Shown here one piece after another: positions 1 to 40,367 of a stretch of 40,367 bases of DNA. The stretch is from IMG/VR virus record IMGVR_UViG_2728369591_000003. One strand, given 5' to 3'. The position numbers and the translations under genes are program-made. The DNA is from a virus (taxonomy: Duplodnaviria > Heunggongvirae > Uroviricota > Caudoviricetes). How positions within the stretch are numbered: the first letter of the stretch is position 1; each line of letters starts with the position of its first letter. The notes under the pieces were generated by a model, which was not told the DNA's origin, searched no databases, and saw only the letters and a program-made list of their open reading frames with translations.

Positions 1-9904: not shown

Positions 9905-10516
9905 TCAAAGAGAAAAGCTAAAGCCCAGAAGGGAAGCCAAAGAACTTGAGGATTGGTTAAACGTGCTGTGCAATGCGAAGGTCATTGGGAATGACTTAAA
10001 CTCAGTAACCTGATCTCGCGCATAGGTGACATCGCCGGTAGTGACCGGGAATACCGTCATCTCATTTTCCAGTTTGGTTAAGCCGGAAGACAGCAACCGA
10101 TAAATACGCACATTGAGCAAATATTTAGACGGTATATTCCCGGTACCGTCCGGATTGATCACCCGACTTTTTGCCGTCTTAAACCAGTCCAAAACGAGGC
10201 CATCAACGGTATCCCTGACCATCATTGTTATCTGCCCAGGCGAACGCTCCGTTGGTTGAAGGATATTCCCTCCGCCGATTTTAATCGTTTCATATTCGAT
10301 GCTGTAATCGTGGTAGGTAATATCTTTGGCAAAGAAGTCTGCCCCCTCCAGTCCATCAACTTCGACAGAGAACTGCCATCCTTGCGCGAACAGCATTTTG
10401 TTCATGATGATTGACGTCAGCTTACCAACTTCCCGCTCACCAACGCCGGAGCCAAATAATGTCGTCGTTAATGCCGAAGATACATAAGACTTTACTGAAG
10501 CAACATTAAGCCCCAT
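9905..10516 (-). CDS. Putative tail tube protein (203 aa)
   Basis: ATG at 10516 with GGAGG RBS. Size and position two genes upstream of the tape-measure gene; no diagnostic motif seen. Confidence 0.45.
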   Translation of the reverse strand: MGLNVASVKSYVSSALTTTLFGSGVGEREVGKLTSIIMNKMLFAQGWQFSVEVDGLEGADFFAKDITYHDYSIEYETIKIGGGNILQPTERSPGQITMMVRDTVDGLVLDWFKTAKSRVINPDGTGNIPSKYLLNVRIYRLLSSGLTKLENEMTVFPVTTGDVTYARDQVTEFKSFPMTFALHSTFNQSSSSLASLLGFSFSL

Positions 10517-10526
10517 ATCAGCCTCC

Positions 10527-11149
<623 letters not shown>

Positions 11150-11173
11150 GTATGCTCGCAATCGTAGTGATTA

Positions 11174-11713
11174 CTACCACCAACTGCTAGCTTTCTTCTC
11201 TCTAGCTTTTCCTTCGCTTTGCAGTAAATCTTTACTTCCTGTAGAAATATTTCTATTTGCATCAGCCTCAGACTGAATTACATCTGTCTTAGCTGCTCTC
11301 TCCTTCAACTCCTGCTCTATAAAATCGTTTTCTCGCTGGACACGAGCCGCTTTTGCTTGCAGTTCGAGTTTCATGCTTTCGAGTTGCAGCTTGCGAAGCT
11401 CATCCTCATAAGCTTGATCTCGCTTCTTGTCATTTGCTAGCTCGGCTTCTCGTTTCGCTCTACGTTCATTTTCTGCAGCAACACGCTGTTTTTCGCGTGC
11501 AGCAGCGGCAGATGCTGCTTTTTCTCTTCTAATACGTTCAGCTTGTGCTTGTTGGCGAATAAGTTCTTTTCTGGCATCCTCAGCTTGCTGCTCTTTAGCT
11601 CGCCCTTCATTTTCCGCTTGAGCAATAGCAGCAATTTGACTTTGCAACGAGTTAGCCAAGGCAGTGCCTACACTAAACGTAGAAAAGATTAGAAATAAAA
11701 TAATTTTATTCAT
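11174..11713 (-). CDS. Secreted coiled-coil protein (179 aa)
   Basis: N-terminal signal peptide (MNKIILFLIFSTFSVGTALA) followed by a highly charged Ala/Glu/Arg/Lys-rich helical region. Sits where P1 carries the sim locus. Confidence 0.55.
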   Translation of the reverse strand: MNKIILFLIFSTFSVGTALANSLQSQIAAIAQAENEGRAKEQQAEDARKELIRQQAQAERIRREKAASAAAAREKQRVAAENERRAKREAELANDKKRDQAYEDELRKLQLESMKLELQAKAARVQRENDFIEQELKERAAKTDVIQSEADANRNISTGSKDLLQSEGKAREKKASSWW

Positions 11714-11716
11714 AAA

Positions 11717-12238
11717 TTATTTCTTTTCTGGACAAGTAGCATTTGGCTGAATTCGAGTTTCATTATCTTTAGTTGAAATAAGCACAGCAAGCCCCGTTGT
11801 AAACTGGCATGCTTTACCAACTTGAGTTGAAGTGAACACCTTAGTTCCTTCTTTATAAGTCAGTGAAACACCTTCAACAATTGTTTTATCACTAACCAAA
11901 GAACCAGCCGCTGCACCAAGAGCCGCACCACCAGTACCGCCAGCTACAGCACCCAGTGTCGATGTGCCTTTAACATTATAACCGGCAACGCCCCCAGCAA
12001 CAGCTCCCAGTACCGCACCAAATGTCTGTGCCGCTTCTTTATTAGCTTTATTATCAACTTTCACTTTAGCTGGAAGCACAGAGATAATATTGACTGTCTT
12101 TGTTTCCTGCTTCGAATTCAATTGAGCGGTATCATAAACATCGGCAGCATAATCAGCACCGCTAGATTGACACCCAGAAAGAAGAATTGCAGATACAACA
12201 AGAGCGCATAAAGTATACTTTTTAGACATAAGAATCAT
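11717..12238 (-). CDS. Glycine-zipper lipoprotein (173 aa)
   Basis: Lipobox LLSGC after a hydrophobic N-terminus. Glycine-zipper segment GAVLGAVAGGVAGYNVKGTSTLGAVAGGTGGAALGAAAGSL typical of small outer-membrane lipoproteins. Start could be the ATG at 12238 or at 12230. Confidence 0.55.
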   Translation of the reverse strand: MILMSKKYTLCALVVSAILLSGCQSSGADYAADVYDTAQLNSKQETKTVNIISVLPAKVKVDNKANKEAAQTFGAVLGAVAGGVAGYNVKGTSTLGAVAGGTGGAALGAAAGSLVSDKTIVEGVSLTYKEGTKVFTSTQVGKACQFTTGLAVLISTKDNETRIQPNATCPEKK

Positions 12239-12519
12239 TCCAGAAAAACAAAAACCGGCGAGAAGTTACCACGAGAACGGAAAGTAAACAAGAATACTCC
12301 CATTGACTTATATCAATTAATCAACTTTTTATAAGCTATCCCTAACTTATTGTGTATAGCTGAAAAGTCAGAGACAAGTTCACCATCTGCATTATTTCTT
12401 AAGTTAATAGTTTATTGCTAACTTAATTTATGTATCGACTATTGATATCCATCTTAAAGTTACAATATCCCTCTGCATTATTTTTCATCACAAATAATAT
12501 ATCTATTGCACGACACTCA

Positions 12520-12536
12520 TCTGCTCTAATAAATTT
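12520..12536 (+). promoter_or_regulatory. C1-repressor operator-like 17-mer (immI-type operator upstream of icd-ant)
   Basis: TCTGCTCTAATAAATTT matches the P1 C1 operator consensus ATTGCTCTAATAAATTT at 15 of 17 positions, in an AT-rich promoter region upstream of icd and ant. Confidence 0.55.
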
Positions 12537-12851
12537 GTATTTTTAAGTGGCGAATGCTATCTTTTCGCATCATATTGACCTTTTAATCGTTCAGGCTTAT
12601 AGTTCCCGCCGTCGTAGCAAATTCTGCGACCAGGTTTGACAGCCTGAATGATTGTGCGGACAACCGCAGATTTCCGATATTGCGGTATTTTTGTGTCCGT
12701 AAAACCGCGTTACGCCCAAATTATGGTGGGGCGTGATGGGGAGGCTTCGGCCTGCTGGTTTCACAATCGCCAGTCTGTCAACCCTGTCACGTCCTGCCAC
12801 CTGTTTGACAGCGGGTAGCAGGTTGTTAAACCTGATTGTGAGGCCGTAACT

Positions 12852-13073
12852 ATGGTTAATGCCAATCCTTGCGCACGCCAAGAATTCATCTGGCGTTTCT
12901 ATTCCTGTAAAAAACACCACTATCACTTCGTTATCGCAGCAACTGAAGACGAAGCACGCTCTCAATTGCCTGATGGCCCCTGCATTTTTACTGCCCGTTT
13001 TTCAACTAACTCGCGCAATTCACTTAGTTACTGGAACCTCCCCTTCTCTGCCGACGTTCAGGAGGTTTTATGA
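12852..13073 (+). CDS. icd: Icd-like small protein (73 aa), translationally coupled to ant
   Basis: Its stop TGA overlaps the ant ATG (ATGA) just after AGGAGG. Size and position match P1 icd. The alternative frame 12859-13095 is less consistent with this coupling. Confidence 0.45.
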   Translation: MVNANPCARQEFIWRFYSCKKHHYHFVIAATEDEARSQLPDGPCIFTARFSTNSRNSLSYWNLPFSADVQEVL

Positions 13074-14107
13074 AAAAACCTCTCGTCACCCGTAATGACA
13101 TAGCCGAAGCGATCGCCCTGCATACTGCCTGTATGCCGACACGGGAGATCCCCGGCGCAATTGCCAACTATTTCATGATAACCAGGCGTTTTTATACCCG
13201 AACAGATAAGGCTGTGATCAACAGGCTACTGATAGCCGAGATCAGGGATTATTTGATTGAACAAGGACGTCTACGTTACGCAACGGTGGCAGCAGAAATG
13301 AGAAAGGAGGCGCGCAGAATGACCGGTAATAATTTGAATGTTGAAAAACCAGCACCTGTTGCTTTAGCTACGCCATCACCAACTGTGAATGTTATCTCCA
13401 ACACTGGAGACACAATCGACAGCCAGACACTGTTAAAGATGGTCAATGAAGCGCGTAAGTTATGTGGGGAACCAGAGGTTCGGAACAACAAATTCATCGA
13501 AAAAATACTCGATGAGCTTGATGGTGAGCACTACACAAAAAGTGTAGTGGAAAAAATGAACAAAACATCAATGCTTGTCATAACCATGACCTACAAACAA
13601 GCCCTGCGAGTCGCCGCGCGCGAATCAAAAGCTGTCCGCCGTTCGCTGATCGACAAACTGGAAGAATTGCAGCAGGCAAACTCCCCTACCCCATCGATCC
13701 CCCAAACATTACCAGAAGCCCTACGCCTGGCTGCCGAGTTGGCAGAACAGAAAATGCATCTGGAACAACAGCTGGTGGCCGCAGCACCTAAAGTCGATTT
13801 TGCCGACCGGGTATCAGTGGCTAATGGAATCCTGATCGGTAACTTTGCAAAGGTCGTTGGACTTAAGCAAAACGCCCTTTTCTCATGGTTGCGCCAGAAC
13901 GGCATTCTCATGGCTTTTGGTGCGCGCAAAAACGTACCGCGCCAGCAGTACATTAACGCCGGGTATTTCACGGTGAAAGAAGTGGTGCTGGATGATGAAA
14001 ATGGCTATCAGATACGGCTGACGCCCCAATTAACGGGTAAAGGCCAGCAGTGGTTAACTCGCAAGCTACTTGATGCTGGTTTGTTAAAACCAGTAGCAAT
14101 AGGTTAA
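13070..14107 (+). CDS. ant: Antirepressor Ant (345 aa) with C-terminal KilAC/ANT domain
   Basis: ATG at 13070 with AGGAGG RBS. C-terminal ~130 aa (QTLPEALRLAAELAEQK...GKGQQWLTRKLLDAGLL) is homologous to the C-terminus of the next gene and matches the phage antirepressor domain. Follows an operator and icd as in the P1 immI operon. Confidence 0.7.
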   Translation: MKKPLVTRNDIAEAIALHTACMPTREIPGAIANYFMITRRFYTRTDKAVINRLLIAEIRDYLIEQGRLRYATVAAEMRKEARRMTGNNLNVEKPAPVALATPSPTVNVISNTGDTIDSQTLLKMVNEARKLCGEPEVRNNKFIEKILDELDGEHYTKSVVEKMNKTSMLVITMTYKQALRVAARESKAVRRSLIDKLEELQQANSPTPSIPQTLPEALRLAAELAEQKMHLEQQLVAAAPKVDFADRVSVANGILIGNFAKVVGLKQNALFSWLRQNGILMAFGARKNVPRQQYINAGYFTVKEVVLDDENGYQIRLTPQLTGKGQQWLTRKLLDAGLLKPVAIG

Positions 14108-14119
14108 CAAAAGAAAAAA

Positions 14120-14142
14120 CCTGCCAGCAAACTGGCAGGTTT
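14120..14142 (+). terminator. Rho-independent terminator after ant
   Basis: CCTGCCAG caaa CTGGCAGG followed by TTTC, 13 nt after the ant stop. Confidence 0.6.
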
Positions 14143-14184
14143 CTGAGCAGATCATCCAACCCGATCTGGATCGAGTTAGAAAAA

Positions 14185-14201
14185 TTTGCTCTAATAAATT
14201 T
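14185..14201 (+). promoter_or_regulatory. C1-repressor operator-like 17-mer upstream of kilA-repL
   Basis: TTTGCTCTAATAAATTT, 16 of 17 matches to the consensus, about 70 bp upstream of kilA. Confidence 0.6.
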
Positions 14202-14270
14202 CGTTTTCTAAGTGCAAAGAATCACCATTTCGAGCTGGTGATTGAAGGTTGATGCAAATTTGGAGAAAAA

Positions 14271-15071
14271 ATGCAACAAACATTCAATGCGGATATGAAT
14301 ATATCAAACCTTCATCAAAATGTCGATCCTTCAACCACTCTGCCTGTTATTTGTGGTGTTGAAATTACGACCGACCGCGCTGGCCGTTACAACCTTAATG
14401 CTCTACACAGAGCGAGCGGACTCGGTGCCCATAAAGCGCCAGCTCAATGGCTAAGAACGCTGTCAGCCAAACAGCTCATCGAAGAGCTTGAAAAAGAAAC
14501 TATGCAGAATTGCATAGTTTCGTTCGAAGGCCGTGGCGGCGGCACTTTTGCCCATGAATTGCTCGCTGTGGAGTACGCAGGCTGGATTTCTCCCGCGTTT
14601 CGGCTGAAGGTAAACCAGACATTTATCGACTATCGAGCCGGAAGATTACAACCTGCTATTCCGCAGAGTCTCCCTGAAGCTCTCCGTTTGGCTGCCGACC
14701 TGGCAGAGCAAAAGCAACGGCTGGAGCAAAAAATGCTTATGGATGCACCTAAAGTCGAATTCGCCGAACGCGTTGCTACCGCCAGCGGGGTTCTAATCGG
14801 CAACTATGCCAAAGTGCTCGGCCTGGGCCAAAACTATCTCTTCACCTGGTTGCGTGATAACGGAATTCTGATCGCAACCGGTGAACGCAGGAACGTCCCC
14901 AAACAAGAATACATATCCCGTGGGTATTTCACCCTTAAAGAAACCGTGATCGATACAAGCAATGGAAGCAGGATTTCTTTCACGACTCGTATAACCGGCA
15001 AAGGTCAGCAGTGGCTGATGAAGCGATTGCTTGATGCTGGTGTGCTGGTACCTGTCGCGGCAACGCGCTAA
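14271..15071 (+). CDS. kilA: KilA (266 aa): KilA-N domain plus C-terminal KilAC/ANT domain
   Basis: ATG at 14271 with GGAG RBS. C-terminal domain QSLPEALRLAADLAEQK...GKGQQWLMKRLLDAGVL is paralogous to the Ant C-terminus. Size matches P1 KilA as I recall it, and it sits directly upstream of repL. Confidence 0.7.
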   Translation: MQQTFNADMNISNLHQNVDPSTTLPVICGVEITTDRAGRYNLNALHRASGLGAHKAPAQWLRTLSAKQLIEELEKETMQNCIVSFEGRGGGTFAHELLAVEYAGWISPAFRLKVNQTFIDYRAGRLQPAIPQSLPEALRLAADLAEQKQRLEQKMLMDAPKVEFAERVATASGVLIGNYAKVLGLGQNYLFTWLRDNGILIATGERRNVPKQEYISRGYFTLKETVIDTSNGSRISFTTRITGKGQQWLMKRLLDAGVLVPVAATR

Positions 15072-15100
15072 CAGACGTAGTAAGAACCACCAGCATTGTA

Positions 15101-15946
15101 ATGCTGGCTAAAGTCACTTTCCTGAGCTGTATAACGATGAGCGATTTTACTTTTTCTGGCTATGAATTGGCCTGCTTTGTAACACACTCCGGTCTATCCC
15201 GTAGCGCCGGGCATATCCTGTCGCAATGTGCAAATCTCGCGGCAACAACCAGTGAATACTTCATTCACAAGCCTCACCGCCTGATCGCGGCAGAAACTGG
15301 TTATAGCCAATCAACCGTCGTTCGTGCATTCCGTGAAGCTGTAAACAAAGGAATTCTGTCTGTAGAGATTGTTATCGGCGATCACCGTGAACGTCGCGCT
15401 AACCTGTACCGGTTTACGCCATCCTTTTTGGCCTTCGCACAACAAGCCAAAAATGCGCTGATTGAAAGCAAATTAAAGATCTCTTCAGCGGCAACCAAGG
15501 TTAAAGCTGTTCTCGCTAAGACATTGGCTTTATTTAATTTTTTATCCACACCCCCATGTCAAAATGATACCCCCTCCCCCTGTCAGGATGACGTGGCAAT
15601 AAAGAATAAGAAGTCACAAGTTAAAAAAACAAAAAGATCAGTTTCCGGCGGTGCCGGAACGACCAGACTCAAAAAATTGACTTCATGGATCGCTGAGGCA
15701 AAAGCAAAGGCTGACAATCTGCGGTTATCCAAAAAACGCGCTCAAAAACATGAGTTCAAGCAGAAAGTAGAGGCGGCAGCGCGGAAATATGCTTACCTGA
15801 AGAACAAGCGTTCTCCTGATATTGGCGGGGTATCAAACTTCGATAATCTGCCGCATTGCATGACGGTAAACGAAGCTCTTAATGCGGTTTTAGCCAAAAA
15901 TAAAGATAACGAACAATGGGGTATACCTGCAGGATTCAGAGGGTGA
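15101..15946 (+). CDS. repL: RepL-like lytic replication initiator (281 aa)
   Basis: Follows kilA in one operon under a C1 operator, as in P1; length matches. Basic Lys-rich C-terminal half. Alternative start at 15137 possible. Confidence 0.55.
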   Translation: MLAKVTFLSCITMSDFTFSGYELACFVTHSGLSRSAGHILSQCANLAATTSEYFIHKPHRLIAAETGYSQSTVVRAFREAVNKGILSVEIVIGDHRERRANLYRFTPSFLAFAQQAKNALIESKLKISSAATKVKAVLAKTLALFNFLSTPPCQNDTPSPCQDDVAIKNKKSQVKKTKRSVSGGAGTTRLKKLTSWIAEAKAKADNLRLSKKRAQKHEFKQKVEAAARKYAYLKNKRSPDIGGVSNFDNLPHCMTVNEALNAVLAKNKDNEQWGIPAGFRG

Positions 15947-15996
15947 TAGATTGCTCTAATCTGGAGTCACCTGGCGTTTTCAGTTTGAGGTCGGAG

Positions 15997-16242
15997 ATGC
16001 AATCTGATTTTTTACAGTTAGCGATCGCTTTTGCAGGATATGTTTGTATTGGCTTCTGTGTATACATGATCAGCCGAAAAATGCTTGTCGATATCGACCG
16101 CAAAGAACAAGCAGAGGAGATCTTAGTATGGATTTTCTTTGGCGCGGTCTGGCCATTAGGGATCATGTTTGCTGCAACATTTCTTCTGATGTGGATATTC
16201 ACCCTTCCAGGTGATTTCTATAGAAAAAAAGCCAGACATTGA
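15997..16242 (+). CDS. Small membrane protein (81 aa, two predicted TM helices)
   Basis: ATG at 15997 preceded by GAGG/GGAG. Hydrophobic stretches LAIAFAGYVCIGFCVYMI and ILVWIFFGAVWPLGIMFAATFLLMWIF. The longer track ORF from 15916 overlaps the repL 3' end. Confidence 0.45.
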   Translation: MQSDFLQLAIAFAGYVCIGFCVYMISRKMLVDIDRKEQAEEILVWIFFGAVWPLGIMFAATFLLMWIFTLPGDFYRKKARH

Positions 16243-16365
16243 TACAATCGTTGCGGGTGCTTGAGGCTATCTGCTTCAGGCATTACCCGAAAAGCAGATA
16301 GAAGAAAGCCCCAGATAACATTACGCGTCCTGCAAGACGCTTAACATTAATCTGAGGCAATATCT

Positions 16366-16572
16366 ATGCTTAGCATACGTAGATTAGCCTCTTACCGACC
16401 AAAAGGTCAAGGAGAAGCAGGCTATGAAGCAGCAAAAAGCGATGTTAATCGCTCTGATCGTCATCTGTTTAACCGTCATTGTGACGGCACTGGTAACGAG
16501 GAAAGACCTCTGCGAGGTACGAATCCGAACCGGCCAGACGGAGGTCACTGTCTTCACAGCCTACGAATCTGA
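16366..16572 (+). CDS. mok: Mok-like overlapping reading frame (modulator of hok translation)
   Basis: 68-codon ORF in a different frame, starting 58 nt upstream of hok and overlapping almost all of it, the arrangement seen in hok/mok/sok loci. Confidence 0.35.
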   Translation: MLSIRRLASYRPKGQGEAGYEAAKSDVNRSDRHLFNRHCDGTGNEERPLRGTNPNRPDGGHCLHSLRI

Positions 16573-16579
16573 AAGGTAA
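16424..16579 (+). CDS. hok: Hok/Gef-family type I toxin (51 aa)
   Basis: Translation MKQQKAMLIALIVICLTVIVTALVTRKDLCEVRIRTGQTEVTVFTAYESER aligns along its full length with plasmid R1 Hok (..[26 protein letters not shown]..). Not in the ORF track because it is shorter than 60 aa. Confidence 0.85.
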   Translation: MKQQKAMLIALIVICLTVIVTALVTRKDLCEVRIRTGQTEVTVFTAYESER

Positions 16580-16654
16580 GAGACCTGGCGGGGAGAGATC
16601 CTCGCCACTCTTCGTGTGTCAGGTATCCTCAATGCACCCTTTCCTCTCCAAATA

Positions 16655-16680
16655 AAAAAGCTCCCGAAGGAGCTTTAAAA
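16655..16680. terminator. Bidirectional rho-independent terminator between hok and the convergent late operon
   Basis: AAAAAAGCTCC cgaa GGAGCTTT: a GC stem flanked by an A-run on one side and T-rich sequence on the other. Confidence 0.6.
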
Positions 16681-16695
16681 TACAAGGGATGACTC

Positions 16696-17205
16696 TTAAT
16701 CCCACTCAATCCAGTTGTAGACGATACGAAGTGACGGGCGCACAGCGGCAGTCACATCTTCGGTACTAAAGTCGATTGCATCACTGTAGATTTTGCAGTC
16801 CAACATTTCAATTGTTGTAGCAGCTTTTGTCACAGCGTTAACCCCGGAAGATTTGGATTCAGGGGTCGCAGCCATCGTGATATCAACATAGTCCTTCGCC
16901 GCAATGCGATCTTTAATGAACTGAAGAATATCGCCTTCGATAGTCTCCACGCACTGGACCTGGATTTCCCCAGAGTTTCGAATTGGACCGTGCTGGTTGA
17001 ACTTCACACCATTCGGACCATAGTCCTCCACATCCTCGCGGGTCATTTCAGGAATTTGCGACGTGCGAACCAGTACGCTGATATCTTCATGGCCTGCAAA
17101 AGTGAGCTGGAATTCAGAAGATACCAGTCGTTCGCCTTTGGCCGCGTTGGCAGTATAGCGGCCCTTAATAAATTTACGGTTTCCCTTAGTGTTATTGTGC
17201 CCCAT
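16696..17205 (-). CDS. Phage tail/baseplate protein (169 aa)
   Basis: ATG at 17205 with AAGGA RBS; last gene of the minus-strand late operon that contains the sheath gene. Confidence 0.5.
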   Translation of the reverse strand: MGHNNTKGNRKFIKGRYTANAAKGERLVSSEFQLTFAGHEDISVLVRTSQIPEMTREDVEDYGPNGVKFNQHGPIRNSGEIQVQCVETIEGDILQFIKDRIAAKDYVDITMAATPESKSSGVNAVTKAATTIEMLDCKIYSDAIDFSTEDVTAAVRPSLRIVYNWIEWD

Positions 17206-17216
17206 ATAAAATCCTT

Positions 17217-17798
17217 TTACTGGAACGCCCGAACAATATCGGAGCTGTTATATATCGAAGAACCGGTCAACTGGAGGTTGACGGTGTTTTTCAGGAAATG
17301 CCCATTGCTGTCCCTGGGCGCATCGAGATCGAAACTTATGTCCTGGATAGCGACATCAATGATGTTGATCCGGCGACCAATGTTTAGCGTCACACGCTCC
17401 GGGATTCGACCACCAATGCTGGCATCTTTAAGTTCCGGGCTAATCATCGCTGACAATGCGGCGATAGCTCCTGAAACCTCAGTGAATGGGTCAAACAAAG
17501 CGATGAAAGTTACTGGCAGCGTGAAAGTCGGCGGTGTTCCCCCCTCCCAAACCATTAAGCTGTTCCAACGGGCCACCGACGTTGTTTCAGTACCAACCTG
17601 CGCAAAACCACTGAAAGCACCAGCAACAGACCCCATGGACATACCGGTAAACGGCGCTTCCCAATTCTGGGCCATGTTCATTGCTGCCCCCTGGCTGATA
17701 TATCCGGTAACCTGGTACTGAGAGTTCGTTAAAGTAACTTTCAGAAATGGCGATACACCGTCAGCCTGGCTGTAAACCCCATAAGGTATAGGTGCCAT
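17217..17798 (-). CDS. Phage late structural protein (193 aa)
   Basis: ATG at 17798; tightly packed within the late operon. No diagnostic motif. Confidence 0.5.
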   Translation of the reverse strand: MAPIPYGVYSQADGVSPFLKVTLTNSQYQVTGYISQGAAMNMAQNWEAPFTGMSMGSVAGAFSGFAQVGTETTSVARWNSLMVWEGGTPPTFTLPVTFIALFDPFTEVSGAIAALSAMISPELKDASIGGRIPERVTLNIGRRINIIDVAIQDISFDLDAPRDSNGHFLKNTVNLQLTGSSIYNSSDIVRAFQ

Positions 17799-17833
17799 TC
17801 AAGTTAAAGGCCGGAGTTCTCCGGCCTCCTCCT

Positions 17834-18649
17834 TTAGCCAAGGCGCTTACGGCGCAGTTTCATTGACTTTTTGCGGGCAAGTTTTGCCGCGCCGGTCTGG
17901 GCTTTTCGACGCGCTTTTTTCAGCGCCGATTTTTGAGCCGCAGTCAGACGTTTTTTACGCAGGCGTTTACGGATGAGTTTGATCTCACCGTTACGAACAA
18001 CCTTCTTAAATGCTTCAGTCAGCATTTCATCAGAAGTGCCAGCAACAACAAACGCCGCTTCCAGTTCGTCGCGGTCGTCGCTATCTAAACCAGCGATAGA
18101 GGCACCAACATCAGCAGCTGCGTCGTCGTCTTCATCGTCAGCCAGTGCTTCGATCAGGTCATCATCTACACCGCATGCTGCGAGGAAGTCAGCAACATTT
18201 GCCCATGCTTCGTTATAGGCATCGTCCTGTTCTTCTGTAACTTCGGAGTCGTCGTCATCAGAGATACCAGCGATAGCCTGAACGAAACCATCAAGGGAGT
18301 CGAAAGTCAGATCACCGCTATCAGCCCAGGAGAAAACGGCGTCGGCCGCATCACTCAACGCATTCTGCATAGCACTTCGATTTGCAGCTTCCAGAATCAT
18401 CTGGTGCGCCTGTTCGACGGTCCATTCTTTACCGTCTTTCCCTTCCAGGATTTGCTCTGGAGCCGGGGCAGATGGAACGTTATCGTTAGTCTGTGCCGCC
18501 GGTTCCGGATTATTATTAATAACCGGATCTGTTGGCGGTTCGGCGCTTGCTCGGGCAGACTCCATCAGCTGCACAGGATCAGAGTTCAAAGCGAAACGGG
18601 ACAGTCCATTCCCCAAAAATGCCCCGGATTGAAAAAAGTTTTTGCTCAT
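17834..18649 (-). CDS. Late protein (271 aa) with a strongly acidic central region and a very basic C-terminal tail
   Basis: ATG at 18649. Asp/Glu-rich centre (DDDSEVTEEQDD...DDEDDDAAAD) followed by KR-rich LIRKRLRKKRL...RRKAQ...RKKSMKLRRKRLG. The composition suggests a scaffolding or nucleic-acid-binding internal protein. Confidence 0.5.
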   Translation of the reverse strand: MSKNFFQSGAFLGNGLSRFALNSDPVQLMESARASAEPPTDPVINNNPEPAAQTNDNVPSAPAPEQILEGKDGKEWTVEQAHQMILEAANRSAMQNALSDAADAVFSWADSGDLTFDSLDGFVQAIAGISDDDDSEVTEEQDDAYNEAWANVADFLAACGVDDDLIEALADDEDDDAAADVGASIAGLDSDDRDELEAAFVVAGTSDEMLTEAFKKVVRNGEIKLIRKRLRKKRLTAAQKSALKKARRKAQTGAAKLARKKSMKLRRKRLG

Positions 18650-18658
18650 TGTATTCCC

Positions 18659-20248
18659 TTACTTAATAAGCAGCGGTACGCCCTGGATACGACGGGCTAC
18701 GCCAGTCGGGCAGCAGGCCCAGACTACTTCCCATTTATCGAATTCCGCCTGCGTAACTTTCAGCACATACGGTTCTGTACCGTCAGCATCGGGATCACGA
18801 GGAGCCACCAGAGCGCCGGAGGCGACAAAGCGATCTAAAAGTTTGGTCATCCCTTTAGTCAGGCCAGCCGCAGTAATACCGTCCGGGCTATGCTTCATCT
18901 GTCGGGCTAACTGGACAAAGAAACGACTGATTGCATTCATCAGGGATGGGACGTGCTGGAAGTGCAGATAGTTATCCTGCGTGCAGCAAGTTAAAGCATC
19001 GTCGATGATCATCTGGCCAGAGGTGCCAACAGATACTTTATTGAGACGGCCCTTGACCATTGCTTCTTCGTCCGGGGTATCTTCCGGATACAGCGGTTGA
19101 ATTGACGCACGAGCAATGCCGGCACGTTCTTCACCAGCCGGTGAGTAATGCCAACCGCCGACATCAGAGTTTTTCTTGACGCCACGAGCTTTCGCCGCAT
19201 ACGCCGCGCCAGACAGACCGAAGACCACACGGGATTGGGTCCATTTGTCTTTGCAGGAGAACGGGTAGTGATAGACAGAACAGCTTACATAATCGGTACC
19301 AAGTAAACCGGTACCCTCAACAGCTGTTAGTGCTTCTGCGTACCTTAATGTCGGTTTGACATCAAAGAAGCCATCAATCAGGCGATCTGCACAGATTTTA
19401 CCTAATGCGGTGATAGCCGCATTGTCATAGCAGCCCAGGCCAAGAACAGCGGTGTACATGTACGGCGCATTATTCAGCACTTTAACCGCACGCAGGTAAG
19501 CAGCGGTTGAGATTTTCGACTGATCGCCATTGGTACCGCCAGTGAATGCCACCGATTTTTTATTTGTTACTTTCGCTGTAGAAATCAGCTCTTCATTAAC
19601 AACCGCACGCAGATATTTAGAACGGGCTTCCAGAGCCGTAGGCAGATAACACAAGCGGCCCATGTCATCTTTCGCTTCTTCCGCCAAAGACACAGTGTGT
19701 GTCTCCAGGGTCGTTACCACGCCGAGCGAAGTCGTCTGGGTCAGTTTTAAGAGGAAGCGTTCATTACCCGCGCTGTCCGCTGTTGCCGTTTCGATGGTTA
19801 ACTCACGGGTAGGTGAAATACACGGATCACCATCATCAACGTAGATAGCAAAGGCTTCGCCGCTATCAAGTTCAATTTCAGAACCGTATGACAACGCACT
19901 GTTAGCCGGTTCGCCTGATTCATCGAACATAATAATCGGGAACTTCGCATCATCCGGAACAGCACGAACAACATAACCTGACGTTTGCTGAATAGCTTCG
20001 TATACATGGCGAATTGGTTCGAACTGTGAGCCGGAAGACGGCTTCAGCGGTTCGCCGAGAACATCTTCGTAATTGGACTCAGTAACCGCAAGAACAGTAA
20101 ACGGCTTGCCACGCGCAAATACGCCAATACCAGCCCACAAGCTGCTATTTAATGCAACACCGGTAGATAACGTCGCATCGGCATTGATCGGGCTAACCGC
20201 GACGCCGGATGCATTACCTAATGACTGTTGAATTGAATATTGAGACAT
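18659..20248 (-). CDS. Putative contractile tail sheath protein (529 aa, ~57 kDa)
   Basis: ATG at 20248. Size and position next to the head gene agree with my recollection of P1 gene 22 (sheath). No motif check was possible. Confidence 0.5.
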   Translation of the reverse strand: MSQYSIQQSLGNASGVAVSPINADATLSTGVALNSSLWAGIGVFARGKPFTVLAVTESNYEDVLGEPLKPSSGSQFEPIRHVYEAIQQTSGYVVRAVPDDAKFPIIMFDESGEPANSALSYGSEIELDSGEAFAIYVDDGDPCISPTRELTIETATADSAGNERFLLKLTQTTSLGVVTTLETHTVSLAEEAKDDMGRLCYLPTALEARSKYLRAVVNEELISTAKVTNKKSVAFTGGTNGDQSKISTAAYLRAVKVLNNAPYMYTAVLGLGCYDNAAITALGKICADRLIDGFFDVKPTLRYAEALTAVEGTGLLGTDYVSCSVYHYPFSCKDKWTQSRVVFGLSGAAYAAKARGVKKNSDVGGWHYSPAGEERAGIARASIQPLYPEDTPDEEAMVKGRLNKVSVGTSGQMIIDDALTCCTQDNYLHFQHVPSLMNAISRFFVQLARQMKHSPDGITAAGLTKGMTKLLDRFVASGALVAPRDPDADGTEPYVLKVTQAEFDKWEVVWACCPTGVARRIQGVPLLIK

Positions 20249-20263
20249 AACTTTCCCTGTTAT

Positions 20264-20282
20264 GCGCCCCGCACGGGGGCGC
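20264..20282. other. GC-rich hairpin between the head and sheath genes
   Basis: GCGCCCC gcac GGGGGCGC with no adjacent T-run; likely an RNA processing or attenuation structure. Confidence 0.4.
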
Positions 20283-20308
20283 TATGTTAAACGGAGAACT
20301 TCCCCTGA

Positions 20309-22015
20309 TTACTCAGAGTCACCGGCATCAATCGTGTCGCCGCTAATGAAGTTAAGCCCGCCTTTTTTGGCCATTGTCAGCGTTACACGAGTGAAGTAAT
20401 CAGCGCCGTTGCGTGGGTGCATATCGTTGATAGCCGAACCCCACAGCGTGGTACGGTTGACCAGCGCCGGAGTGGTCGGATGCTGGAACGGGATGGCCGG
20501 GACAGCATCACCAGTCACGAAGCCTGCTTTACCCGGATTTTCATCACGGACGTAGCACAGCACATCCATCGAGCTGAACTGAATGTTCTCTGTCGTTAAG
20601 TTCTTACAAATACCAGCAGGTACTTCGTACACTTTCACGTTACCGAACAGGGTACCGATGTAGTGAACATACGGAGTCTGGATATAGTCTTCGGCTGGCT
20701 GGAAGAAATCCTTCGGCAACTGTTTGAAGAAAGATGCTGCATCAGCACCAGCAAACATCCCCATCGCACCAGAAGATTTAACGCGCTCAATAATGTCGCG
20801 ATATACAGTCTGGAATTTGCCACGAATGATGGTTGCCCATACATCAAAGGACTGGTTAACCGGCAGAGCGATGTCAAAGGTGTCGGTCGCAAGAGTGCGC
20901 CAGATCATGATGCGAAGACGCAGCATATCCTGTTCATGAGACAGGTATTCCTTCAGGGTGCGGAACTGTAGGGAACCCAGGTCCAGACCAAATTCACGCT
21001 GTGCTTCATACGCCGCCTGTACCGTGTGCTCAGCCGCGATAACGAACTGACTTGGGAACAGGGTGTATTTCTTCATTTCGTGGTTGATCAGCGGGATCAG
21101 CTCAGGAGCGGCTTCAATATTGATTTCCGTCTCAATTGCGATCTCAGTGCCTTTATCCGGCGCTTTGGAGAACGACAGGGCAATCTGACCAATGTTGTAG
21201 TTCAGAGAGCAGGTAACAGTGATTTGCTCACCAGCAGCATTAGTAAACGAGTGAAGTAGGCTGCCGGAACCGTTATCAACAACAGACTTAATACGGTTAA
21301 CGTAGATGTTAGTGCGACCTTTTCGGATTGGTACATTCTGGCCTTCGAAGTCTTCCATCTTGAAGGTTGCGGTTTTGCTGGTGCCATCGGAGCTTGCCAC
21401 CAGCACATAGCGGCGACGTAACTGGCTGTACACACCGACGGATTGCATGTCCAGAACATCACCAGCAGCATAAGAACCAAAAGATGAACCTGCCACGTTA
21501 AAGACTTCATAGATGTCGGACTGGTCACGCGTAACCGGAATGAAGGTACACGCATCAGCGGTAGCTGCCCCCAACTGAACAGGCAGGATCATCGCGAGGA
21601 ATAAAGGCAGACGCATAACACCGTCAGAAACGCTCATCATCTCTGCTGCGACAGATTCCAGCATCGCTTTATTAGTGGCATCCATGCTATTGCGGGTGGA
21701 CTCAATCAGGCAGTTTTCCAGCGTCTGGTGGCAGGAGGCCAGAATTTCCGGACGCGGCATAGATTTATGTGCTGCGGCGTAGTCAGCCAGTGCACTTGCC
21801 CACGCTGTAGCGATTTGAGCGGTGGCATTATCAGAGATACCCACAAAAACCGGGTCTTTACGTGCAGCTTCAAGGATAGATGCGGCACGCGCGGCATCAT
21901 CTTTAATGAATTGGTTATCAGTACCGAACTGCGCAGTGCTTGCCCAGCCAAGCACAGCTTTAGAGCGTTTTGCGATATCTGCAATACGATTCTGGTATTC
22001 GCGTAAGTTACTCAA
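20309..22015 (-). CDS. Putative major head protein precursor (~568 aa)
   Basis: Long ORF immediately downstream of parS, as for P1 gene 23. The track start (TTG at 22036) lies inside a palindrome; an in-frame TTG at 22015 is preceded by AAGGAAG at 6-nt spacing and is preferred. The alanine-rich helical N-terminal ~120 aa resemble a delta/scaffold domain. Confidence 0.45.
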   Translation of the reverse strand: MSNLREYQNRIADIAKRSKAVLGWASTAQFGTDNQFIKDDAARAASILEAARKDPVFVGISDNATAQIATAWASALADYAAAHKSMPRPEILASCHQTLENCLIESTRNSMDATNKAMLESVAAEMMSVSDGVMRLPLFLAMILPVQLGAATADACTFIPVTRDQSDIYEVFNVAGSSFGSYAAGDVLDMQSVGVYSQLRRRYVLVASSDGTSKTATFKMEDFEGQNVPIRKGRTNIYVNRIKSVVDNGSGSLLHSFTNAAGEQITVTCSLNYNIGQIALSFSKAPDKGTEIAIETEINIEAAPELIPLINHEMKKYTLFPSQFVIAAEHTVQAAYEAQREFGLDLGSLQFRTLKEYLSHEQDMLRLRIMIWRTLATDTFDIALPVNQSFDVWATIIRGKFQTVYRDIIERVKSSGAMGMFAGADAASFFKQLPKDFFQPAEDYIQTPYVHYIGTLFGNVKVYEVPAGICKNLTTENIQFSSMDVLCYVRDENPGKAGFVTGDAVPAIPFQHPTTPALVNRTTLWGSAINDMHPRNGADYFTRVTLTMAKKGGLNFISGDTIDAGDSE

Positions 22016-22030
22016 TTTACTCTTCCTTAA

Positions 22031-22095
22031 ACACAAGGCACTTGTGTGAATCCCTTTTCGGAAGAGATTTTATTGAAAGTCACTTGTTGACTTTC
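22031..22095. promoter_or_regulatory. Two palindromes upstream of the head gene (candidate late promoter/operator)
   Basis: ACACAAG gca CTTGTGT at 22031-22047 and GAAAGTCA cttgt TGACTTTC at 22075-22095. The GTCA...TGAC core recurs upstream of the tube operon at 11136-11149. Confidence 0.35.
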
Positions 22096-22151
22096 TCGTG
22101 ACAAGCAATTTTTTTATTTTTTTCGGGAGTAGGGGAGGAAGGTAAAATCCA

Positions 22152-22240
22152 AGGTGAAATCGTGGCGATTTCACCTTGAAATTTTAGATAGATTTACTTT
22201 AAAAACAGTAGGTTAATAGTGAAATTTGAATGGCGAAAGT
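22152..22240. other. parS: parS partition site (centromere)
   Basis: Immediately downstream of the parB stop. Contains heptamer A boxes (ATTTCAC/GTGAAAT) and hexamer B boxes (TCGCCA/TGGCGA) around an AT-rich IHF-like core, including the perfect palindrome GGTGAAATCG tgg CGATTTCACC. Matches the P1 parS sequence as I recall it. Confidence 0.75.
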
Positions 22241-23242
22241 TTAAGGCTTCGGCTTTTTATCGAGGCTCTTTCTAAGGATATGCCCAATCATCCTGTCGAG
22301 TTCTTCCTGTAACTCTTTTGAGAGTCGATTAAACTCATAAGAAAATGCACGGCCTTTCACGCGCTTCCTTGCAAAGCGATCCTTGTCCTCAAATTTCCAT
22401 AATTCAGTAACTACGGACTTATCTTTAGAACCTTTATCCGTGAGTAGTGAGGCTTCCTTTGTTATCAAGCGCAGGATTTTATTTTTAACTTCATCTTCGG
22501 CCATTTCTTCAATGGATAAGATGTCGTTTATTTCCGGGGATATGTTTTGAATAAGCTGATCAAACTCTAAATTCTTGTTCCCCATTTCGTCGCCAACAGC
22601 ACAAAGCGTTTTGTAGTCCGAAAAGGTTAATTCCGACTGCACAGGGAAAAGGGCGACTAATTCTTCCGGAGCACTCGCTGCCTGGAGAGCACGCGTGACC
22701 TTCGCCTGAGACAGCCCTTCTTTGGCTGCAATATCCTTCTGACTCATCCCATCATTTTTCATTCGCATCAAACGCAGACCTATTTCTCGAATGCTGTGCT
22801 GCAATGCTGTCTGAACGTCTTTCGCTAAATTTTGCGCTTCCTGAACGCTGATCTCCTGGTCCGTGACTAAAACCCGCAACCCTACGTTCTCTAAGATGGC
22901 AGAAGCTCGACGCCGGGAACCATCCAAAATTTCAATTTTCCCTGTAGCCCGTCTGACACCTATTGCAGGGTAAAATTGCTGATGCTTAATAGTGCTTCGG
23001 ATACTTTTTAATGATTTTGGCGTAAGAGATGCCTGGTCACGCCCGTTGTTATGCTGATCAACAAAGGTATCGCTTTCTACCTGGTTCGGAGGTATTACCT
23101 CTTCAATAAATGTGGCCTGGCGACCAGTTGATAACTTGAATACCTGCTCGACTCGATCGCCAGAGGCTGAAGAACTATCAAATCCGCTTAATATTGAAGG
23201 ATTAAGGGTTCGCCCAATTGTTGGTCTGTTTTTCTTTGACAT
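22241..23242 (-). CDS. parB: ParB partition protein (333 aa)
   Basis: Translation MSKKNRPTIGRTLNPSILSGFDSSSASGDRVEQVFKLSTGRQATFIEEV... matches P1 ParB as I remember it; followed by parS and preceded by parA. Confidence 0.9.
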   Translation of the reverse strand: MSKKNRPTIGRTLNPSILSGFDSSSASGDRVEQVFKLSTGRQATFIEEVIPPNQVESDTFVDQHNNGRDQASLTPKSLKSIRSTIKHQQFYPAIGVRRATGKIEILDGSRRRASAILENVGLRVLVTDQEISVQEAQNLAKDVQTALQHSIREIGLRLMRMKNDGMSQKDIAAKEGLSQAKVTRALQAASAPEELVALFPVQSELTFSDYKTLCAVGDEMGNKNLEFDQLIQNISPEINDILSIEEMAEDEVKNKILRLITKEASLLTDKGSKDKSVVTELWKFEDKDRFARKRVKGRAFSYEFNRLSKELQEELDRMIGHILRKSLDKKPKP

Positions 23243-23258
23243 GGGGGTTTCTTACTCC

Positions 23259-24455
23259 TCAGTTAGATCTGATAAATTCAATACGGTCAAAAACTGCTTT
23301 AGCAAAATCTTCCGCAGCAATTCGCGCGTTCTTCAATGCATCAGCACTACCAACATACGTTGCCGGGTTAGCTGAAATAACAGTGTCAAAAGACTCGCCG
23401 CAGCGTTCAAAACCGTCAAGGCGAGGGAGGACAACATCAAGCATATCCCCACCGAACACTTCTTTAGCCAGGCTATGGCAATACTTATGGTCTGCCTTGT
23501 TACTCAACTTGGACATAAAACCAATGTTAGTTGCAAGCTGACACTCGCAGCCTTCATCCGAAATGAGTTTCACCAACTCAGGAAGGCGGGCAACGTATTT
23601 AAGCGATGAGTGGAAATCAACCGTTGCAGGCGGCAGAGGTGTAAACAGTATATTGGCCGAGGCCAAAGCATTTTTCAGGAAGGCGTCAAGGTGAGGACCA
23701 CTATCAACGAGGATAAAGTCATAATCGCTCTTCAGCTTATCAATCACATTCTCTTTCAGGACAGCATGGATGTTCTGACCCGGTAGATGCTCATTGCACA
23801 GCTCTCTCCAATCGGATGCAATAAAGGCATCGTCAATCGACGCAGGCATAACGTCAACCCCAGGTACAACAGAAGGAACAATAAACTCCTCTAACAGCTC
23901 TTCACGGCTTACATTCTGCAACATAGCCTGTGCAGATGTTGCGTTTACGATACCAATAGAGTGTTTATGGCTTAAAAACATCGTTGCTGAAGATTGCGGA
24001 TCAAGGTCAATAACCAGAATCCTTAAATCTTCCATCAGAAGATGAGGGTGGGCACGCATTGCATGCGCCAGAGAAACCGTCGATACAGTTTTTGACACAC
24101 CGCCTTTAAGATTGGAGATGAAAATCACATACGCTTCGCTGTAGCGATCCCGGTATTTTGGCACTCCGCGATGTTCATATATGTCAATGATGTTCTGAAT
24201 TGACATCGCATATTTCATTGAAGAGCCAGCAGGGCGTTTATCGAAAACATAACCCTTTTCTTCCATTTCACTTACGGCATAGTCAACGTTCGCACGAGTC
24301 AGTAGAGGCAATTTTGCCAGTGCCGCTTTCGCATAGACCTGGTAAAACTCGTTCGCGTGTAGCTCATCCTTTTGCAACTGTACTTGTTCAGTCAGAACAT
24401 TGAGCATTCTATTTGCTCTTTGAGCAACCTTGTGAAGCTGGCTGGAATCACTCAT
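23259..24455 (-). CDS. parA: ParA partition ATPase (398 aa), type Ia with N-terminal DNA-binding extension
   Basis: Deviant Walker A motif KGGVSKT within ISNLKGGVSKTVSTVSLAHA; 398 aa as in P1 ParA; immediately upstream of parB. Confidence 0.9.
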   Translation of the reverse strand: MSDSSQLHKVAQRANRMLNVLTEQVQLQKDELHANEFYQVYAKAALAKLPLLTRANVDYAVSEMEEKGYVFDKRPAGSSMKYAMSIQNIIDIYEHRGVPKYRDRYSEAYVIFISNLKGGVSKTVSTVSLAHAMRAHPHLLMEDLRILVIDLDPQSSATMFLSHKHSIGIVNATSAQAMLQNVSREELLEEFIVPSVVPGVDVMPASIDDAFIASDWRELCNEHLPGQNIHAVLKENVIDKLKSDYDFILVDSGPHLDAFLKNALASANILFTPLPPATVDFHSSLKYVARLPELVKLISDEGCECQLATNIGFMSKLSNKADHKYCHSLAKEVFGGDMLDVVLPRLDGFERCGESFDTVISANPATYVGSADALKNARIAAEDFAKAVFDRIEFIRSN

Positions 24456-24468
24456 CGAAAGTCATCCT

Positions 24469-24510
24469 TTATGCTGTATTTTTGAATTTAATTAAAAATG
24501 CTGCATAAAA
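24469..24510. promoter_or_regulatory. Imperfect palindrome in the par promoter region (candidate parOP operator)
   Basis: TTATGCTGTATTTTTGAATTTAATTAAAAATGCTGCATAA is an AT-rich imperfect inverted repeat just upstream of the parA start. Confidence 0.4.
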
Positions 24511-24594
24511 TAATAATGTATGCGTAGATGCTTGTACATAGCATTCTCTGCATGTTTGGTTCATTTTGCACGATTGAGAGTTACAAGGAGGGCA

Positions 24595-24616
24595 CAAAAA
24601 AGCCCCGTTCAGGGGC
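24595..24616 (-). terminator. Rho-independent terminator after the T5orf172-like gene
   Basis: On the minus strand: GCCCC tgaac GGGGC followed by TTTTTTGTG. Confidence 0.5.
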
Positions 24617-24749
24617 ATCAGTGTTATTTGCTAAGAGCAGCGAATAATCGTTCGAAATCGATAGTATCTATAGCACGCGTAAGCGCCGGAAGTTCAGCCT
24701 CAAAGTACCCGTGTCGATCGTAAAAGAAGGGACCGAAGAGCGAGGCATG

Positions 24750-25433
24750 TTAGATTCTACTTCGCCCCAGCCCGGACACACAGTTAAGCCCATTACCGGC
24801 TAAAAGGCTAAAAAACTTCTCTGGATTATCGTGGTAAAGCTGGGAATCAATGGTGGCGGTTAACTCTTCCATAGGGAAGCACACCCGCCCTGTATCCCAG
24901 GGATATTTAGTCCGAAGCATAAACATTGCTTTCAGCAATTCACATTGAGCGCGGATCGCGTCCGGTTCATAGCCAGATATGGAGACATAAGCCACGTCCC
25001 TCATTCCTGCGTCATCTTTGAAAGTCACGATAGAAGTAACATCCAGCTCTTTTTCGAAAGAGCGAGCAGCATCTACTGGACGCTGAAGTAAATCATTCGA
25101 CTTAATGCGCTCGAGAATCCCTCCCCACATATCATTTAGATATTCGATATGAGCCAAAACCTTATCAAGACACTCTCGTGTAAACCATTCAGTATGCCCG
25201 CCACCGACGCTTTTCTCCCACGGCGCATTCCAGGGGAAAAAGGTTGCGTGTAAAGCCCGCTCAAGATTAACCATTACCAAACGCGTACCACGATAGACCC
25301 GTGAAAGCGCAAAATCGGGACTCACTTGTAGCCCTTTAAACCGTGCCAATGGACCACATGAAATGCCGATTTTAAAAGTATCTCCGTTCTCTGGCACCAG
25401 AACGTAGAGGTAGTGTTGTTTCTCTTCTTGCAT
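24750..25433 (-). CDS. T5orf172 / GIY-YIG-like domain protein (227 aa)
   Basis: ATG at 25433. N-terminal ~90 aa carry the motif string YLYVLV...KIGIS...R...ERALH...GGGHTEWF, which I recognise as the T5orf172 family pattern (GIY-YIG-like start, KIGxT, E..lH, TEWF). C-terminal ~120 aa unassigned. Lies between the incA iterons and the par operon, with its own terminator. Confidence 0.55.
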   Translation of the reverse strand: MQEEKQHYLYVLVPENGDTFKIGISCGPLARFKGLQVSPDFALSRVYRGTRLVMVNLERALHATFFPWNAPWEKSVGGGHTEWFTRECLDKVLAHIEYLNDMWGGILERIKSNDLLQRPVDAARSFEKELDVTSIVTFKDDAGMRDVAYVSISGYEPDAIRAQCELLKAMFMLRTKYPWDTGRVCFPMEELTATIDSQLYHDNPEKFFSLLAGNGLNCVSGLGRSRI

Positions 25434-25468
25434 ATCAATACCACTGCTTGATGAGAACCGCGCAAATG

Positions 25469-25725
25469 TTGACTATGCGCGAAGGTTAATGTGAATAGTT
25501 GACTATGCGCGATGTGACTACAGTCAAAAGTTGACTGTAGTCGATTTAACTCCACCAAAGATCGACTATGTAAGATATTGTCGGGAGAAACGTTGACTAT
25601 ACGCGATGAAATGACCCTAAAAGCCATCTCAATAGCGACTTGCAGAATATTGACGCCAGCAAAAATCCACCAGCGTCAACGAATGTCGCCTATAGTCAAC
25701 TTCTCGCTATCGCATATAGTCAATA
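25469..25725. repeat. incA-like iteron cluster downstream of repA
   Basis: Copies of TTGACTATGCGCGA and variants at 25469, 25499 and 25583; inverted copies at 25685-25700 and 25712-25725; plus the palindromic pair GACTACAGTCAA / TTGACTGTAGTC at 25514-25544. Confidence 0.65.
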
Positions 25726-26610
25726 TTATGGATTGCGCTTATGGATCTGGAAGCCGATTTTCCTGCCGTTTTTTATCTCTGAAAATTTAAGATATTCAAT
25801 AGCTTCCAAATCTTTCATGGCTTTTCTGATAACGCTATTTTGCACGCTAACGGATGATTTGAGATTAAGCCTCGCTCTAAGGCGCTCAATGCTGACAGGT
25901 GCCGGGTTGGCGGGTAGAGCCTCAAAGAATGTATACAGTACCTTGGCCGTCTCTTTGCGCCCTAGTTTATCCAGCATCTTCAGCTTCAGGATTCGCTTAT
26001 AGTCAACATAGTAAAGTTCAGATAGCTGTTTCTGCGGCTGGATCTCGATAACATCAAGCTCGGTATTCAGGCTGCTATATGCCAACAAGTTGACGTTAAT
26101 GTTATTGAGATGACCTTTTGCCGCCGGGAAGCGGAATTTGACAACTGTCTGCTGAATGCGTGTCAGAGAGTCATCAATACTTTTACGGAACGCCTTTGAA
26201 AGGCGCTTACGTGGATAGCCGCATCGATCGGCAAACTCGGAGAATGGCAGGGTGATTATGCCGTCATCATCAGGTGCGTAGTCAAACAACGCGGAGGTTA
26301 TGCCCACCCACACCTTAAAATCAGTATCCATATCCAGGCGTGGACCATGAATTTCAATTCCCTCATAGCCTTCCTGCTCAACAATTTTGAGGCTTGATAG
26401 TTCTTCAGTTGCGTTCGTTGTGTTTGTTGTAACTGACGATCCGCGACGTAGCGCCACATTGGTAGATTTTAAGGTTGGCACAAACACACCTAAGCGCAAC
26501 AAAGCGATGGGTTGTATAGTGCTGTTGTTATTGGGCTTCAGGCTGTGGATTTCTCCTGTATTTCCTGCAACTTCTTCAACGCTAAGGAAGCCTTTACTTT
26601 CTTCCGGCAT
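25726..26610 (-). CDS. repA: RepA plasmid replication initiator (~294 aa), iteron-binding RepA family
   Basis: Shares LxxNxNxTxQPxALxRLGVFVP and GPRLDMDTDFKxWxG with P1 RepA as I recall it, but is otherwise diverged. ATG at 26610 (GGAG RBS) preferred over the upstream TTG at 26646. Flanked by iteron arrays on both sides. Confidence 0.8.
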   Translation of the reverse strand: MPEESKGFLSVEEVAGNTGEIHSLKPNNNSTIQPIALLRLGVFVPTLKSTNVALRRGSSVTTNTTNATEELSSLKIVEQEGYEGIEIHGPRLDMDTDFKVWVGITSALFDYAPDDDGIITLPFSEFADRCGYPRKRLSKAFRKSIDDSLTRIQQTVVKFRFPAAKGHLNNINVNLLAYSSLNTELDVIEIQPQKQLSELYYVDYKRILKLKMLDKLGRKETAKVLYTFFEALPANPAPVSIERLRARLNLKSSVSVQNSVIRKAMKDLEAIEYLKFSEIKNGRKIGFQIHKRNP

Positions 26611-26657
26611 CACGGTTTCTCCATGTGTGGCGCGGCCTGACGTCAATTTGGATGGCT

Positions 26658-26902
26658 GTTATCAACAGCTGTGAATATTCAGACTCTAAAATCGCTTACA
26701 GTCAATGTTTCTGTCGCGTATAGTCAACAATAAATCGCGTGCAGTCAACAATAAATCGTGCACAGTCAACATAAAATCGCGTATAGTCAATGTTGATCCC
26801 ATTTCAGGCCAGTAATGACGCGGCTTACAGCGATCCGGGATCTTCTTTGGATCTTCCTAGGTTCTCTTTAGGATCTGTTTATTGGATCTATGCTGTGGAT
26901 AA
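26658..26902. promoter_or_regulatory. oriR: Plasmid origin oriR: five iterons, a GATC cluster and DnaA boxes
   Basis: Five directly repeated iterons (TCGCGTATAGTCAAC-like) at 26692, 26715, 26735, 26755 and 26777, spaced ~20-22 bp. Five GATC sites within 26832-26888. A perfect DnaA box TTATCCACA (minus strand) at 26894-26902 and a one-mismatch box TTATCAACA at 26658-26666. Confidence 0.7.
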
Positions 26903-26908
26903 GTTGAA

Positions 26909-26932
26909 TAAACCGGCCAACAAAGCCGGTTG
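26909..26932 (-). terminator. Terminator-like hairpin downstream of the upf operon
   Basis: On the minus strand: CCGGC tttgttg GCCGG followed by TTTATTC. Confidence 0.4.
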
Positions 26933-26945
26933 GAAGGAAGTCATA

Positions 26946-27338
26946 TTATTCTACGCTTTCGATAAGAAGACCATGTTCATAACATTTAAGCTCATCGCCT
27001 TCGTACAGGAATTGGTATCCAATACCACCATTTTCATGGACATTAGGGAATAACTCATAACTCACTGAAGAGCAAATCACACCAATGCAACGATCAACGC
27101 CTTCTCGTTCTTCAGTGCTGAAAAAATCCTCTTCGGTAAGAACATGAGTACATTGCTCATCAGCATAGGTCGGAAATACATGCTCGATGCAATCCGGGTG
27201 TTTTAAACCAAGCTGATCGGCAAGCTCGAAAGCATGACGGTATTGTTCAGATCCTGGCTTGCCAACAGTGATGTGCTCAATTTTGTAGATTGAAGTCGCT
27301 TTGTTGATAGTTTGCTTTACTGTTACTTTATCAGACAT
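26946..27338 (-). CDS. Conserved phage protein (130 aa), upfA position
   Basis: ATG at 27338 with AAGGG RBS; first gene after oriR in the order P1 shows. Cys/His-rich. Confidence 0.5.
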   Translation of the reverse strand: MSDKVTVKQTINKATSIYKIEHITVGKPGSEQYRHAFELADQLGLKHPDCIEHVFPTYADEQCTHVLTEEDFFSTEEREGVDRCIGVICSSVSYELFPNVHENGGIGYQFLYEGDELKCYEHGLLIESVE

Positions 27339-27349
27339 AAAAATCCCTT

Positions 27350-27601
27350 TTAGTTACCGCTGATAGCGCGGTTGTAATCATTAACGTTGCGATTCTTCCT
27401 GTTAATCCCCATCAGCATCGTTTCTGTATCGAGGATATACGCTGGCAGATCATCAAAATATTCACTGCTAAACTCTGGCATCCTGCACATAAATGCACTT
27501 TTTGGGGCAGGGTGGTTAACCTTTGTCGGCGTCGGCGTTAAATTCGCTGATCGACTCCCGGAGCAACCGCTGAGTGTCAGCAGGAATACGCTGGCGAACA
27601 T
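27350..27601 (-). CDS. Small lipoprotein (mlp position)
   Basis: Internal start MFASVFLLTLSGC gives a signal peptide with lipobox LSGC; the longer track ORF (to 27682) lacks a signal sequence at its N-terminus. Confidence 0.45.
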   Translation of the reverse strand: MFASVFLLTLSGCSGSRSANLTPTPTKVNHPAPKSAFMCRMPEFSSEYFDDLPAYILDTETMLMGINRKNRNVNDYNRAISGN

Positions 27602-27938
27602 TACCCGCCGCAACCAGTTGTTTCTGAACTTCAGCTTTTCGTTCCATTTGCCTGTCAGCATATTTGGCTTGTTCTGATTCATTTTTCACTTCCTGGCTGT
27701 GAAAATGTTGCTCTGCTTTGTTCATCGTCTCAATGGTCTGGTTAAGATCCATTATTGACTTATCACGTTCCTTAACAGCCTGATCAAGACTGCCAATTTT
27801 CTCGATGGCTTGCTTTAGCTGATGACGTTCCCATGCAAACCCAGCACCAACAAGTGCGCAAATCAGAACAAGAACACCAGTAGCAGCAAGTTTCTCCTTC
27901 AAAGACAAAGCTGTTTTTAACGTAGAAAAGAATGACAT
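27516..27938 (-). CDS. Single-pass membrane/coiled-coil protein (ppfA position)
   Basis: Start MSFFSTLK..., one TM helix (GVLVLICALVGAGFAW) then a charged helical region. Overlaps the lipoprotein ORF by 86 nt in a different frame. Confidence 0.45.
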   Translation of the reverse strand: MSFFSTLKTALSLKEKLAATGVLVLICALVGAGFAWERHQLKQAIEKIGSLDQAVKERDKSIMDLNQTIETMNKAEQHFHSQEVKNESEQAKYADRQMERKAEVQKQLVAAGNVRQRIPADTQRLLRESISEFNADADKG

Positions 27939-27977
27939 GTCTTCCTCCTGAAGAAAAATTATCAATGAAGTCCTTTG

Positions 27978-28766
27978 TTACTGTGCCGCTTTGTTTAATT
28001 CATCAAGAACAGAATCAGGAACCAAAGCAGCAACTGCGCTGGCTGTGCTGGCCTTATTTGCTGATGCTTCCGCAAGCGCAGTACCGATAGCATGGTTATA
28101 AGCAGTTATGGCTACATTGGCGCTTTCATTCGCTCGTTCATACTGCTGTTGTAACGCAGTTGTGGGCGCTGTTGTCTGGTTGAATACAACCCCAAACTGT
28201 TCAGTTGCTACTTTCAGAGATTCAATTTGCTCTTCTGTTAGTGCTGGTGGGGGAGTGGCAGTGCCGCCGCCTGAACCAGAGCCTGACGAGCTTCCTGAGC
28301 CAGTGTTAAGGGTCTGGTTAATCTCCCCCATAGCAGCGACTAAACTTGATGTATTAAGCGCGTTTACAGCGTCCTCAAGCGATTTAGTAATAGTCACATC
28401 ACCAATGGCAATAGAGATCGGCAGTTCTGATACTTCTCGCTCATTAGCACGGCAGTAAACATCCCAACCAATATCGAGTTGAAGCAGCATTGACAGATCT
28501 GCATAACCAGCCAACAGGTCCGCGTGCTTAGTTGCCAGTTCTCCAATGTTCGTTAAGCCGGTTGTGGTTGTTCTGATCGTTGAAACATAGCTGGTAATAG
28601 TGTCGGGATAGACAATTGTATCCAGAATTAATCCGGTCAATTCTTCTGCAAGCAGTTTTGCTGTGTTAGCACTGTTTCGTGCCGATGTTATGGCACCAGG
28701 TGTTTTCATCCCACCGGCGGCGGCCAATTTTTTATATGCGGATAACTGGTAGTCTTTTTCCAGCAT
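27978..28766 (-). CDS. Conserved phage protein (262 aa), upfB position
   Basis: ATG at 28766 with AGGAG RBS at 6 nt (the track start at 28823 lacks an RBS). Contains a Gly/Ser-rich linker (GSGSSSGSGSGGG). Confidence 0.5.
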   Translation of the reverse strand: MLEKDYQLSAYKKLAAAGGMKTPGAITSARNSANTAKLLAEELTGLILDTIVYPDTITSYVSTIRTTTTGLTNIGELATKHADLLAGYADLSMLLQLDIGWDVYCRANEREVSELPISIAIGDVTITKSLEDAVNALNTSSLVAAMGEINQTLNTGSGSSSGSGSGGGTATPPPALTEEQIESLKVATEQFGVVFNQTTAPTTALQQQYERANESANVAITAYNHAIGTALAEASANKASTASAVAALVPDSVLDELNKAAQ

Positions 28767-28774
28767 GATATCTC

Positions 28775-29059
28775 CTAACTTACCTGAACCAGGCCGTCTC
28801 CGGACGCTACGGTAGATCCGCATGAAACAGGGTCACCAACGCATACGATCCCTTTACCATTGACGGTAAACCATGCCCTGGTTGATATAGCTTGCCCACC
28901 GTGCGTACTGTTTCCATCGGTATGCTGTGCATATTGCTTACCATCAACTAACACTTCGACTCCGTTGACTTTAAGTAGTGCTTCACTCTCTACAGGAGGC
29001 CTGGATGGGAATCCTCCGTGCCCCGAACAAATGCTGTCTTTTGTTGCAATACTTGCCAC
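28775..29059 (-). CDS. Small Cys/His/Gly-rich protein (94 aa) with PAAR-like pattern
   Basis: GTG start at 29059. Pattern CSGHGGFP...VNGVEVLVDG...HTDGNSTHGG...VNGKGIVCVGDPVSCGS... resembles the repeated metal-binding beta-strand motifs of PAAR spike-tip proteins. Confidence 0.4.
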   Translation of the reverse strand: MASIATKDSICSGHGGFPSRPPVESEALLKVNGVEVLVDGKQYAQHTDGNSTHGGQAISTRAWFTVNGKGIVCVGDPVSCGSTVASGDGLVQVS

Positions 29060-29140
29060 GTTATCACCAATTATTTGCTCTGATTTTCGTTATTTTAACT
29101 CAGGTTGTTTGTGGTCTACATGGAGTTCAACTATTGCAAA

Positions 29141-29157
29141 ATTGCTCTAATAAATAT
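29141..29157 (+). promoter_or_regulatory. C1-repressor operator-like 17-mer upstream of the uhr-hrdC-dmt operon
   Basis: ATTGCTCTAATAAATAT, 16 of 17 matches to the consensus. Confidence 0.55.
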
Positions 29158-29228
29158 TGTTTTTTATGTCGTATTTTCGGTACCATTCAGCCATCGCCCT
29201 TCAATGGGCATTTGTTTGGAGTCGTCAG

Positions 29229-29513
29229 ATGCAGATGGAGCTAATAAGCCGCAAGGAGTTCGATAGCCGTGTAACCAGCGGTGAACTCGACAACTTGCAG
29301 GCTATCAAGGTGAAAGAAGGCTTTTGCCTCATTGGGAATCAGAGCGGAACAAATCGCGTTTTTATGCTTCGCCGTACGGATTTGAAGCCATTTGTCTGGA
29401 AGAACGAAATTGGTCCCAGCTCATACGCTCAAACGAGGGGGTGCCACAACCTGGCCTTTTTCTACAAAGACGAGCTTTCTGTGGTTGATATTCAAGGGTT
29501 GCAACATGTTTAA
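29229..29513 (+). CDS. Small protein (94 aa) upstream of the rdgC homologue (uhr position)
   Basis: ATG at 29229; overlaps the hrdC start by 8 nt. The track start at 29157 is a TTG inside the operator and is unlikely. Confidence 0.45.
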
Positions 29514-30411
29514 GCACTGGAAAAACATTACTATTTATAAACTTTCTCGTGAGGCGGATCTGACCGACTTAGAAGATAAAAAGAAAATGATCCTTTTCAC
29601 GCCATGCGGTAGTCAGGATATGGCCAAGTTCGGTTTTGTATCGCCATTTGGTGATAATTCCGAAGTTATCGCTATGCATGGAAATGGTTTTATCCTTGTT
29701 GAAGCAAAGCGCGAAACAAAAATTCTTCCCCCGCCGGTTATCCAGCGAGCTATTCAAGAAAAAATTGAAAAACTTGAGCAAGAACAAGCGCGTAAACTGA
29801 AGAAAACAGAGAAGGACTCCCTGAAAGACGAAGTTCTGCATTCTCTTCTGCCACGGGCTTTTTCAAAGTTTTCTGTTATCCAGGCGATCTACGACGGTTC
29901 AACTAAACGTATCTATATCAATGCCAGCGCGCGGCAGGCAGAGGATATGCTCGCGCTTATGCGTAAGTCTCTGGGTTCTCTTCCTGTTGTTCCCCTGAGT
30001 GTTGAAAATCCCATTGAATTAACGCTGACCGACTGGGTACGTGATGGTAGTGCTCCACAGGGATTTCAAATGGGGGATGCGGCTGAACTTAAGGCAGTGC
30101 TTGAGGATGGCGGTATTGCCCGAGTGAAAAAGCAGGATTTGGGAAGCGATGAAATTTCCACACACCTGGAAGCTGGCAAGCTCGTCACTAAGTTGGCACT
30201 CGACTGGCAGAACCGCATTAAATTTACACTGGACCATAACTTCAGCCTTACCAGCGTCAAATTTGCGGATGAATTGCTTGATCAGAACTCTGATATTGAT
30301 AGTGAAGATGTAGCGCAGCGACTGGACGCAGATTTCTTCCTGTTGACCAGTGAAATTTCGTGCCTGGTTGATGCTCTGGTAAATGCCCTTGGTGGAGAGG
30401 CTAAGCAGTGA
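29506..30411 (+). CDS. hrdC: RdgC-family recombination-associated protein (301 aa)
   Basis: Near full-length similarity to E. coli RdgC (KNxxxYRLSRE...[13 protein letters not shown]...[49 protein letters not shown]...GSLPVVPLS.[13 protein letters not shown]...GGEA). ATG at 29506. Confidence 0.9.
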
Positions 30412-32426
30412 AAGAGCTGTGCTATGGATCTGTTTGCAGTGGAATTGAAGCCGCGAGTATTGCCTGGGAACCGTTGGGTATGCGTCCGGCGTGGTTTGCT
30501 GAAATCGAGCCTTTTCCATCTGCCGTTCTTGCGCACCGCTGGCCCCATGTCGCCAACCTTGGCGACATGACAAAACTTGCCAAAAAAGTCCTGGCTGGGG
30601 AAATCGAATCCCCTGATGTGCTCGTCGGGGGAACACCTTGTCAGGCATTCAGTATCGCTGGATTACGTGGTGGGCTTGATGATGAGCGTGGCGCGCTAAC
30701 TTTAAAGTATGTGGAGCTTGCAAATGCAATTGACGACAAACGGGCTGAGTCATTTCTCAAACCGACAGTTATCGTCTGGGAAAATGTCCCAGGAGTCCTG
30801 TCATCGGCAGATAACGCCTTCGGATGTTTCCTTGCCGGATTGGCTGGAGAAGATGCGCCATTTGAACCAGGTGATCGACCTGAATCAGGAAAAAGTAACG
30901 CGTTCTGGCGGTGGGATGGCAAAACCGGTTGCCATGCTCCAAAGTGGCCGCAGTGTGGTTGTATTTATGGACCGCAGCGAAAGGTGGCCTGGAGAATCCT
31001 TGATGCCCAATACTTCGGAGTGGCACAACGACGCCGACGCGTGTTTGTTGTCGCAAGTGCTCGAACAGACCTCGATCCCGCAACGGTACTTTTTGAGTTC
31101 GAAGGCGTGCGCCGGAATATTGCGCCGAGCAGAGGCGAGGGGAAGGAAACTACCAGATATACTTCAGACATCGCTATCAGATCTTGCGATGATACAAACA
31201 TAGTTGCCATGGCACATGGGCAAGGAGGGGCTGAGATAAAAACCGATAATTCGGCACCAACTTTGACATGTAACCATGAAGCACCAATTGTATTGCTCGG
31301 CGACGGTAGAATGCGCCGTCTTACCCCTGTCGAATGTGAAAGGCTGCAAGGTTTTCCTGATGGGCATACGTTGATCCCGACGGAAAAGCGTAAAAAAGTT
31401 AATTCAGATGAACTGGCATATCTTCGCAATCACTATCCAGATTTAAGCGAAGAAGAGGCCGCGATGCTTGCAGCTGACGGACCGCGTTACAAAGCGATCG
31501 GCAATAGTATGGCAATACCAGTAATGTGCTGGATTGGCGATCGGATTACTAAGGCCGTATGTCGGCAGAAAGAAGGAAGTGAAACAAAAGAGCGAAAAGT
31601 TAAACCAGCGGCAGAATTCGAACGGTCCATATTCAAATGGGCTGGTGGAAAATTTGGTGTTCTGGAACAAATCTTTCGCTATTTGCCAGAAGGGAAGCGC
31701 CTGATCGAACCTTTTGTCGGTGGCGGAGCTGTCTTCACGAATGCCGGATACCAGGAAAATCTGCTAAATGATGTGAATGCTGACCTGATTAACTTTTACA
31801 AGACTCTGCAACGCGAGGCGCATTCACTTATCACACTGGCGCATCGTTTCTTCCAGGACTACAACACACAGGAAGGATACCTGGCAGTACGGAATGCGTT
31901 TAACAAACAAGTCTATGATGATTTACATCGCGCAGCGGCGTTTTTGTTCCTGAACCGACATTGTTTTAACGGATTGACGCGTTACAACCAGGCCGGTGAG
32001 TTCAATGTCGGTTACGGGAAGTATAAAACTCCGTATTTCCCATTACAGGAGATGGAAGCCTTCCTCGGTGCGGAAGGGCGGTCTGAGTTTGTATGCGGTG
32101 ATTTTGCAGCGGTGATTGAAGCTGCCGGAGAAGGAGATGTCATCTTTTGCGATCCGCCGTATGAACCGCTTCCAAATACAGAGGGATTCACGAACTATTC
32201 CGGTCATGACTTTAAGTTTGAAGAGCAAAAACGCCTGGTGTCTCTGTTGACGGATGCTCATCGTCGAGGTGCAAAGGTTCTCATTACTAACAGTGGCGCG
32301 CCAAACATCAGAGAGCTTTATCATGACAGTGGCTTCAGAGTGGAACCTCTTTTTGCCAGACGTTCTGTGTCTTGTAAGGGGGACACTCGAGGTGTAGCTC
32401 ATGACGTTTTGGGTATATTGCTCTAA
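30408..32426 (+). CDS. dmt: Bifunctional DNA methyltransferase (672 aa): N-terminal C5-cytosine MTase fused to C-terminal Dam-like N6-adenine MTase
   Basis: GTG start overlapping the hrdC stop, after GGAGAGG. N-terminal half has C5-MTase motifs ([10 protein letters not shown]; [12 protein letters not shown]; ENVPGV). C-terminal half has Dam-type motifs (FKWAGGK; [10 protein letters not shown]; DPPY). Same fusion architecture as P1 Dmt. Confidence 0.9.
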
Positions 32427-32443
32427 TAAATTTATTAGTGTAA
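32417..32443. promoter_or_regulatory. Perfect C1 operator 17-mer overlapping the dmt stop codon, with an inverted partner half-site
   Basis: ATTGCTCTAATAAATTT at 32417-32433 is an exact consensus match and encodes the last residues and stop of Dmt. The overlapping CACTAATAAATTT on the opposite strand (to 32443) forms a second, imperfect site in inverted orientation. Confidence 0.55.
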
Positions 32444-32607
32444 TATCGCCTCAATGAATCGTGATTTATAGAGCGATTTAGCTGTTAGCCGCGACAGGCG
32501 CGGCGGTAAGCATGGCTGGGCCTAGTCCTCCCAGACAAACCACCGAGTTGCCAGGTTGACCATGCGCCTAAGTGGCAACGCCGAAGTGCGTTACGAGCTT
32601 CCAGTTT

Positions 32608-32634
32608 GCCCATCTTCGGGTGGGCGTTTTTTTC
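32608..32634 (+). terminator. Rho-independent terminator
   Basis: GCCCATC ttcg GGTGGGC followed by GTTTTTTTC. Confidence 0.6.
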
Positions 32635-33098
32635 AGGGTTTTCGTCATGGTTAGCGACTTTGCGGCGGTTTAGAAACTGACCATTAAAGTAAATGCAAAC
32701 GATGATCTGATGATGGTAGCGGCCTAAGAAGCCAGATGCCACGGGGTATGAGTCGTCCCCCGTCAAAAAATCGACCGCAGAGTGTCCCCGTCTGTGTATT
32801 AGGGAACGGGGAGGCACAACAGGTAAGGGCGCTGGTGTGATTAACCAGATGAACGAGAAGGGGCCATCTGTTGGTCAGCGTCCTTTCCTGTTGCGTTTTC
32901 TTTTCAGCGTAACAGCGGTGCTTAACAGCACTTTGGGTACAGTTCCACGAATTTACGGGTATATCCCGTCATGCTGAAGGCGCTAATCACGCTGGAAGCC
33001 AGGGTTGTGCATCCCCTGTTACCGAATTGCAGCCAGGGCGCGGTGCGCCGAAAAGCATACGGAGGTGGAAGCCCTCGCCGGAGACGTACCCGGCAAGT

Positions 33099-33174
33099 GA
33101 TGGTGTAGCTCAGTTGGTAGAGCGCCTGCCTTGTAAGCAGGATGTCAGCGGTTCGAGTCCGTTAATCGGCACCA
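33099..33174 (+). tRNA. tRNA-Thr(UGU)-like gene with an imperfect acceptor stem (possibly degenerate)
   Basis: 76 nt ending in encoded CCA. D arm (GCTC AGTTGGTA GAGC), anticodon arm (CCTGC CTTGTAA GCAGG, anticodon UGU) and T arm (AGCGG TTCGAGT CCGTT) are canonical. The 5' acceptor strand GATGGTG pairs with the 3' strand AATCGGC at only 5 of 7 positions (two G-U pairs, two mismatches). Confidence 0.45.
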
Positions 33175-33402
33175 GCACAACAGGTAAGGGTATTTTGCGA
33201 CGTCGGAGATCGCCGAGCTTGGCAGAGGGTTCGAATCCCTACGAAGTACCCTTACCGTTGTGATGAAGTGCAGCTCTTTGAAGCAACCAGAAGATAAGCA
33301 TCTGGCTTCACAACATAAACCGCAGGAACGACCAATAAACGGTAGTCCGTATGGAGAACACCCCGTTGAGGAAGAGGCCTGGCCGGAACCGTAACCGGCA
33401 CT

Positions 33403-33494
33403 ACAACGTTGAGAACACTGGCGTAACGGGGTCATATCCCAATCTACGAATAAATGTTGCGTTGCAGCGTGACAACCAGTGTTCTCAACATTGT
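33403..33494 (+). repeat. Structured repeat element, copy A (long stem enclosing a conserved core)
   Basis: ACAACGTTGAGAACACTGG (33403-33421) pairs with CCAGTGTTCTCAACATTGT (33476-33494) at 18 of 19 positions and encloses the core CGTAACGGGGTCATATCCCAATCTACG. Confidence 0.55.
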
Positions 33495-33684
33495 GGTGAA
33501 TGCACAGGCTGATGTGCCGCAACTACAGTAGTGCGCGCTTTGCGGGGCTTGCTACAACCCTGTGTCGGAGTTCAGCACCGACCATCACAGTTTGATTCTC
33601 TGGCATGAGCATAACGCTGAAATAAGTCCAGCCTGGTGCGGCCCGATCACCCGCCGTTAGCTCCACGAAACGGAGCACGTAACA

Positions 33685-33766
33685 GGTAAGAGCATTCTCC
33701 TGTAACGGGTTCATATCCCAATCTACAGGTCCACCAAGAATGCTCTTTCCGTTGCGGTGAATGCGG
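33685..33766 (+). repeat. Structured repeat element, copy B
   Basis: Stem AAGAGCATTCT / AGAATGCTCTT (33688-33698 with 33737-33747) encloses the core CTGTAACGGGTTCATATCCCAATCTACAGG. The core is conserved with copy A while the stems differ but stay complementary. Shared 3' flank GYGGTGAATGC. Confidence 0.55.
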
Positions 33767-33906
33767 CTAAGCGCACGCGGGGAAATGGTTATATCAGTCC
33801 ATTCATTTCTCCTTGTTTCCCCGTCCACGGTGGATAACCAGCCAAAGGACACCGGGAGGCACCCGGCACCGCAGCTTTTTTATTCGTTAAATAATGGAGT
33901 GAGAGG

Positions 33907-34143
33907 ATGCAGAACAATCCGAACAAATGTCGAACGCTATGGGTGCGGTTATATATTTATGCCGTCCTCTGTTTGATTGTGTCACTGGTTCTGTATGTTT
34001 GGCTTTTGCCAAATATGATCTCATCTAACAGCACAATACTTGTATTGTTGGGAGTCCTTCTCGCGCTCATTTACCCGGCTTTCGCAGTAGTCTTTTTTCG
34101 TGAAAAAACCAGGAAATTAATTAATGAAAAAAACGTTGATTAG
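33907..34143 (+). CDS. upl: Small two-TM membrane protein (78 aa), upl position
   Basis: ATG at 33907 with GGAG RBS. Two hydrophobic helices. Overlaps the start of the downstream SPFH lipoprotein gene. Confidence 0.5.
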   Translation: MQNNPNKCRTLWVRLYIYAVLCLIVSLVLYVWLLPNMISSNSTILVLLGVLLALIYPAFAVVFFREKTRKLINEKNVD

Positions 34144-34951
34144 TGCAGCGATTATTTTGGGTTCTTTATGTCTGACCGGATGCGATCGGGTAGAGCCAGG
34201 TAACGTAGGGATCAAAGTAAATAAGCTGGGGGATGATAAAGGTATCGGTGAAGTAGTTGGCGTTGGTCGCTACTGGACAGGCTTGAATACTGAAGTTTAT
34301 ATCTTCCCGACCTTTAAGCAAATGAAGACATACGATGAGCCGTTCAGCTTCCAGATGAGCGACGGAACAACCATTGGTTACCACATCGGCGTAGCCTACA
34401 AGGTTGATCCAGCAAAAGTCACAACGGTATTTCAGACCTATCGCAAAGGTGTAGATGATATTACTGATACCGATCTACGCCAGAAGGTTGCAGATGCTCT
34501 GAACCGGTTAGCCAGCAAAATGACCACCGACAAATTTATCGACGGTGGCAAATCTGAATTGCTTGATGCAGCCCTTAAAGACATTCAGGAAGAAATGACG
34601 CCAATCGGCATTCAGGTGATGAGCCTCTCTTATGTAGGTAAGCCAGAATACCCGCCAACAGTTATTGACAGTATTAACGCCAAAGTCACGGCAAACCAAA
34701 AAACCCTGCAACGCGAGCAAGAGGTCAAACAACGTGAAGCAGAGGCCAACATGCTGCGCGCGGAAGCTGCCGGACAGGCTGATGCTATTCGCACAAAAGC
34801 CCAGGCCGAAGCTGATGCCATTCGTTTACGTGGTGAAGCTCTGCGCCAGAACCCCGGTGTTATGGAGTTGGAAGCGATCAACAAATGGAACGGTACATTA
34901 CCGCAGTATATGACCAGTAATACCGCTGTTCCGTTTGTTCCGGTGAAATAA
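34124..34951 (+). CDS. plp: SPFH/band-7 (prohibitin-like) lipoprotein (275 aa)
   Basis: ATG at 34124 with AGGAAA RBS. Lipobox LTGC. Then an SPFH-like core and a C-terminal Ala/Glu/Arg/Gln-rich coiled coil (QREQEVKQREAEANMLRAEAAGQADAIRTKAQAEADAIRLRGEALRQ). Confidence 0.7.
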   Translation: MKKTLISAAIILGSLCLTGCDRVEPGNVGIKVNKLGDDKGIGEVVGVGRYWTGLNTEVYIFPTFKQMKTYDEPFSFQMSDGTTIGYHIGVAYKVDPAKVTTVFQTYRKGVDDITDTDLRQKVADALNRLASKMTTDKFIDGGKSELLDAALKDIQEEMTPIGIQVMSLSYVGKPEYPPTVIDSINAKVTANQKTLQREQEVKQREAEANMLRAEAAGQADAIRTKAQAEADAIRLRGEALRQNPGVMELEAINKWNGTLPQYMTSNTAVPFVPVK

Positions 34952-34978
34952 AAGCGTAAGCAAAATTGGCAGTAATCC

Positions 34979-35054
34979 GGCCCTTTAGCTCAGTGGTTAG
35001 AGCTGGCGACTCATAATCGCACGGTCACCGGTTCAAGTCCGGTAGGGGCCACCA
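34979..35054 (+). tRNA. tRNA-Ile2 (anticodon CAU, lysidine type)
   Basis: 76 nt. Acceptor GGCCCTT/AGGGGCC, D arm GCTC AGTGGTTA GAGC, anticodon loop CTCATAA, T arm ACCGG TTCAAGT CCGGT, CCA encoded. Close to E. coli ileX rather than initiator or elongator tRNA-Met. Confidence 0.85.
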
Positions 35055-35340
35055 TATTTGGTTGTAACACGGCGTCTGGCACATGCGTCGTTAGCGGTCT
35101 GGTGACGTTAAAAGGGGGGAACCTTGCCCCTAGCTCAGGCAACGAACCAGGTAGCCGGAATGTGCAAGCCACCGTTTGTTGTTTCTCGGGTAAAGGGATT
35201 CACCATCCTGGCGATTCGGTGTGACAGCCGGGAAGAGTCCGGCGCATTAATCCTGATTTTCTGGTGATGACTCATATCGTTAGGAGTGATTTGAGTATGC
35301 CGATTATATCTGACATTCAGCACGCCTGGGTGGAGTGCTA

Positions 35341-36705
35341 ATGTCTGCATCCCCTCTTGAATCCATGCCAAATTCCCTTAGTGCAGAACAAGCTGTACTT
35401 GGTGGCTTAATGCTTGATAACTGCCGCTGGGATGAAGTTGCAGATCGTATAGTTGCTGATGATTTTTATACCAGTGCTCATCGTGAAATTTTCAGTGAGA
35501 TGGAGAGGTTATTAAGTCATGGCAAACCGATTGATTTGATAACACTTGCTGAAGCACTTGAACAGAACGGTAAATTAGAACGCGCCGGTGGTTTTGCGTA
35601 CCTTGCGGAGATGTCAAAGAACACGCCCAGCGCGGCAAATATTTGTGCTTATGCCGATATCGTTCGTGAACGCGCGGTTGTTCGTGAAATGATTTCCGTC
35701 GCAAATGAAATAGCCGAAGCTGGATATGCGCAGGATGGCAGGGGCAGCAATGAATTGCTGGATATGGCCGAGCGCCGCGTTTTTGAAATAGCTGAAAAAC
35801 GACAAAAGAGCGGTAGTGGTCCAAAAGATATCGCCAGCATTCTCGATGCGACGGTATCTCGCATAGAAGAGTTGTTTCAGCGACCACATGATGGTGTAAC
35901 GGGGCTTGATACGGGATTTACCGATCTCAATAAGAAGACGGCAGGGCTTCAGCCGTCCGATCTCATCATTGTCGCCGCCCGCCCATCTATGGGGAAGACC
36001 ACGTTTGCGATGAATCTCGTCGAAAATGCCGCAGTTCGTAACGATAAGCCCGTATTGGTTTTTAGCCTTGAGATGCCGAGCCACCAGCTGATGATGCGCT
36101 CACTGGCTTCTCTTGCACGCGTTGATCAGACTCGTATTCGGACAGGGCAACTTAACGACGAGGATTGGGCGCGGGTTTCTGGCGCAATGGGTATTCTGTT
36201 GGACAAGCAGAATATTTTTATTGATGACTCAAGCGCCCTGACGCCGACAGAGCTACGTTCCCGCGCTCGTCGTGTTTATAAAGAAAATGGTGGTTTGAGC
36301 ATGATTATGATCGACTACCTGCAACTTATGCGCGTCCCCGAGCTGCAAGATAACCGAACGCTGGAAATTGCCGAGATTTCTCGCTCACTGAAGGCGTTGG
36401 CGAAGGAATTACAAGTACCGGTGGTGGCATTGTCACAACTTAATCGATCGCTTGAACAGCGTGCGGACAAACGACCGGTAAATTCAGATTTACGTGAATC
36501 AGGAGCAATTGAGCAGGACGCAGACCTGATTATGTTTCTGTATCGCGACGAAGTTTATCACCCGGATAGCGAAATGAAGGGCATTGCCGAGGTAATTATC
36601 GGAAAGCAACGAAATGGCCCAATTGGCACGGTGAGATTGGCTTTTAACGGCCAATACTCACGGTTTGATAACTATGCCGGTGCTGACTGGCAAGAGGATT
36701 ATTAA
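35341..36705 (+). CDS. ban: Ban replicative DNA helicase (DnaB family, ~454 aa)
   Basis: Walker A RPSMGKTTFAMN; DnaB-type N-terminal domain (LGGLMLDN...) and C-terminal RecA-like domain (DYLQLM...ALSQLNRSLEQR). ATG at 35341 with GGAG RBS; the track start at 35335 is a GTG two codons earlier. A 14-codon upstream ORF (35297-35341) ends in TAATG overlapping the ban start. Confidence 0.9.
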   Translation: MSASPLESMPNSLSAEQAVLGGLMLDNCRWDEVADRIVADDFYTSAHREIFSEMERLLSHGKPIDLITLAEALEQNGKLERAGGFAYLAEMSKNTPSAANICAYADIVRERAVVREMISVANEIAEAGYAQDGRGSNELLDMAERRVFEIAEKRQKSGSGPKDIASILDATVSRIEELFQRPHDGVTGLDTGFTDLNKKTAGLQPSDLIIVAARPSMGKTTFAMNLVENAAVRNDKPVLVFSLEMPSHQLMMRSLASLARVDQTRIRTGQLNDEDWARVSGAMGILLDKQNIFIDDSSALTPTELRSRARRVYKENGGLSMIMIDYLQLMRVPELQDNRTLEIAEISRSLKALAKELQVPVVALSQLNRSLEQRADKRPVNSDLRESGAIEQDADLIMFLYRDEVYHPDSEMKGIAEVIIGKQRNGPIGTVRLAFNGQYSRFDNYAGADWQEDY

Positions 36706-37703
36706 TGCAATGGAATGAGGAAAAGCCGATGAACATCCTGATCATTGGGCGAAAATTTGCAGCCATCAGTGATGTGAAAACATATACGGAAATGTGGTCT
36801 TATAACCTGGCCTGCGCCTTTAGTGAGGCAGGGGTAACATTGCAATACCATCGTCCATATTCCCCTGGCGTCGAAAGCCCGGAGGATTATGTTGAAGCTG
36901 TGTTGACTGCTGCGACCGCATGTTCTGCGAAGGCCATTTTGGCACCAGGATTGAGGTATTTTACTACGGTACCCAGGGAAATAGGCATGCAACTGTGTCG
37001 CCGATTCTCTGGATGGGTAGCCCAGGTATATGACGGTTCTATGCTGGATTCGGCACCAGTCGATATTACTTTTACTGTCCGCGATGATACCTGGCGGTAC
37101 CTGGATAATCCCGGCAGGTTAGAGCGTCATAATCGTTTTAACAAACATGTTGGATGGGCAGCGAATCAGGAGCTGTTCCATCTGGAAACCAAAACAGACG
37201 ATATTCTGCGTATTTTTGTAGACCACGCTGCATTTGATGTTAGTGGTTTTGATCACTCCTTAAGTATCCTTATGAACCTTCAGCGTCTGACCGTTCCGTA
37301 TGAGGCCAGAACGTTGACTGATGACGGATTGGTTACCATTGATCCGGGGAATATTTCGGTAACTCCATACAGGCGGACGCCGGTGCCAGCAACCGAATTT
37401 GCAGCTGAATTGCGTAAGAGTGACGTTTTTATCGTTACGCATCCCGAAAGCCTTGGATTAACTGTTCTTGAGGCGGCAATGTGTGGAGCGTTGATATTAA
37501 CTCCGCCCGATTGCCTTCCGCCGGATCGCCTGGAGTTGGTGAACCATATGGTTATCAAGTCGCGGATTGATTGGGATGAGGTTATTGCTCGCGTTGATCG
37601 CGTGAAAAATGCTGAAAAGGTCCAGTGTCACACCTGGTCGGCAATTGCGGAAAAGATGCTTGAGACGTTTATCACGCAGAAACCGTCGCGCGGTAACGGA
37701 TAA
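36705..37703 (+). CDS. GT-B fold glycosyltransferase (GT4-like, 332 aa)
   Basis: ATG overlapping the ban stop (TAATG). C-terminal domain carries the E-x7-E signature in the context HPESLGLTVLEAAMCGALILTP, as in retaining GT4 enzymes. N-terminus MNILIIGRKF is typical of a GT-B N-domain. Confidence 0.55.
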   Translation: MQWNEEKPMNILIIGRKFAAISDVKTYTEMWSYNLACAFSEAGVTLQYHRPYSPGVESPEDYVEAVLTAATACSAKAILAPGLRYFTTVPREIGMQLCRRFSGWVAQVYDGSMLDSAPVDITFTVRDDTWRYLDNPGRLERHNRFNKHVGWAANQELFHLETKTDDILRIFVDHAAFDVSGFDHSLSILMNLQRLTVPYEARTLTDDGLVTIDPGNISVTPYRRTPVPATEFAAELRKSDVFIVTHPESLGLTVLEAAMCGALILTPPDCLPPDRLELVNHMVIKSRIDWDEVIARVDRVKNAEKVQCHTWSAIAEKMLETFITQKPSRGNG

Positions 37704-37724
37704 AAAATTGAACCCGTCATAACA

Positions 37725-37749
37725 GAAAAGCCCGATCGCCGGGCTTTTC

Positions 37750-37750
<1 letters not shown>
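37725..37750. terminator. Bidirectional terminator between the glycosyltransferase gene and the convergent baseplate operon
   Basis: AAAAGCCCG atcg CCGGGCTTTTCTT: a GC stem with flanking A and T runs. Confidence 0.55.

Positions 37751-40367
<2,617 letters not shown>

Follow-up and report, generated by a model that had tools for sequence, protein, structure and literature searches.

Between the late promoter LPsit and the operator Oc4, the viral DNA analysed here (40,367 nucleotides, referred to throughout as the window) carries a two-gene cassette that, judging from its sequence, is a copy of the host operon yfgH-yfgI acquired by horizontal transfer; the same genes have an existing annotation in phage P7. 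The first gene of the cassette encodes an outer-membrane lipoprotein of the SlyB superfamily, and the second a secreted protein of the DUF5384 family. We lean towards the view that this copy, which occupies the slot of the superimmunity (sim) genes, is a module expressed in the lysogen that remodels or stabilises the outer membrane.

Many P1-like phage-plasmids are vehicles for the spread of resistance genes in E. coli and Salmonella. Should the cassette alter the robustness of the outer membrane, or its susceptibility to phages or colicins, it would affect the fitness of the lineages that carry it as well as attempts to target them with phages.

Position and boundaries of the cassette

The window is a P7-type P1-family phage-plasmid, 98-99.5% identical to P7, JL22 and RCS47. 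In a three-way alignment of the window, P7 and P1, homology stops at about 11145, 2 nt past the -22 box of LPsit, and restarts at 12522, within the C1 operator Oc4. The position of the cassette is fixed by alignment on both sides, with LPsit and pmgC at one end and Oc4 and c4 at the other. The same interval in P1 holds simC-simB-simA, and alignment and annotation agree that the P7-type cassette replaces simABC exactly. The earlier note on this DNA had put the genes where P1 has sim, shortly before the tail operon, and the alignment bears this out.

The cassette is 1376 bp long and has a GC content of 40.3%, as against 47.5% for the window. Along with this difference, its location upstream of LPsit, its lack of a C1 operator and its absence from P1 are signs of horizontal acquisition. 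The two genes lie 3 nt apart on the minus strand, and downstream of them on the same strand follow pmgC (10527-11093), tub (9905-10516), pmgB (9009-9890) and sit (5106-8927). These four genes are driven by LPsit, which is itself downstream of the cassette and outside it. The sim genes of P1 are non-essential (PMC10695390), and what occupies the slot is dispensable and differs greatly from one P1-like element to another (PMC9603915). Because it fills the sim slot while being unrelated to sim, the cassette is in this respect a fairly ordinary accessory cassette. The coordinates of all features are collected in Table 1.

Table 1. Features of the cassette and its borders, in window coordinates. 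A slash marks the cleavage site.
Feature	Coordinates	Strand	Basis
Swapped accessory cassette	11146..12521	none	window/P1/P7 three-way alignment, P1 and P7 annotation, GC
Inverted repeat, 19-nt arms, overlapping LPsit	11094..11140	none	repeat search; conserved in P1
Late promoter LPsit, -10 and -22 boxes	11125..11144	-	transferred from P7/P1 GenBank via 98% identical alignment
yfgI-like secreted protein, DUF5384, = P7 Upf50.0	11174..11713	-	Pfam PF17358; identity
Conserved C-terminal module of the YfgI family, residues 95-179	11177..11431	-	36-sequence alignment
yfgH-like outer-membrane lipoprotein, SlyB superfamily, = P7 Upf50.5	11717..12238	-	identity, profile, Foldseek
Glycine-zipper helical hairpin, residues 74-114, predicted membrane-inserted	11897..12019	-	sub-threshold Pfam matches, SlyB/TraT alignments, AF2
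Lipoprotein signal peptide and lipobox LLSG/C	12170..12238	-	sequence; P7 sig_peptide annotation
AT-rich cassette-specific region upstream of the lipoprotein gene, 31% GC	12239..12521	-	GC, repeats
C1 repressor operator Oc4, right cassette boundary	12520..12536	+	operator search; P7/P1 annotation

Flanking and regulatory elements

A search for C1 operators that allowed 2 mismatches returned 5 sites in place of the 0.13 expected, none of them inside the cassette. Oc4 controls the divergent c4-icd-ant operon, and the C4 RNA lies at 12719-12804. At the other border, the inverted repeat that overlaps LPsit has no T-run and thus is not a canonical terminator.

The cassette's own promoter presumably lies in the AT-rich region upstream of the lipoprotein gene, where a direct repeat, CCNTCTGCATTATTT, occurs at 12383-12397 and 12469-12483. 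When this region was scanned for promoters and terminators, the sigma-70 matches were weak and no more than expected by chance. Inspection by hand for sigma-70, sigma-E, PhoP and CpxR-like motifs, together with a cross-species comparison of upstream regions, yielded only the shared TTTACTTTCC, which is common to the regions upstream of the cassette and of E. coli yfgH. This element is likely to be the -35 of an E. coli promoter, TTTACT-17-TTAAAT; in the phage copy no good -10 stands beside it.

The lipoprotein

The open reading frame of the lipoprotein has 173 codons for amino acids and begins MILMSKKYTLCALVVSAILLSG/CQS, with the lipobox L-S-G-C, whose cysteine is residue 23 (codon 12170-12172), and Gln at +2. 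A second ATG, at 12229, has GGAA 9 nt upstream and is likely to be the true start. A lipobox cysteine followed by a residue other than Asp at +2 is the signal for sorting to the outer membrane, and the protein carries it (LLSG/CQ), as all 70 of the 70 YfgH family members examined carry the lipobox.

The family membership of the protein is clear. It is 67-68% identical in amino acids to E. coli YfgH and keeps all 29 invariant columns of the YfgH family, and its homology to both YfgH and SlyB runs over the full length, including the zipper helices and the C-terminal beta domain. Against SlyB (7ojf), the YfgH-family profile matches with E=1.2e-9, positions 9-162 aligning with 6-153 of 155. The AF2 monomer is a low-confidence model (pLDDT 50.7), with helices at residues 64-88 and 94-114, and it served only as secondary support, by way of Foldseek, whose top match was again SlyB (7ojf_A, E=3.7e-6, target-normalised TM-score 0.63). 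Single-sequence searches of the PDB gave no meaningful match for either cassette protein; SlyB surfaced only with the family profile.

The earlier note had called this protein a glycine-zipper lipoprotein. Its residues 74-114 form two GxxxG-rich helices, and both this and the profile match to SlyB uphold the description, with the Pfam matches themselves falling below threshold: PF05433, PF13488 and TraT on residues 59-145 are all sub-threshold, PF05433 scoring 18.2 on the single sequence for a cutoff of 24.2.

Public annotation of this protein is misleading. The name 'DNA methyltransferase' (PHROG 1277; upf50.5 in RefSeq) is a mislabel of a yfgH-like lipoprotein. Virion structural proteins were the relatives that, according to the earlier note, would contradict a role in exclusion; none was found, and the names 'minor tail protein' and 'tail tip protein', which the pair bears in phage phi456, are automatic and unsupported. 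The methyltransferase and tail-protein labels have spread through RefSeq and PHROGs and need correcting.

The DUF5384 protein

The second gene encodes 179 amino acids, of which residues 1-20 (11654-11713) form a signal peptide, MNKIILFLIFSTFSVGTALA/NS, leaving a mature protein of 159 amino acids in which D, E, K and R make up 41% of residues. DUF5384 (PF17358) matches with E=3e-43 and 147.8 bits, for a cutoff of 25, over positions 4-145 of the 145 in the model. The protein is 48% identical in amino acids to E. coli YfgI. As with the lipobox of its neighbour, the signal peptide confirms what had been noticed from the letters alone, namely that two envelope-targeted proteins are encoded here.

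In an alignment of 36 sequences, the invariant and near-invariant columns of the YfgI family all fall within the C-terminal module, and the charged segment in the centre is variable in both sequence and length. The motif of the module is DKKRDQxYEDELR...TDVIQSEADANRN...GKAREKKASSWW. The cassette protein retains every invariant column (D104, L118, L136, A141, D144, S148, A150, D151, R154, G159 and G168), and it combines a cleavable Sec signal peptide (ALA/NS) with a C-terminal module ending in aromatics.

In the AF2 model residues 3-178 form a single helix (pLDDT 87.6), which would measure 23.8 nm if straight. Coiled-coil analysis found no clean heptad register and a centre poor in hydrophobic residues, and we therefore claim a long helix and not a coiled coil. 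Thus, of the earlier description as a secreted coiled-coil protein, 'secreted' stands and 'coiled-coil' gives way to a long predicted helix. The same protein had been called TolA-like, charged, helical and secreted. The last three terms hold; the likeness to TolA is one of composition only, since DUF5384 is the sole Pfam family above threshold, and TolA gave no Pfam match at E<=1 and no PDB sequence match at E<=10.

The only phenotype reported for YfgI is sensitivity to nalidixic acid (PMC3536626). A literature search on DUF5384, upf50.0 and upf50.5 found no paper, and YfgI falls outside the sole functional study of YfgH that we found.

The host operon and the pairing of its genes

DNA matching the cassette occurs at yfgI-yfgH in 5420 of 5426 complete E. 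coli genomes, at about 69% nucleotide identity, the K-12-type context being guaA followed by yfgI, yfgH and yfgG. The host already owns yfgHI, and the phage copy is a second, diverged one; this is a counterpoint to the idea that a lysogen benefits from the cassette.

The pairing of the two genes is strict. In all 76 of the 76 usable genome loci, drawn from Enterobacterales, Vibrionaceae, Pasteurellaceae, Pseudomonas, Nitrosomonas and Acetobacteraceae, the DUF5384 gene has a member of the yfgH family as its direct upstream neighbour on the same strand, and the window shows the same arrangement. A physical interaction of YfgH with YfgI may be inferred from this synteny. YfgI, whose predicted form is one helix about as long as the periplasm is wide and which is the invariable genomic partner of YfgH across Proteobacteria, is also a lead for host biology.

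The operon of the host is induced by stress, and in S. Typhi it depends on SdiA (PMC11619404). A stabilising effect of YfgH on the outer membrane is reported (10.64898/2025.12.22.696046; PMC3219608): deletion of yfgH in E. coli causes sensitivity to SDS/EDTA, its overexpression rescues depletion of LptD or BamA, and yfgH interacts genetically with lptD (PMC3219608).

Spread and selection

At an identity of at least 99%, the P7-type allele occurs in 168 plasmids of PLSDB and in 165 RefSeq records of E. coli, and the cassette is carried by 168-182 of the approximately 509 P1-like phage-plasmids in PLSDB, about a third. Related copies occur in a P2-like prophage, at the end close to att and with a terminator of their own; in a genomic island flanked by transposases; and on small ColE1-type plasmids, and a 4.2-kb mobilizable plasmid has the pair as its sole cargo. 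The mobile copies group together (66-100% amino acid identity for YfgI), apart from every chromosomal lineage sampled (at most 60%).

Some candidates for further phage-borne copies, in phage TL-2011b and dozens of IMG/VR contigs (66-69% identity), were rejected. They are host DNA within prophage calls, because they are 98-99% identical to the K-12 flank pdeF-yfgG-yfgH-yfgI that adjoins a prophage att site.

Between two diverged P1-type phage alleles, dN/dS is 0.06 and 0.04, with dS saturated, and at the level of sequence this indicates that the mobile yfgH-yfgI copies are under strong purifying selection. These ratios, the score of 147.8 bits for DUF5384 and the hundreds of homologues mark both open reading frames as real genes and not chance ones.

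What the cassette may do

By analogy with its family, the lipoprotein would be exported, lipidated and sorted to the outer membrane, where its glycine-zipper hairpin would insert and the protein might oligomerise into rings like those of SlyB, around outer-membrane proteins and patches of lipid. The DUF5384 protein would be secreted to the periplasm as a helix of up to about 24 nm, and its conserved C-terminal module could make it the obligate partner of the ring. In the phage, the cassette would act as a module of lysogenic conversion, with a promoter of its own and without dependence on the late tail operon for its expression. It would then reinforce or remodel the outer membrane of the host, to the benefit of the carrier cell, and it may also lower access for other phages or colicins. 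We judge an envelope module of this kind to be the best, if by no means a secure, account of the cassette.

Location in the superimmunity slot fits a role in exclusion at least as well as it does an envelope module. The cassette might be a functional analogue of Sim, its ring lipoprotein and periplasmic partner blocking adsorption, penetration of the outer membrane or transit of DNA through the periplasm, much as TraT, a co-opted chromosomal ring lipoprotein, blocks conjugation; the targets would be P1-family or other phages. The analogy is plausible, because the products of every sim-locus cassette examined are exported by Sec, because a remote likeness to the hairpin of TraT exists, and because the pair recurs on mobile elements. 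The cassette fills the exact sim slot, adjoining immI, and the three alternative slot cassettes examined (3/3) encode only Sec-exported proteins: SimA, SimB and SimC in P1, and the pair in CP088846, both of whose proteins have signal peptides. The YfgH profile aligns with residues 119-210 of TraT in hhalign (94% probability, E=1.3e-7, over 72 columns comprising the hairpin and the strands that follow), and Pfam TraT (PF05818) matches residues 59-145 of the lipoprotein with E=7e-5. The TraT ring has repeatedly been taken by plasmids from chromosomes (PMC11733297), copies of the mobile clade lie at the end of a prophage and on very small plasmids, and YfgH binds many outer-membrane proteins which phages use as receptors.

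On the other side, exclusion does not follow from homology; the pair is a xenologue of host yfgH-yfgI, and the characterised homologue, YfgH, is a housekeeping stabiliser of the outer membrane. Comparison with SimA, SimB and SimC by blastp, which the earlier note had proposed, disclosed no homology (best E=0.07 over 30 residues), and neither the PADLOC defence models nor NCBIfam matched the cassette proteins. The Pfam TraT score, 23.1 bits, is under the cutoff of 31, and the aligned part does not take in the whole protein; the extracellular specificity domain of TraT is absent from the lipoprotein, and the Foldseek match to TraT (9fsm) is weak (E=0.31). P1 and P7 use the LPS core for adsorption and are not known to use an outer-membrane protein that a ring could mask. 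We therefore hold a Sim-like function to be possible but on balance unlikely.

A broader proposal, which we put forward tentatively and with about as little confidence, is that the mobile-clade pair forms a self-contained, transferable module of outer-membrane armour or exclusion against phages, colicins and membrane-damaging agents. A SlyB-like ring in the outer membrane would be coupled to the DUF5384 helix of about 24 nm, long enough to reach across much of the periplasm, and the module would be deployed by P1-like phages in the sim slot, by P2-like phages at the att end and by tiny plasmids. If true, the pair would stand alongside Sim and TraT as their functional counterpart, and DUF5384 would gain its first function.

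It is most improbable that the cassette is a functionless passenger, a captured host fragment retained by linkage only. A non-essential and highly variable slot (PMC9603915) would suit such a passenger, but the open reading frames are intact and conserved in 168 plasmids to the degree given above, all family-invariant residues are kept, dN/dS between the two phage alleles is low, the mobile group is distinct from the chromosomal lineages sampled, and the pair is the sole cargo of the 4.2-kb plasmid.

We give still less credence to the view that the genes are late lytic, encoding spanin-like disruptors of the outer membrane or proteins of the virion or tail assembly: a lipoprotein next to a helical protein whose N-terminal segment is hydrophobic has a superficial likeness to a two-component spanin, the pair lies immediately upstream of the tail operon on its strand, a PHROG Rz-like match exists (weak, E=0.038, on the signal peptide only) and the phi456 record bears its tail labels, but the pair is upstream and not downstream of LPsit and away from the lysis genes, P1 without it lyses and assembles tails normally with non-essential genes in the slot, the orthologues form a core chromosomal operon in non-lysogens, the mature lipoprotein (150 amino acids, SlyB-like at full length) is far above o-spanin size, the lipoprotein gene comes first, and its helical partner has a canonical ALA/N cleavage site and not a signal anchor, so that the pair does not qualify as Rz/Rz1.

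Comparison with known systems

The reading as an envelope module of the lysogen can be set beside the systems that the cassette resembles. Nearest are upf50.5 and upf50.0 of P7, whose GenBank record (AF503408) contains the identical two genes with sig_peptide features annotated; the proteins are 100% identical, lie at the same place between LPsit and Oc4, and show no sequence difference. That record already names an outer-membrane lipoprotein and a membrane protein resembling E. coli K-12 proteins, and assigns no function.

E. coli yfgH-yfgI (b2505/b2506; srgI-srgL in S. Typhi) shares with the cassette its architecture, gene order, tight spacing and full-length homology, including the lipobox, the glycine zipper, two conserved cysteines and the DUF5384 C-terminal module. 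However, the cassette rides on a phage-plasmid whereas the E. coli operon belongs to the core chromosome; mobile-group YfgI ends in ...SWW and not in ...SWF(N/K); and the upstream regions differ, save for one shared 10-mer.

P1 SimA, SimB and SimC have the same slot and orientation as the cassette, are exported by Sec and are non-essential for lytic growth. They differ from it in gene number, include no lipoprotein, and have no sequence similarity to it.

TraT (9fsm) is, like the cassette lipoprotein, an outer-membrane lipoprotein with a glycine-rich helical hairpin; it forms a ring, which is decameric, and belongs to a chromosomal family co-opted by mobile elements, plasmids having acquired it from chromosomes several times (PMC11733297). 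At about 225 amino acids it is longer, and its extracellular ring domain has no counterpart in the lipoprotein.

SlyB (7ojf/7ojg) and the lipoprotein share the order of their fold: a lipid anchor, a beta strand, two glycine-zipper helices and a beta domain. They are only about 24% identical, and slyB has no DUF5384 partner gene. Their genetic suppressors also differ, clsA for yfgH and mla for slyB (10.64898/2025.12.22.696046), and ring formation, known for SlyB, is predicted for YfgH by the AlphaFold3 models of a preprint.

Results

The gene pair and its families

Two adjacent minus-strand genes lie at exactly the coordinates that the earlier note had given them, as the ORF listing and the raw sequence agree. 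Only 3 nt separate the lipoprotein stop codon from the start of the DUF5384 ORF, and both are oriented toward the tail genes (pmgC, tub, pmgB, sit). The real start of the lipoprotein is probably its second ATG, at 12229, which has GGAA 9 nt upstream and gives a length in agreement with homologues. The mature DUF5384 protein consists of 41% D/E/K/R and 19% Ala.

Features located in the window (a slash marks the signal-peptide cleavage site)
Feature	Coordinates	Strand	Description
yfgI-like DUF5384 ORF	11174-11713	-	179 aa; Sec signal peptide …GTALA/NS
yfgH-like lipoprotein ORF	11717-12238	-	173 aa; lipoprotein signal peptide …AILLSG/CQS; Gly/Ala-rich helix pair
Direct repeat, first copy	12383-12397		CCNTCTGCATTATTT
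Direct repeat, second copy	12469-12483		CCNTCTGCATTATTT
repL-like ORF	15101-15946		
sok antitoxin RNA	16255-16429	+	Rfam RF01794, 114 bits vs gathering score 59; rlf variable region
tRNA gene	33099-33171	+	
tRNA gene	34979-35051	+	

The two proteins belong to the YfgH and YfgI families. In Pfam the lipoprotein matches the TraT and glycine-zipper families at sub-threshold level only. A large-database search returns hundreds of 170-aa lipoprotein homologues, with 3349 E. coli chromosomal sequences at 68% identity in one cluster, and by blastn the cassette matches yfgI-yfgH in 5420 of 5426 complete E. coli genomes (~69% nucleotide identity), where the neighbourhood reads guaA / yfgI yfgH yfgG pdeF. 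The P7-type allele itself (>=99%) is found in 165 E. coli records of the same search, mainly plasmids. A YfgH-family profile built from 39 sequences matches the SlyB cryo-EM structure (7ojf/7ojg) over nearly its full length (E=1.2e-9). SlyB is also the sole significant Foldseek match (E=3.7e-6, target-normalised TM-score 0.63) to the AF2 monomer of the lipoprotein, a low-confidence model (pLDDT 50.7). The window lipoprotein keeps all 29 family-invariant columns, including two cysteines besides that of the lipobox, which is present in every family member examined.

The second protein is assigned to DUF5384 by Pfam (147.8 bits, cutoff 25). Its homologues have diverged further, identity being 48% for E. 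coli and 51-55% for Citrobacter, Pantoea and Xenorhabdus. In the family alignment the motif sLQxQLxAVAQAE is conserved at the N-terminal end, the charged centre varies in both length and sequence, and a C-terminal segment of ~85 residues, with aromatic residues at its end, is strongly conserved. Given this alignment, AF2 predicts one unbroken helix over residues 3-178 (pLDDT 87.6, exceeding 90 for residues 40-140). The predicted mature length, 23.8 nm (159 residues at 1.5 Å per residue), is within the usually quoted range of periplasm width. A heptad pattern was sought in the protein, and no clean one was found.

Strict pairing of the two genes

We fetched 78 genome loci, each containing a DUF5384 relative, and searched them for both families by HMM. 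Flanking sequence was sufficient in 76 of them, and in every one a yfgH-family lipoprotein gene lies immediately upstream on the same strand; the loci span Enterobacterales, Photobacterium, Haemophilus/Avibacterium, Pseudomonas, Nitrosomonas, Acetobacteraceae and others. Our literature search found no paper on the pairing; the single study of YfgH function mentions neither the downstream gene nor an operon (10.64898/2025.12.22.696046). The S. Typhi orthologues, srgI-srgL, are under SdiA/AHL regulation (PMC11619404).

A replaceable cassette at the sim slot

Over 2.6 kb around the gene pair, phages JL22, phi456, RCS47, P7 and SJ46 are 98-99.5% identical to the window; in P1 the flanks alone match. 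In a three-way alignment, collinearity between P1 and the P7 type breaks off at ~11145, 2 nt past the LPsit -22 box, and resumes at 12522, within the C1 operator Oc4. The interval holds simC-simB-simA in P1 and, here, a 1376-bp cassette whose GC content is 40%, compared with 47.5% across the whole window; the sim position given in the earlier note was therefore correct. The homology to Sim proteins that it proposed to check did not emerge: SimA, SimB and SimC all start with signal peptides, and comparison of the three with both window proteins gave no similarity. The sim region is one of eight hypervariable regions in P1-like phage-plasmids (PMC9603915), and a P1 CRISPRi screen classed the sim genes as non-essential (PMC10695390).

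Among ~509 PLSDB plasmids carrying pmgC, 168-182 have the P7-type cassette and 137 a full P1-type sim cassette, the remainder having other content. A third sim-slot cassette (CP088846, comparison locus L166, 2431-3616) has genes for two other proteins with signal peptides, one of 158 aa and one of 215 aa; the N-terminus of the longer one is nearly identical to that of SimA. Every sim-slot cassette examined encodes exported proteins.

A second yfgHI allele, 84% and 80% identical in amino acids to the window proteins, occurs in IncY plasmids that also encode a 419-aa DUF559 protein. In these plasmids, as in pfosA3 (L005, 925-2184), the gene for this protein lies between DUF5384 and pmgC. The protein combines a membrane segment at its N-terminus with proline-rich repeats and an endonuclease-like DUF559 domain, and PADLOC matches it weakly to PDC-S37 and Hhe, which makes its gene a possible defence gene. 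When the two P1-type alleles are compared, the yfgH-like gene gives a dN/dS of 0.06 and the yfgI-like gene one of 0.04, with synonymous divergence saturated. Both genes are under purifying selection, and are thus maintained by selection on the phage.

Recurrence on mobile elements

The pair recurs on unrelated mobile elements. In E. coli chromosomes (L167-L170, 6001-7071), a P2-like prophage inserted in yecE has captured the module independently. Its pair, with 73% and ~68% amino-acid identity, sits at the att-proximal end, in the stretch from the tail-fibre assembly gene to the att site, and a GC-rich hairpin terminator comes after it. A transposase-flanked island holds a related pair (86% and 78%). 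In these mobile copies YfgI has the ending …SWW, and identity among them is 66-100%; the chromosomal lineages sampled are all at <=60%.

Two ColE1-type plasmids deserve mention. In a 4196-bp mobilizable Citrobacter plasmid (NZ_CP056189, L007), the cargo apart from mobilisation genes consists of a complete pair, located at 268-789 and over the record origin; its yfgI gene, which spans the record start, is missing from the PLSDB gene table. A 7538-bp E. coli plasmid (NZ_CP073991, L006, 1479-2490 and 3156-4421) has a yfgH-like gene and a truncated yfgI, adjoined by a phosphoethanolamine-transferase gene and IS1, so that an LPS-modifying resistance-type gene adjoins an outer-membrane stabiliser gene.

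We rejected TL-2011b and many IMG/VR contigs as further phage copies. Directly downstream of chromosomal yfgI is a prophage integration site, and the TL-2011b 'complete genome' (JQ011317, L004, 1-3534) and many IMG/VR prophage contigs (L104-L165) take in, beside a prophage att site, 1-4 kb of host chromosome (pdeF-yfgG-yfgH-yfgI; 98-99% identity to E. coli K-12). Such host flanks inflate the apparent phage distribution of both families and account for their presence in PHROGs. We likewise found no sequence support for three labels, 'DNA methyltransferase' (RefSeq, PHROG 1277) and 'minor tail protein' (phi456) for the lipoprotein and 'tail tip protein' for the DUF5384 protein; misleading labels affect NC_050152, NC_042128, NC_031129, OR339795 and PHROG 1277.

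Upstream region and other features

No promoter was identified for the cassette. Upstream of the lipoprotein gene, in an AT-rich region specific to the cassette, the direct repeat CCNTCTGCATTATTT has two copies 86 bp apart, which may be binding sites for a regulator. The E. coli yfgH upstream region also contains the 10-mer TTTACTTTCC that lies ~55 nt ahead of the lipoprotein start codon here; in E. coli this 10-mer overlaps TTTACT-17-TTAAAT, a plausible promoter.

Elsewhere, the strong sok match just downstream of the repL-like ORF suggests a hok/sok-type addiction module in the rlf variable region. The two tRNA genes are as expected for P1-family phages.

Discussion

We think it reasonably probable that the gene pair is an envelope module. 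According to a December 2025 preprint, YfgH is an outer-membrane lipoprotein whose deletion causes SDS/EDTA sensitivity and whose overexpression rescues depletion of LptD or BamA (10.64898/2025.12.22.696046); yfgH mutants have outer-membrane defects, and yfgH shows aggravating genetic interactions with lptD (PMC3219608). A yfgI mutant is sensitive to nalidixic acid (PMC3536626). By analogy with its family, the lipoprotein would localise to the outer membrane, insert its hairpin there, and form a ring around OMP/lipid patches; synteny and the structural model suggest that the YfgI-like protein would act with it as a long periplasmic helix. The cassette would be expressed in the lysogen as an autonomous accessory gene, given its position upstream of LPsit, its lack of an internal C1 operator, its low GC, and the comparable placements at the ends of prophages and on small plasmids.

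The earlier note had proposed entry exclusion for both proteins. The cassette does occupy the sim slot, but homology gives no support to exclusion, and we regard the exclusion of competitors as a plausible but less likely primary selected function. A lytic or structural role has a slight chance, and so has a cassette without function, given the low dN/dS.

The pair is not new to databases: it has stood in GenBank for two decades as P7 upf50.5, described as an outer-membrane lipoprotein of unknown function, and upf50.0, described as a membrane protein, with signal peptides annotated and similarity to E. coli K-12 proteins noted, and its host family is partly characterised. The present analysis assigns the two proteins explicitly to YfgH/SlyB and YfgI, shows that their pairing is invariant, predicts a single helix for DUF5384, documents a mobile clade on unrelated elements, and corrects misleading public annotations.

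The known system that invites comparison is TraT of the F plasmid. TraT forms a decameric ring whose transmembrane barrel is alpha-helical and whose ring domain is extracellular, and plasmids have taken it up from chromosomes several times (PMC11733297). Using a TraT query 100% identical to annotated traT genes, hhalign aligns the YfgH profile with TraT over 72 columns (94% probability, E=1.3e-7), corresponding to the glycine-rich hairpin and the strands that follow it. The likeness is nevertheless partial, with a sub-threshold Pfam score and a weak structural match; we therefore reject TraT as the lipoprotein's own family, and see in it an analogue that is instructive and may be distantly related to the hairpin module.

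Follow-up and report, generated by a model that had tools for sequence, protein, structure and literature searches.

A Hok-type toxin gene between repL and the late genes of a P1-like phage raises two questions: whether the locus is a complete hok/mok/sok system, and what such a phage would use it for. The window (the whole stretch of DNA analysed, 40,367 nt) comes from a P1-like phage, with its C4 antisense RNA, kilA, repL and the late genes bplB, pmgG and gp21. A preliminary description had placed a complete Hok/Mok-type locus in the gap that separates repL from the late (bplB) operon; all canonical elements were indeed identified there by sequence. The span that it gave, 16300-16680, captures the locus but not its start, since 16300 lies downstream of the promoter and 45 nt into the mRNA; the hok unit extends over about 16221-16639, with 16676 as its end if a backbone hairpin is counted. 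We consider it probable, with good confidence, that the locus is an intact type I hok/mok/sok cassette, that it belongs to the HokD/HokW/Rac subgroup and replaces rlfA-rlfB-pmgF, and that it likely serves post-segregational killing. The features of the region are:

15101-15946: repL, the upstream neighbour of the substituted segment
15997..16242, plus strand: companion gene, 81 aa, two predicted membrane helices (PHROG 3772, hydropathy)
16221..16248, plus strand: hok promoter, with -35 TAGAAA at 16221-16226, a 16-nt spacer, TG at 16240-16241 and -10 TACAAT at 16243-16248
16255..16639, plus strand: predicted full-length, blunt-ended hok mRNA, 385 nt, the analogue of the 398-nt R1 species (Rfam start, fold)
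16255-16266, plus strand: tac, the 5'-end element GGGUGCUUGAGG, predicted to pair with fbi, or within a 5' hairpin after 3' trimming
16267..16301, plus strand: local leader hairpin CUAUCUGCUU / AAGCAGAUAG (fold)
16374-16304, minus strand: predicted Sok antisense RNA, about 71 nt (the 933W sokW misc_RNA maps here)
16354..16391, plus strand: Sok-target hairpin of the refolded mRNA, GAGGC...AUCUAUG[CUUAGCAUA]CGUAGAU..GCCUC
16366-16572, plus strand: mok frame, 68 aa, overlapping hok in a different frame (ORF list)
16410-16381, minus strand: candidate sok promoter, with -35 TTGACC at 16410-16405, an 18-nt spacer and -10 TAATCT at 16386-16381
16424-16579, plus strand: hok toxin gene, 51 aa, with the SD AAGGAG at 16409-16414 (ORF list, Pfam)
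16586..16607, plus strand: GC-rich 3'-UTR hairpin (folds; helix 17, four compensatory pairs)
16612..16639, plus strand: fbi (fold-back inhibition) region (folds, inverted repeat)
16657-16676: hairpin AAAGCUCC-CGAA-GGAGCUUU of the P1 backbone (terminator scan)
16696-17205, minus strand: bplB, the downstream neighbour, of the late operon

The toxin itself is readily recognized. The reading frame that had been called a 51-aa Hok homologue matches Pfam HOK_GEF (PF01848) over the whole profile (1-42/42) at 78.7 bits (cut-off 22; E = 2.4e-22) and PHROG 251, 'MokW-like host killing', at 110.7 bits. It keeps both Cys, the TRKxLCE core, the C-terminal AYES and the invariant pattern TRK-LCE...R-G..E...YE. 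The preliminary description had allowed for a chance similarity lacking the conserved Cys and the YES motif; these residues are present and, together with the Pfam, PHROG and Rfam scores, rule out a chance ORF. Two NCBIfam Hok-family HMMs scored below their curated cut-offs (NF007279, 49.5 bits vs 73; NF007290 (HokA), 38.1 bits vs 89); they model other Hok subgroups, and the PGAP name HokD was presumably assigned to the identical protein by another rule. The overlapping mok-like frame was likewise confirmed. Its start codon precedes the hok ATG by 58 nt and has an SD of its own, GAGG at 16354-16357, and its layout is that of the annotated Rac mok. Its product matches PHROG 37205 at 75 bits, and the exact protein occurs on at least 1000 contigs.

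Upstream of these frames, the promoter scan scored the hok promoter at 9/12 consensus matches, with a TG before the -10, and this -10 corresponds in alignment to TAGAAT in the hok loci of 933W and Rac. If transcription begins as in the R1-type locus, the first base of the hok mRNA would be G16255 or close to it. An Rfam search for Sok and hok mRNA elements, which had been proposed as a check, matched RF01794 ('sok') at 16255-16429 on the plus strand, with 114.3 bits against a gathering threshold of 59 (E = 1.9e-25; model 1-157). Because the match lies on the plus strand and its last positions are at the hok AUG, the model represents the hok leader, with Sok encoded opposite.

The predicted fold of the full-length mRNA has a minimum free energy of -153.9 kcal/mol, with G16255 paired to C16639, and a z of -8.8 (3' hairpin included). 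In this fold, and as an inverted repeat in the DNA, GGGUGCUUGAGG at the 5' end pairs with CCUCAAUGCACCC at 16627-16639, some 360 nt away, while the remaining part of fbi, 16612-16626, is predicted to pair with the mok initiation region, 16366-16380. With its first 12 nt paired to its last 13 and the adjoining segment paired to the mok start, the full-length RNA would thus be closed. The preliminary description had also pointed to long-range complementary segments in the leader, CTATCTGCTT and AAGCAGATAG. These segments exist (16267-16276 and 16292-16301) but are separated by a loop of only 15 nt, so that they form a local leader hairpin; the true long-range pair is tac-fbi.

A set of 127 related loci was collected, drawn from viral contigs and from a sample with a single genome for each species. 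To assess the pairing, we aligned 46 distinct loci, which came from Escherichia, Kluyvera, an Enterobacteriaceae isolate, Erwinia, Kalamiella, a metagenome-assembled genome and an R1-type plasmid. In this alignment, 92.2% of cells pair, vs 35-44% when the partners are slid, and there are 36 compensatory pairs, vs 9-18 in the slid controls and 17.7 in shuffles. The tac-fbi helix (helix 1) is paired in 98.9% of cases and near-invariant in the subgroup, which makes covariation within it uninformative in these 46 loci. The leader hairpin (helix 2) is 95.7% paired with two compensatory pairs, and helices 5 and 6 together hold eight (helix 6, 5/7 pairs). Around 90 loci in many genomic contexts share similarity that starts at 16243-16255 and stops at 16639/16640. 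The conserved unit therefore has the -10 hexamer at one end and the final base of fbi at the other, and such exact limits are what selection on the whole transcript is expected to give.

The same RNA is predicted to adopt a second state. When it is shortened from the 3' side as far as the 16586-16607 hairpin, the predicted fold shifts and the 5' end makes its own hairpin (16259-16267/16273-16281), whose pairing is kept at 99.5% across the loci. The 16586-16607 hairpin is the presumed road-block to 3' exonucleolytic trimming, as in the R1 model (PMC1635323). The refolded mRNA would present the Sok-target hairpin, in which the mok SD (16354-16357) lies together with the mok AUG (16366), and whose loop, CUUAGCAUA, has a YUNR motif. 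It has a local folding energy of -13.8 kcal/mol, pairs in 89.3% of cells vs 23-57% when slid, and equals the hairpin of the Rfam consensus structure.

Facing this hairpin on the minus strand, the predicted Sok has a single-stranded 5' tail, a long stem-loop and a U-rich 3' end, GGGGCUUUCUUC, with a predicted fold of -35 kcal/mol (z = -6.0). It covers the mok SD and AUG; the mok AUG and the target loop both find their complement in its 5' tail. The TTGACC that had been proposed as a sok -35 lies exactly where stated, at 16405-16410 on the opposite strand. The hexamer occurs at chance level, with 21 copies in the window vs 20.65 expected, so the evidence lies in its homology-defined position: TTGACC/TAATCT occupy the same alignment columns as TTGCGC/TATCCT in the R1-type locus and TTGCCT/TAACCT in 933W. 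We take TTGCGC to be the sok -35 of the R1-type locus from the mapped R1 sok promoter, an annotation that the record itself does not carry. The promoter scan made no sok promoter call in this region, where TAATCT has only 3/6 consensus matches and the spacer is 18 nt.

One further element had been assigned to the locus, a terminator after hok. A hairpin does exist at 16657-16676, but it does not belong to the hok unit: it falls in the P1 homology that is restored from 16654, outside the cassette, and it was scored as a terminator, with a T-run, on the minus strand only, the stem being followed by TTT on the plus strand. We therefore rejected it as part of the cassette; for the bplB operon on the minus strand it makes a good terminator, for the hok transcript only a weak candidate. 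The terminator scan found no strong plus-strand terminator after fbi. The R1 model needs only trimming of precursors back to the blunt-ended form (PMC1635323). Judged from the sequence and its predicted folds, the analysis shows all elements of a Gerdes-type hok/mok/sok system, those predicted for Sok included, to be present and intact.

How would such a cassette work? The extended -10 promoter would start a hok mRNA of about 385 nt near 16255, and the convergent TTGACC/TAATCT promoter would yield a 71-nt Sok directed against the mok SD and AUG. By the models for R1 and hokW, the closed full-length mRNA would be stable, neither translated nor bound by Sok, until slow 3' trimming to the 16586-16607 hairpin releases the 5' end, which would then refold into its own hairpin and expose the Sok-target hairpin (16354-16391). 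As long as the phage-plasmid is present, abundant and unstable Sok would bind the trimmed mRNA and RNase III would cut the duplex; in blocking mok translation, Sok would block hok translation too. Upon loss of the plasmid prophage, or a collapse of transcription, Sok would decay first, Mok and Hok would be translated, and Hok would depolarise the inner membrane.

A collapse of transcription may also be brought about by an invading phage. If the invader's transcription shut-off depleted Sok, Hok would kill the infected cell before the invader's cycle is finished and so protect sister lysogens. The architecture in the window is the same as that of R1 hok/sok, which on a high-copy plasmid lowered T4 plating by 42% and plaque size by about 85%, according to the figures cited in PMC8621323. 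However, the T4 effect as cited there is weak and seen only at high copy, whereas P1-like prophages are kept at about a single copy. Activation by 3' trimming, whose half-life in R1 is tens of minutes (PMC1635323), is also slow against the T4 cycle. A search of the PADLOC defence models gave no match for Hok or for its 81-aa neighbour, and membership in a defence system was rejected on this ground. We regard phage exclusion as an unlikely role.

The surroundings of the cassette bear on its role as well. In reference P1 (NC_005856) and P7, rlfA-rlfB-pmgF lies between repL and bplB; the order repL-rlfA-rlfB-pmgF-bplB is not that of the window. Homology to reference P1 breaks off at window position 15960 and restarts at 16654, with 1826 bp of P1 (rlfA-rlfB-pmgF) swapped for 693 bp. 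The preliminary description named phd-doc, and no hok locus, for P1; the cassette is indeed absent from reference P1, which has rlfA-rlfB-pmgF in its place. The substituted segment consists of the hok cassette and the 81-aa membrane-protein gene. The mechanical annotation gave the latter as a 108-aa ORF, which was dropped: residues 28-108 correspond to the whole of PHROG 3772 (profile 1-81/81; 181 bits; function unknown), pointing to an 81-aa product that starts at 15997. The two genes are tightly apposed, the hok -35 sitting within the 3' end of the 81-aa gene, whose stop codon, TGA, shares bases with the TG of the hok -10. A distribution check found the 81-aa gene solely beside the P1-type hok copy, and a partnership with hok in other phages was accordingly rejected; on at least 1000 contigs its product is labelled 'hypothetical protein'.

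The cassette has the same orientation as repL, about 300 nt downstream of it, with only a weak hairpin (16199-16214) in between, and a partial C1 operator is kept at the substitution junction. This arrangement would suit a helper of lysis: on induction, as has been shown for hokW-sokW of Stx phage Sp5, Sok would fall and Hok would rise, and membrane damage would speed or complete lysis and increase phage release, with sense read-through from the C1-controlled kilA-repL feeding or deregulating the locus during lytic growth. P1 has a holin, antiholin and endolysin system of its own, which counts against a need for such help. A read-through transcript, being extended at its 5' end, would also lack the proper 5' end for tac functions. 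The closest tested relative, hokW-sokW, doubles Sp5 release after mitomycin C (PMC8621323), an effect that is modest at about 2-fold; that the only tested close homologue has this other role, phage release, also weighs against post-segregational killing. The two roles are compatible, and we view help in lysis as possible though doubtful.

A more specific proposal would wire hok into the lytic switch for dual use, as an addiction module in lysogeny and a lysis aid on induction. Lying directly downstream of C1-repressed kilA-repL, behind the retained half of the operator Orlf, hok would be reached by induced sense read-through that collides with the convergent sok promoter and silences it. Hok would then be a timed membrane-permeabilising aid to P1 release, or a fail-safe killer once lytic replication begins. 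We consider this proposal improbable.

How widely is the module found? At least 255 PLSDB plasmids carry it at 99-100% identity; most of them are non-mobilizable, their size is about 90-118 kb, and they represent P1-like plasmid prophages. Among 5426 complete E. coli genomes, at least 235 contain the whole junction. On at least 1000 contigs, a protein identical to this Hok carries the PGAP name 'type I toxin-antitoxin system toxin HokD'. Phage records sharing the module at 99% or more include phi456, vB_EcoM-Ro157c2YLVW and three 'P1' isolates; some phage records label the locus 'hypothetical protein' or mislabel it 'MokW', and Sok goes without annotation. The novelty implied by the preliminary description does not stand: the module is common and annotated as HokD, and the substitution was remarked upon in a 2019 paper that mentions an 'antibacterial toxin' in passing (PMC6906374; Venturini et al.). 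A literature search returned no work on what hok does in P1-like elements, only passing mentions, and 'hok' in papers on P1-like plasmids refers to other plasmids of the same strains. The module is an unremarkable representative of a family that has been studied in depth, and it is annotated already.

Such a distribution might also be that of a selfish or decaying passenger, a mobile hok unit lodged in a recombination hot spot that brings the phage no benefit and may have lost part of its activity, as several hok loci on the E. coli K-12 chromosome have. In P1-like plasmids, the stretch from repL to bplB is known to vary (PMC9603915, PMC6906374), with rlfA-rlfB-pmgF itself described as variable by Zhao et al. 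2022 (PMC9603915). Homologous hok cassettes occur in 4748 of the 5426 complete E. coli genomes, typically several in each. Some natural variants carry IS186 between hok and fbi, in the 3'-UTR, and hok is deleted in vB_EcoM-673R5 (locus L005), so that the module is dispensable. Conservation among P1-like plasmids may reflect recent spread instead of selection. Against a passenger, every element needed for function is intact in the window copy, and the hok allele is about 2.5 times commoner in PLSDB than rlfA-rlfB-pmgF (at least 255 vs 99 records). We judge a mere passenger to be quite improbable.

We return to post-segregational killing. phd-doc lies outside the 40,367-nt window, and its co-occurrence with hok is known from MH422554. 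This relative, 99% identical, carries both the hok module and phd-doc; hok is thus an additional toxin-antitoxin module, as the preliminary description had supposed. Since the carriers are P1-like plasmid prophages and this near-identical relative keeps phd-doc, a second addiction module is favoured. By analogy with the known systems, the most likely role of the cassette is post-segregational killing that stabilises a low-copy plasmid prophage alongside phd-doc.

At the repL-bplB position, the textbook P1 genome represents the minority allele. Most natural P1-like phage-plasmids, many of them with resistance genes, have a second, RNA-based toxin-antitoxin module, which may add to their persistence. 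The practical value of this result lies in annotation and in the reading of P1 biology; proof of a role of hok in P1-like stability or release would extend a known paradigm rather than open a new one.

Among known systems, the cassette is closest to phage-borne ones. Over 16243-16639 (397 bp), it has 86.5-87% nucleotide identity to 933W hokW-sokW and 90.3% to Rac hok, and its Hok protein is 92% identical to HokW, 92% to Rac Hok and 43% to R1 Hok. In hokW-mokW-sokW of the Stx phages Sp5/933W (AF125520), tac, fbi, the leader hairpins and the position of Sok are those of the window. hokW-sokW also resides on a temperate phage, but on an integrated lambdoid one, whereas the window is from a P1-like plasmid prophage. 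A difference of 1 nt, GGTCAAGG in the window vs GG-CAAGG in 933W, puts mok out of frame with hok in the window (58-nt offset) and in frame in 933W (57-nt offset). We take the mok-hok offset in R1's own sequence to be 58 nt as well. The sok -35 and spacer also differ, being TTGACC and 18 nt in the window vs TTGCCT and 17 nt in 933W. hokW-sokW is a toxic type I pair in which sokW neutralises the toxin (Takada et al. 2021, PMC8621323). The Sok-recognition segment of the window, 16357-16380, differs from that of 933W, which makes cross-neutralisation unlikely.

The highest nucleotide identity outside P1-like elements, the 90.3% given above, is to the hok of Rac-type prophages (MN652886, KU052037), which shares with the window the mok frame offset and the sok -35 and -10. 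Rac hok has an intrinsic terminator of its own right after fbi, whereas the window cassette stops at fbi and is followed by the P1 hairpin; the Hok C-terminus reads TVFTAYESER in the window vs AVFTAYEPEE in Rac. hokD/relF of the E. coli K-12 Qin prophage is grouped with the Rac type, and HokD is the name that PGAP gives to the P1-type protein. K-12 hokD is not known to have a functional mok and sok.

phd-doc of P1 has the same presumed purpose, the killing of cells that lose the plasmid prophage, but it is a type II system made of a protein antitoxin and a Fic-family kinase toxin, whereas hok combines an RNA antitoxin with a membrane peptide. R1 hok/sok (parB) has all its elements in common with the window and arranged alike: promoter, tac, leader hairpin, Sok terminator stem, mok SD/AUG, sok promoter (a candidate one in the window) over the SD region of hok, hok itself, 3' hairpin and fbi. 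In the window leader, the Sok terminator stem is extended by 17 nt relative to the Rfam consensus, and the leader's 5'/3' pairing, compared by eye, is GGGUGC/GCACCC vs GGCGC/GCGCC in the R1 type. The R1 hok mRNA exists as a 441-nt primary, a 398-nt blunt-ended and a 361-nt active form (PMC1635323), and the alternation between tac-fbi and the 5' hairpin predicted in the window is the one described for R1. R1 hok/sok is carried by a low-copy plasmid replicon, the setting in which post-segregational killing makes sense.

A match to RF01794, the Rfam family named 'sok', spans 16255-16429 of the window and ends at the hok AUG. It lies on the sense strand of hok and therefore represents the hok leader rather than the antisense strand. 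As expected in a P1-like genome, Rfam also identified two tRNA genes and elements of P1 immunity I, namely the C4 antisense RNA with its a1/b1 targets:

12597-12650, 12719-12804, 33099-33171 and 34979-35051: immunity-I elements and two tRNA genes (Rfam)

Across the related loci that we compared, the cassette is most variable at 16357-16380, the segment that contains the site of Sok recognition and the start of mok. It covaries with the masking 3' segment (16612-16626), with compensatory changes in 5 of 7 pairs of helix 6 in the predicted hok mRNA fold. With this pattern, every hok copy would have its own Sok specificity.

Two kinds of natural variant were found among P1-like relatives. In three P1-like contigs (L013, L016 and L022), the locus is interrupted at GGAGAGATCC, from position 878 onward, which corresponds to 16592-16601 in the window and to the loop of the hairpin in the hok 3'-UTR. 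The inserted sequence (CATAAGCGCTAACTTAAGGG...) is one that we take to be an end of IS186. Such an insertion parts hok from the 3' fold-back inhibition element (fbi), and fold-back inhibition should therefore be abolished in these three variants. The insertion site agrees with the target duplication reported for IS186B in pSvP1 (PMC6906374). In the P1-like phage vB_EcoM-673R5, positions 2234-2388 of the fetched locus (L005) correspond to window 16235-16389; this phage retains the hok promoter with the leader and the stretch encoding Sok as far as the sok -10, and unrelated DNA has taken the place of the sok -35 and of the SD and ORF of hok. This locus is a remnant without a toxin.

Two features lie immediately upstream of hok:

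15997-16242, + strand: gene for a protein of 81 aa (PHROG 3772, function unknown) that is predicted to have two membrane helices
16199-16214, + strand: weak terminator-like hairpin, TCACC-CTTCCA-GGTGA, then TTTCTATAGA

The TGA stop of the 81-aa gene overlaps the TG of the extended -10 of hok, and the gene was found only beside P1-type hok. At least 1000 contigs encode it, labelled 'hypothetical' in every case. The hairpin sits within the 3' end of this gene, immediately 5' of the hok -35, and could partially insulate hok from kilA-repL read-through. Further upstream, the substitution has its left breakpoint within the P1 C1 operator Orlf (Op55) at 15951-15961, where ATTGCTCTAAT is kept and the other 6 bp are changed; C1 control downstream may or may not have survived.

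Copies of hok were also present on short contigs from non-enterobacterial assemblies. A 275-bp contig of Acinetobacter idrijaensis (L096) matches window 16436-16690 with 100% identity, P1 junction included, while a 431-bp contig of Xanthomonas pisi (L108) carries a lambdoid-type copy with only 87.7% identity. Both are probably assembly contamination.

In the window, as in Rac, the mok and hok ATGs are 58 nt apart (16366 and 16424), and the two frames differ because of this offset. In the Stx phage 933W and an R1-type IncFII plasmid, by contrast, the offset is 57 nt (716/773 in L002; 394/451 in L006), so that 'mok' is in frame with hok and extends Hok at its N-terminus. A one-base indel close to the sok -35 toggles between the two states.

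Follow-up and report, generated by a model that had tools for sequence, protein, structure and literature searches.

In phage T4, I-TevI and SegA-G are homing endonucleases of the GIY-YIG type, in which a linker connects a catalytic N-terminal domain (~100 residues) to a DNA-binding C-terminal domain. Odn, the origin-directed nuclease of ICP1 (Gp88), combines a T5orf172 domain with an initiator-type DNA-binding domain (PMC8263062, PMC10448857). It keeps the conserved arginine and glutamate of the nuclease, and its E180A mutant is inactive (PMC8263062). Odn-like proteins with a RepA_N-T5orf172 arrangement are encoded by the coliphages Inny, Muut and Mt1B1_P17 (PMC8263062, PMC10448857). Homing endonuclease genes with a T5orf172 domain are also found in ICP1- and T5-related phages, where they are free-standing and occupy fixed intergenic sites; they lie at module boundaries, may be present or absent and are prone to degeneration (PMC10448857).

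Here, we describe a T5orf172 gene located between the replication and partition modules of a P1-like element. The window, i.e. the whole stretch of DNA analyzed, comprises 40,367 nt of a Caudoviricetes genome (IMG/VR record IMGVR_UViG_2728369591_000003). The same gene is found, with 97-99.6% identity, in the p0111-type phage-plasmids SJ46, RCS47 and JL22. In JL22, it was named gp57, with unknown function, and its co-occurrence with the p0111 repA was described (PMC9603915). P1-like elements have been implicated in the dissemination of ESBL and mcr genes (PMC9603915). The SJ46, JL22 and RefSeq records assign no function, C-terminal domain analysis or wider family to the gene, and the SJ46/JL22-type truncation is unremarked. 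A literature search returned no papers linking T5orf172 with phage-plasmids.

The encoded protein shares the architecture of I-TevI and SegA-G, if the predicted role of its C-terminal domain is correct, and its gene is likewise free-standing and intergenic. However, it belongs to the T5orf172 branch, has KIG in place of YIG, and its C-terminal domain is unrelated to theirs. It resembles Odn in the conserved arginine and glutamate, and in having relatives that carry Rep3 WH1/WH2 domains paralogous to a neighboring initiator; both genes are accessory, fast-changing and often frameshifted. The domain order is reversed, with the nuclease first, and the associated initiator type is Rep3/WH1 of iteron plasmids instead of RepA_N. 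Moreover, the window gene adjoins its own replicon in a plasmid prophage, whereas Odn is used by a lytic phage to attack a satellite. All the features listed above for the T5orf172 homing genes of ICP1- and T5-related phages apply to the window family, but the latter is nuclease-first and its homologs are deeply diverged at one slot, not recently spread.

A truncated allele inside a p0111-type replicon module

The features of the region are listed in Table 1. The open reading frame starts with ATG and has 227 codons followed by TAA. Comparison with RCS47 identifies it as a nonsense allele of a 269-residue protein: base 24752 is A in the window and G in RCS47, which converts CAA (Gln228) into TAA. 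Past this stop (24750-24752), the frame is unbroken up to a second stop at 24624-24626, and the remnant differs from RCS47 by only one further SNP (24672). The match to PHROG 2876, a family of unknown function, covers all 227 residues and corresponds to positions 1-227 of a 269-position profile. The family-invariant residues I258 and D259 fall in the untranslated remnant, which also encodes predicted strands 122-126 and 134-137 and helix 139-147 (numbering of the C-terminal domain model). Since Q228* deletes the last 42 residues of the predicted DNA-binding domain, the gene in the window is probably disabled. The exact 227-residue protein is found in public collections as a "GIY-YIG nuclease family protein" and the Q228* allele is common to ~5% of 401 plasmid records; the window thus contains a shortened and probably inactive version of a gene that had already been catalogued.

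Table 1. Features of the rep-par region, in positions of the window.
Feature	Position	Strand	Basis
parB, P1-type	22241-23242	minus	downstream neighbor of the ORF; Pfam ParB
parA, P1-type	23259-24455	minus	downstream neighbor of the ORF; Pfam HTH_54/AAA_31
par promoter/operator region common with P1	24456-24555	minus	megablast, P1 annotation and sequence, promoter scan
Intrinsic terminator-like hairpin GCCCCTGAACGGGGC and T-run	24592-24616	minus	terminator scan, sequence
Untranslated gene remnant, codons 229-269 and original stop	24624-24749	minus	RCS47 comparison; in frame
Truncated (Q228*) allele of predicted T5orf172 two-domain nuclease gene	24750-25433	minus	ORF list, sequence; Pfam T5orf172; PHROG 2876
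Retained part of C-terminal domain, residues 122-227	24753-25070	minus	predicted winged helix, tentatively Rep-WH1-like
T5orf172 (GIY-YIG-type) nuclease domain, residues 1 to ~105	25119-25433	minus	Pfam; 40-sequence alignment; hhalign
incA-like iteron array, six copies of ~TCGCGTATAGTCAAC	25468-25724	both	repeat finder, pattern search
repA of p0111-type replicon (Rep3 family)	25726-26646	minus	Pfam Rep3_C above cut-off, Rep3_N just below
Origin iterons, five copies, 21-22 bp spacing	26692-26791	plus	upstream of repA; repeat and pattern search

The iteron consensus TCGCGTATAGTCAAC occurs in 12 copies in the window, compared to 0.9 expected by chance. The incA-like array is repA-distal and downstream of repA (annotated in RefSeq records from an ATG at 26610, 294 residues), with four copies in one orientation (25468, 25498, 25530 and 25592) and two in the other (25686 and 25710); the same layout is seen in two other elements, L003 and L004. 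The start codon of the ORF is located 35 nt beyond the last iteron copy, and a promoter scan detected no sigma-70-like promoter for it between repA and the ORF. On the other side, the par promoter Ppar has its -10 and -35 elements at about 24510-24515 and 24533-24538 (promoter scan match 24538..24510). The first-pass annotation attributed a terminator of its own to the gene. The terminator is real, but it follows the stop of the 269-residue frame by 8 nt and is 134 nt away from the TAA of the 227-residue frame.

In P1 (NC_005856), repA is followed by nine incA iterons, a spacer of ~170-190 nt, Ppar and parA; its annotation bears out the earlier statement that no coding sequence is present between incA and parA. 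The 5' end of parA and Ppar in the window are 98.7-99.4% identical to P1 over the aligned stretch. Homology to P1 ends at ~24555/24556, just upstream of Ppar, and returns only in the GATC region of oriR (~26830-26860); a megablast search against P1 aligned query bases 1-155/158 only. RepA of the window shares only 42% identity with its P1 counterpart, and the iterons of the two are different. Thus, the ORF lies inside a replaced replicon module: the ~2.3 kb repA/iteron segment containing it is, by sequence, of the known p0111 type. The gene was initially described as inserted into the P1 backbone; instead, the whole module is foreign to P1. No gene remnant was identified in the P1 incA-Ppar spacer by tblastn with four family proteins (best E 0.5).

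Domain organization and relatives

The assignment of the N-terminal domain to the T5orf172/GIY-YIG type withstood the HMM search, in which Pfam T5orf172 (PF10544) matched residues 8-85 with an E-value of 6.8e-6 and 27.0 bits, over the gathering cut-off of 20 bits. Representatives of the three other lineages of the family (see below) match at 25.1-27.8 bits, all above threshold. In the same scan of the window ORF, MUG113 and Tox-URI2, which we take to be GIY-YIG-type families, matched below threshold, and the GIY-YIG model PF01541 was absent at E-values up to 1. When PDB sequences were searched with the family profile, the sole match was a marginal one to a GIY-YIG entry (1ywl, E 0.23). Eight residues (Y10, K21, G23, R31, S44, E58, H62 and E82) are invariant in 40 diverse relatives and all are intact in the window. 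The spacings of Y10-K21 (11) and K21-R31 (10) are the same as in the Y6-Y17-R27 motif of I-TevI. By analogy with I-TevI and Odn (PMC8263062), Y10, K21, G23, R31 and E82 are likely catalytic-type residues.

The C-terminal ~120 residues had been left without any recognizable motif. This region in fact extends beyond the stop codon, to a domain of ~150 residues in the full-length frame, for which structure prediction tentatively suggests a winged helix that most resembles WH1, the DNA-binding domain of Rep initiators in iteron plasmids. The fold was obtained from an AlphaFold2 run of the C-terminal domain alone, while a full-length run with three sequences gave a pLDDT of 57.6, and the likeness to Rep in the P1-like family comes from predicted structure, with sub-significant scores. 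We considered whether the protein could be a sequence-level chimera of the Odn type, formed with its own RepA. This was rejected, since hhalign detected no homology between the C-terminal domain and either the RepA proteins of the P1 family (probability of 0.1) or the Rep3 portion of the fusion proteins (0.07). Rep3_N and Rep3_C (PF01051 and PF21205) are absent from representatives of all four lineages (P0001, P0006, P0037 and P0039), in which only T5orf172 and MUG113 were matched. By sequence, the window-family protein is therefore outside the Rep3 initiator family. L004 shares the iteron consensus of the window, but its C-terminal domain is only 32% identical, indicating that this domain does not simply track the iterons of its own plasmid.

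The closest relatives of the N-terminal domain (hhalign probability of 98.2%; 30-38% identity) include proteins in which T5orf172 is fused to both Rep3_N (WH1) and Rep3_C (WH2). Two of these fusions, P0079 and P0189, are above the Pfam thresholds on rescan, while for P0043 and P0191-P0194 the Rep3 assignments come from precomputed annotation only. The metagenomic fusions (P0079, P0189 and P0192-P0194) share with the window family a homologous N-terminal domain and an association with iteron-type initiators. They differ in having their own recognizable WH1 and WH2 domains, often with a long initiator C-terminus (430-590 residues), and come from AT-rich elements. In L007, the sole contig with informative neighbors, among them a gene with a DNA polymerase III-type domain, a Rep3 initiator is encoded immediately upstream of the fusion and shares 47% identity with its Rep part. 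In L008, too, the gene for a 271-residue relative comes directly after that for a Rep3 initiator. Where a contig has a fusion but no separate Rep gene (e.g. P0193), the fusion might be an initiator with an extra domain.

Distribution and evolution of the family

A search covering 1.84 billion representatives and ~5.8 billion protein clusters identified only four divergent full-length lineages (25-44% identity). All four occupy the same position in P1-like elements, in the order repA, iterons, ORF, parA, parB and gp23, so that the gene is a fixture of the P1-like rep-par junction, at 20-35 nt from the last iteron of the incA type and with the par promoter coming next. Three RepA/iteron types host the gene: p0111, an IncY-like type (RepA 83% identical to P1 RepA, with P1-type iterons) and a third type. 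In L005, for example, the IncY-like repA and P1-type incA iterons are followed by P0037 and then by Ppar and parA, whereas P1 has an unrelated spacer of ~170 nt there. The occupied slot is therefore not peculiar to the window's replicon. Not all members of the P1 family have the gene: P1 itself, P7-type IncY plasmids and IncY plasmids with a P7 par region lack it, and where it is present, records name it hypothetical or a GIY-YIG nuclease family protein, with no housekeeping role. Occupation of the slot may be the ancestral state, P1 and P7 having lost the gene or never gained it.

The gene is present in 412 of 5426 complete E. coli genomes. In PLSDB, 401 records have the ORF and 398 records have the p0111 RepA, a linkage that is almost one to one. 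Many of these ~400 carriers are P1-like phage-plasmids. We rejected the idea that the gene is intrinsic to the p0111 replicon, as L003, another phage-plasmid with a related replicon, lacks the gene and an IncY-like element has a homolog.

The ORF evolves fast. Between the window type and L004, it is 44% identical, compared to 84% for RepA, 89% for ParA and 80% for the capsid protein. Its pN/pS is 0.29, compared to 0.02 for repA, 0.00 for parA and 0.06 for parB, and between the divergent lineages (25-44% protein identity) synonymous sites are saturated. Among intact alleles, a pN/pS of 0.24 still indicates purifying selection. At least four independent knock-out alleles are found, including that of the window, with frameshifts or nonsense codons in other lineages. 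IncY-type backbones that are otherwise collinear may carry the gene or lack it, always at the one site flanked by conserved genes. The gene adjoins the left breakpoint of the swapped replicon module (~24556), where P1-like rep and par modules reassort. Fast evolution, knock-outs, presence or absence and a site at a module boundary are hallmarks of a gene that is selfish or engaged in conflict. The deep divergence at a single fixed position would also be in line with a useful accessory gene that has been inherited vertically for a long time, as opposed to repeated homing.

Putative function

We tentatively propose that the family members are site-specific nucleases of an Odn-like or homing type, associated with iteron replicons, a reading by analogy to which we give slightly less than an even chance. 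The N-terminal domain would be the catalytic part of a two-domain, probably site-specific DNA endonuclease, and the Rep-like domain may guide it to replicon-type DNA, such as iterons, the origin or the rep-par junction. A related element without the gene, or with another specificity, would be the target. Such a rival would be eliminated by cleavage, or recombination would repair the cut and thereby spread the gene together with the adjoining replicon module. As the start codon abuts the iteron array, the ORF is probably expressed by read-through from the RepA-controlled repA transcript, or gated by RepA binding.

A stand-alone cargo nuclease that cuts invading phage or satellite DNA, and so protects the lysogen, was considered as an alternative. 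T5orf172 nucleases do serve in conflicts between mobile elements, as Odn does against PLE, and the Odn-like genes of coliphages are predicted to act against satellites (PMC8263062, PMC10448857); fast evolution and frequent loss of function are typical of conflict genes, and the gene is widespread in E. coli. However, the anti-phage lead of the first-pass annotation gained nothing from scans of 5027 PADLOC models (PADLOC-DB v2, E up to 1) and NCBIfam, neither of which gave a match. No sensor or partner gene is present, and the strict rep-par position in four lineages, together with the Rep-associated relatives, points to replicon DNA, and not generic phage DNA, as the partner, which makes a defense role quite unlikely. 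We regard an accessory role in plasmid maintenance as more improbable still. According to this explanation, a DNA-binding protein similar to Rep, which may or may not nick DNA, would tune iteron copy control, handcuffing or the interplay of rep and par in its own plasmid. The gene does adjoin the incA-type control iterons on the repA strand with no promoter of its own detected, is closely linked to the p0111 RepA in PLSDB and encodes a C-terminal fold that is possibly Rep-WH1-like. Yet P1 and P7-type IncY plasmids are stably maintained without it, L003 also lacks it, and plasmids with the null alleles continue to circulate. The pN/pS of the gene exceeds the values for repA and parA more than tenfold, and a pure DNA-binding regulator would not need the invariant catalytic residues.

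The window allele itself could be a decaying passenger pseudogene, kept only because it is flanked by two essential modules. The conserved nature of the 42 deleted residues, the frameshifts or nonsense codons in other lineages and the relaxed constraint are in line with this. Against it, the truncation is one SNP deep with the downstream frame otherwise intact, the allele still codes for the nuclease domain and for 106 C-terminal domain residues, and the family keeps a full-length frame across its divergent lineages, with purifying selection among intact alleles. We consider decay unlikely; it would concern the window allele, not the family, and is compatible with a site-specific nuclease.

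A bolder version of the site-specific nuclease proposal, rather unlikely at present, is that the protein mimics Rep and acts at the P1-like rep-par junction both as a replicon-directed weapon and as a homing element, which would amount to plasmid incompatibility by enzymatic means. Through a WH1 domain diverged from that of an initiator, it would recognize the iterons or origins of rival P1-family elements, and the cut would either eliminate co-resident competitors or convert their replication module. If true, this would explain the swaps between IncY, p0111 and third-type replicons and the reassortment of rep and par modules, and the T5orf172-Rep3 fusions beside Rep3 initiators would represent the same strategy in other iteron replicons. 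An initiator-mimicking nuclease aimed at replicon DNA could also yield compact nucleases whose winged-helix targeting is programmable. Such an enzyme would carry the Odn principle over from the arms race between phages and satellites to competition between plasmid prophages, and would account mechanistically for the replacement of replicon modules and the reassortment of rep and par in the P1 family. Plasmid incompatibility is usually explained by iteron titration and handcuffing; an initiator-mimicking nuclease would add a nuclease-based layer to it.

Gene layout and the truncated allele

The window carries a P1-like plasmid-maintenance core, in reversed orientation relative to that of P1. 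The iteron consensus, TCGCGTATAGTCAAC, occurs in 12 copies in the window, compared to 0.9 expected by chance. A single copy lies within the repA coding sequence, and its position is conserved (25993–26007 in the window, 5330–5344 in the E. coli plasmid L003 and 5612–5626 in the P1-like element L004). The start of repA differs between a mechanical ORF call (TTG, 306 aa) and the RefSeq records of near-identical plasmids (ATG at 26610, 294 aa; window 26610–26646).

Features of the plasmid-maintenance core in the window
Feature	Coordinates	Strand	Remark
Further iterons, five copies	26692–26791		upstream of repA
repA	25726–26646	-	RefSeq relatives begin at ATG 26610
Iterons, six copies	25468–25724		downstream of repA
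ORF under study, 227 aa	24750–25433	-	
Terminator-like hairpin	24616–24592	-	
par promoter		-	between hairpin and parA
parA	23259–24455	-	
parB	22241–23242	-	
Capsid gene 23			beyond parB

The first-pass annotation of a 227-aa ORF with a T5orf172 domain is confirmed by Pfam (residues 8–85, 27 bits; cut-off 20 bits), while PADLOC and NCBIfam scans of the protein gave no match. PHROG 2876, a family of unknown function, matches the ORF over its full length; the profile has 269 positions, and the window protein ends at position 227. Comparison with the p0111-type phage-plasmid RCS47 (1401 bases, 0 gaps, 17 differences) locates the cause at base 24752, which is A in the window and G in RCS47, changing CAA (Gln228) to TAA. 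The reading frame past this point is intact until a stop at 24624–24626, giving 269 aa. A hairpin, GCCCCTGAACGGGGC, followed by a T-run begins 8 nt past the second stop; thus, the terminator attributed to the ORF is present, as claimed, but belongs to the 269-aa gene.

Q228* deletes residues 107–148 of the C-terminal domain model described below, comprising one wing strand, two more strands and the terminal helix, along with the family-invariant I258 and D259. This loss suggests that the truncated product is probably unstable or inactive. A probe of 61 nt with the stop at its centre matches exactly in 20 of the 401 PLSDB records with the ORF, the other 381 differing by at least one base. The matching records include 103,445-bp Salmonella plasmids (SJ46-sized) and a 99,605-bp E. 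coli plasmid (JL22-sized). The identical 227-aa protein is already recorded as 'GIY-YIG nuclease family protein', in a cluster of 1241 members where 13 of 15 among the members listed have 269 aa.

The rep–par junction in P1-like elements

The annotation of P1 (NC_005856) bears out that no gene lies between incA and parA, the order being repA, nine incA iterons, a ~190-nt spacer, Ppar and parA. The gene was, however, not simply inserted into a P1 replicon, as had been supposed. Homology between the window and P1 ends ~100 nt upstream of parA (at ~24556) and does not return until the GATC-rich portion of oriR (~26830–26860); the intervening ~2.3 kb has iterons unlike those of P1 and encodes a RepA with 42% identity to P1 RepA. 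This module is the known p0111 replicon of P1-like phage-plasmids of the SJ46, RCS47 and JL22 type. The linkage of the ORF to its RepA is nearly 1:1, since PLSDB contains 401 records with the ORF (all at ≥90% identity) and 398 with a window-type RepA (≥80% identity). Replicon typing of such elements disagrees between tools, with MOB-suite via PLSDB giving 'IncHI1B' (L013–L018), and the literature and plasmid names p0111. DNA of the ORF is found in 412 of 5426 complete E. coli genomes, nearly always plasmid-borne. In a search of these genomes with window 24624–25433, seven of 421 matching places were chromosomal, and these may represent integrated or misassembled P1-like elements.

A search of 5.8 billion protein clusters and 1.84 billion representatives identified only four divergent full-length lineages: the window type (P0001), and P0006, P0037 and P0039, which are 44%, 28% and 25% identical to it, respectively. 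All remaining matches were restricted to the N-terminal ~100 residues. In all four lineages, the gene occupies the same slot of a P1-like element, in the order repA, iterons, ORF, parA, parB and gene 23. The replicons themselves differ: RepA of L004 is 84% identical to that of the window, with the same iteron consensus; RepA of L006 is 48% identical, with a different iteron type; and L005, which encodes P0037, has P1-type incA iterons located after the gene for an IncY-like RepA (83% to P1 RepA). Thus, the gene does not belong to the p0111 replicon as such, but recurs as an occupant of the P1-family rep–par junction.

No remnant of the gene was detected in the P1 spacer (best tblastn E 0.5). 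It is also absent from IncY plasmids with P7-type par, whose homology to P1 stops precisely where incA has its outer end, and from L003 (NZ_CP085065, 94 kb). The latter has a related replicon (4836–6128, 76.5% DNA identity) with the iteron consensus and layout of the window (in L003, five at the origin, one inside repA and five downstream), no adjoining par operon, and a different phage-plasmid backbone, in which tail and transglycosylase genes neighbour the replicon. Three rep/par combinations occur among the P1-like plasmids of PLSDB. P1 par is paired with an IncY rep in 143 records (those covering ≥80% of the P1 probe) and with a p0111 rep plus the ORF in 401; in the third combination, an IncY rep is joined to P7-type par. 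Their junctions lie at 24456–24556 and 25440–25470 in the window and at 4298–4488 in P1 (further examples, L019 and L020). Evidently, rep and par modules reassort where the gene sits.

Domain architecture and kinship with Rep3 fusions

Eight residues (Y10, K21, G23, R31, S44, E58, H62 and E82) are invariant in an alignment of 40 N-terminal domains, and all are retained in the window allele. The spacing Y10-K21-R31...E82 corresponds to Y6-Y17-R27...E75 of I-TevI. The N-terminal domain is likely to be an active nuclease, considering these similarities and the fact that Odn, the origin-directed nuclease of phage ICP1, keeps the same Arg and Glu and is inactive as a Glu-to-Ala mutant (PMC8263062).

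Residues ~122–269 have no Pfam match, in agreement with the earlier remark that this part lacks a recognisable motif, and do not resemble RepA proteins in sequence. Modelled on its own with AlphaFold2 from a four-sequence alignment (pLDDT 78.6, pTM 0.77), the domain contains a winged-helix core of three helices and a β-hairpin. About the first 31 Foldseek matches in the PDB are nearly all Rep initiators (E 0.05–1, none significant alone), and a viral structure library gave as its top match (E 0.02, probability 0.94, not significant alone) a 'protein involved in initiation of plasmid replication'. Three structure searches are concordant, each with a non-significant score, and we lean towards a Rep-WH1-like fold as the best guess.

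The nearest relatives of the N-terminal domain (30–38% identity; hhalign probability 98.2%, E 2.9e-14) include T5orf172 domains fused to Rep3_N (WH1) and Rep3_C (WH2). A Pfam rescan placed P0079 and P0189 above thresholds; the Rep3 calls for P0043 and P0191–P0194 are precomputed only. On L007, a 58.9-kb ENA metagenome scaffold, a gene for a 392-aa Rep3 initiator is followed after 20 nt by that for the 430-aa fusion P0079 (4803–7293). P0079, an Odn-like chimera made from a Rep3-type initiator, has a WH1-WH2 part 47% identical to the initiator encoded upstream. On L008, the gene directly after that of a Rep3 initiator encodes a 271-aa relative in which no Rep domain is recognisable; in other contigs, the fusion has no Rep neighbour with an annotation of its own. 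A T5orf172 nuclease adjoining or fused to an iteron-type initiator is thus a recurring theme beyond P1.

Evolutionary behaviour and possible function

When the window type is compared with L004, identity is 44% for the ORF product, as against 84% for RepA, 89% for ParA and 80% for the capsid protein. In a small sample of eight p0111-type sequences, pN/pS of the ORF is 0.29 (0.24 among intact alleles), compared to 0.02 for repA, 0.00 for parA and 0.06 for parB. At least four lesions that inactivate the gene, each of independent origin, are in circulation: Q228* in the window, a nonsense codon at position 112 in pE2855-2 (L013), a 2-bp deletion (nt 121–122) in two E. albertii plasmids (L014, L015), and a frameshift near codon 82 (P0007, P0022), whose C-terminal fragment is found on 139 contigs. 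The gene annotation is split or missing in 11 of 58 full-length plasmid matches (evenly spaced sample), which is a proxy for disruption only. Judging from these sequences, the intact gene is under purifying selection, with constraint much weaker than that of its neighbours, and it is clearly dispensable for plasmid maintenance.

Genes of the T5orf172 type are homing endonucleases that cluster next to essential genes, such as those for replicases, and mark the edges of segments that have been exchanged; Odn-like genes have repeated origins, and one is frameshifted in more than half of isolates (PMC10448857). Odn itself combines a T5orf172 nuclease with a DNA-binding domain acquired from a satellite's replication initiator, and cuts the satellite origin in an iteron-dependent manner (PMC8263062). 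The present family resembles such proteins in its catalytic T5orf172 domain, probable initiator-like DNA-binding domain, fixed position at a module boundary, fast divergence and frequent decay. By analogy, we propose that it is a site-specific nuclease that would act on the replicon-type DNA of related elements and serve in homing or competition. Its expression probably depends on transcription of repA or on whether RepA occupies the iterons, as the distance from the last iteron to the start codon is 20–35 nt in each of the four lineages and a promoter scan of the window detected none for the ORF. This proposal is weakened by the low scores of the structure searches, by the absence of homology to any Rep at the sequence level, and by a domain order reversed compared to Odn. 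The C-terminal domain of L004 is only 32% identical to that of the window type despite shared iterons, which speaks against a protein that simply recognises the iterons of its own plasmid, but is compatible with shifting targets.

An anti-phage role, as the first-pass annotation had hinted, is possible but unsupported, given that PADLOC gave no match and the location of the gene suggests replicon DNA as its partner. A housekeeping accessory of replication control would suit the location beside the incA-type iterons, but is unlikely for a gene that is absent from P1- and P7-type plasmids and L003, circulates as null alleles, and shows relaxed constraint. Decaying passenger is a fair description of the window allele, and is compatible with a replicon-directed nuclease. 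Both the gene and its association with the p0111 replicon are on record already, without a function. As far as our searches show, five points are undescribed in the literature: that the window allele is truncated, that the family is confined to the rep–par slot in three types of replicon, that its C-terminal domain is tentatively Rep-WH1-like, that it is akin to T5orf172-Rep3 fusions, and that it bears the signature of a conflict gene.

Follow-up and report, generated by a model that had tools for sequence, protein, structure and literature searches.

H1, a conserved RNA stem-loop family beside tRNAs and small RNAs in P1-like islands and other temperate enterobacterial phages

Background

What are the long hairpins that lie among the tRNA genes of phage P1, and what might they do there? 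The window, which is the whole 40,367-nucleotide stretch that was analysed (IMG/VR record IMGVR_UViG_2728369591_000003), is 99% phage P1, and a preliminary description had placed in it four long-stem hairpins belonging to no known family. A literature search turned up no publication about the hairpins themselves, about small RNAs encoded in the ban leader of P1, or about a tmRNA-like element in this phage. In the P1 record, the island that holds the hairpins opens with the Pban promoters and the C1 operator, and CRISPRi on P1 has indicated that the hairpin region is non-essential for lytic growth.

Results

Four long hairpins and a chimeric tRNA

In order to locate the hairpins, an inverted-repeat search was combined with folding, and all four were recovered at, or a few bases from, the positions first claimed for them (Table 1). 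Fold energies were compared with those of dinucleotide shuffles, none of 200 of which was as stable as the hairpin it was derived from. The stems had been given as 11-19 bp and are in fact about 21-23 bp long including the bulge or mismatch, whereas the near-identical 25-nt core reported in two copies, in H1-C and H1-D, was confirmed (24 of 25 positions identical). Covariation of the helix that closes this core (CGTA/TACG versus CCTGTA/TACAGG) held for one compensated pair, C-G to U-A; the remainder is a 2-bp extension, and strong covariation was found instead in the basal stems. A covariance model made from the basal stems of relatives matched B, C and D (39.8, 41.7 and 31.5 bits, respectively) and nothing else in the 40-kb window. 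When the window was searched for antisense targets of the apical loops, no complement of at least 10 nt to the cores or to the B apex was present, and the H1-A apex gave two 11-nt matches at chance level.

Table 1 Features of the hairpin region, with arms from the inverted-repeat search and plus-strand RNA fold energies (kcal/mol) with z-scores against dinucleotide shuffles
Feature	Position	Strand	Description	Arms	Energy; z
H1-A	32815..32895	+	Long hairpin CACAACAGGTAAGGGCG...CGTCCTTTCCTGTTGCG, then U-rich tail (CGUUUUCUUUUC); no bulged A	32817-32834/32876-32893	-45.9; -4.9
Chimeric tRNA	33099..33171	+	tRNA-Asn 5′ acceptor strand joined at TAGCTCAG to tRNA-Thr(UGU); mismatched acceptor stem		
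plp ORF (P1 reference record)	33145..33522	-	Overlaps tRNA 3′ end, H1-B and H1-C; judged probably spurious		
H1-B	33176..33262	+	Starts 1 nt past tRNA CCA; basal stem CACAAC-A-GGTAAGGGTA/TACCCTTACC-GTTGTG; apex with small hairpin and T-arm-like AGAGGGTTCGAATCCCTAC (33224-33242)	33183-33195/33244-33256	-42.7; -5.7
Module after H1-B	33257..33314	+	GUUGUGA (33257-33263, last H1-B bases) pairs with UCACAAC (33308-33314)		
Leader hairpin	33381..33399	+	GGCCGGAACCGTAACCGGC, directly upstream of H1-C		
H1-C	33401..33496	+	Diverged yet complementary stem CTACAAC-GTTGAGAACACTGG/CCAGTGTTCTCAAC-ATTGTGG; apex with core (33423-33447) and second small hairpin	33399-33421/33476-33498 (23 nt, 91% complementary)	-49.2; -7.3
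Module after H1-C	33489..33591	+	Four-arm cloverleaf-like fold closed by AUUGUGGUG/CAUCACAGU; D-position arm GCACAGGCUGAUGUGC (33502-33517), T-position arm GUCGGAGUUCAGCACCGAC (33564-33582)		
upl ORF (P1 reference record)	33523..33714	-	ATG inside H1-D core; judged probably spurious		
H1-D	33678..33756	+	Long hairpin CGTAAC-A-GGTAAGAGCATTCT/AGAATGCTCTTTCC-GTTGCG; apex is core copy (33702-33726) with closing helix CCTGTA/TACAGG	33685-33698/33737-33750	-35.8; -4.5
Module after H1-D	33751..33884	+	STnc100/PasD-like closed domain: UGCGGUG (overlaps H1-D 3′ base) pairs with CACCGCA, then U-run		

The label of tRNA island, also taken from the preliminary description, does not suit the window itself, which is not tRNA-rich; a 78-nt deletion, seen by alignment to P1, fused tRNA-Asn and tRNA-Thr into a single chimera, the acceptor stem of which is mismatched because the 5′ strand of tRNA-Asn was joined to tRNA-Thr. 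The chimera scores 54.8 bits with the Rfam tRNA model, is not called by ARAGORN at default settings, and has its CCA end abutted by H1-B. Its junction is absent from all other island loci compared. Besides the chimera, only 34979-35051 scored as a tRNA in the window with Rfam and ARAGORN. Mosaicism among the islands is high: 103 loci comprise 98 unique variants, with differing tRNA sets drawn from Asn, Tyr, Thr, Ser and Arg, and the same cassettes recur in unrelated phage-plasmid families. H1-A, which sits downstream of a tmRNA-tag-like module with the predicted tag ...ANDDLMMVAA, occurs in 58 of the 63 P1-like islands that are full-length and has a syntenic, diverged copy in SSU5-like islands; H1-C is present in 62 of the 63.

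The hairpins form one family

All four hairpins belong to a single RNA stem-loop family, conserved and hitherto undescribed, here called H1. Its basal stem is 18-24 bp long in all types and usually reads CACAAC(A)GGTAAGRG.../...CYCTTACCGTTGTG, below a variable apex; 25 distinct types were found, with arm sequences that differ and complementarity that is kept. The 25-nt core is just one among many interchangeable apical inserts, and a natural variant (L084) lacks 13 nt of it in H1-D. Further hairpins occur in P1-like islands, F in 30 of 63 and G in 4 of 63. H1 was found in P1-like and SSU5-like phage-plasmids, lambdoid prophages, Sashavirus, and ST64B-, SfV- and Yersinia-type prophages, always in operon leaders or intergenic parts and adjoining tRNAs or STnc100/PasD-type sRNAs. 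The ST64B copy is at about 27,4xx-27,65x of AY055382. When 5,426 complete E. coli genomes were compared, 624 carried the P1-type region and 340 the lambdoid-type unit, with H1 at one or two places per genome. Among the 120 matches listed from a 17-mer scan of 596 Gb of genomes, nearly all were due to chance and two Yersinia loci were real.

The absence of a known family, claimed at the outset, was borne out: Rfam searches of the window and of relatives, even at E<=10, gave no match to the hairpins and returned only tRNA, sub-threshold STnc100 and chance miRNA-like matches, and ARAGORN at default settings did not call the hairpins as tRNA. A MITE or other dispersed palindromic repeat was considered and rejected, as the island contains all copies in the 40-kb window, the arms and apices of copies from a single genome are strongly different, and no flanking duplication was seen.

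The idea that selection acts on structure over sequence received strong support from the basal stem. Over 20 bp, with A types excluded and in an alignment that leans towards structure because it was made by pairing the arms, 97.9% of cells were paired and 10 of 20 pairs had changed on both sides; none of 500 shuffles reached this level of pairing and double change, and slid controls were 33-55% paired. The binomial p-value is optimistic because the H1 types are a mixture of paralogs and orthologs and not independent samples. RNA-level structure on the tRNA strand was likewise upheld, with 31 G·U against 6 A·C appositions across H1 stems, a lower plus-strand minimum free energy (MFE) in 15 of 18 types, and an H1 orientation that agrees with that of the flanking ORFs in 100 of 110 lambdoid loci and with that of the tRNAs everywhere. 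Covariation, G·U bias and orientation together point to H1 acting as RNA on the tRNA strand. Within P1, variation is too sparse for such a comparison (G·U 11 versus A·C 5), and polymorphism at paired sites (25 changes at 298 sites) is not lower than at unpaired sites (9 at 112).

H1 has a fixed place between an upstream 3′ end and a downstream module

H1 starts 0-2 nt past a tRNA CCA, 5-6 nt past a terminator, or just past a small leader hairpin. In P1-like and SSU5-like islands the CCA belongs to tRNA-Thr, tRNA-Asn or tRNA-Ser, and in lambdoid prophages and ST64B the upstream element is an intrinsic terminator. Neighbouring tRNAs within the islands are themselves only 2-5 nt apart, and H1 therefore lies in a tRNA-like slot. 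The leader hairpin before H1-C has a 3′ part (CCGTAACCGGCACTA) resembling the 3′ end of tRNA-Thr (CCGTTAATCGGCACCA); similar small hairpins stand before A (32786-32811), before the tRNA (33077-33094) and before D (33654-33673), and the same leader precedes the Sashavirus and Yersinia copies of H1. A scan of this stretch for intrinsic terminators found only 32604-32633, so that H1-B, C and D are not terminators, and these three are followed by (A/G)UGAA(G/U) with no U-tract. H1-A is followed by a U-rich tail and has a loop too large for the scan.

On its 3′ side, H1 is followed by GUG(A/G)UGAAU and a closed, tRNA-shaped, STnc100-like module. The 3′ strand of H1 also starts a covarying helix of 7-9 bp that closes this module, such that the H1 base helix and the module closing helix are mutually exclusive. 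After H1-B, the closing partner covaries across loci (GTGATG/CATCAC, GTGAGG/CTTCAC). When H1-D and its module are folded as a whole unit, the base of H1-D opens and gives way to the closing helix, whereas the base of H1-C stays closed in the MFE structure of H1-C with its module, the fold energy of the latter module alone being unexceptional (z -0.44). An Rfam STnc100 match at 33753-33873 (model positions 31-147 of 206) scored 37.8 bits against a gathering score of 47, and covers the flank of H1-D and not the hairpin itself; the STnc100 match adjoining H1 in a lambdoid prophage, at 34.4 bits, is also below 47. Alternative downstream modules join directly after H1 and GUGAUGAA, and megablast matches to E. 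coli chromosomes end at the same point.

plp and upl lie on top of the hairpins

The plus-strand ORF at 33907-34143, named upl in the preliminary description, is not P1 upl; the P1 reference record has plp and upl on the minus strand, where they overlap hairpins B, C and D. The earlier statement that the region has no convincing ORF holds in spite of this annotation. Among unique variants, plp is intact in 11 of 34 and upl, taken in its longer GTG-started version, in 4 of 20, and insertions of 173, 161 and 458 nt fall inside these ORFs. Pfam gave no match to plp and a sole upl match far below cutoff, and PGAP calls no CDS at either position in more than 600 plasmids. Reads have been counted over 'upl' in RNA-seq of P1vir (PMC8201110), and papers on P1vir RNA-seq do no more than list upl as expressed. 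If the minus strand did encode Plp and Upl, the repeated core would be a shared peptide motif, VDWDM(T/N)PL, in the same frame in both; the annotation of both genes in the P1 record and the spacing of the core copies, 279 nt (93 codons) and in frame, agree with this. The plp ORF nevertheless overlaps a tRNA, and the translations are rich in Cys, Arg and Ser and of low plausibility. With the broken ORFs, the silence of PGAP and the lack of a Pfam family, the coding explanation was rejected as highly improbable, and plp and upl are probably spurious.

Discussion

A candidate role in RNA processing

The best explanation for H1, which we put at a little under an even chance, is that it serves as processing or insulating punctuation in a tRNA/sRNA transcript, with arms that also aid the swapping of cassettes. 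H1 would be transcribed on the tRNA strand within the C1-controlled leader of the ban operon of P1, where it would abut the 3′ end of the preceding stable RNA, be it a tRNA CCA end, a terminator or a leader hairpin; the Pban promoters and C1 operator of the P1 record and the P1vir reads over 'upl' favour such transcription. Its stem of about two helical turns could be cut by RNase III, or could act as an end-protecting stem, and H1 would thereby separate the upstream and downstream tRNAs or small RNAs and define their ends. As a side effect, the conserved arms would provide homology for recombination, through which unrelated phages may swap tRNA/sRNA cassettes. Cleavage or protection at H1, and the nuclease concerned, are what we infer from this arrangement, and the involvement of RNase III, RNase P or RNase E is a guess.

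RNase III processing stems are known from the R1.1-type sites of T7, lambda sib, the stalks of rRNA operons and dicF maturation. H1 resembles them in its helix, which spans about two turns and contains a bulge or mismatch, and in its setting among the functional RNAs of a single transcript, directly downstream of a terminator or another stable 3′ structure (as in sib). The length of its helix in every type agrees with the approximately 20 bp or more of double-stranded RNA looked for in an RNase III substrate. The classical sites are not known for the conserved base sequence and the large, variable apices of H1, at which cleavage is putative.

Alternative explanations

The two competing helices allow H1 to be read as an RNA switch or folding guide, in which one strand is contested by the H1 base (CACAAC/GUUGUG) and the helix that closes the next module (GUUGUGGUG/CACCACAAC). 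H1 would then be a structured 5′ leader rather than a cleavage site, and would control the tRNA-like folding and the maturation, for example by RNase P, of the downstream STnc100-like RNA. Both helices do covary with the shared strand, GUUGCG pairing with CG(U/C)AAC upstream and with CACCGCAAC downstream, although this three-way covariation rests on about one evolutionary event. The opposite predictions for D with its module (E), in which the base opens, and for C, in which it stays closed, fit such a switch, as do a Yersinia prophage in which H1 is directly followed by an RNA scored as tRNA by Rfam (40.3 bits) and the N-CCA ends of the lambdoid and Sasha modules. However, a downstream partner is missing for the A types and for the hairpin that comes last in SSU5-like islands, the modules are not recognised as tRNA by ARAGORN, and the fold of one module is no better than shuffled; we consider a switch unlikely, if the least unlikely of the alternatives. 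A broader proposal, to which we give slightly less credence than to the switch, joins these elements: H1 and the tRNA-shaped module would together be a system of modular RNA cassettes in temperate enterobacterial phages, where the hairpin directs host tRNA-type or RNase III processing by way of the exclusive-helix switch, releasing tRNAs and Hfq-type sRNAs from a single transcript, and is at the same time an integron-like joint for cassette exchange. In a more radical variant, the conserved bulged stem base could bind RNA polymerase or a host factor and carry transcription through the several terminators inside the islands, in the manner of put RNAs.

Cassette movement could also mean that the palindromes act as DNA, either as attC-like recombination sites or as hairpin-forming DNA for cassette gain, loss or exchange, RNA structure being incidental. 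As in integron attC sites, which are imperfect palindromes of 60-140 nt at cassette boundaries, H1 sits at such boundaries, its ends are conserved (..AAC/GTT..) and its centre, kept in pairing, varies in sequence and length (60-138 nt). The mosaicism of the islands, the cassettes common to unrelated phage-plasmid families, and a site-specific integrase 1-2 kb downstream of SSU5-like islands are in line with this, yet neither P1 nor HK629 has an annotated integrase close to the island, H1 has no IntI, and ordinary homologous recombination between repeats of 20-30 nt explains the mosaicism. In a test for the attC R''/R' sites, AAC...GTT was nearly universal and the RYYYAAC/GTTRRRY consensus was matched only in part, as H1 ends in CACAAC/GTTGTG (R/Y alternating); the pattern of extrahelical bases is not conserved, and the C, G and A types, like L226, lack the single bulged A. 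The G·U bias of 31 to 6 and the lower plus-strand energy are unexpected for DNA palindromes and, with the fixed orientation to transcription, point to RNA, which makes a DNA-level element improbable. To much the same degree we doubt that the hairpins are non-functional relics, decayed tRNA-linked repeats or palindromes that hitch-hike with useful tRNA/sRNA cassettes. The leader hairpins do look like remnants of the tRNA-Thr 3′ end, hairpins such as F and G come and go among P1-like islands, the region is non-essential, and polymorphism within P1 is equal at paired and unpaired sites. Against this, many compensatory changes in five or more phage lineages have left the pairing intact, the G·U bias is strand-specific, and H1 keeps an invariant position with respect to upstream 3′ ends and to the downstream GUGAAU module. 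Slightly less probable again is that H1 gives rise to stable small RNAs that mimic tRNA, excised by the tRNA-processing machinery and acting as decoys or sponges for tRNA-directed nucleases, modification enzymes or other tRNA-binding factors. T-arm-like apical hairpins are found in B (AGGGTTCGAATCCCT), in L004 (GTAGAGTTCGACTCTCTAC) and twice in the Yersinia copy, two loop bases set the core GGGTTCATATCCC apart from a canonical T arm, H1 occupies a slot equivalent to that of a tRNA, and the tRNAs of the islands are of the kinds (Asn, Tyr, Thr, Ser, Arg) that colicins and anticodon nucleases attack. Most apices nevertheless have no T-loop, the core has U at the position of the universal A58 of the T-loop and loses 13 nt in a natural variant, no CCA follows H1, and Rfam gave no tRNA, YrlA or other tRNA-like match on the hairpins.

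A plain processing stem leaves unexplained the strong conservation of stem-base sequence across unrelated phages and the recurrence of T-arm-like apical hairpins. The dispensability of the region for lytic growth in the CRISPRi data on P1, and the level of paired-site polymorphism within P1, also speak against such a stem.

Significance and comparison with known systems

Two catalogued genes of the reference phage P1, plp and upl, appear to be artefacts over conserved RNA structures. If H1 defines RNA excision or stabilisation, it would be a missing part of the maturation of prophage tRNAs and virulence-linked sRNAs, and would also explain how cassettes move between phages. With a curated H1 covariance model, thousands of phage and plasmid records would be better annotated.

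One of the closest known systems is STnc100/PasD (RF02076), whose outer closing helix and CCGGGAGGCACCCGG hairpin are matched by the segment after H1-D; both are prophage-borne and near tRNAs. The match differs from that family in scoring below the gathering threshold, and the H1 hairpins lie outside the matched part of the model. The paper on STnc100/PasD (Zhu, Shabalina & Storz, bioRxiv 10.64898/2026.05.13.724894) describes no long hairpin upstream.

H1 is also like YrlA, a bacterial Y RNA, in its long stem, single-base bulge, and T-arm-like and other small hairpins at the apex. It differs in that its stem has no Ro-binding sequence; the Y-RNA models of Rfam gave no match at E<=10 over 32400-33920, and the P1 annotation of the hairpin region lists no Ro/TROVE (rsr) gene. 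RtT RNA of the E. coli tyrT operon consists of tRNA-linked repeats released from a tRNA precursor. H1 units share with such repeats a place downstream of tRNA genes and the presence of tRNA 3′-end copies, but they are built on a long hairpin and have no sequence or Rfam similarity to RtT (no RtT match at E<=10).

In murine gammaherpesvirus 68, the tRNA-miRNA units are viral chimeras of tRNA and hairpin. As in H1 loci, a tRNA or tRNA-like RNA is directly followed by hairpins with stems of about 20 bp; the host of H1 is bacterial and has no Dicer pathway, and the likeness is one of layout only. By this comparison, since the hairpins directly abut the tRNA, tRNA 3′ processing would free the hairpin. 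The only weak matches of Rfam on H1 itself are to miRNA-precursor models.

Long-stem hairpins in the tRNA island form a conserved RNA family

Phage P1 and hundreds of P1-like phage-plasmids match the segment at 32427-33906 with 99% identity. It contains four copies (H1-A to H1-D) of a long-stem hairpin element, termed H1. The inverted repeats, and the 25-nt core duplicated in the apices of H1-C and H1-D, lie at the positions given in the preliminary description, and none of the four plus-strand folds was equalled by shuffled sequence (0/200 shuffles). A covariance model of the H1 stem matched copies B, C and D alone in the 40-kb window, and simple motif searches found no H1 copy outside the island, the tRNA and small-RNA stretch that carries the hairpins.

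Features of the island and their coordinates in the window
Feature	Position	Strand	Remarks
tmRNA-like tag template	32695-32727	+	within about 32504-33025; ..AAAGUAAAU GCA AAC GAU GAU CUG AUG AUG GUA GCG GCC UAA
H1-A	32815-32895	+	exact limits; fold z -4.9
Chimeric tRNA	33099-33171	+	Rfam tRNA match, not called by ARAGORN; acceptor stem non-complementary
plp	33145-33522	-	P1 annotation 'putative lipoprotein'; with upl overlies hairpins B, C and D exactly
H1-B	33176-33262	+	exact limits; fold z -5.7
H1-C	33401-33496	+	exact limits; fold z -7.3
upl	33523-33714	-	P1 annotation; with plp overlies hairpins B, C and D exactly
H1-D	33678-33756	+	exact limits; fold z -4.5
STnc100/PasD-like module	33753-33884		Rfam STnc100 37.8 bits (threshold 47); U-run at end

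Loci compared were 103 IMG/VR loci with the core, three SSU5-like phage-plasmid islands, two Yersinia prophages, lambdoid phage HK629, Salmonella phage Sasha, 110 other viral contigs and ST64B. Across all of these, 25 distinct hairpin types share one plan: a base, usually CACAAC, with an optional bulged A; a 5′ arm of 12-16 nt (GGTAAGRGYA.., GTTGAGNNCA.., GATAAGATCA.. or AGAATGGGCGG..); an apex of 25-95 nt, non-homologous between types; and a complementary arm ending in GTTGTG. The arms vary from type to type yet keep their complementarity. Among 12 non-A types, pairing was 97.9% over 20 basal pairs with both sides changed in 10, a count biased towards structure because its columns were made by pairing the arms; these values were reached by 0/500 shuffles, sliding the partners by 1-3 columns lowered pairing to 33-55%, and the complementarity of such unlike arms is also directly visible in the sequences, apart from the column count. 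H1 is thus a genuine family of RNA structures, both conserved and widespread, and has no entry in Rfam 15. A literature search found no paper on these elements.

In arm alignments scoring only Watson-Crick pairs as matches, where an A·C mismatch is a G·U pair on the opposite strand, plus-strand G·U outnumbered A·C by 31:6 over the 25 types, which are interrelated and so make p-values optimistic; on 18 types the count was 20:9. The plus-strand fold was more stable than its opposite in 15 of 18 types, and H1 is oriented like the tRNAs in every island and like most long ORFs in 100/110 lambdoid loci. Polymorphism within P1 was too sparse to bear on the question. This sequence evidence favours H1 acting as a sense-strand RNA.

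H1 lies between a stable 3′ end and a cloverleaf-like module

H1 starts 0-2 nt past the CCA of tRNA-Thr, tRNA-Asn or tRNA-Ser. In lambdoid prophages and ST64B the preceding feature is an intrinsic terminator, with H1 starting 5-6 nt past its U-tract; elsewhere it is a small CCGG-N8-CCGG hairpin, 1-7 nt before H1 and similar in its 3′ part to the tRNA-Thr 3′ end. Since tRNAs in these islands are spaced 2-5 nt apart, H1, flush to such ends, occupies a tRNA-like slot. Next on its 3′ side come (A/G)UGAA(U/G) and a short hairpin, for example GCACAGGCUGAUGUGC, and the last bases of H1, GUUGUG, extend into a 7-9 bp helix whose partner, CA(C/U)CACAAC, lies 49-209 nt downstream and covaries (GTG/CAC, ATG/CAT, AGG/CTT, GCGGTG/CACCGC, GTA/TAC, GTC/GGC). 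The module enclosed by this closing helix is cloverleaf-like, scores as a tRNA with Rfam in the Yersinia copy, and in lambdoid and Sasha copies has CCA directly after the helix partner. The first bases of the STnc100-like module are the 3′ flank of H1-D; a lambdoid copy is likewise a sub-threshold STnc100 match. The module, at the island end, may be an sRNA of the Hfq type.

In the Yersinia massiliensis prophage (L123), the RNA directly after H1 (1255-1382, minus strand; 128 nt) is tRNA-like (Rfam 40.3 bits; no ARAGORN call), with an odd anticodon loop (AGAAGAG), a 3′ end of ACC, not CCA, and a 57-nt variable-region insert with AAGGTTCATAACCCA, similar to the P1 core. In ST64B-, SfV- and Yersinia-type prophages, H1 and its module lie in the early-operon leader, after an internal terminator and between the cI-like repressor/promoter region and the first early gene; in ST64B (L338 1040-1850) a second hairpin of A-type lies at about 1714-1803.

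plp and upl appear to be spurious

That the region instead encodes minus-strand proteins Plp and Upl, the repeated core being a common peptide motif, is highly improbable. The core copies are in frame in both (VDWDM[T/N]PL), but plp is intact in only 11/34 and the long upl ORF in only 4/20 unique variants, the ORFs contain indels of 173, 161 and 458 nt, neither has a significant Pfam match, PGAP calls no CDS at this position in >600 RefSeq plasmids, and both were non-essential by CRISPRi on P1. With broken ORFs in most variants and neither Pfam nor PGAP support, plp and upl were rejected as genes, in keeping with the earlier remark that no convincing ORF lies between dmt and upl, and we regard them as spurious; the P1 reference appears to mis-annotate structured RNA as protein-coding. 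P1vir RNA-seq reads have been counted over 'upl' (PMC8201110).

Possible roles of H1

From structure and position, H1 can be read as a punctuation element in polycistronic RNA, a plausible mechanism that we hold at slightly under even confidence. This reading draws on the constant helix length of 18-24 bp, the placement flush against a preceding stable 3′ structure, the link to a following processed-looking module, and the occurrence in operon leaders with terminators. The RNase III-sized stem would be cleaved, or be protective, and would thereby set where the upstream tRNA or terminated RNA ends and where the downstream RNA begins. Lambda sib and rRNA stalks are comparable to this end-defining role, and herpesviral tRNA-hairpin units are comparable in layout. 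A simple processing stem leaves unexplained the strong conservation of stem-base sequence across unrelated phages, and the recurrent T-arm-like apices. A tRNA-mimic decoy is an unlikely alternative. The H1 base and the closing helix of the next module are mutually exclusive, as they would be if H1 switched the folding of that tRNA-shaped module; the minimum free energy fold opens the base of H1-D with its STnc100-like module (D+E) and keeps that of H1-C closed with its own, and a switch is unlikely, if less so than the other alternatives.

The islands are mosaic, as might be expected of a DNA recombination site. The 103 P1-like loci hold 98 different islands (full-length size 1099-1959 nt) with tRNA sets of Asn+Thr, Asn+Tyr+Thr, the same with Ser, or Arg+Tyr+Thr+Ser. 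Alternative or inserted segments begin directly after H1 and GUGAUGAA, BLAST matches between the lambdoid unit and E. coli chromosomes also break just past H1, and cassettes common to the otherwise unrelated P1-like and SSU5-like plasmids are 83-95% identical. Recombination between conserved H1 arms explains both the mosaicism and the cassette sharing. A dedicated recombination site is still improbable given the strand-specific pairing, and we consider it about as doubtful as neutral relics, which sit poorly with the retained complementarity.

Other features of the island and its neighbourhood

Alignment with P1 shows a 78-nt deletion in the window, which joins the 5′ acceptor strand of tRNA-Asn to tRNA-Thr at a common TAGCTCAG. 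This Asn/Thr fusion is why Rfam scores the tRNA and ARAGORN does not. The junction was absent from all other fetched loci; the chimera probably does not function, unless it is an artefact of assembly.

The tag template encodes ANDDLMMVAA and a stop, to be compared with ANDENYALAA for the SsrA tag of E. coli. The Rfam model tmRNA_permuted matches here at 24.1 bits (E=0.016), and ARAGORN calls a tmRNA at a relaxed threshold only, with none at default. The template is enclosed by a helix (32654-32671/32768-32785), followed by H1-A, and is present in 63/63 full-length P1-like islands (variants ANDNLMMVAA and ANDDLMMAAA); the layout recurs in SSU5-like islands, where the tags are ANEEVYLAVA and ANDNQYLAVA. 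The module showed no convincing tRNA-like domain, G3·U70 pair or CCA end, and a literature search found no paper on a P1 tmRNA-tag-like element.

In the P1 reference record, the island starts with a C1 operator, Pban promoters and a 'dicF-like region', then tRNA-Asn and tRNA-Thr. The DicF-like region (32541-32633) ends in a strong intrinsic terminator (32604-32633) just 3′ of the Pban promoters, and U-runs also follow H1-A and the module at 33884, so the ban leader holds several terminator-like signals that transcripts have to cross before the downstream genes. The gene called upl in the preliminary description (33907-34143, plus strand) is different from P1 upl, a minus-strand ORF. At 33907-34951, 3′ of the island, a 78-aa ORF and a 275-aa SPFH-domain gene replace P1 tciA-tciB-tciC, and a tRNA with a CAU anticodon follows at 34979-35054. 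In the regions of the sok and C4 RNAs (16255-16429 and 12597-12804), three features expected of P1 score above the Rfam threshold: sok antitoxin RNA at 114 bits, P1 C4 antisense RNA at 68 bits, and the a1/b1 targets of C4 at 47.1 bits.

Follow-up and report, generated by a model that had tools for sequence, protein, structure and literature searches.

A probable Asn/Thr hybrid tRNA pseudogene formed by a single deletion in a P1-like phage-plasmid

The tRNA-Thr-like gene found in the 40,367 nt stretch of viral DNA analysed here (referred to as the window) is very probably an Asn/Thr hybrid tRNA gene that arose by a single 78-bp deletion between two neighbouring tRNA genes, trnA and trnT, and whose product is most likely dead. 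The window shares 99% identity with P1 and P1-like phage-plasmids and is itself a P1-like phage-plasmid. In P1 (NC_005856), on whose GenBank annotation our statements about P1 tRNAs rest, trnA (tRNA-Asn, anticodon GUU, 69348-69423) and trnT (tRNA-Thr, anticodon UGU, 69426-69501) lie in tandem with a gap of 2 nt, a spacing also found in all relatives examined. At the corresponding site, the window has one gene composed of trnA[1-7], TAGCTCAG and trnT[16-76] (Table 1). It thus has the form of a hybrid tRNA gene, with its 5' part from the upstream gene, its 3' part from the downstream gene, a common sequence at the junction and the intervening DNA gone.

Table 1. Features of the hybrid tRNA gene and of its surroundings in the window
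Feature	Position	Strand	Evidence
C1 operator palindrome with the ban operon promoters P1ban/P2ban; lies upstream of the tRNA site	32415..32446	+	Inverted repeat; P1/P7 annotations
Intrinsic terminator-like hairpin and T-run closing the dicF-like region	32607..32633	+	Sequence; P1 annotation
Hybrid tRNA gene: trnA 1-7, common 8-15, trnT 16-76 with encoded CCA	33099..33174	+	Rfam; string test; alignment
5' acceptor strand GATGGTG, trnA-derived, mismatched to the trnT 3' strand	33099..33105	+	trnA and trnT starts in relatives
TAGCTCAG, 8-bp microhomology at tRNA positions 8-15 of both parents; deletion join	33106..33113	+	In-register run
Anticodon TGT (Thr, reads ACA), intact from trnT	33132..33134	+	
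plp-like ORF (125 aa); 3' end overlaps the trnT-derived part, outside the deletion	33145..33522	-	P1 plp, 69472-69849
trnT 3' acceptor strand AATCGGC, discriminator A73 and CCA	33164..33174	+	Fold predictions
trnI, third P1 tRNA gene, CAT anticodon, ileX-like tRNA-Ile2, intact	34979..35054	+	ARAGORN; Rfam, 64.7 bits; P1 annotation

Derivation of the gene from trnA and trnT

The gene reads GATGGTG TA GCTC AGTTGGTA GAGC G CCTGC CTTGTAA GCAGG ATGTC AGCGG TTCGAGT CCGTT AATCGGC A CCA, with the CCA encoded at 33172-33174. The Rfam model RF00005 covers 33099-33171 at 54.8 bits (E=3e-9; gathering score 29), P1 trnT and P1 trnA scoring 72.9 and 74.5 bits, respectively, and the model flags two non-standard pairs in the window gene, both of them in the acceptor helix. 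The D, anticodon and T arms are fully paired, the variable loop is intact, and the conserved tRNA nucleotides that were checked (U8, A14, G18G19, GTTCRA and the 7-nt anticodon loop) are all present; the perfect arms and the Rfam score confirm the three textbook tRNA-Thr(UGU) arms of the original prediction. The two mismatches and two G-U pairs that it had described in the acceptor helix were likewise recovered exactly when the helix was read pair by pair (G1-C72, A2xG71, U3.G70, G4-C69, G5.U68, U6-A67 and G7xA66), so that three Watson-Crick pairs are left of a seven-pair stem; G5.U68 is native to P1 trnT. ARAGORN made no call over the gene at default settings or with -ps, rejected it even at -ps90, and with -ps80 returned only junk, namely a 'Leu' of 67 nt within the gene and a 'Tyr' of 95 nt across the downstream hairpin. 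The single tRNA that it reported from the whole window was trnI.

The origin of this arrangement is apparent from alignment with P1, RCS47 and Ro157c2, in which a clean gap opens after GATGGTG and closes at the TAGCTCAG of trnT, so that the window reads ...CCGGCAAGT-GATGGTG and then passes straight into TAGCTCAGTTGGTAGAGCGCC... of trnT. A string test returned the chimera as identical both to trnA[1-7]+trnT[8-76] and to trnA[1-15]+trnT[16-76], as TAGCTCAG stands at positions 8-15 of both genes, where it forms the longest in-register exact run between them (22/30 of their first 30 nt are identical). Against the closest backbone found, pIPCEC31_2 (NZ_AP026785), the window differs over 13.4 kb by 113 SNPs, one 1-nt indel and one 78-nt gap. 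The 78 nt that are absent run from TAGCTCAGCGG... to ...CCAATGCCGGTT or, spelled to their end, TAGCTCAGCGG...CCACCATCGCCA-AT-GCCGGTT, and amount to exactly one gene-plus-spacer repeat period. With them went trnA from the D arm onward (position 8/16), the 2-nt spacer and the 5' acceptor strand belonging to trnT. The deletion joined the two copies of TAGCTCAG, probably by replication slippage or by short-homology recombination.

Apart from its first 7 nt, the gene is that of P1, a resemblance well beyond coincidence. Positions 8-76 are 100% identical to P1 trnT (69/76 overall), the flanks are 98.6-99.5% identical, and the position between the ban promoters/dicF-like region and plp is conserved, all of which is as expected of a trnT orthologue; the 5' strand proper to such an orthologue (GCCGRTT) and an intact trnA upstream of it are both missing, having been lost in the 78-bp deletion. 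With P1 trnT the chimera therefore shares positions 8-76, the flanks, the site downstream of the ban promoters and the overlap with the 3' end of plp, and it departs from it in beginning with GATGGTG rather than GCCGGTT, in its lower Rfam score, in escaping detection by ARAGORN and in its predicted fold, which is a cloverleaf in P1 trnT. With P1 trnA it shares the first 15 nt (GATGGTGTAGCTCAG) and the whole upstream flank, whereas everything from position 16 onward, including the GUU anticodon and G73, is missing. GATGGTG is the invariant start of trnA in five relatives (P1, P7, D6, Ro157c2 and Escherichia albertii pESA138_1), in which gene it pairs perfectly with CACCATC, and trnT starts with GCCGGTT, GCCGATT or GCTGGTT in eight relatives. 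Comparison with the tRNA-Thr genes of related phages thus shows the window gene to be chimeric, and because a trnA 5' strand has been placed on a trnT body, the two acceptor strands no longer match.

The weak acceptor stem is the result of one deletion event and not of gradual decay, which is excluded as positions 8-76 contain no substitution relative to P1. Of the readings offered by the original prediction, that of a decaying pseudogene comes closest: the pseudogene stands, but the decay does not, a gene identical to P1 trnT at 69 of 76 positions having been altered by one 78-bp deletion. A second proposal, that the 5' boundary had been mis-set, is refuted, since 33099 is the true 5' end of trnA and the proper partner of the 3' strand, GCCGGTT, lay within the lost 78 bp. 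When 150 nt upstream were scanned for an alternative 5' strand for AATCGGC, the best 7-mer matched at 5/7 positions and all candidates lay at least 15 nt away, so a better boundary is not available there. We also rejected, on grounds of parsimony, the view that the form in the window is ancestral and the tandem pair derived, because the diverged P7, D6, Ro157c2 and Cyrano all have intact Asn and Thr genes. ARAGORN found intact Asn and Thr genes in P1, RCS47, Ro157c2, pESA138_1, P7 and D6, and an intact Thr gene in Cyrano, KpF5 and ST974-OXA48phi18.2.

A precedent for such a gene comes from the T4 deletion mutants of McClain & Foss (Cell 1984;38:225), in which a deletion within the tRNA cluster reportedly joins the 5' and 3' parts of two tRNA genes at a short common sequence, the hybrid genes having, it is said, been obtained in the laboratory. 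Judged by this analogy, the chimera is of a kind already described in T4 and would represent nothing categorically new. It differs from the T4 hybrids in occurring in a natural P1-like sequence, in being joined at the D-stem/8-15 box and in exchanging only the 7-nt acceptor strand. It neatly illustrates, in a natural sequence, that neighbouring tRNA genes can recombine through the 8-15 box (TAGCTCAG), which is universally conserved. It also calls for a correction of annotation, as covariance-model tools call a tRNA-Thr at this site and ARAGORN calls nothing, whereas what is there is a fused Asn/Thr remnant.

Predicted folding, charging and residual function

The consequences of the strand exchange were examined by thermodynamic folding, a method that leaves out tertiary contacts, modifications and protein partners. 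For P1 trnT, the minimum free energy (MFE) structure is the cloverleaf (-26.1 kcal/mol), in which the acceptor pairs reach probabilities of 0.72-1.0. For the chimera, the MFE and centroid structures are at -24.1 kcal/mol and the cloverleaf, restricted to allowed pairs, is at -16.6 kcal/mol, i.e. 7.5 kcal/mol above the MFE, with predicted probabilities of 0.0 at all seven canonical acceptor pairs. In the predicted MFE structure the three arms are kept and U3-G7 (+U8) pair with C72-A76 (+G71), this alternative register having probabilities of 0.66-0.999, and the same helix of nt 3-8 with 71-76 is predicted when 40-nt flanks are added. Because GAUGGUG is complementary to CACCA (C72-A73-CCA of trnT), the predicted pairing would hide the CCA end; the NCCA end, encoded as ACCA, is predicted to be paired with nt 3-7 at p=0.66-0.999. 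Realignment to a fully paired acceptor stem, which would have refuted the original prediction, did not succeed: the sole continuous helix obtained is that of nt 3-8 with 71-76. As an acceptor stem this helix was rejected, since the CCA end is taken up in it and five nt beside the T stem stay unpaired, which is not tRNA geometry.

When the chimera was aligned with eight trnT homologues, the cloverleaf was 96.4% paired overall, and the trnT relatives showed compensatory changes at 3-70 (CG/UA) and 5-68 (GC/AU/GU). Within this alignment, pair 7-66 is broken in the window sequence alone, and pair 2-71 in it and in one other sequence. The annotated tRNA-Thr of the Klebsiella phage KpF5 has an acceptor mismatch of its own, C2xU71 (GCTGGTT / AACCATC), and the tRNA-Thr of its close relative ST974-OXA48phi18.2 has C2-G71.

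The identity of bacterial tRNA-Thr is determined by G1-C72, C2-G71, G4-C69, G5-C68, G35 and U36, and that of bacterial tRNA-Asn by G73 and the GUU anticodon (PMC9976931 Table 1). The chimera, with its UGU anticodon, has both Thr anticodon determinants, G35 and U36. Its acceptor determinants are incomplete, G1-C72 and G4-C69 being kept, C2-G71 having become A2xG71 and 5-68 being a G.U pair as in P1 trnT. Neither Asn determinant is present, A73 and UGU standing in place of G73 and GUU. RNase P and 3' exonucleases measure the coaxial acceptor/T helix, and defective tRNAs are polyadenylated and degraded. For this reason we expect the chimera to be poor in processing, charging and stability: its transcript would be a poor substrate for RNase P and for 3'-end processing, ThrRS would be deprived both of the determinant C2-G71 and of a free CCA for charging, and the RNA would probably be turned over rapidly. 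As the acceptor helix is broken and C2-G71 is lost, the chimera is, despite its orthology with trnT, probably to be filed as a hybrid tRNA pseudogene rather than as a tRNA-Thr. As read on the 40-kb window, the phage is probably without a tRNA-Asn and, in effect, without a tRNA-Thr, which may carry a fitness cost.

It is possible to argue that the chimera is still a working, albeit weak, tRNA-Thr(UGU), the cloverleaf being forced upon it by D/T-loop contacts and by RNase P, ThrRS and EF-Tu so that some supply for ACA codons continues. Some tRNAs do tolerate acceptor mismatches, and here the D, anticodon and T arms, the variable loop, A73 and CCA are intact, the Rfam score is well above gathering and four of the Thr determinants (G1-C72, G4-C69, G35 and U36) are kept. 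Such a supply would also be useful, as ACA accounts for 25% of Thr codons in the ORFs of the window. However, just 3/7 acceptor pairs are Watson-Crick, a misfold that sequesters the CCA is favoured by 7.5 kcal/mol with canonical acceptor probabilities at zero, the determinant at 2-71 is now an A.G mismatch, the relatives preserve the acceptor helix by compensatory change, and ARAGORN rejects the gene even when set to -ps90. We therefore regard residual function of this kind as improbable and prefer to see in the chimera a dead hybrid. In the long ORFs of the window, the 25% share of ACA corresponds to 16.2 per 1000 codons, and ATA is found at 10.1 per 1000. Usage of both codons is well above that of E. 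coli and fits the classical codon-supplement role of phage tRNAs.

Occurrence of the junction and the question of a selected role

The region is present in 747 E. coli RefSeq records and in 731 PLSDB plasmids (overlapping sets). A 40-mer spanning the junction, built so that neither parental half fills the 28-nt word of megablast, failed to match any of 5,426 complete E. coli genomes or anything in PLSDB. The exact 30-nt junction was absent from GTDB representative genomes, JGI metagenome contigs and IMG/VR, as was a tolerant pattern that combined the Asn 5' strand with the Thr D arm and the UGU anticodon arm and left stem positions as wildcards, and the chimeric junction was not found in INPHARED phages. 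As a positive control, the intact trnA-trnT junction was recovered from at least 80 IMG/VR contigs. With a 261-bp query, all matches among those listed fell into two pieces and most spanned 339 bp, the length of the intact tandem pair; in RefSeq E. coli records, such 339-bp matches are annotated as tRNA-Asn and tRNA-Thr. The good BLAST matches to the window were all split into at least two pieces and covered about 78 bp or more extra on the record side. Across related genomes, then, the chimeric form has no other occurrence in six collections and the intact form is found in hundreds. A singleton chimera on a naturally diverged backbone argues for a lesion that would be recent, unselected and specific to its lineage.

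The same observations bear on whether the deletion exists in a living phage at all, or whether a normal trnA-trnT pair has been altered by cloning, PCR, sequencing or assembly, or by deliberate editing. The junction is in no other record of any collection searched, the source record of the window was itself absent from them, and the surrounding 13.4 kb show otherwise ordinary natural divergence of about 1%, all of which would be in line with such an origin. Against this, an 8-bp repeat is far too short for assembly collapse, bounds that coincide exactly with a microhomology are what is expected of biological slippage or recombination, and the chimera is encoded by the sequence as given in either case. 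An artefactual origin is thus unlikely, and a natural deletion remains our preferred explanation.

The original prediction had further suggested a non-aminoacylated tRNA-like molecule that serves as a decoy for anticodon nucleases or as a processing signal. On such a reading the chimera would be under selection, either to lure tRNA-targeting defence nucleases or to direct the processing of the ban-operon transcript. Those arms that nucleases such as PARIS AriB contact (D and anticodon) are intact in the chimera. Nothing indicates selection, however: the chimeric form is not conserved, for none of the records found in PLSDB and E. coli RefSeq (more than 700 in each, with overlap between the two) has it, and the intact pair is kept by at least 80 IMG/VR contigs. 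Its singleton status speaks against a maintained decoy or processing element. Moreover, the same arms are available from intact trnT, which also decodes, and G39 takes the place of the U39 needed by AriB in its UAAUC|A site, so recognition may fail. The suggestion is therefore without support and we consider it very improbable. That induction yields a transcript of the chimera which survives uncharged in the shape of a tRNA-Thr, and acts as a sponge instead of decoding, seems to us hardly credible.

The hybrid pseudogene may nevertheless be of use in considering what the intact pair does. Phages are known to employ tRNAs of their own as spares against tRNA-cleaving defences, retrons and anticodon nucleases among them. 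PARIS AriB cleaves tRNA-Lys and also the Asn GUU and Thr UGU isoacceptors, T5 variants of tRNA-Lys/Thr/Asn neutralise PARIS, and cleavage by AriB is abolished by U39>A and impaired by A41>C and U16>C (bioRxiv 10.1101/2025.02.04.636281). P1 trnT has G39 and P1 trnA has C16, and by analogy with the spare tRNAs of T5 the P1 trnA/trnT pair might be nuclease-resistant spares. The isoacceptors affected by the deletion (Asn and Thr), which are those of P1 trnA and trnT, are exactly the two that AriB cleaves besides tRNA-Lys, and this coincidence may lend the finding a modest wider interest. In contrast to T5, P1 is without a tRNA-Lys, and the chimera would represent a loss of such capacity rather than an instance of it. 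We found no experiment in the literature that links the P1 tRNAs to PARIS; if they are counter-defence spares, the variant in the window would be a natural loss-of-function allele with which that role could be tested.

Neighbourhood of the tRNA site

The tRNA site lies downstream of the C1-controlled ban promoters, from which it is separated by a dicF-like region (approximately 32541-32642, +) that ends in a strong intrinsic terminator-like hairpin and T-run. Because of this putative terminator, expression of the tRNA would need read-through or another promoter. Rfam made no DicF call in the dicF-like region. Around the tRNA site there are four very stable hairpin modules on the + strand (32812-32900, 33173-33262, 33395-33502 and 33675-33765), with predicted energies of -36 to -49 kcal/mol and z-scores of -4.7 to -6.1. 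Three of the four contain the closing-stem motif AACAGGTAAG(G/A)G and two the inner motif GTAACGGGKTCATATCCCAATCTAC, the module at 33173-33262 holds a T-arm-like AGGGTTCGAATCCCT, and the tRNA segment is flanked by two perfect copies of a 16-nt direct repeat, GCACAACAGGTAAGGG, found at 32814 and 33175. Three of the modules overlap the predicted plp/upl ORFs of the opposite strand, and that at 32812-32900 lies upstream of these ORFs. No Rfam family reached gathering on the hairpin modules, and matches in the neighbourhood to YrlA, tmRNA-like, miRNA and STnc100 models were all below gathering; the sub-threshold match to STnc100, a gammaproteobacterial sRNA, lies downstream of the hairpins at 33753-33873 (+) (37.8 bits against 47, E 3e-6).

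Further downstream, at 34124-34951 (+), an ORF of 275 aa occupies the place that tciA/tciB/tciC have in reference P1; in pIPCEC31_2 the same ORF bears the annotation SPFH-domain protein, and in RCS47 that of a 'putative serine protease'. The trnI gene was labelled 'tRNA-Met (CAT)' by ARAGORN, and is annotated in P1 as trnI, which reads AUA after lysidine modification. The tRNA array at the trnA-trnT site varies among relatives, being Asn-Thr in P1, P7 and D6, Asn-Tyr-Thr in Ro157c2 and E. albertii pESA138_1, and Asn-Thr-Ser in Cyrano, and P7 has a tRNA-Ser approximately 450 nt downstream of its Asn-Thr array. This variation suggests cassette-like gain and loss, to which recombination at the 8-15 box may contribute. 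In the GenBank record of D6 (MF356679), tRNA-Asn and tRNA-Thr are placed on the strand opposite to that given by ARAGORN, which is probably a strand error in the record. Elsewhere in the window, at 12597-12804 and 16255-16429 (+), lie two further RNA features consistent with a P1-type phage-plasmid, namely the C4 antisense RNA of the P1 immI region together with its a1/b1 target, and a sok-like antitoxin RNA scoring 114 bits.

Follow-up and report, generated by a model that had tools for sequence, protein, structure and literature searches.

Introduction

Few phages have been used in genetics as much as P1, and phage-plasmids of the P1 type are frequent in Enterobacteriaceae of the gut. Four genes of this much-used phage, dbn, pmgO, pmgP, and pmgQ, have no assigned function. 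Among the glycan-modifying systems described in phages, the Gtr systems, which lysogens express, combine a flippase in the membrane with a GT2 bactoprenol glucosyltransferase and a polytopic transferase that is also membrane-bound. Two reports describe glycans carried by capsid and tail-tube subunits of mycobacteriophages (PMC11256854, PMC12619734). Here we analyze the dbn gene in a 40,367-nt stretch of DNA from a member of the Caudoviricetes (IMG/VR record IMGVR_UViG_2728369591_000003; hereafter the window, to which all coordinates refer) and relate it to the three pmg genes. The link of dbn with these genes, suggested by gene context, is the new point of this work.

Identity and Expression of dbn

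A 332-aa ORF with an ATG start occupies exactly positions 36705-37703 on the + strand. It is the dbn gene of phage P1, as annotated there: its DNA is 98-99.7% identical to deposited P1-type genomes, with 98.1% nucleotide identity to P1 (NC_005856) over 100% of the ORF and 98.0% to "glt" of P7 over the full 999 nt, and the window differs from P1 and P7 dbn in allelic changes only. The neighbors are likewise those of P1 and P7, with ban upstream and the convergent baseplate gene 5 downstream (210-aa homolog at 37750-38382, - strand). The ban operon itself differs in one respect, having an SPFH-domain gene at the place occupied by tciA-tciC in reference P1. In the P1 record Dbn is YP_006544, "downstream of ban"; its label is "possible glycosyltransferase" in GenBank and "glycosyltransferase family 4 protein" in RefSeq. 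Both the gene and this annotation were already known, and a preliminary description of the window, made from the sequence by itself, did not identify the gene as P1 dbn; as written, its finding goes nowhere beyond the existing annotation.

The same description was right that the ORF is a gene. In 75 of 81 P1-like loci the alignment runs full length from Met9 to the same stop, with neither frameshift nor premature stop (the remaining six have a differing 3' end or are contig fragments), and the median pN/pS over 48 alleles from P1-like loci is 0.12. For these reasons dbn is not a chance ORF, and it is under purifying selection.

The gene directly upstream in the same operon is ban (35335-36705, + strand), which encodes a DnaB-like replicative helicase of 456 aa according to the P1 annotation and to Pfam DnaB_C and DnaB matches (PF03796, E 5e-108; PF00772, E 2.7e-35). 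The ban stop codon TAA (36703-36705) and the annotated dbn ATG (36705) share one base in a TAATG junction (36703-36707, + strand), an overlap noted in the preliminary description and kept at 72 of 81 P1-like ban-dbn junctions, with TGATG at two others. Distant Dbn homologs, however, all start at the position of Met9 (MK/MN-ILIIG), and in seven P1-like contigs, where an inserted 101-aa ORF separates ban from dbn, the dbn start codon is the Met9-equivalent ATG and forms part of an ATGA overlap. The conserved protein, of 324 aa, therefore starts at the Met9 ATG (36729-36731, + strand), 23 nt past the ban stop, where GAGGAA lies 7-8 nt upstream; a GAGGA-type Shine-Dalgarno sequence is present at both candidate ATGs. 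Translational coupling to ban, claimed earlier, is therefore plausible, but the TAATG overlap belongs to the annotated ATG and not to the conserved start. The annotated start of P7 glt lies 135 nt further downstream and would cost the fold its first strand and helix.

Two overlapping C1 repressor operators (Oban, formerly Op72ab; 32417-32444) stand at the head of the ban-dbn operon, as exact and two-mismatch matches to ATTGCTCTAATAAATTT on opposite strands, in agreement with the P1 annotation of Obanab. The window holds five C1 operator matches where 0.13 would be expected. dbn lies in the C1-repressed ban operon. C1 operators precede both relevant P1 operons, ban-dbn and pmgN-pmgQ, and because both have C1-controlled sigma-70 promoters, expression of dbn and the pmg genes in P1 would be early and not strictly late. 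Downstream, between dbn (+) and gene 5 (-), a GC-rich hairpin with a T run on both strands (37724-37750) is a predicted bidirectional terminator; it was missed by a simple terminator scan and detected by RNA folding (-17.6 kcal/mol, z -3.6, on the + strand; -19.1 kcal/mol, z -2.9, on the - strand).

Fold and Conserved Motifs

The AF2 model of Dbn (pLDDT 87.8) has two Rossmann-like beta/alpha/beta domains and a C-terminal helix that returns to the N-domain, which is the GT-B layout. Model secondary structure and conservation in 128 family members delimit the N-terminal domain, presumably the acceptor side, at about residues 9-160 (36729-37184, + strand), with conserved residues R84, D110, D120, and GWAA150-153. 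The C-terminal domain, about residues 165-315 (37197-37649, + strand), is assigned to the nucleotide-sugar side by the model, Pfam, and structure comparison. Sequence similarity to GT4 is weak. The Pfam match to Glycos_transf_1 (PF00534) covers residues 229-315 only and scores 23.9 bits (E 3.4e-5), below the curated cut-off of 26.4 bits, which a distant family member exceeds (28.4 bits); no N-terminal GT4-type domain (Glyco_transf_4 / Glyco_trans_4_4) was matched by Pfam. NCBIfam gave a sub-threshold match to a sucrose-phosphate-synthase domain and none at family level, and the PHROGs match was to a family of unknown function. A profile search of PDB chains was uninformative (a spurious match to the Rossmann protein KtrA, and PimA at E 0.86), and fold comparison was used after it.

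The C-terminal domain contains an EX7E motif, E248-x7-E256 (37446-37472, + strand), in the segment TH246PESLGLTVLEAAMCG, with E248 conserved in 99% and E256 in 100% of the 128 members; together with H246 it makes up a conserved H-x-E-x7-E nucleotide-sugar motif. The canonical G-R...K phosphate-binding residues were not found; an invariant D173-H174 (37221-37226, + strand; 100% of 128 members, and also in A1/A2/A5) lies at the end of the first C-domain strand, where we take canonical GT4 enzymes to have G-R, an equivalence by motif reading and not by superposition. Given D-H for G-R, the donor chemistry of Dbn may be atypical. No transmembrane segment was found in Dbn, PmgO, PmgP, or PmgQ (maximum 19-residue Kyte-Doolittle mean <1.6). 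Dbn is soluble and cytoplasmic, and the fold of its model, a two-domain GT-B, comes nearest to the retaining GT4 enzymes. The earlier reading of a GT-B sugar transferase with an E-x7-E motif thus agrees with the model, with structure comparison, and with conservation across the family.

Family Distribution and Gene Context

As far as profile searches tell, the Dbn family is small and distinct: its profile collected no more than 376 clusters (E<=1e-3) from 1.84 billion representatives, with divergence down to about 20-25% identity. It is rare outside phages and metagenomes. A scan of species-representative genomes gave only two dbn loci, one P1-like and the other a 209-bp fragment, and cluster look-up of ten distant members returned metagenomic singletons only, on short contigs. 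A viral scan with the first alignment recovered P1-like loci only; non-P1 loci were reached with a sub-alignment of distant members. Among the bacterial homologs, one from Colwellia (40% identity over 330 aa, with an in-frame stop in the gene) lies with KpsM/T/D-like genes and an MptE-like gene, and a metagenomic locus (L220) pairs a Dbn homolog with a KpsC/S-type Capsule_synth gene.

In unrelated phages, the genes for Dbn homologs share an operon, side by side, with those for homologs of PmgQ, PmgO, and PmgP of P1. The order is PmgO-PmgP-189aa-Dbn-PmgQ in one locus (L003), PmgP-Dbn-PmgQ-PmgO in another (L004), and PmgO-PmgP-Dbn-PmgQ in the cultured coliphage EP_H11, and the one-operon arrangement is also seen in L094-L104 and others. 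In P1 itself, pmgO, pmgP, and pmgQ lie a few kilobases from dbn, and full-length copies of all three occur within 10 kb downstream of dbn in 65 of 72 P1-like loci. Two natural fusions were found, PmgO(19-227)+Dbn(219-520) in P0089 and Dbn with the 189-aa protein of L003 in P0151. An initial impression that PmgQ follows Dbn in every non-P1 locus (13/13 in a small sample) gave way in a larger one, where PmgQ adjoins Dbn in about 17 of some 29 non-P1 loci, frequently and not universally.

The partners resemble glycosyltransferases themselves. PmgQ has a GT-A fold, is GT8-like, and carries an invariant DxD, while PmgO and PmgP are both GT42 sialyltransferase/Maf-like (profile matches to CstII, E 3.6e-6; CstI, 7e-5; Maf, 5.7e-4). 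Further neighbors are of glycan-tailoring types, namely SAM and FkbM methyltransferases, a polysaccharide pyruvyl transferase, a GDP-mannose 4,6-dehydratase, a DegT aminotransferase, and a KdsB/NeuA-type cytidylyltransferase. Because of the shared operons and the PmgO-Dbn fusion, a neighborhood conserved across unrelated genomes, Dbn probably supplies one step in a glycan assembly line with four enzymes.

Discussion

We tentatively propose, giving the idea somewhat less than an even chance, that Dbn elongates a short phage-made glycan together with PmgO, PmgP, and PmgQ, and that the acceptor is most likely a virion protein. PmgO and PmgP would start or extend the glycan with a CMP-activated keto-acid sugar, CMP-Kdo being the keto-acid donor on offer in E. 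coli K-12. Dbn would perform one elongation step, a configuration-retaining transfer whose sugar donor is a nucleotide-sugar, probably a UDP-hexose, with E256 holding the nucleotide ribose and E248/H246 the sugar, and PmgQ would extend the glycan with another hexose. Release from C1 repression would turn the genes on, which means during lytic growth, and the product would be placed on a phage-made virion protein (capsid or tail). There it would form a glycan coat that the phage can do without, comparable to those of mycobacteriophages and giant viruses.

The choice of a virion protein is the weakest step of this scheme, a first guess among acceptors. It is suggested by the place of the module between tail sheath and tape-measure genes in L099 and L102 and between head and head-tail-joining genes in L094, by PmgO and PmgQ genes directly after the major capsid gene in Onishia and Martelella prophages (L170, L172), and by structure comparison, in which a Tupanvirus glycosyltransferase is much the nearest viral match (E 1.4e-17, TM 0.77/0.81). 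The position of the module varies, however: it lies among recombinase/helicase genes in L100, L103, and L104, as in P1, and among small early genes in EP_H11, and a structural-gene neighborhood has been reported for DNA-glycosylating clusters as well, which weakens the link. The early expression of both P1 operons also speaks against a virion protein. The capsid proteins beside PmgO/PmgQ in L170 and L172 show no obvious Ser/Thr-rich C-terminal tail of the kind found in glycosylated mycobacteriophage capsids. The P1 virion proteome paper is silent on glycosylation, and there is no report of a glycosylated virion protein of P1, nor of a glycan detected on any P1 protein. Mutants that lack dbn, pmgO, pmgP, or pmgQ show no plaquing phenotype, and dbn is dispensable in the laboratory (PMC9024508). 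The preliminary description had offered a choice between host surface glycan and phage DNA and had held the substrate to be beyond inference from sequence. That choice omits virion protein, at least as likely judging by gene contexts, and the second view was too pessimistic, since neighborhood, fusions, and published knockouts narrow the acceptor.

The main rival, which we consider unlikely, is a host envelope glycolipid. Dbn, PmgQ, and PmgO/PmgP would work on the cytoplasmic side of the inner membrane, where they would modify lipid A-core, for instance by attaching one more Kdo in the manner of WaaZ and then hexoses, or another lipid-linked glycan, and host export would display the altered glycan; the P1 receptor (LPS core) would be altered, which would keep progeny from being lost to debris or would lower superinfection. 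The bacterial members in two Kps-type capsule loci (KpsM/T/D; KpsC/S-like) point to such acceptors and away from virion proteins, and the MptE-like neighbor in Colwellia has a weak WaaZ_KDO_III match. GT4, GT8, and GT42 are also families that build LPS/LOS cores, which counts in the same direction. Soluble enzymes with no exporter of their own are what one would expect of a set that feeds a host pathway, and in P1 the early, C1-controlled expression gives them the time they need. In several phages, however, the genes overlap with late structural genes, too late to replace LPS before lysis, and no Gtr-type flippase or membrane transferase lies alongside the Dbn/Pmg genes. Because C1 operators precede both P1 operons, the genes should be silent in lysogens, and classical lysogenic conversion is unlikely; we know of no LPS change reported in P1 lysogens.

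A different reading, quite improbable in our view, concerns catalysis and not the acceptor: Dbn might be a degenerate GT-B protein that keeps the fold but no longer has the G-R and lysine that canonically bind phosphate, serving as a sugar-nucleotide-binding or scaffold subunit for PmgQ or PmgO, or using a non-nucleotide donor. The sub-threshold Pfam score with only the C-terminal third matching, the missing match to an N-terminal GT4 domain, and the invariant D-H for G-R are all consistent with this, as is the presence among the structural matches of non-catalytic GT-B partners (GtfB-type 3rhz, Asp1, Gap1). Yet the EX7E glutamates, H246, and several acidic residues of the N-domain are 95-100% conserved despite about 20-25% identity, which argues for catalysis, and purifying selection on dbn is strong.

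Phage DNA as the acceptor, with the glycan on a modified base acting against restriction as for T4 glucosyltransferases or 5hmC-glycan clusters, is highly improbable, because no hydroxymethyl-base enzyme was seen in the neighborhoods and antirestriction was unchanged in the deletion mutant. In its favor are the place of dbn, which follows the replicative helicase gene and has dmt upstream (dmt encodes a methyltransferase that, by its annotation, may be a C5-cytosine enzyme too), the module between a UvsX-like recombinase and a helicase in L100, L103, and L104, and the known multi-GT clusters that put di- or trisaccharides on 5hmC and can sit near structural genes. Against it, neither a thymidylate-synthase-like hydroxymethylase nor a TET/JBP dioxygenase was among the 25 commonest Pfam families of 137 neighbor ORFs in nine non-P1 loci, a survey that could miss singletons; no acceptor-base enzyme (hydroxymethylase, TET/JBP-type) is annotated in the P1 regions inspected, where dmt may have a C5-methyltransferase part. 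To our knowledge the host DNA that P1 packages is unmodified, and no hydroxymethylated base is known from the phage. Generic GT4 enzymes outscore the DNA enzymes as matches to Dbn, and the neighbors, pyruvyl transferase and O-methyltransferases, are typical of polysaccharides and glycoproteins. In published work, dbn, pmgO, pmgP, and pmgQ are among 24 knockouts with unchanged antirestriction against the restriction systems used in that study (PMC9024508).

If dbn and the pmg genes are indeed linked, P1 has a small but complete line for glycan assembly, and nobody has yet searched for what it makes. The means of testing this are at hand: clean in-frame deletions are available for each of the four genes, as are protocols for virion purification and mass spectrometry. 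A glycan on virions would bear on antibody recognition of the phage and on phage stability, and one on LPS would bear on receptor masking. The fullest form of our proposal is that P1 and scattered phages of Gram-negative hosts put a short glycan on the proteins of their own virions, as a coat made by a four-enzyme module (GT42/Maf-like PmgO/PmgP, GT8-like PmgQ, GT4-like Dbn), starting from a CMP-activated keto-acid sugar such as Kdo. We regard it as doubtful; if true, a classical coliphage would for the first time be shown to have a virion glycosylation system, and four orphan P1 genes would gain a function.

Comparison With Known Systems

Dbn shares 8-15% identity with retaining GT-B enzymes of family GT4 (PimA, BshA, MshA, WaaG, WaaB, sucrose-phosphate synthase) and, at about 320 aa, is shorter than most of them. 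True members of its family are present in Kps-type (ABC-transporter-dependent) capsule loci, whereas the phage versions come without an exporter or Kdo-linker enzymes. Like Dbn, the Gtr serotype-conversion enzymes (GtrABC and related O-antigen modifiers) are sugar transferases of enterobacterial temperate phages, but Dbn and its partners lack membrane segments, have C1 operators upstream, and do not belong with the Gtr systems. The phage DNA glycosyltransferases (T4 alpha- and beta-GT, the 5hmC-glycan clusters of Pyle et al., and the HY126 GT) resemble Dbn in having a GT-B fold, in being phage-encoded, sometimes with several GTs in a row, and in that they may adjoin replication or structural genes. 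The virion glycosylation cassettes of mycobacteriophages (Che8 type) and giant viruses (PBCV-1 A64R; mimivirus/tupanvirus fibril) offer a functional analogy to Dbn and not membership, being without a demonstrated sequence relationship to it, and the hosts here are Gram-negative.

Identity and surroundings of dbn

The open reading frame at 36705-37703 on the plus strand of the window lies exactly where the preliminary description placed it, begins with ATG and spans 332 codons. A megablast search against phage records identified it as phage P1 gene dbn ("downstream of ban"), with 98.1% identity to NC_005856 72659-73657, up to 99.7% identity to other P1 isolates and 98.0% identity to the P7 gene glt. 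The P1 record annotates dbn as "function unknown, possible glycosyltransferase", P7 annotates its counterpart as "putative glycosyltransferase", and RefSeq names the RCS47 copy "glycosyltransferase family 4 protein", so that neither the gene nor its general interpretation is new to the databases. The upstream ORF, ban (35335-36705), encodes a DnaB-type helicase (DnaB_C, E 5e-108; DnaB N-terminal domain, E 2.7e-35), and its stop overlaps the dbn start as described, TAA and ATG having one base in common at 36705 (TAATG). A GC-rich hairpin at 37724-37750, with T runs after it on both strands, lies between dbn and a convergent 210-codon gene.

Among 81 P1-like loci, 75 align in full, from Met9 through to a shared stop codon, without frameshift or premature stop, and the other six show 3′-end differences or are fragments. 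The 75 full-length copies represent 48 alleles, with a median pN/pS of 0.12 over pairs showing 15 or more differences. The gene is functional; the window carries an ordinary allele of it.

Where reference P1 has tciA-tciB-tciC (TerB-like), the ban operon of the window encodes a hydrophobic protein of 78 aa (33907-34143) and an SPFH/Band 7 protein of 275 aa (34124-34951; PF01145, E 1e-30) whose N-terminus resembles that of a lipoprotein; 33907-34951 is a cargo swap in a C1-controlled early operon. Rfam places two tRNA genes in the operon leader, at 33099-33171 and 34979-35054. ARAGORN misses the former and reports only the latter, whose anticodon is CAT and which corresponds to P1 tRNA-Ile2. 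An STnc100-like sRNA match at 33753-33873 is sub-threshold (37.8 bits vs. a gathering score of 47).

Start codon

GAGGA-type ribosome-binding sequences precede both the annotated ATG and the ATG of Met9 (36729). Distant Dbn homologs all start at the Met9 position (MK/MN-ILIIG). Furthermore, seven P1-like contigs carry a 101-codon ORF between ban and dbn (L083 9699-10004 and six similar loci) that displaces the first eight codons of annotated dbn; dbn there starts at the Met9-equivalent ATG, which overlaps the stop of the inserted ORF (ATGA) and has AAGGAG ahead of it. Homolog starts and insertion variants thus indicate that the conserved protein begins at 36729. The translational coupling to ban proposed in the preliminary description is possible, given the overlap of the annotated ATG with the ban stop, and is not obligatory for dbn. 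The annotated start of P7 glt (L002 3136-3999) is a TTG lying 135 nt farther downstream than in P1; with it the N-terminal Rossmann domain would lose its first beta strand and helix, and it is probably a mis-annotation.

Fold and family

The E-x7-E motif is present (TH246-P-E248-SLGLTVL-E256-AAMCG), its glutamates encoded by GAA at 37446-37448 (E248) and GAG at 37470-37472 (E256). All 14 homologs share both residues, which are still 99-100% conserved across 128 family members as divergent as about 20-25% identity. AlphaFold2, run on the 14-sequence alignment, gives a model (mean pLDDT 87.8, pTM 0.85) with the two strand/helix domains of a GT-B layout. Pfam Glycos_transf_1 reaches only 23.9 bits (gathering threshold 26.4) and covers residues 229-315, Pfam gives no match to an N-terminal GT4 domain, an NCBIfam search returned nothing useful, and in the PDB the family profile matches PimA at no better than E 0.86. 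Where the first strand of the C-terminal domain ends, the Dbn family has D173-H174 (100% conserved) in place of the canonical GT4 G-R. At the sequence level the relation to GT4 is weak, and we therefore call Dbn GT4-like by fold and motif, short of formal family membership. The earlier reading of a GT4-like sugar transferase holds to that extent, and Dbn is predicted to work like a retaining GT4 enzyme.

When 5.8 billion proteins were searched by word index, only 22 clusters came back; an exhaustive HMM search across 1.84 billion representatives yielded just 376 at E ≤ 1e-3 and 127 at E ≤ 1e-30. These counts are tiny compared with the GT4 superfamily, so the Dbn profile sees only its own family. 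Dbn is its own small family, with the signature R84, D110, D120, G-W-A-A (150-153), D173-H174, D183, R224, F242, T245-H246-x-E248-S-x-G251, E256, G261, W290, and W311. By far its nearest viral structural neighbor is a 315-aa glycosyltransferase of Tupanvirus soda lake (BFVD A0A6N1NPH0; E 1.4e-17, TM 0.77/0.81; next viral structure 3e-10), which suggests that the family extends into Mimiviridae. In Colwellia sp., a Kps-type capsule locus contains a full-length homolog (L005 7713-8690, 15 contig copies; 40% identity over 330 aa) whose N-terminal domain is broken by one in-frame stop that recurs on every contig inspected; pseudogenization, read-through or gene splitting might each account for it.

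A proposed glycan module with PmgO, PmgP and PmgQ

In P1, some 7 kb separate dbn from pmgO, pmgP, ppp and pmgQ, which are found downstream, past the tail/baseplate block and outside the window, and pmgO, pmgP and pmgQ are all full length in 65 of the 72 P1-like loci with enough flank. Elsewhere their homologs adjoin dbn. The lambdoid phage contig L003 encodes, in order, PmgO, PmgP, a 189-aa protein, Dbn and PmgQ, with overlapping stops and starts; L004 has PmgP, Dbn, PmgQ, PmgO, and the cultured coliphage EP_H11 has PmgO, PmgP, Dbn, PmgQ. PmgQ follows Dbn directly or at most one gene away in 11 further viral contigs, and in a larger sample including metagenomes, of about 29 non-P1 loci about 17 have the two side by side. 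Large marine phage contigs show a second architecture: a 482-aa MptE-like/nucleotide-sugar-transferase protein, a polysaccharide pyruvyl transferase, Dbn and a methyltransferase, with a DegT aminotransferase, a GDP-mannose 4,6-dehydratase and a KdsB/NeuA-type cytidylyltransferase farther along. Fusion proteins agree with gene order: metagenomic P0089 (522 aa) combines PmgO-like (residues 19-227) and Dbn-like (219-520) parts, P0151 joins Dbn to the 189-aa protein of L003, and P0101 joins it to a SAM methyltransferase. Another metagenomic protein, P0102, carries the Dbn C-terminal domain in tandem duplication.

PmgO and PmgP are paralogs with weak MptE-like Pfam matches. Their joint profile finds the Campylobacter sialyltransferase CstII (GT42; E 3.6e-6), CstI (7e-5) and the flagellin glycosyltransferase Maf (E 5.7e-4), with GxGPSL and LxGxD motifs aligned. 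None of Dbn, PmgO, PmgP or PmgQ has a membrane segment. The other recurrent neighbors of Dbn homologs are enzymes that tailor sugars or act on sugar nucleotides: Methyltransf_11, FkbM, Methyltransf_24, pyruvyl transferase, GT8-like proteins and a cytidylyltransferase/cupin fusion. Dbn quite probably acts within a small glycan-assembly line, which would comprise one or two CMP-keto-acid-sugar transferases, a GT8-like hexosyltransferase and GT4-like Dbn.

The P1 gene ppp (L011 2261-2953), for a lambda-type Ser/Thr phosphatase, lies between pmgP and pmgQ; it looks like an insertion into the module, because the glycosyltransferase genes of other phages examined are contiguous without it. The P1-like phages MZ188976 (Cronobacter phage JK004) and OR339795 (Escherichia phage phi456) encode PmgQ (75 and 97% identity, respectively) and give no tblastn match to Dbn; Dbn can therefore be lost and PmgQ kept. 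A lone PmgQ homolog (49% identity) lies between lpd and acnB on the Candidatus Pantoea floridensis chromosome (L174 9001-9633), with no phage genes around it.

Possible acceptors

We infer, tentatively and at somewhat less than even likelihood, that the acceptor of Dbn is a virion protein. The module lies between tail sheath and tape-measure genes in L099 and L102, and between head and head-tail-joining genes, with an FkbM methyltransferase, in L094; in Onishia taeanensis and Martelella endophytica prophages PmgO and PmgQ directly follow the major capsid gene, overlapping connector genes. C1 operators precede both the ban-dbn and pmgN-pmgQ operons of P1, so expression is expected in lytic development rather than in the lysogen. 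The Tupanvirus structural match also favors a virion acceptor, and mycobacteriophages offer a precedent, their glycosyltransferases putting glycans on capsid and tail-tube subunits (PMC11256854, PMC12619734). Conversely, the module lies among recombination/replication genes in L100, L103 and L104 and among small early genes in EP_H11, clusters for DNA glycosylation have likewise been reported close to structural genes, and no glycosylated P1 protein is on record.

A host glycolipid is the next most probable acceptor, at well under even likelihood: GT4, GT8 and GT42 are exactly the LPS/LOS-core families, and bacterial Dbn family members occur in two Kps-type capsule loci, but both P1 operons are repressed in the lysogen and several phages carry the module in late operons. 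A non-catalytic or atypical role is improbable, and some other acceptor or role takes up what likelihood remains. DNA is the least probable acceptor, with a slight chance: dbn is close to ban and dmt, and T4 alpha-GT and HY126 GT are among the fold matches, but no hydroxymethylase or dioxygenase was found among the recurrent neighbor families, the neighbors are polysaccharide-type tailoring enzymes, and antirestriction was unchanged in 24 P1 knockouts including in-frame deletions of dbn, pmgO, pmgP and pmgQ (PMC9024508). These deletions also caused no plaquing defect (PMC9024508), and CRISPRi scored all four genes as non-essential (PMC10695390).

Relation to known systems

The gene is known, its annotation as a possible GT4-type glycosyltransferase predates this analysis, and the window holds an ordinary allele; the finding is therefore already known. 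The ORF, motif and layout of the preliminary description were borne out, its interpretation only in part. We came across no publication that connects dbn to pmgO, pmgP and pmgQ or suggests a Dbn target; the connection, a hypothesis, is the only part beyond current annotation. The finding as stated is ordinary, with one lead, a four-gene glycan module that possibly glycosylates the P1 virion. Dbn is not a Gtr-type seroconversion system, and the unchanged antirestriction of its deletion mutant speaks against a DNA glucosyltransferase. It departs from the GT4 family in its sub-threshold profile score, unmatched N-domain and altered phosphate-binding motif, whereas its predicted mode of working is that of the retaining GT4 enzymes.
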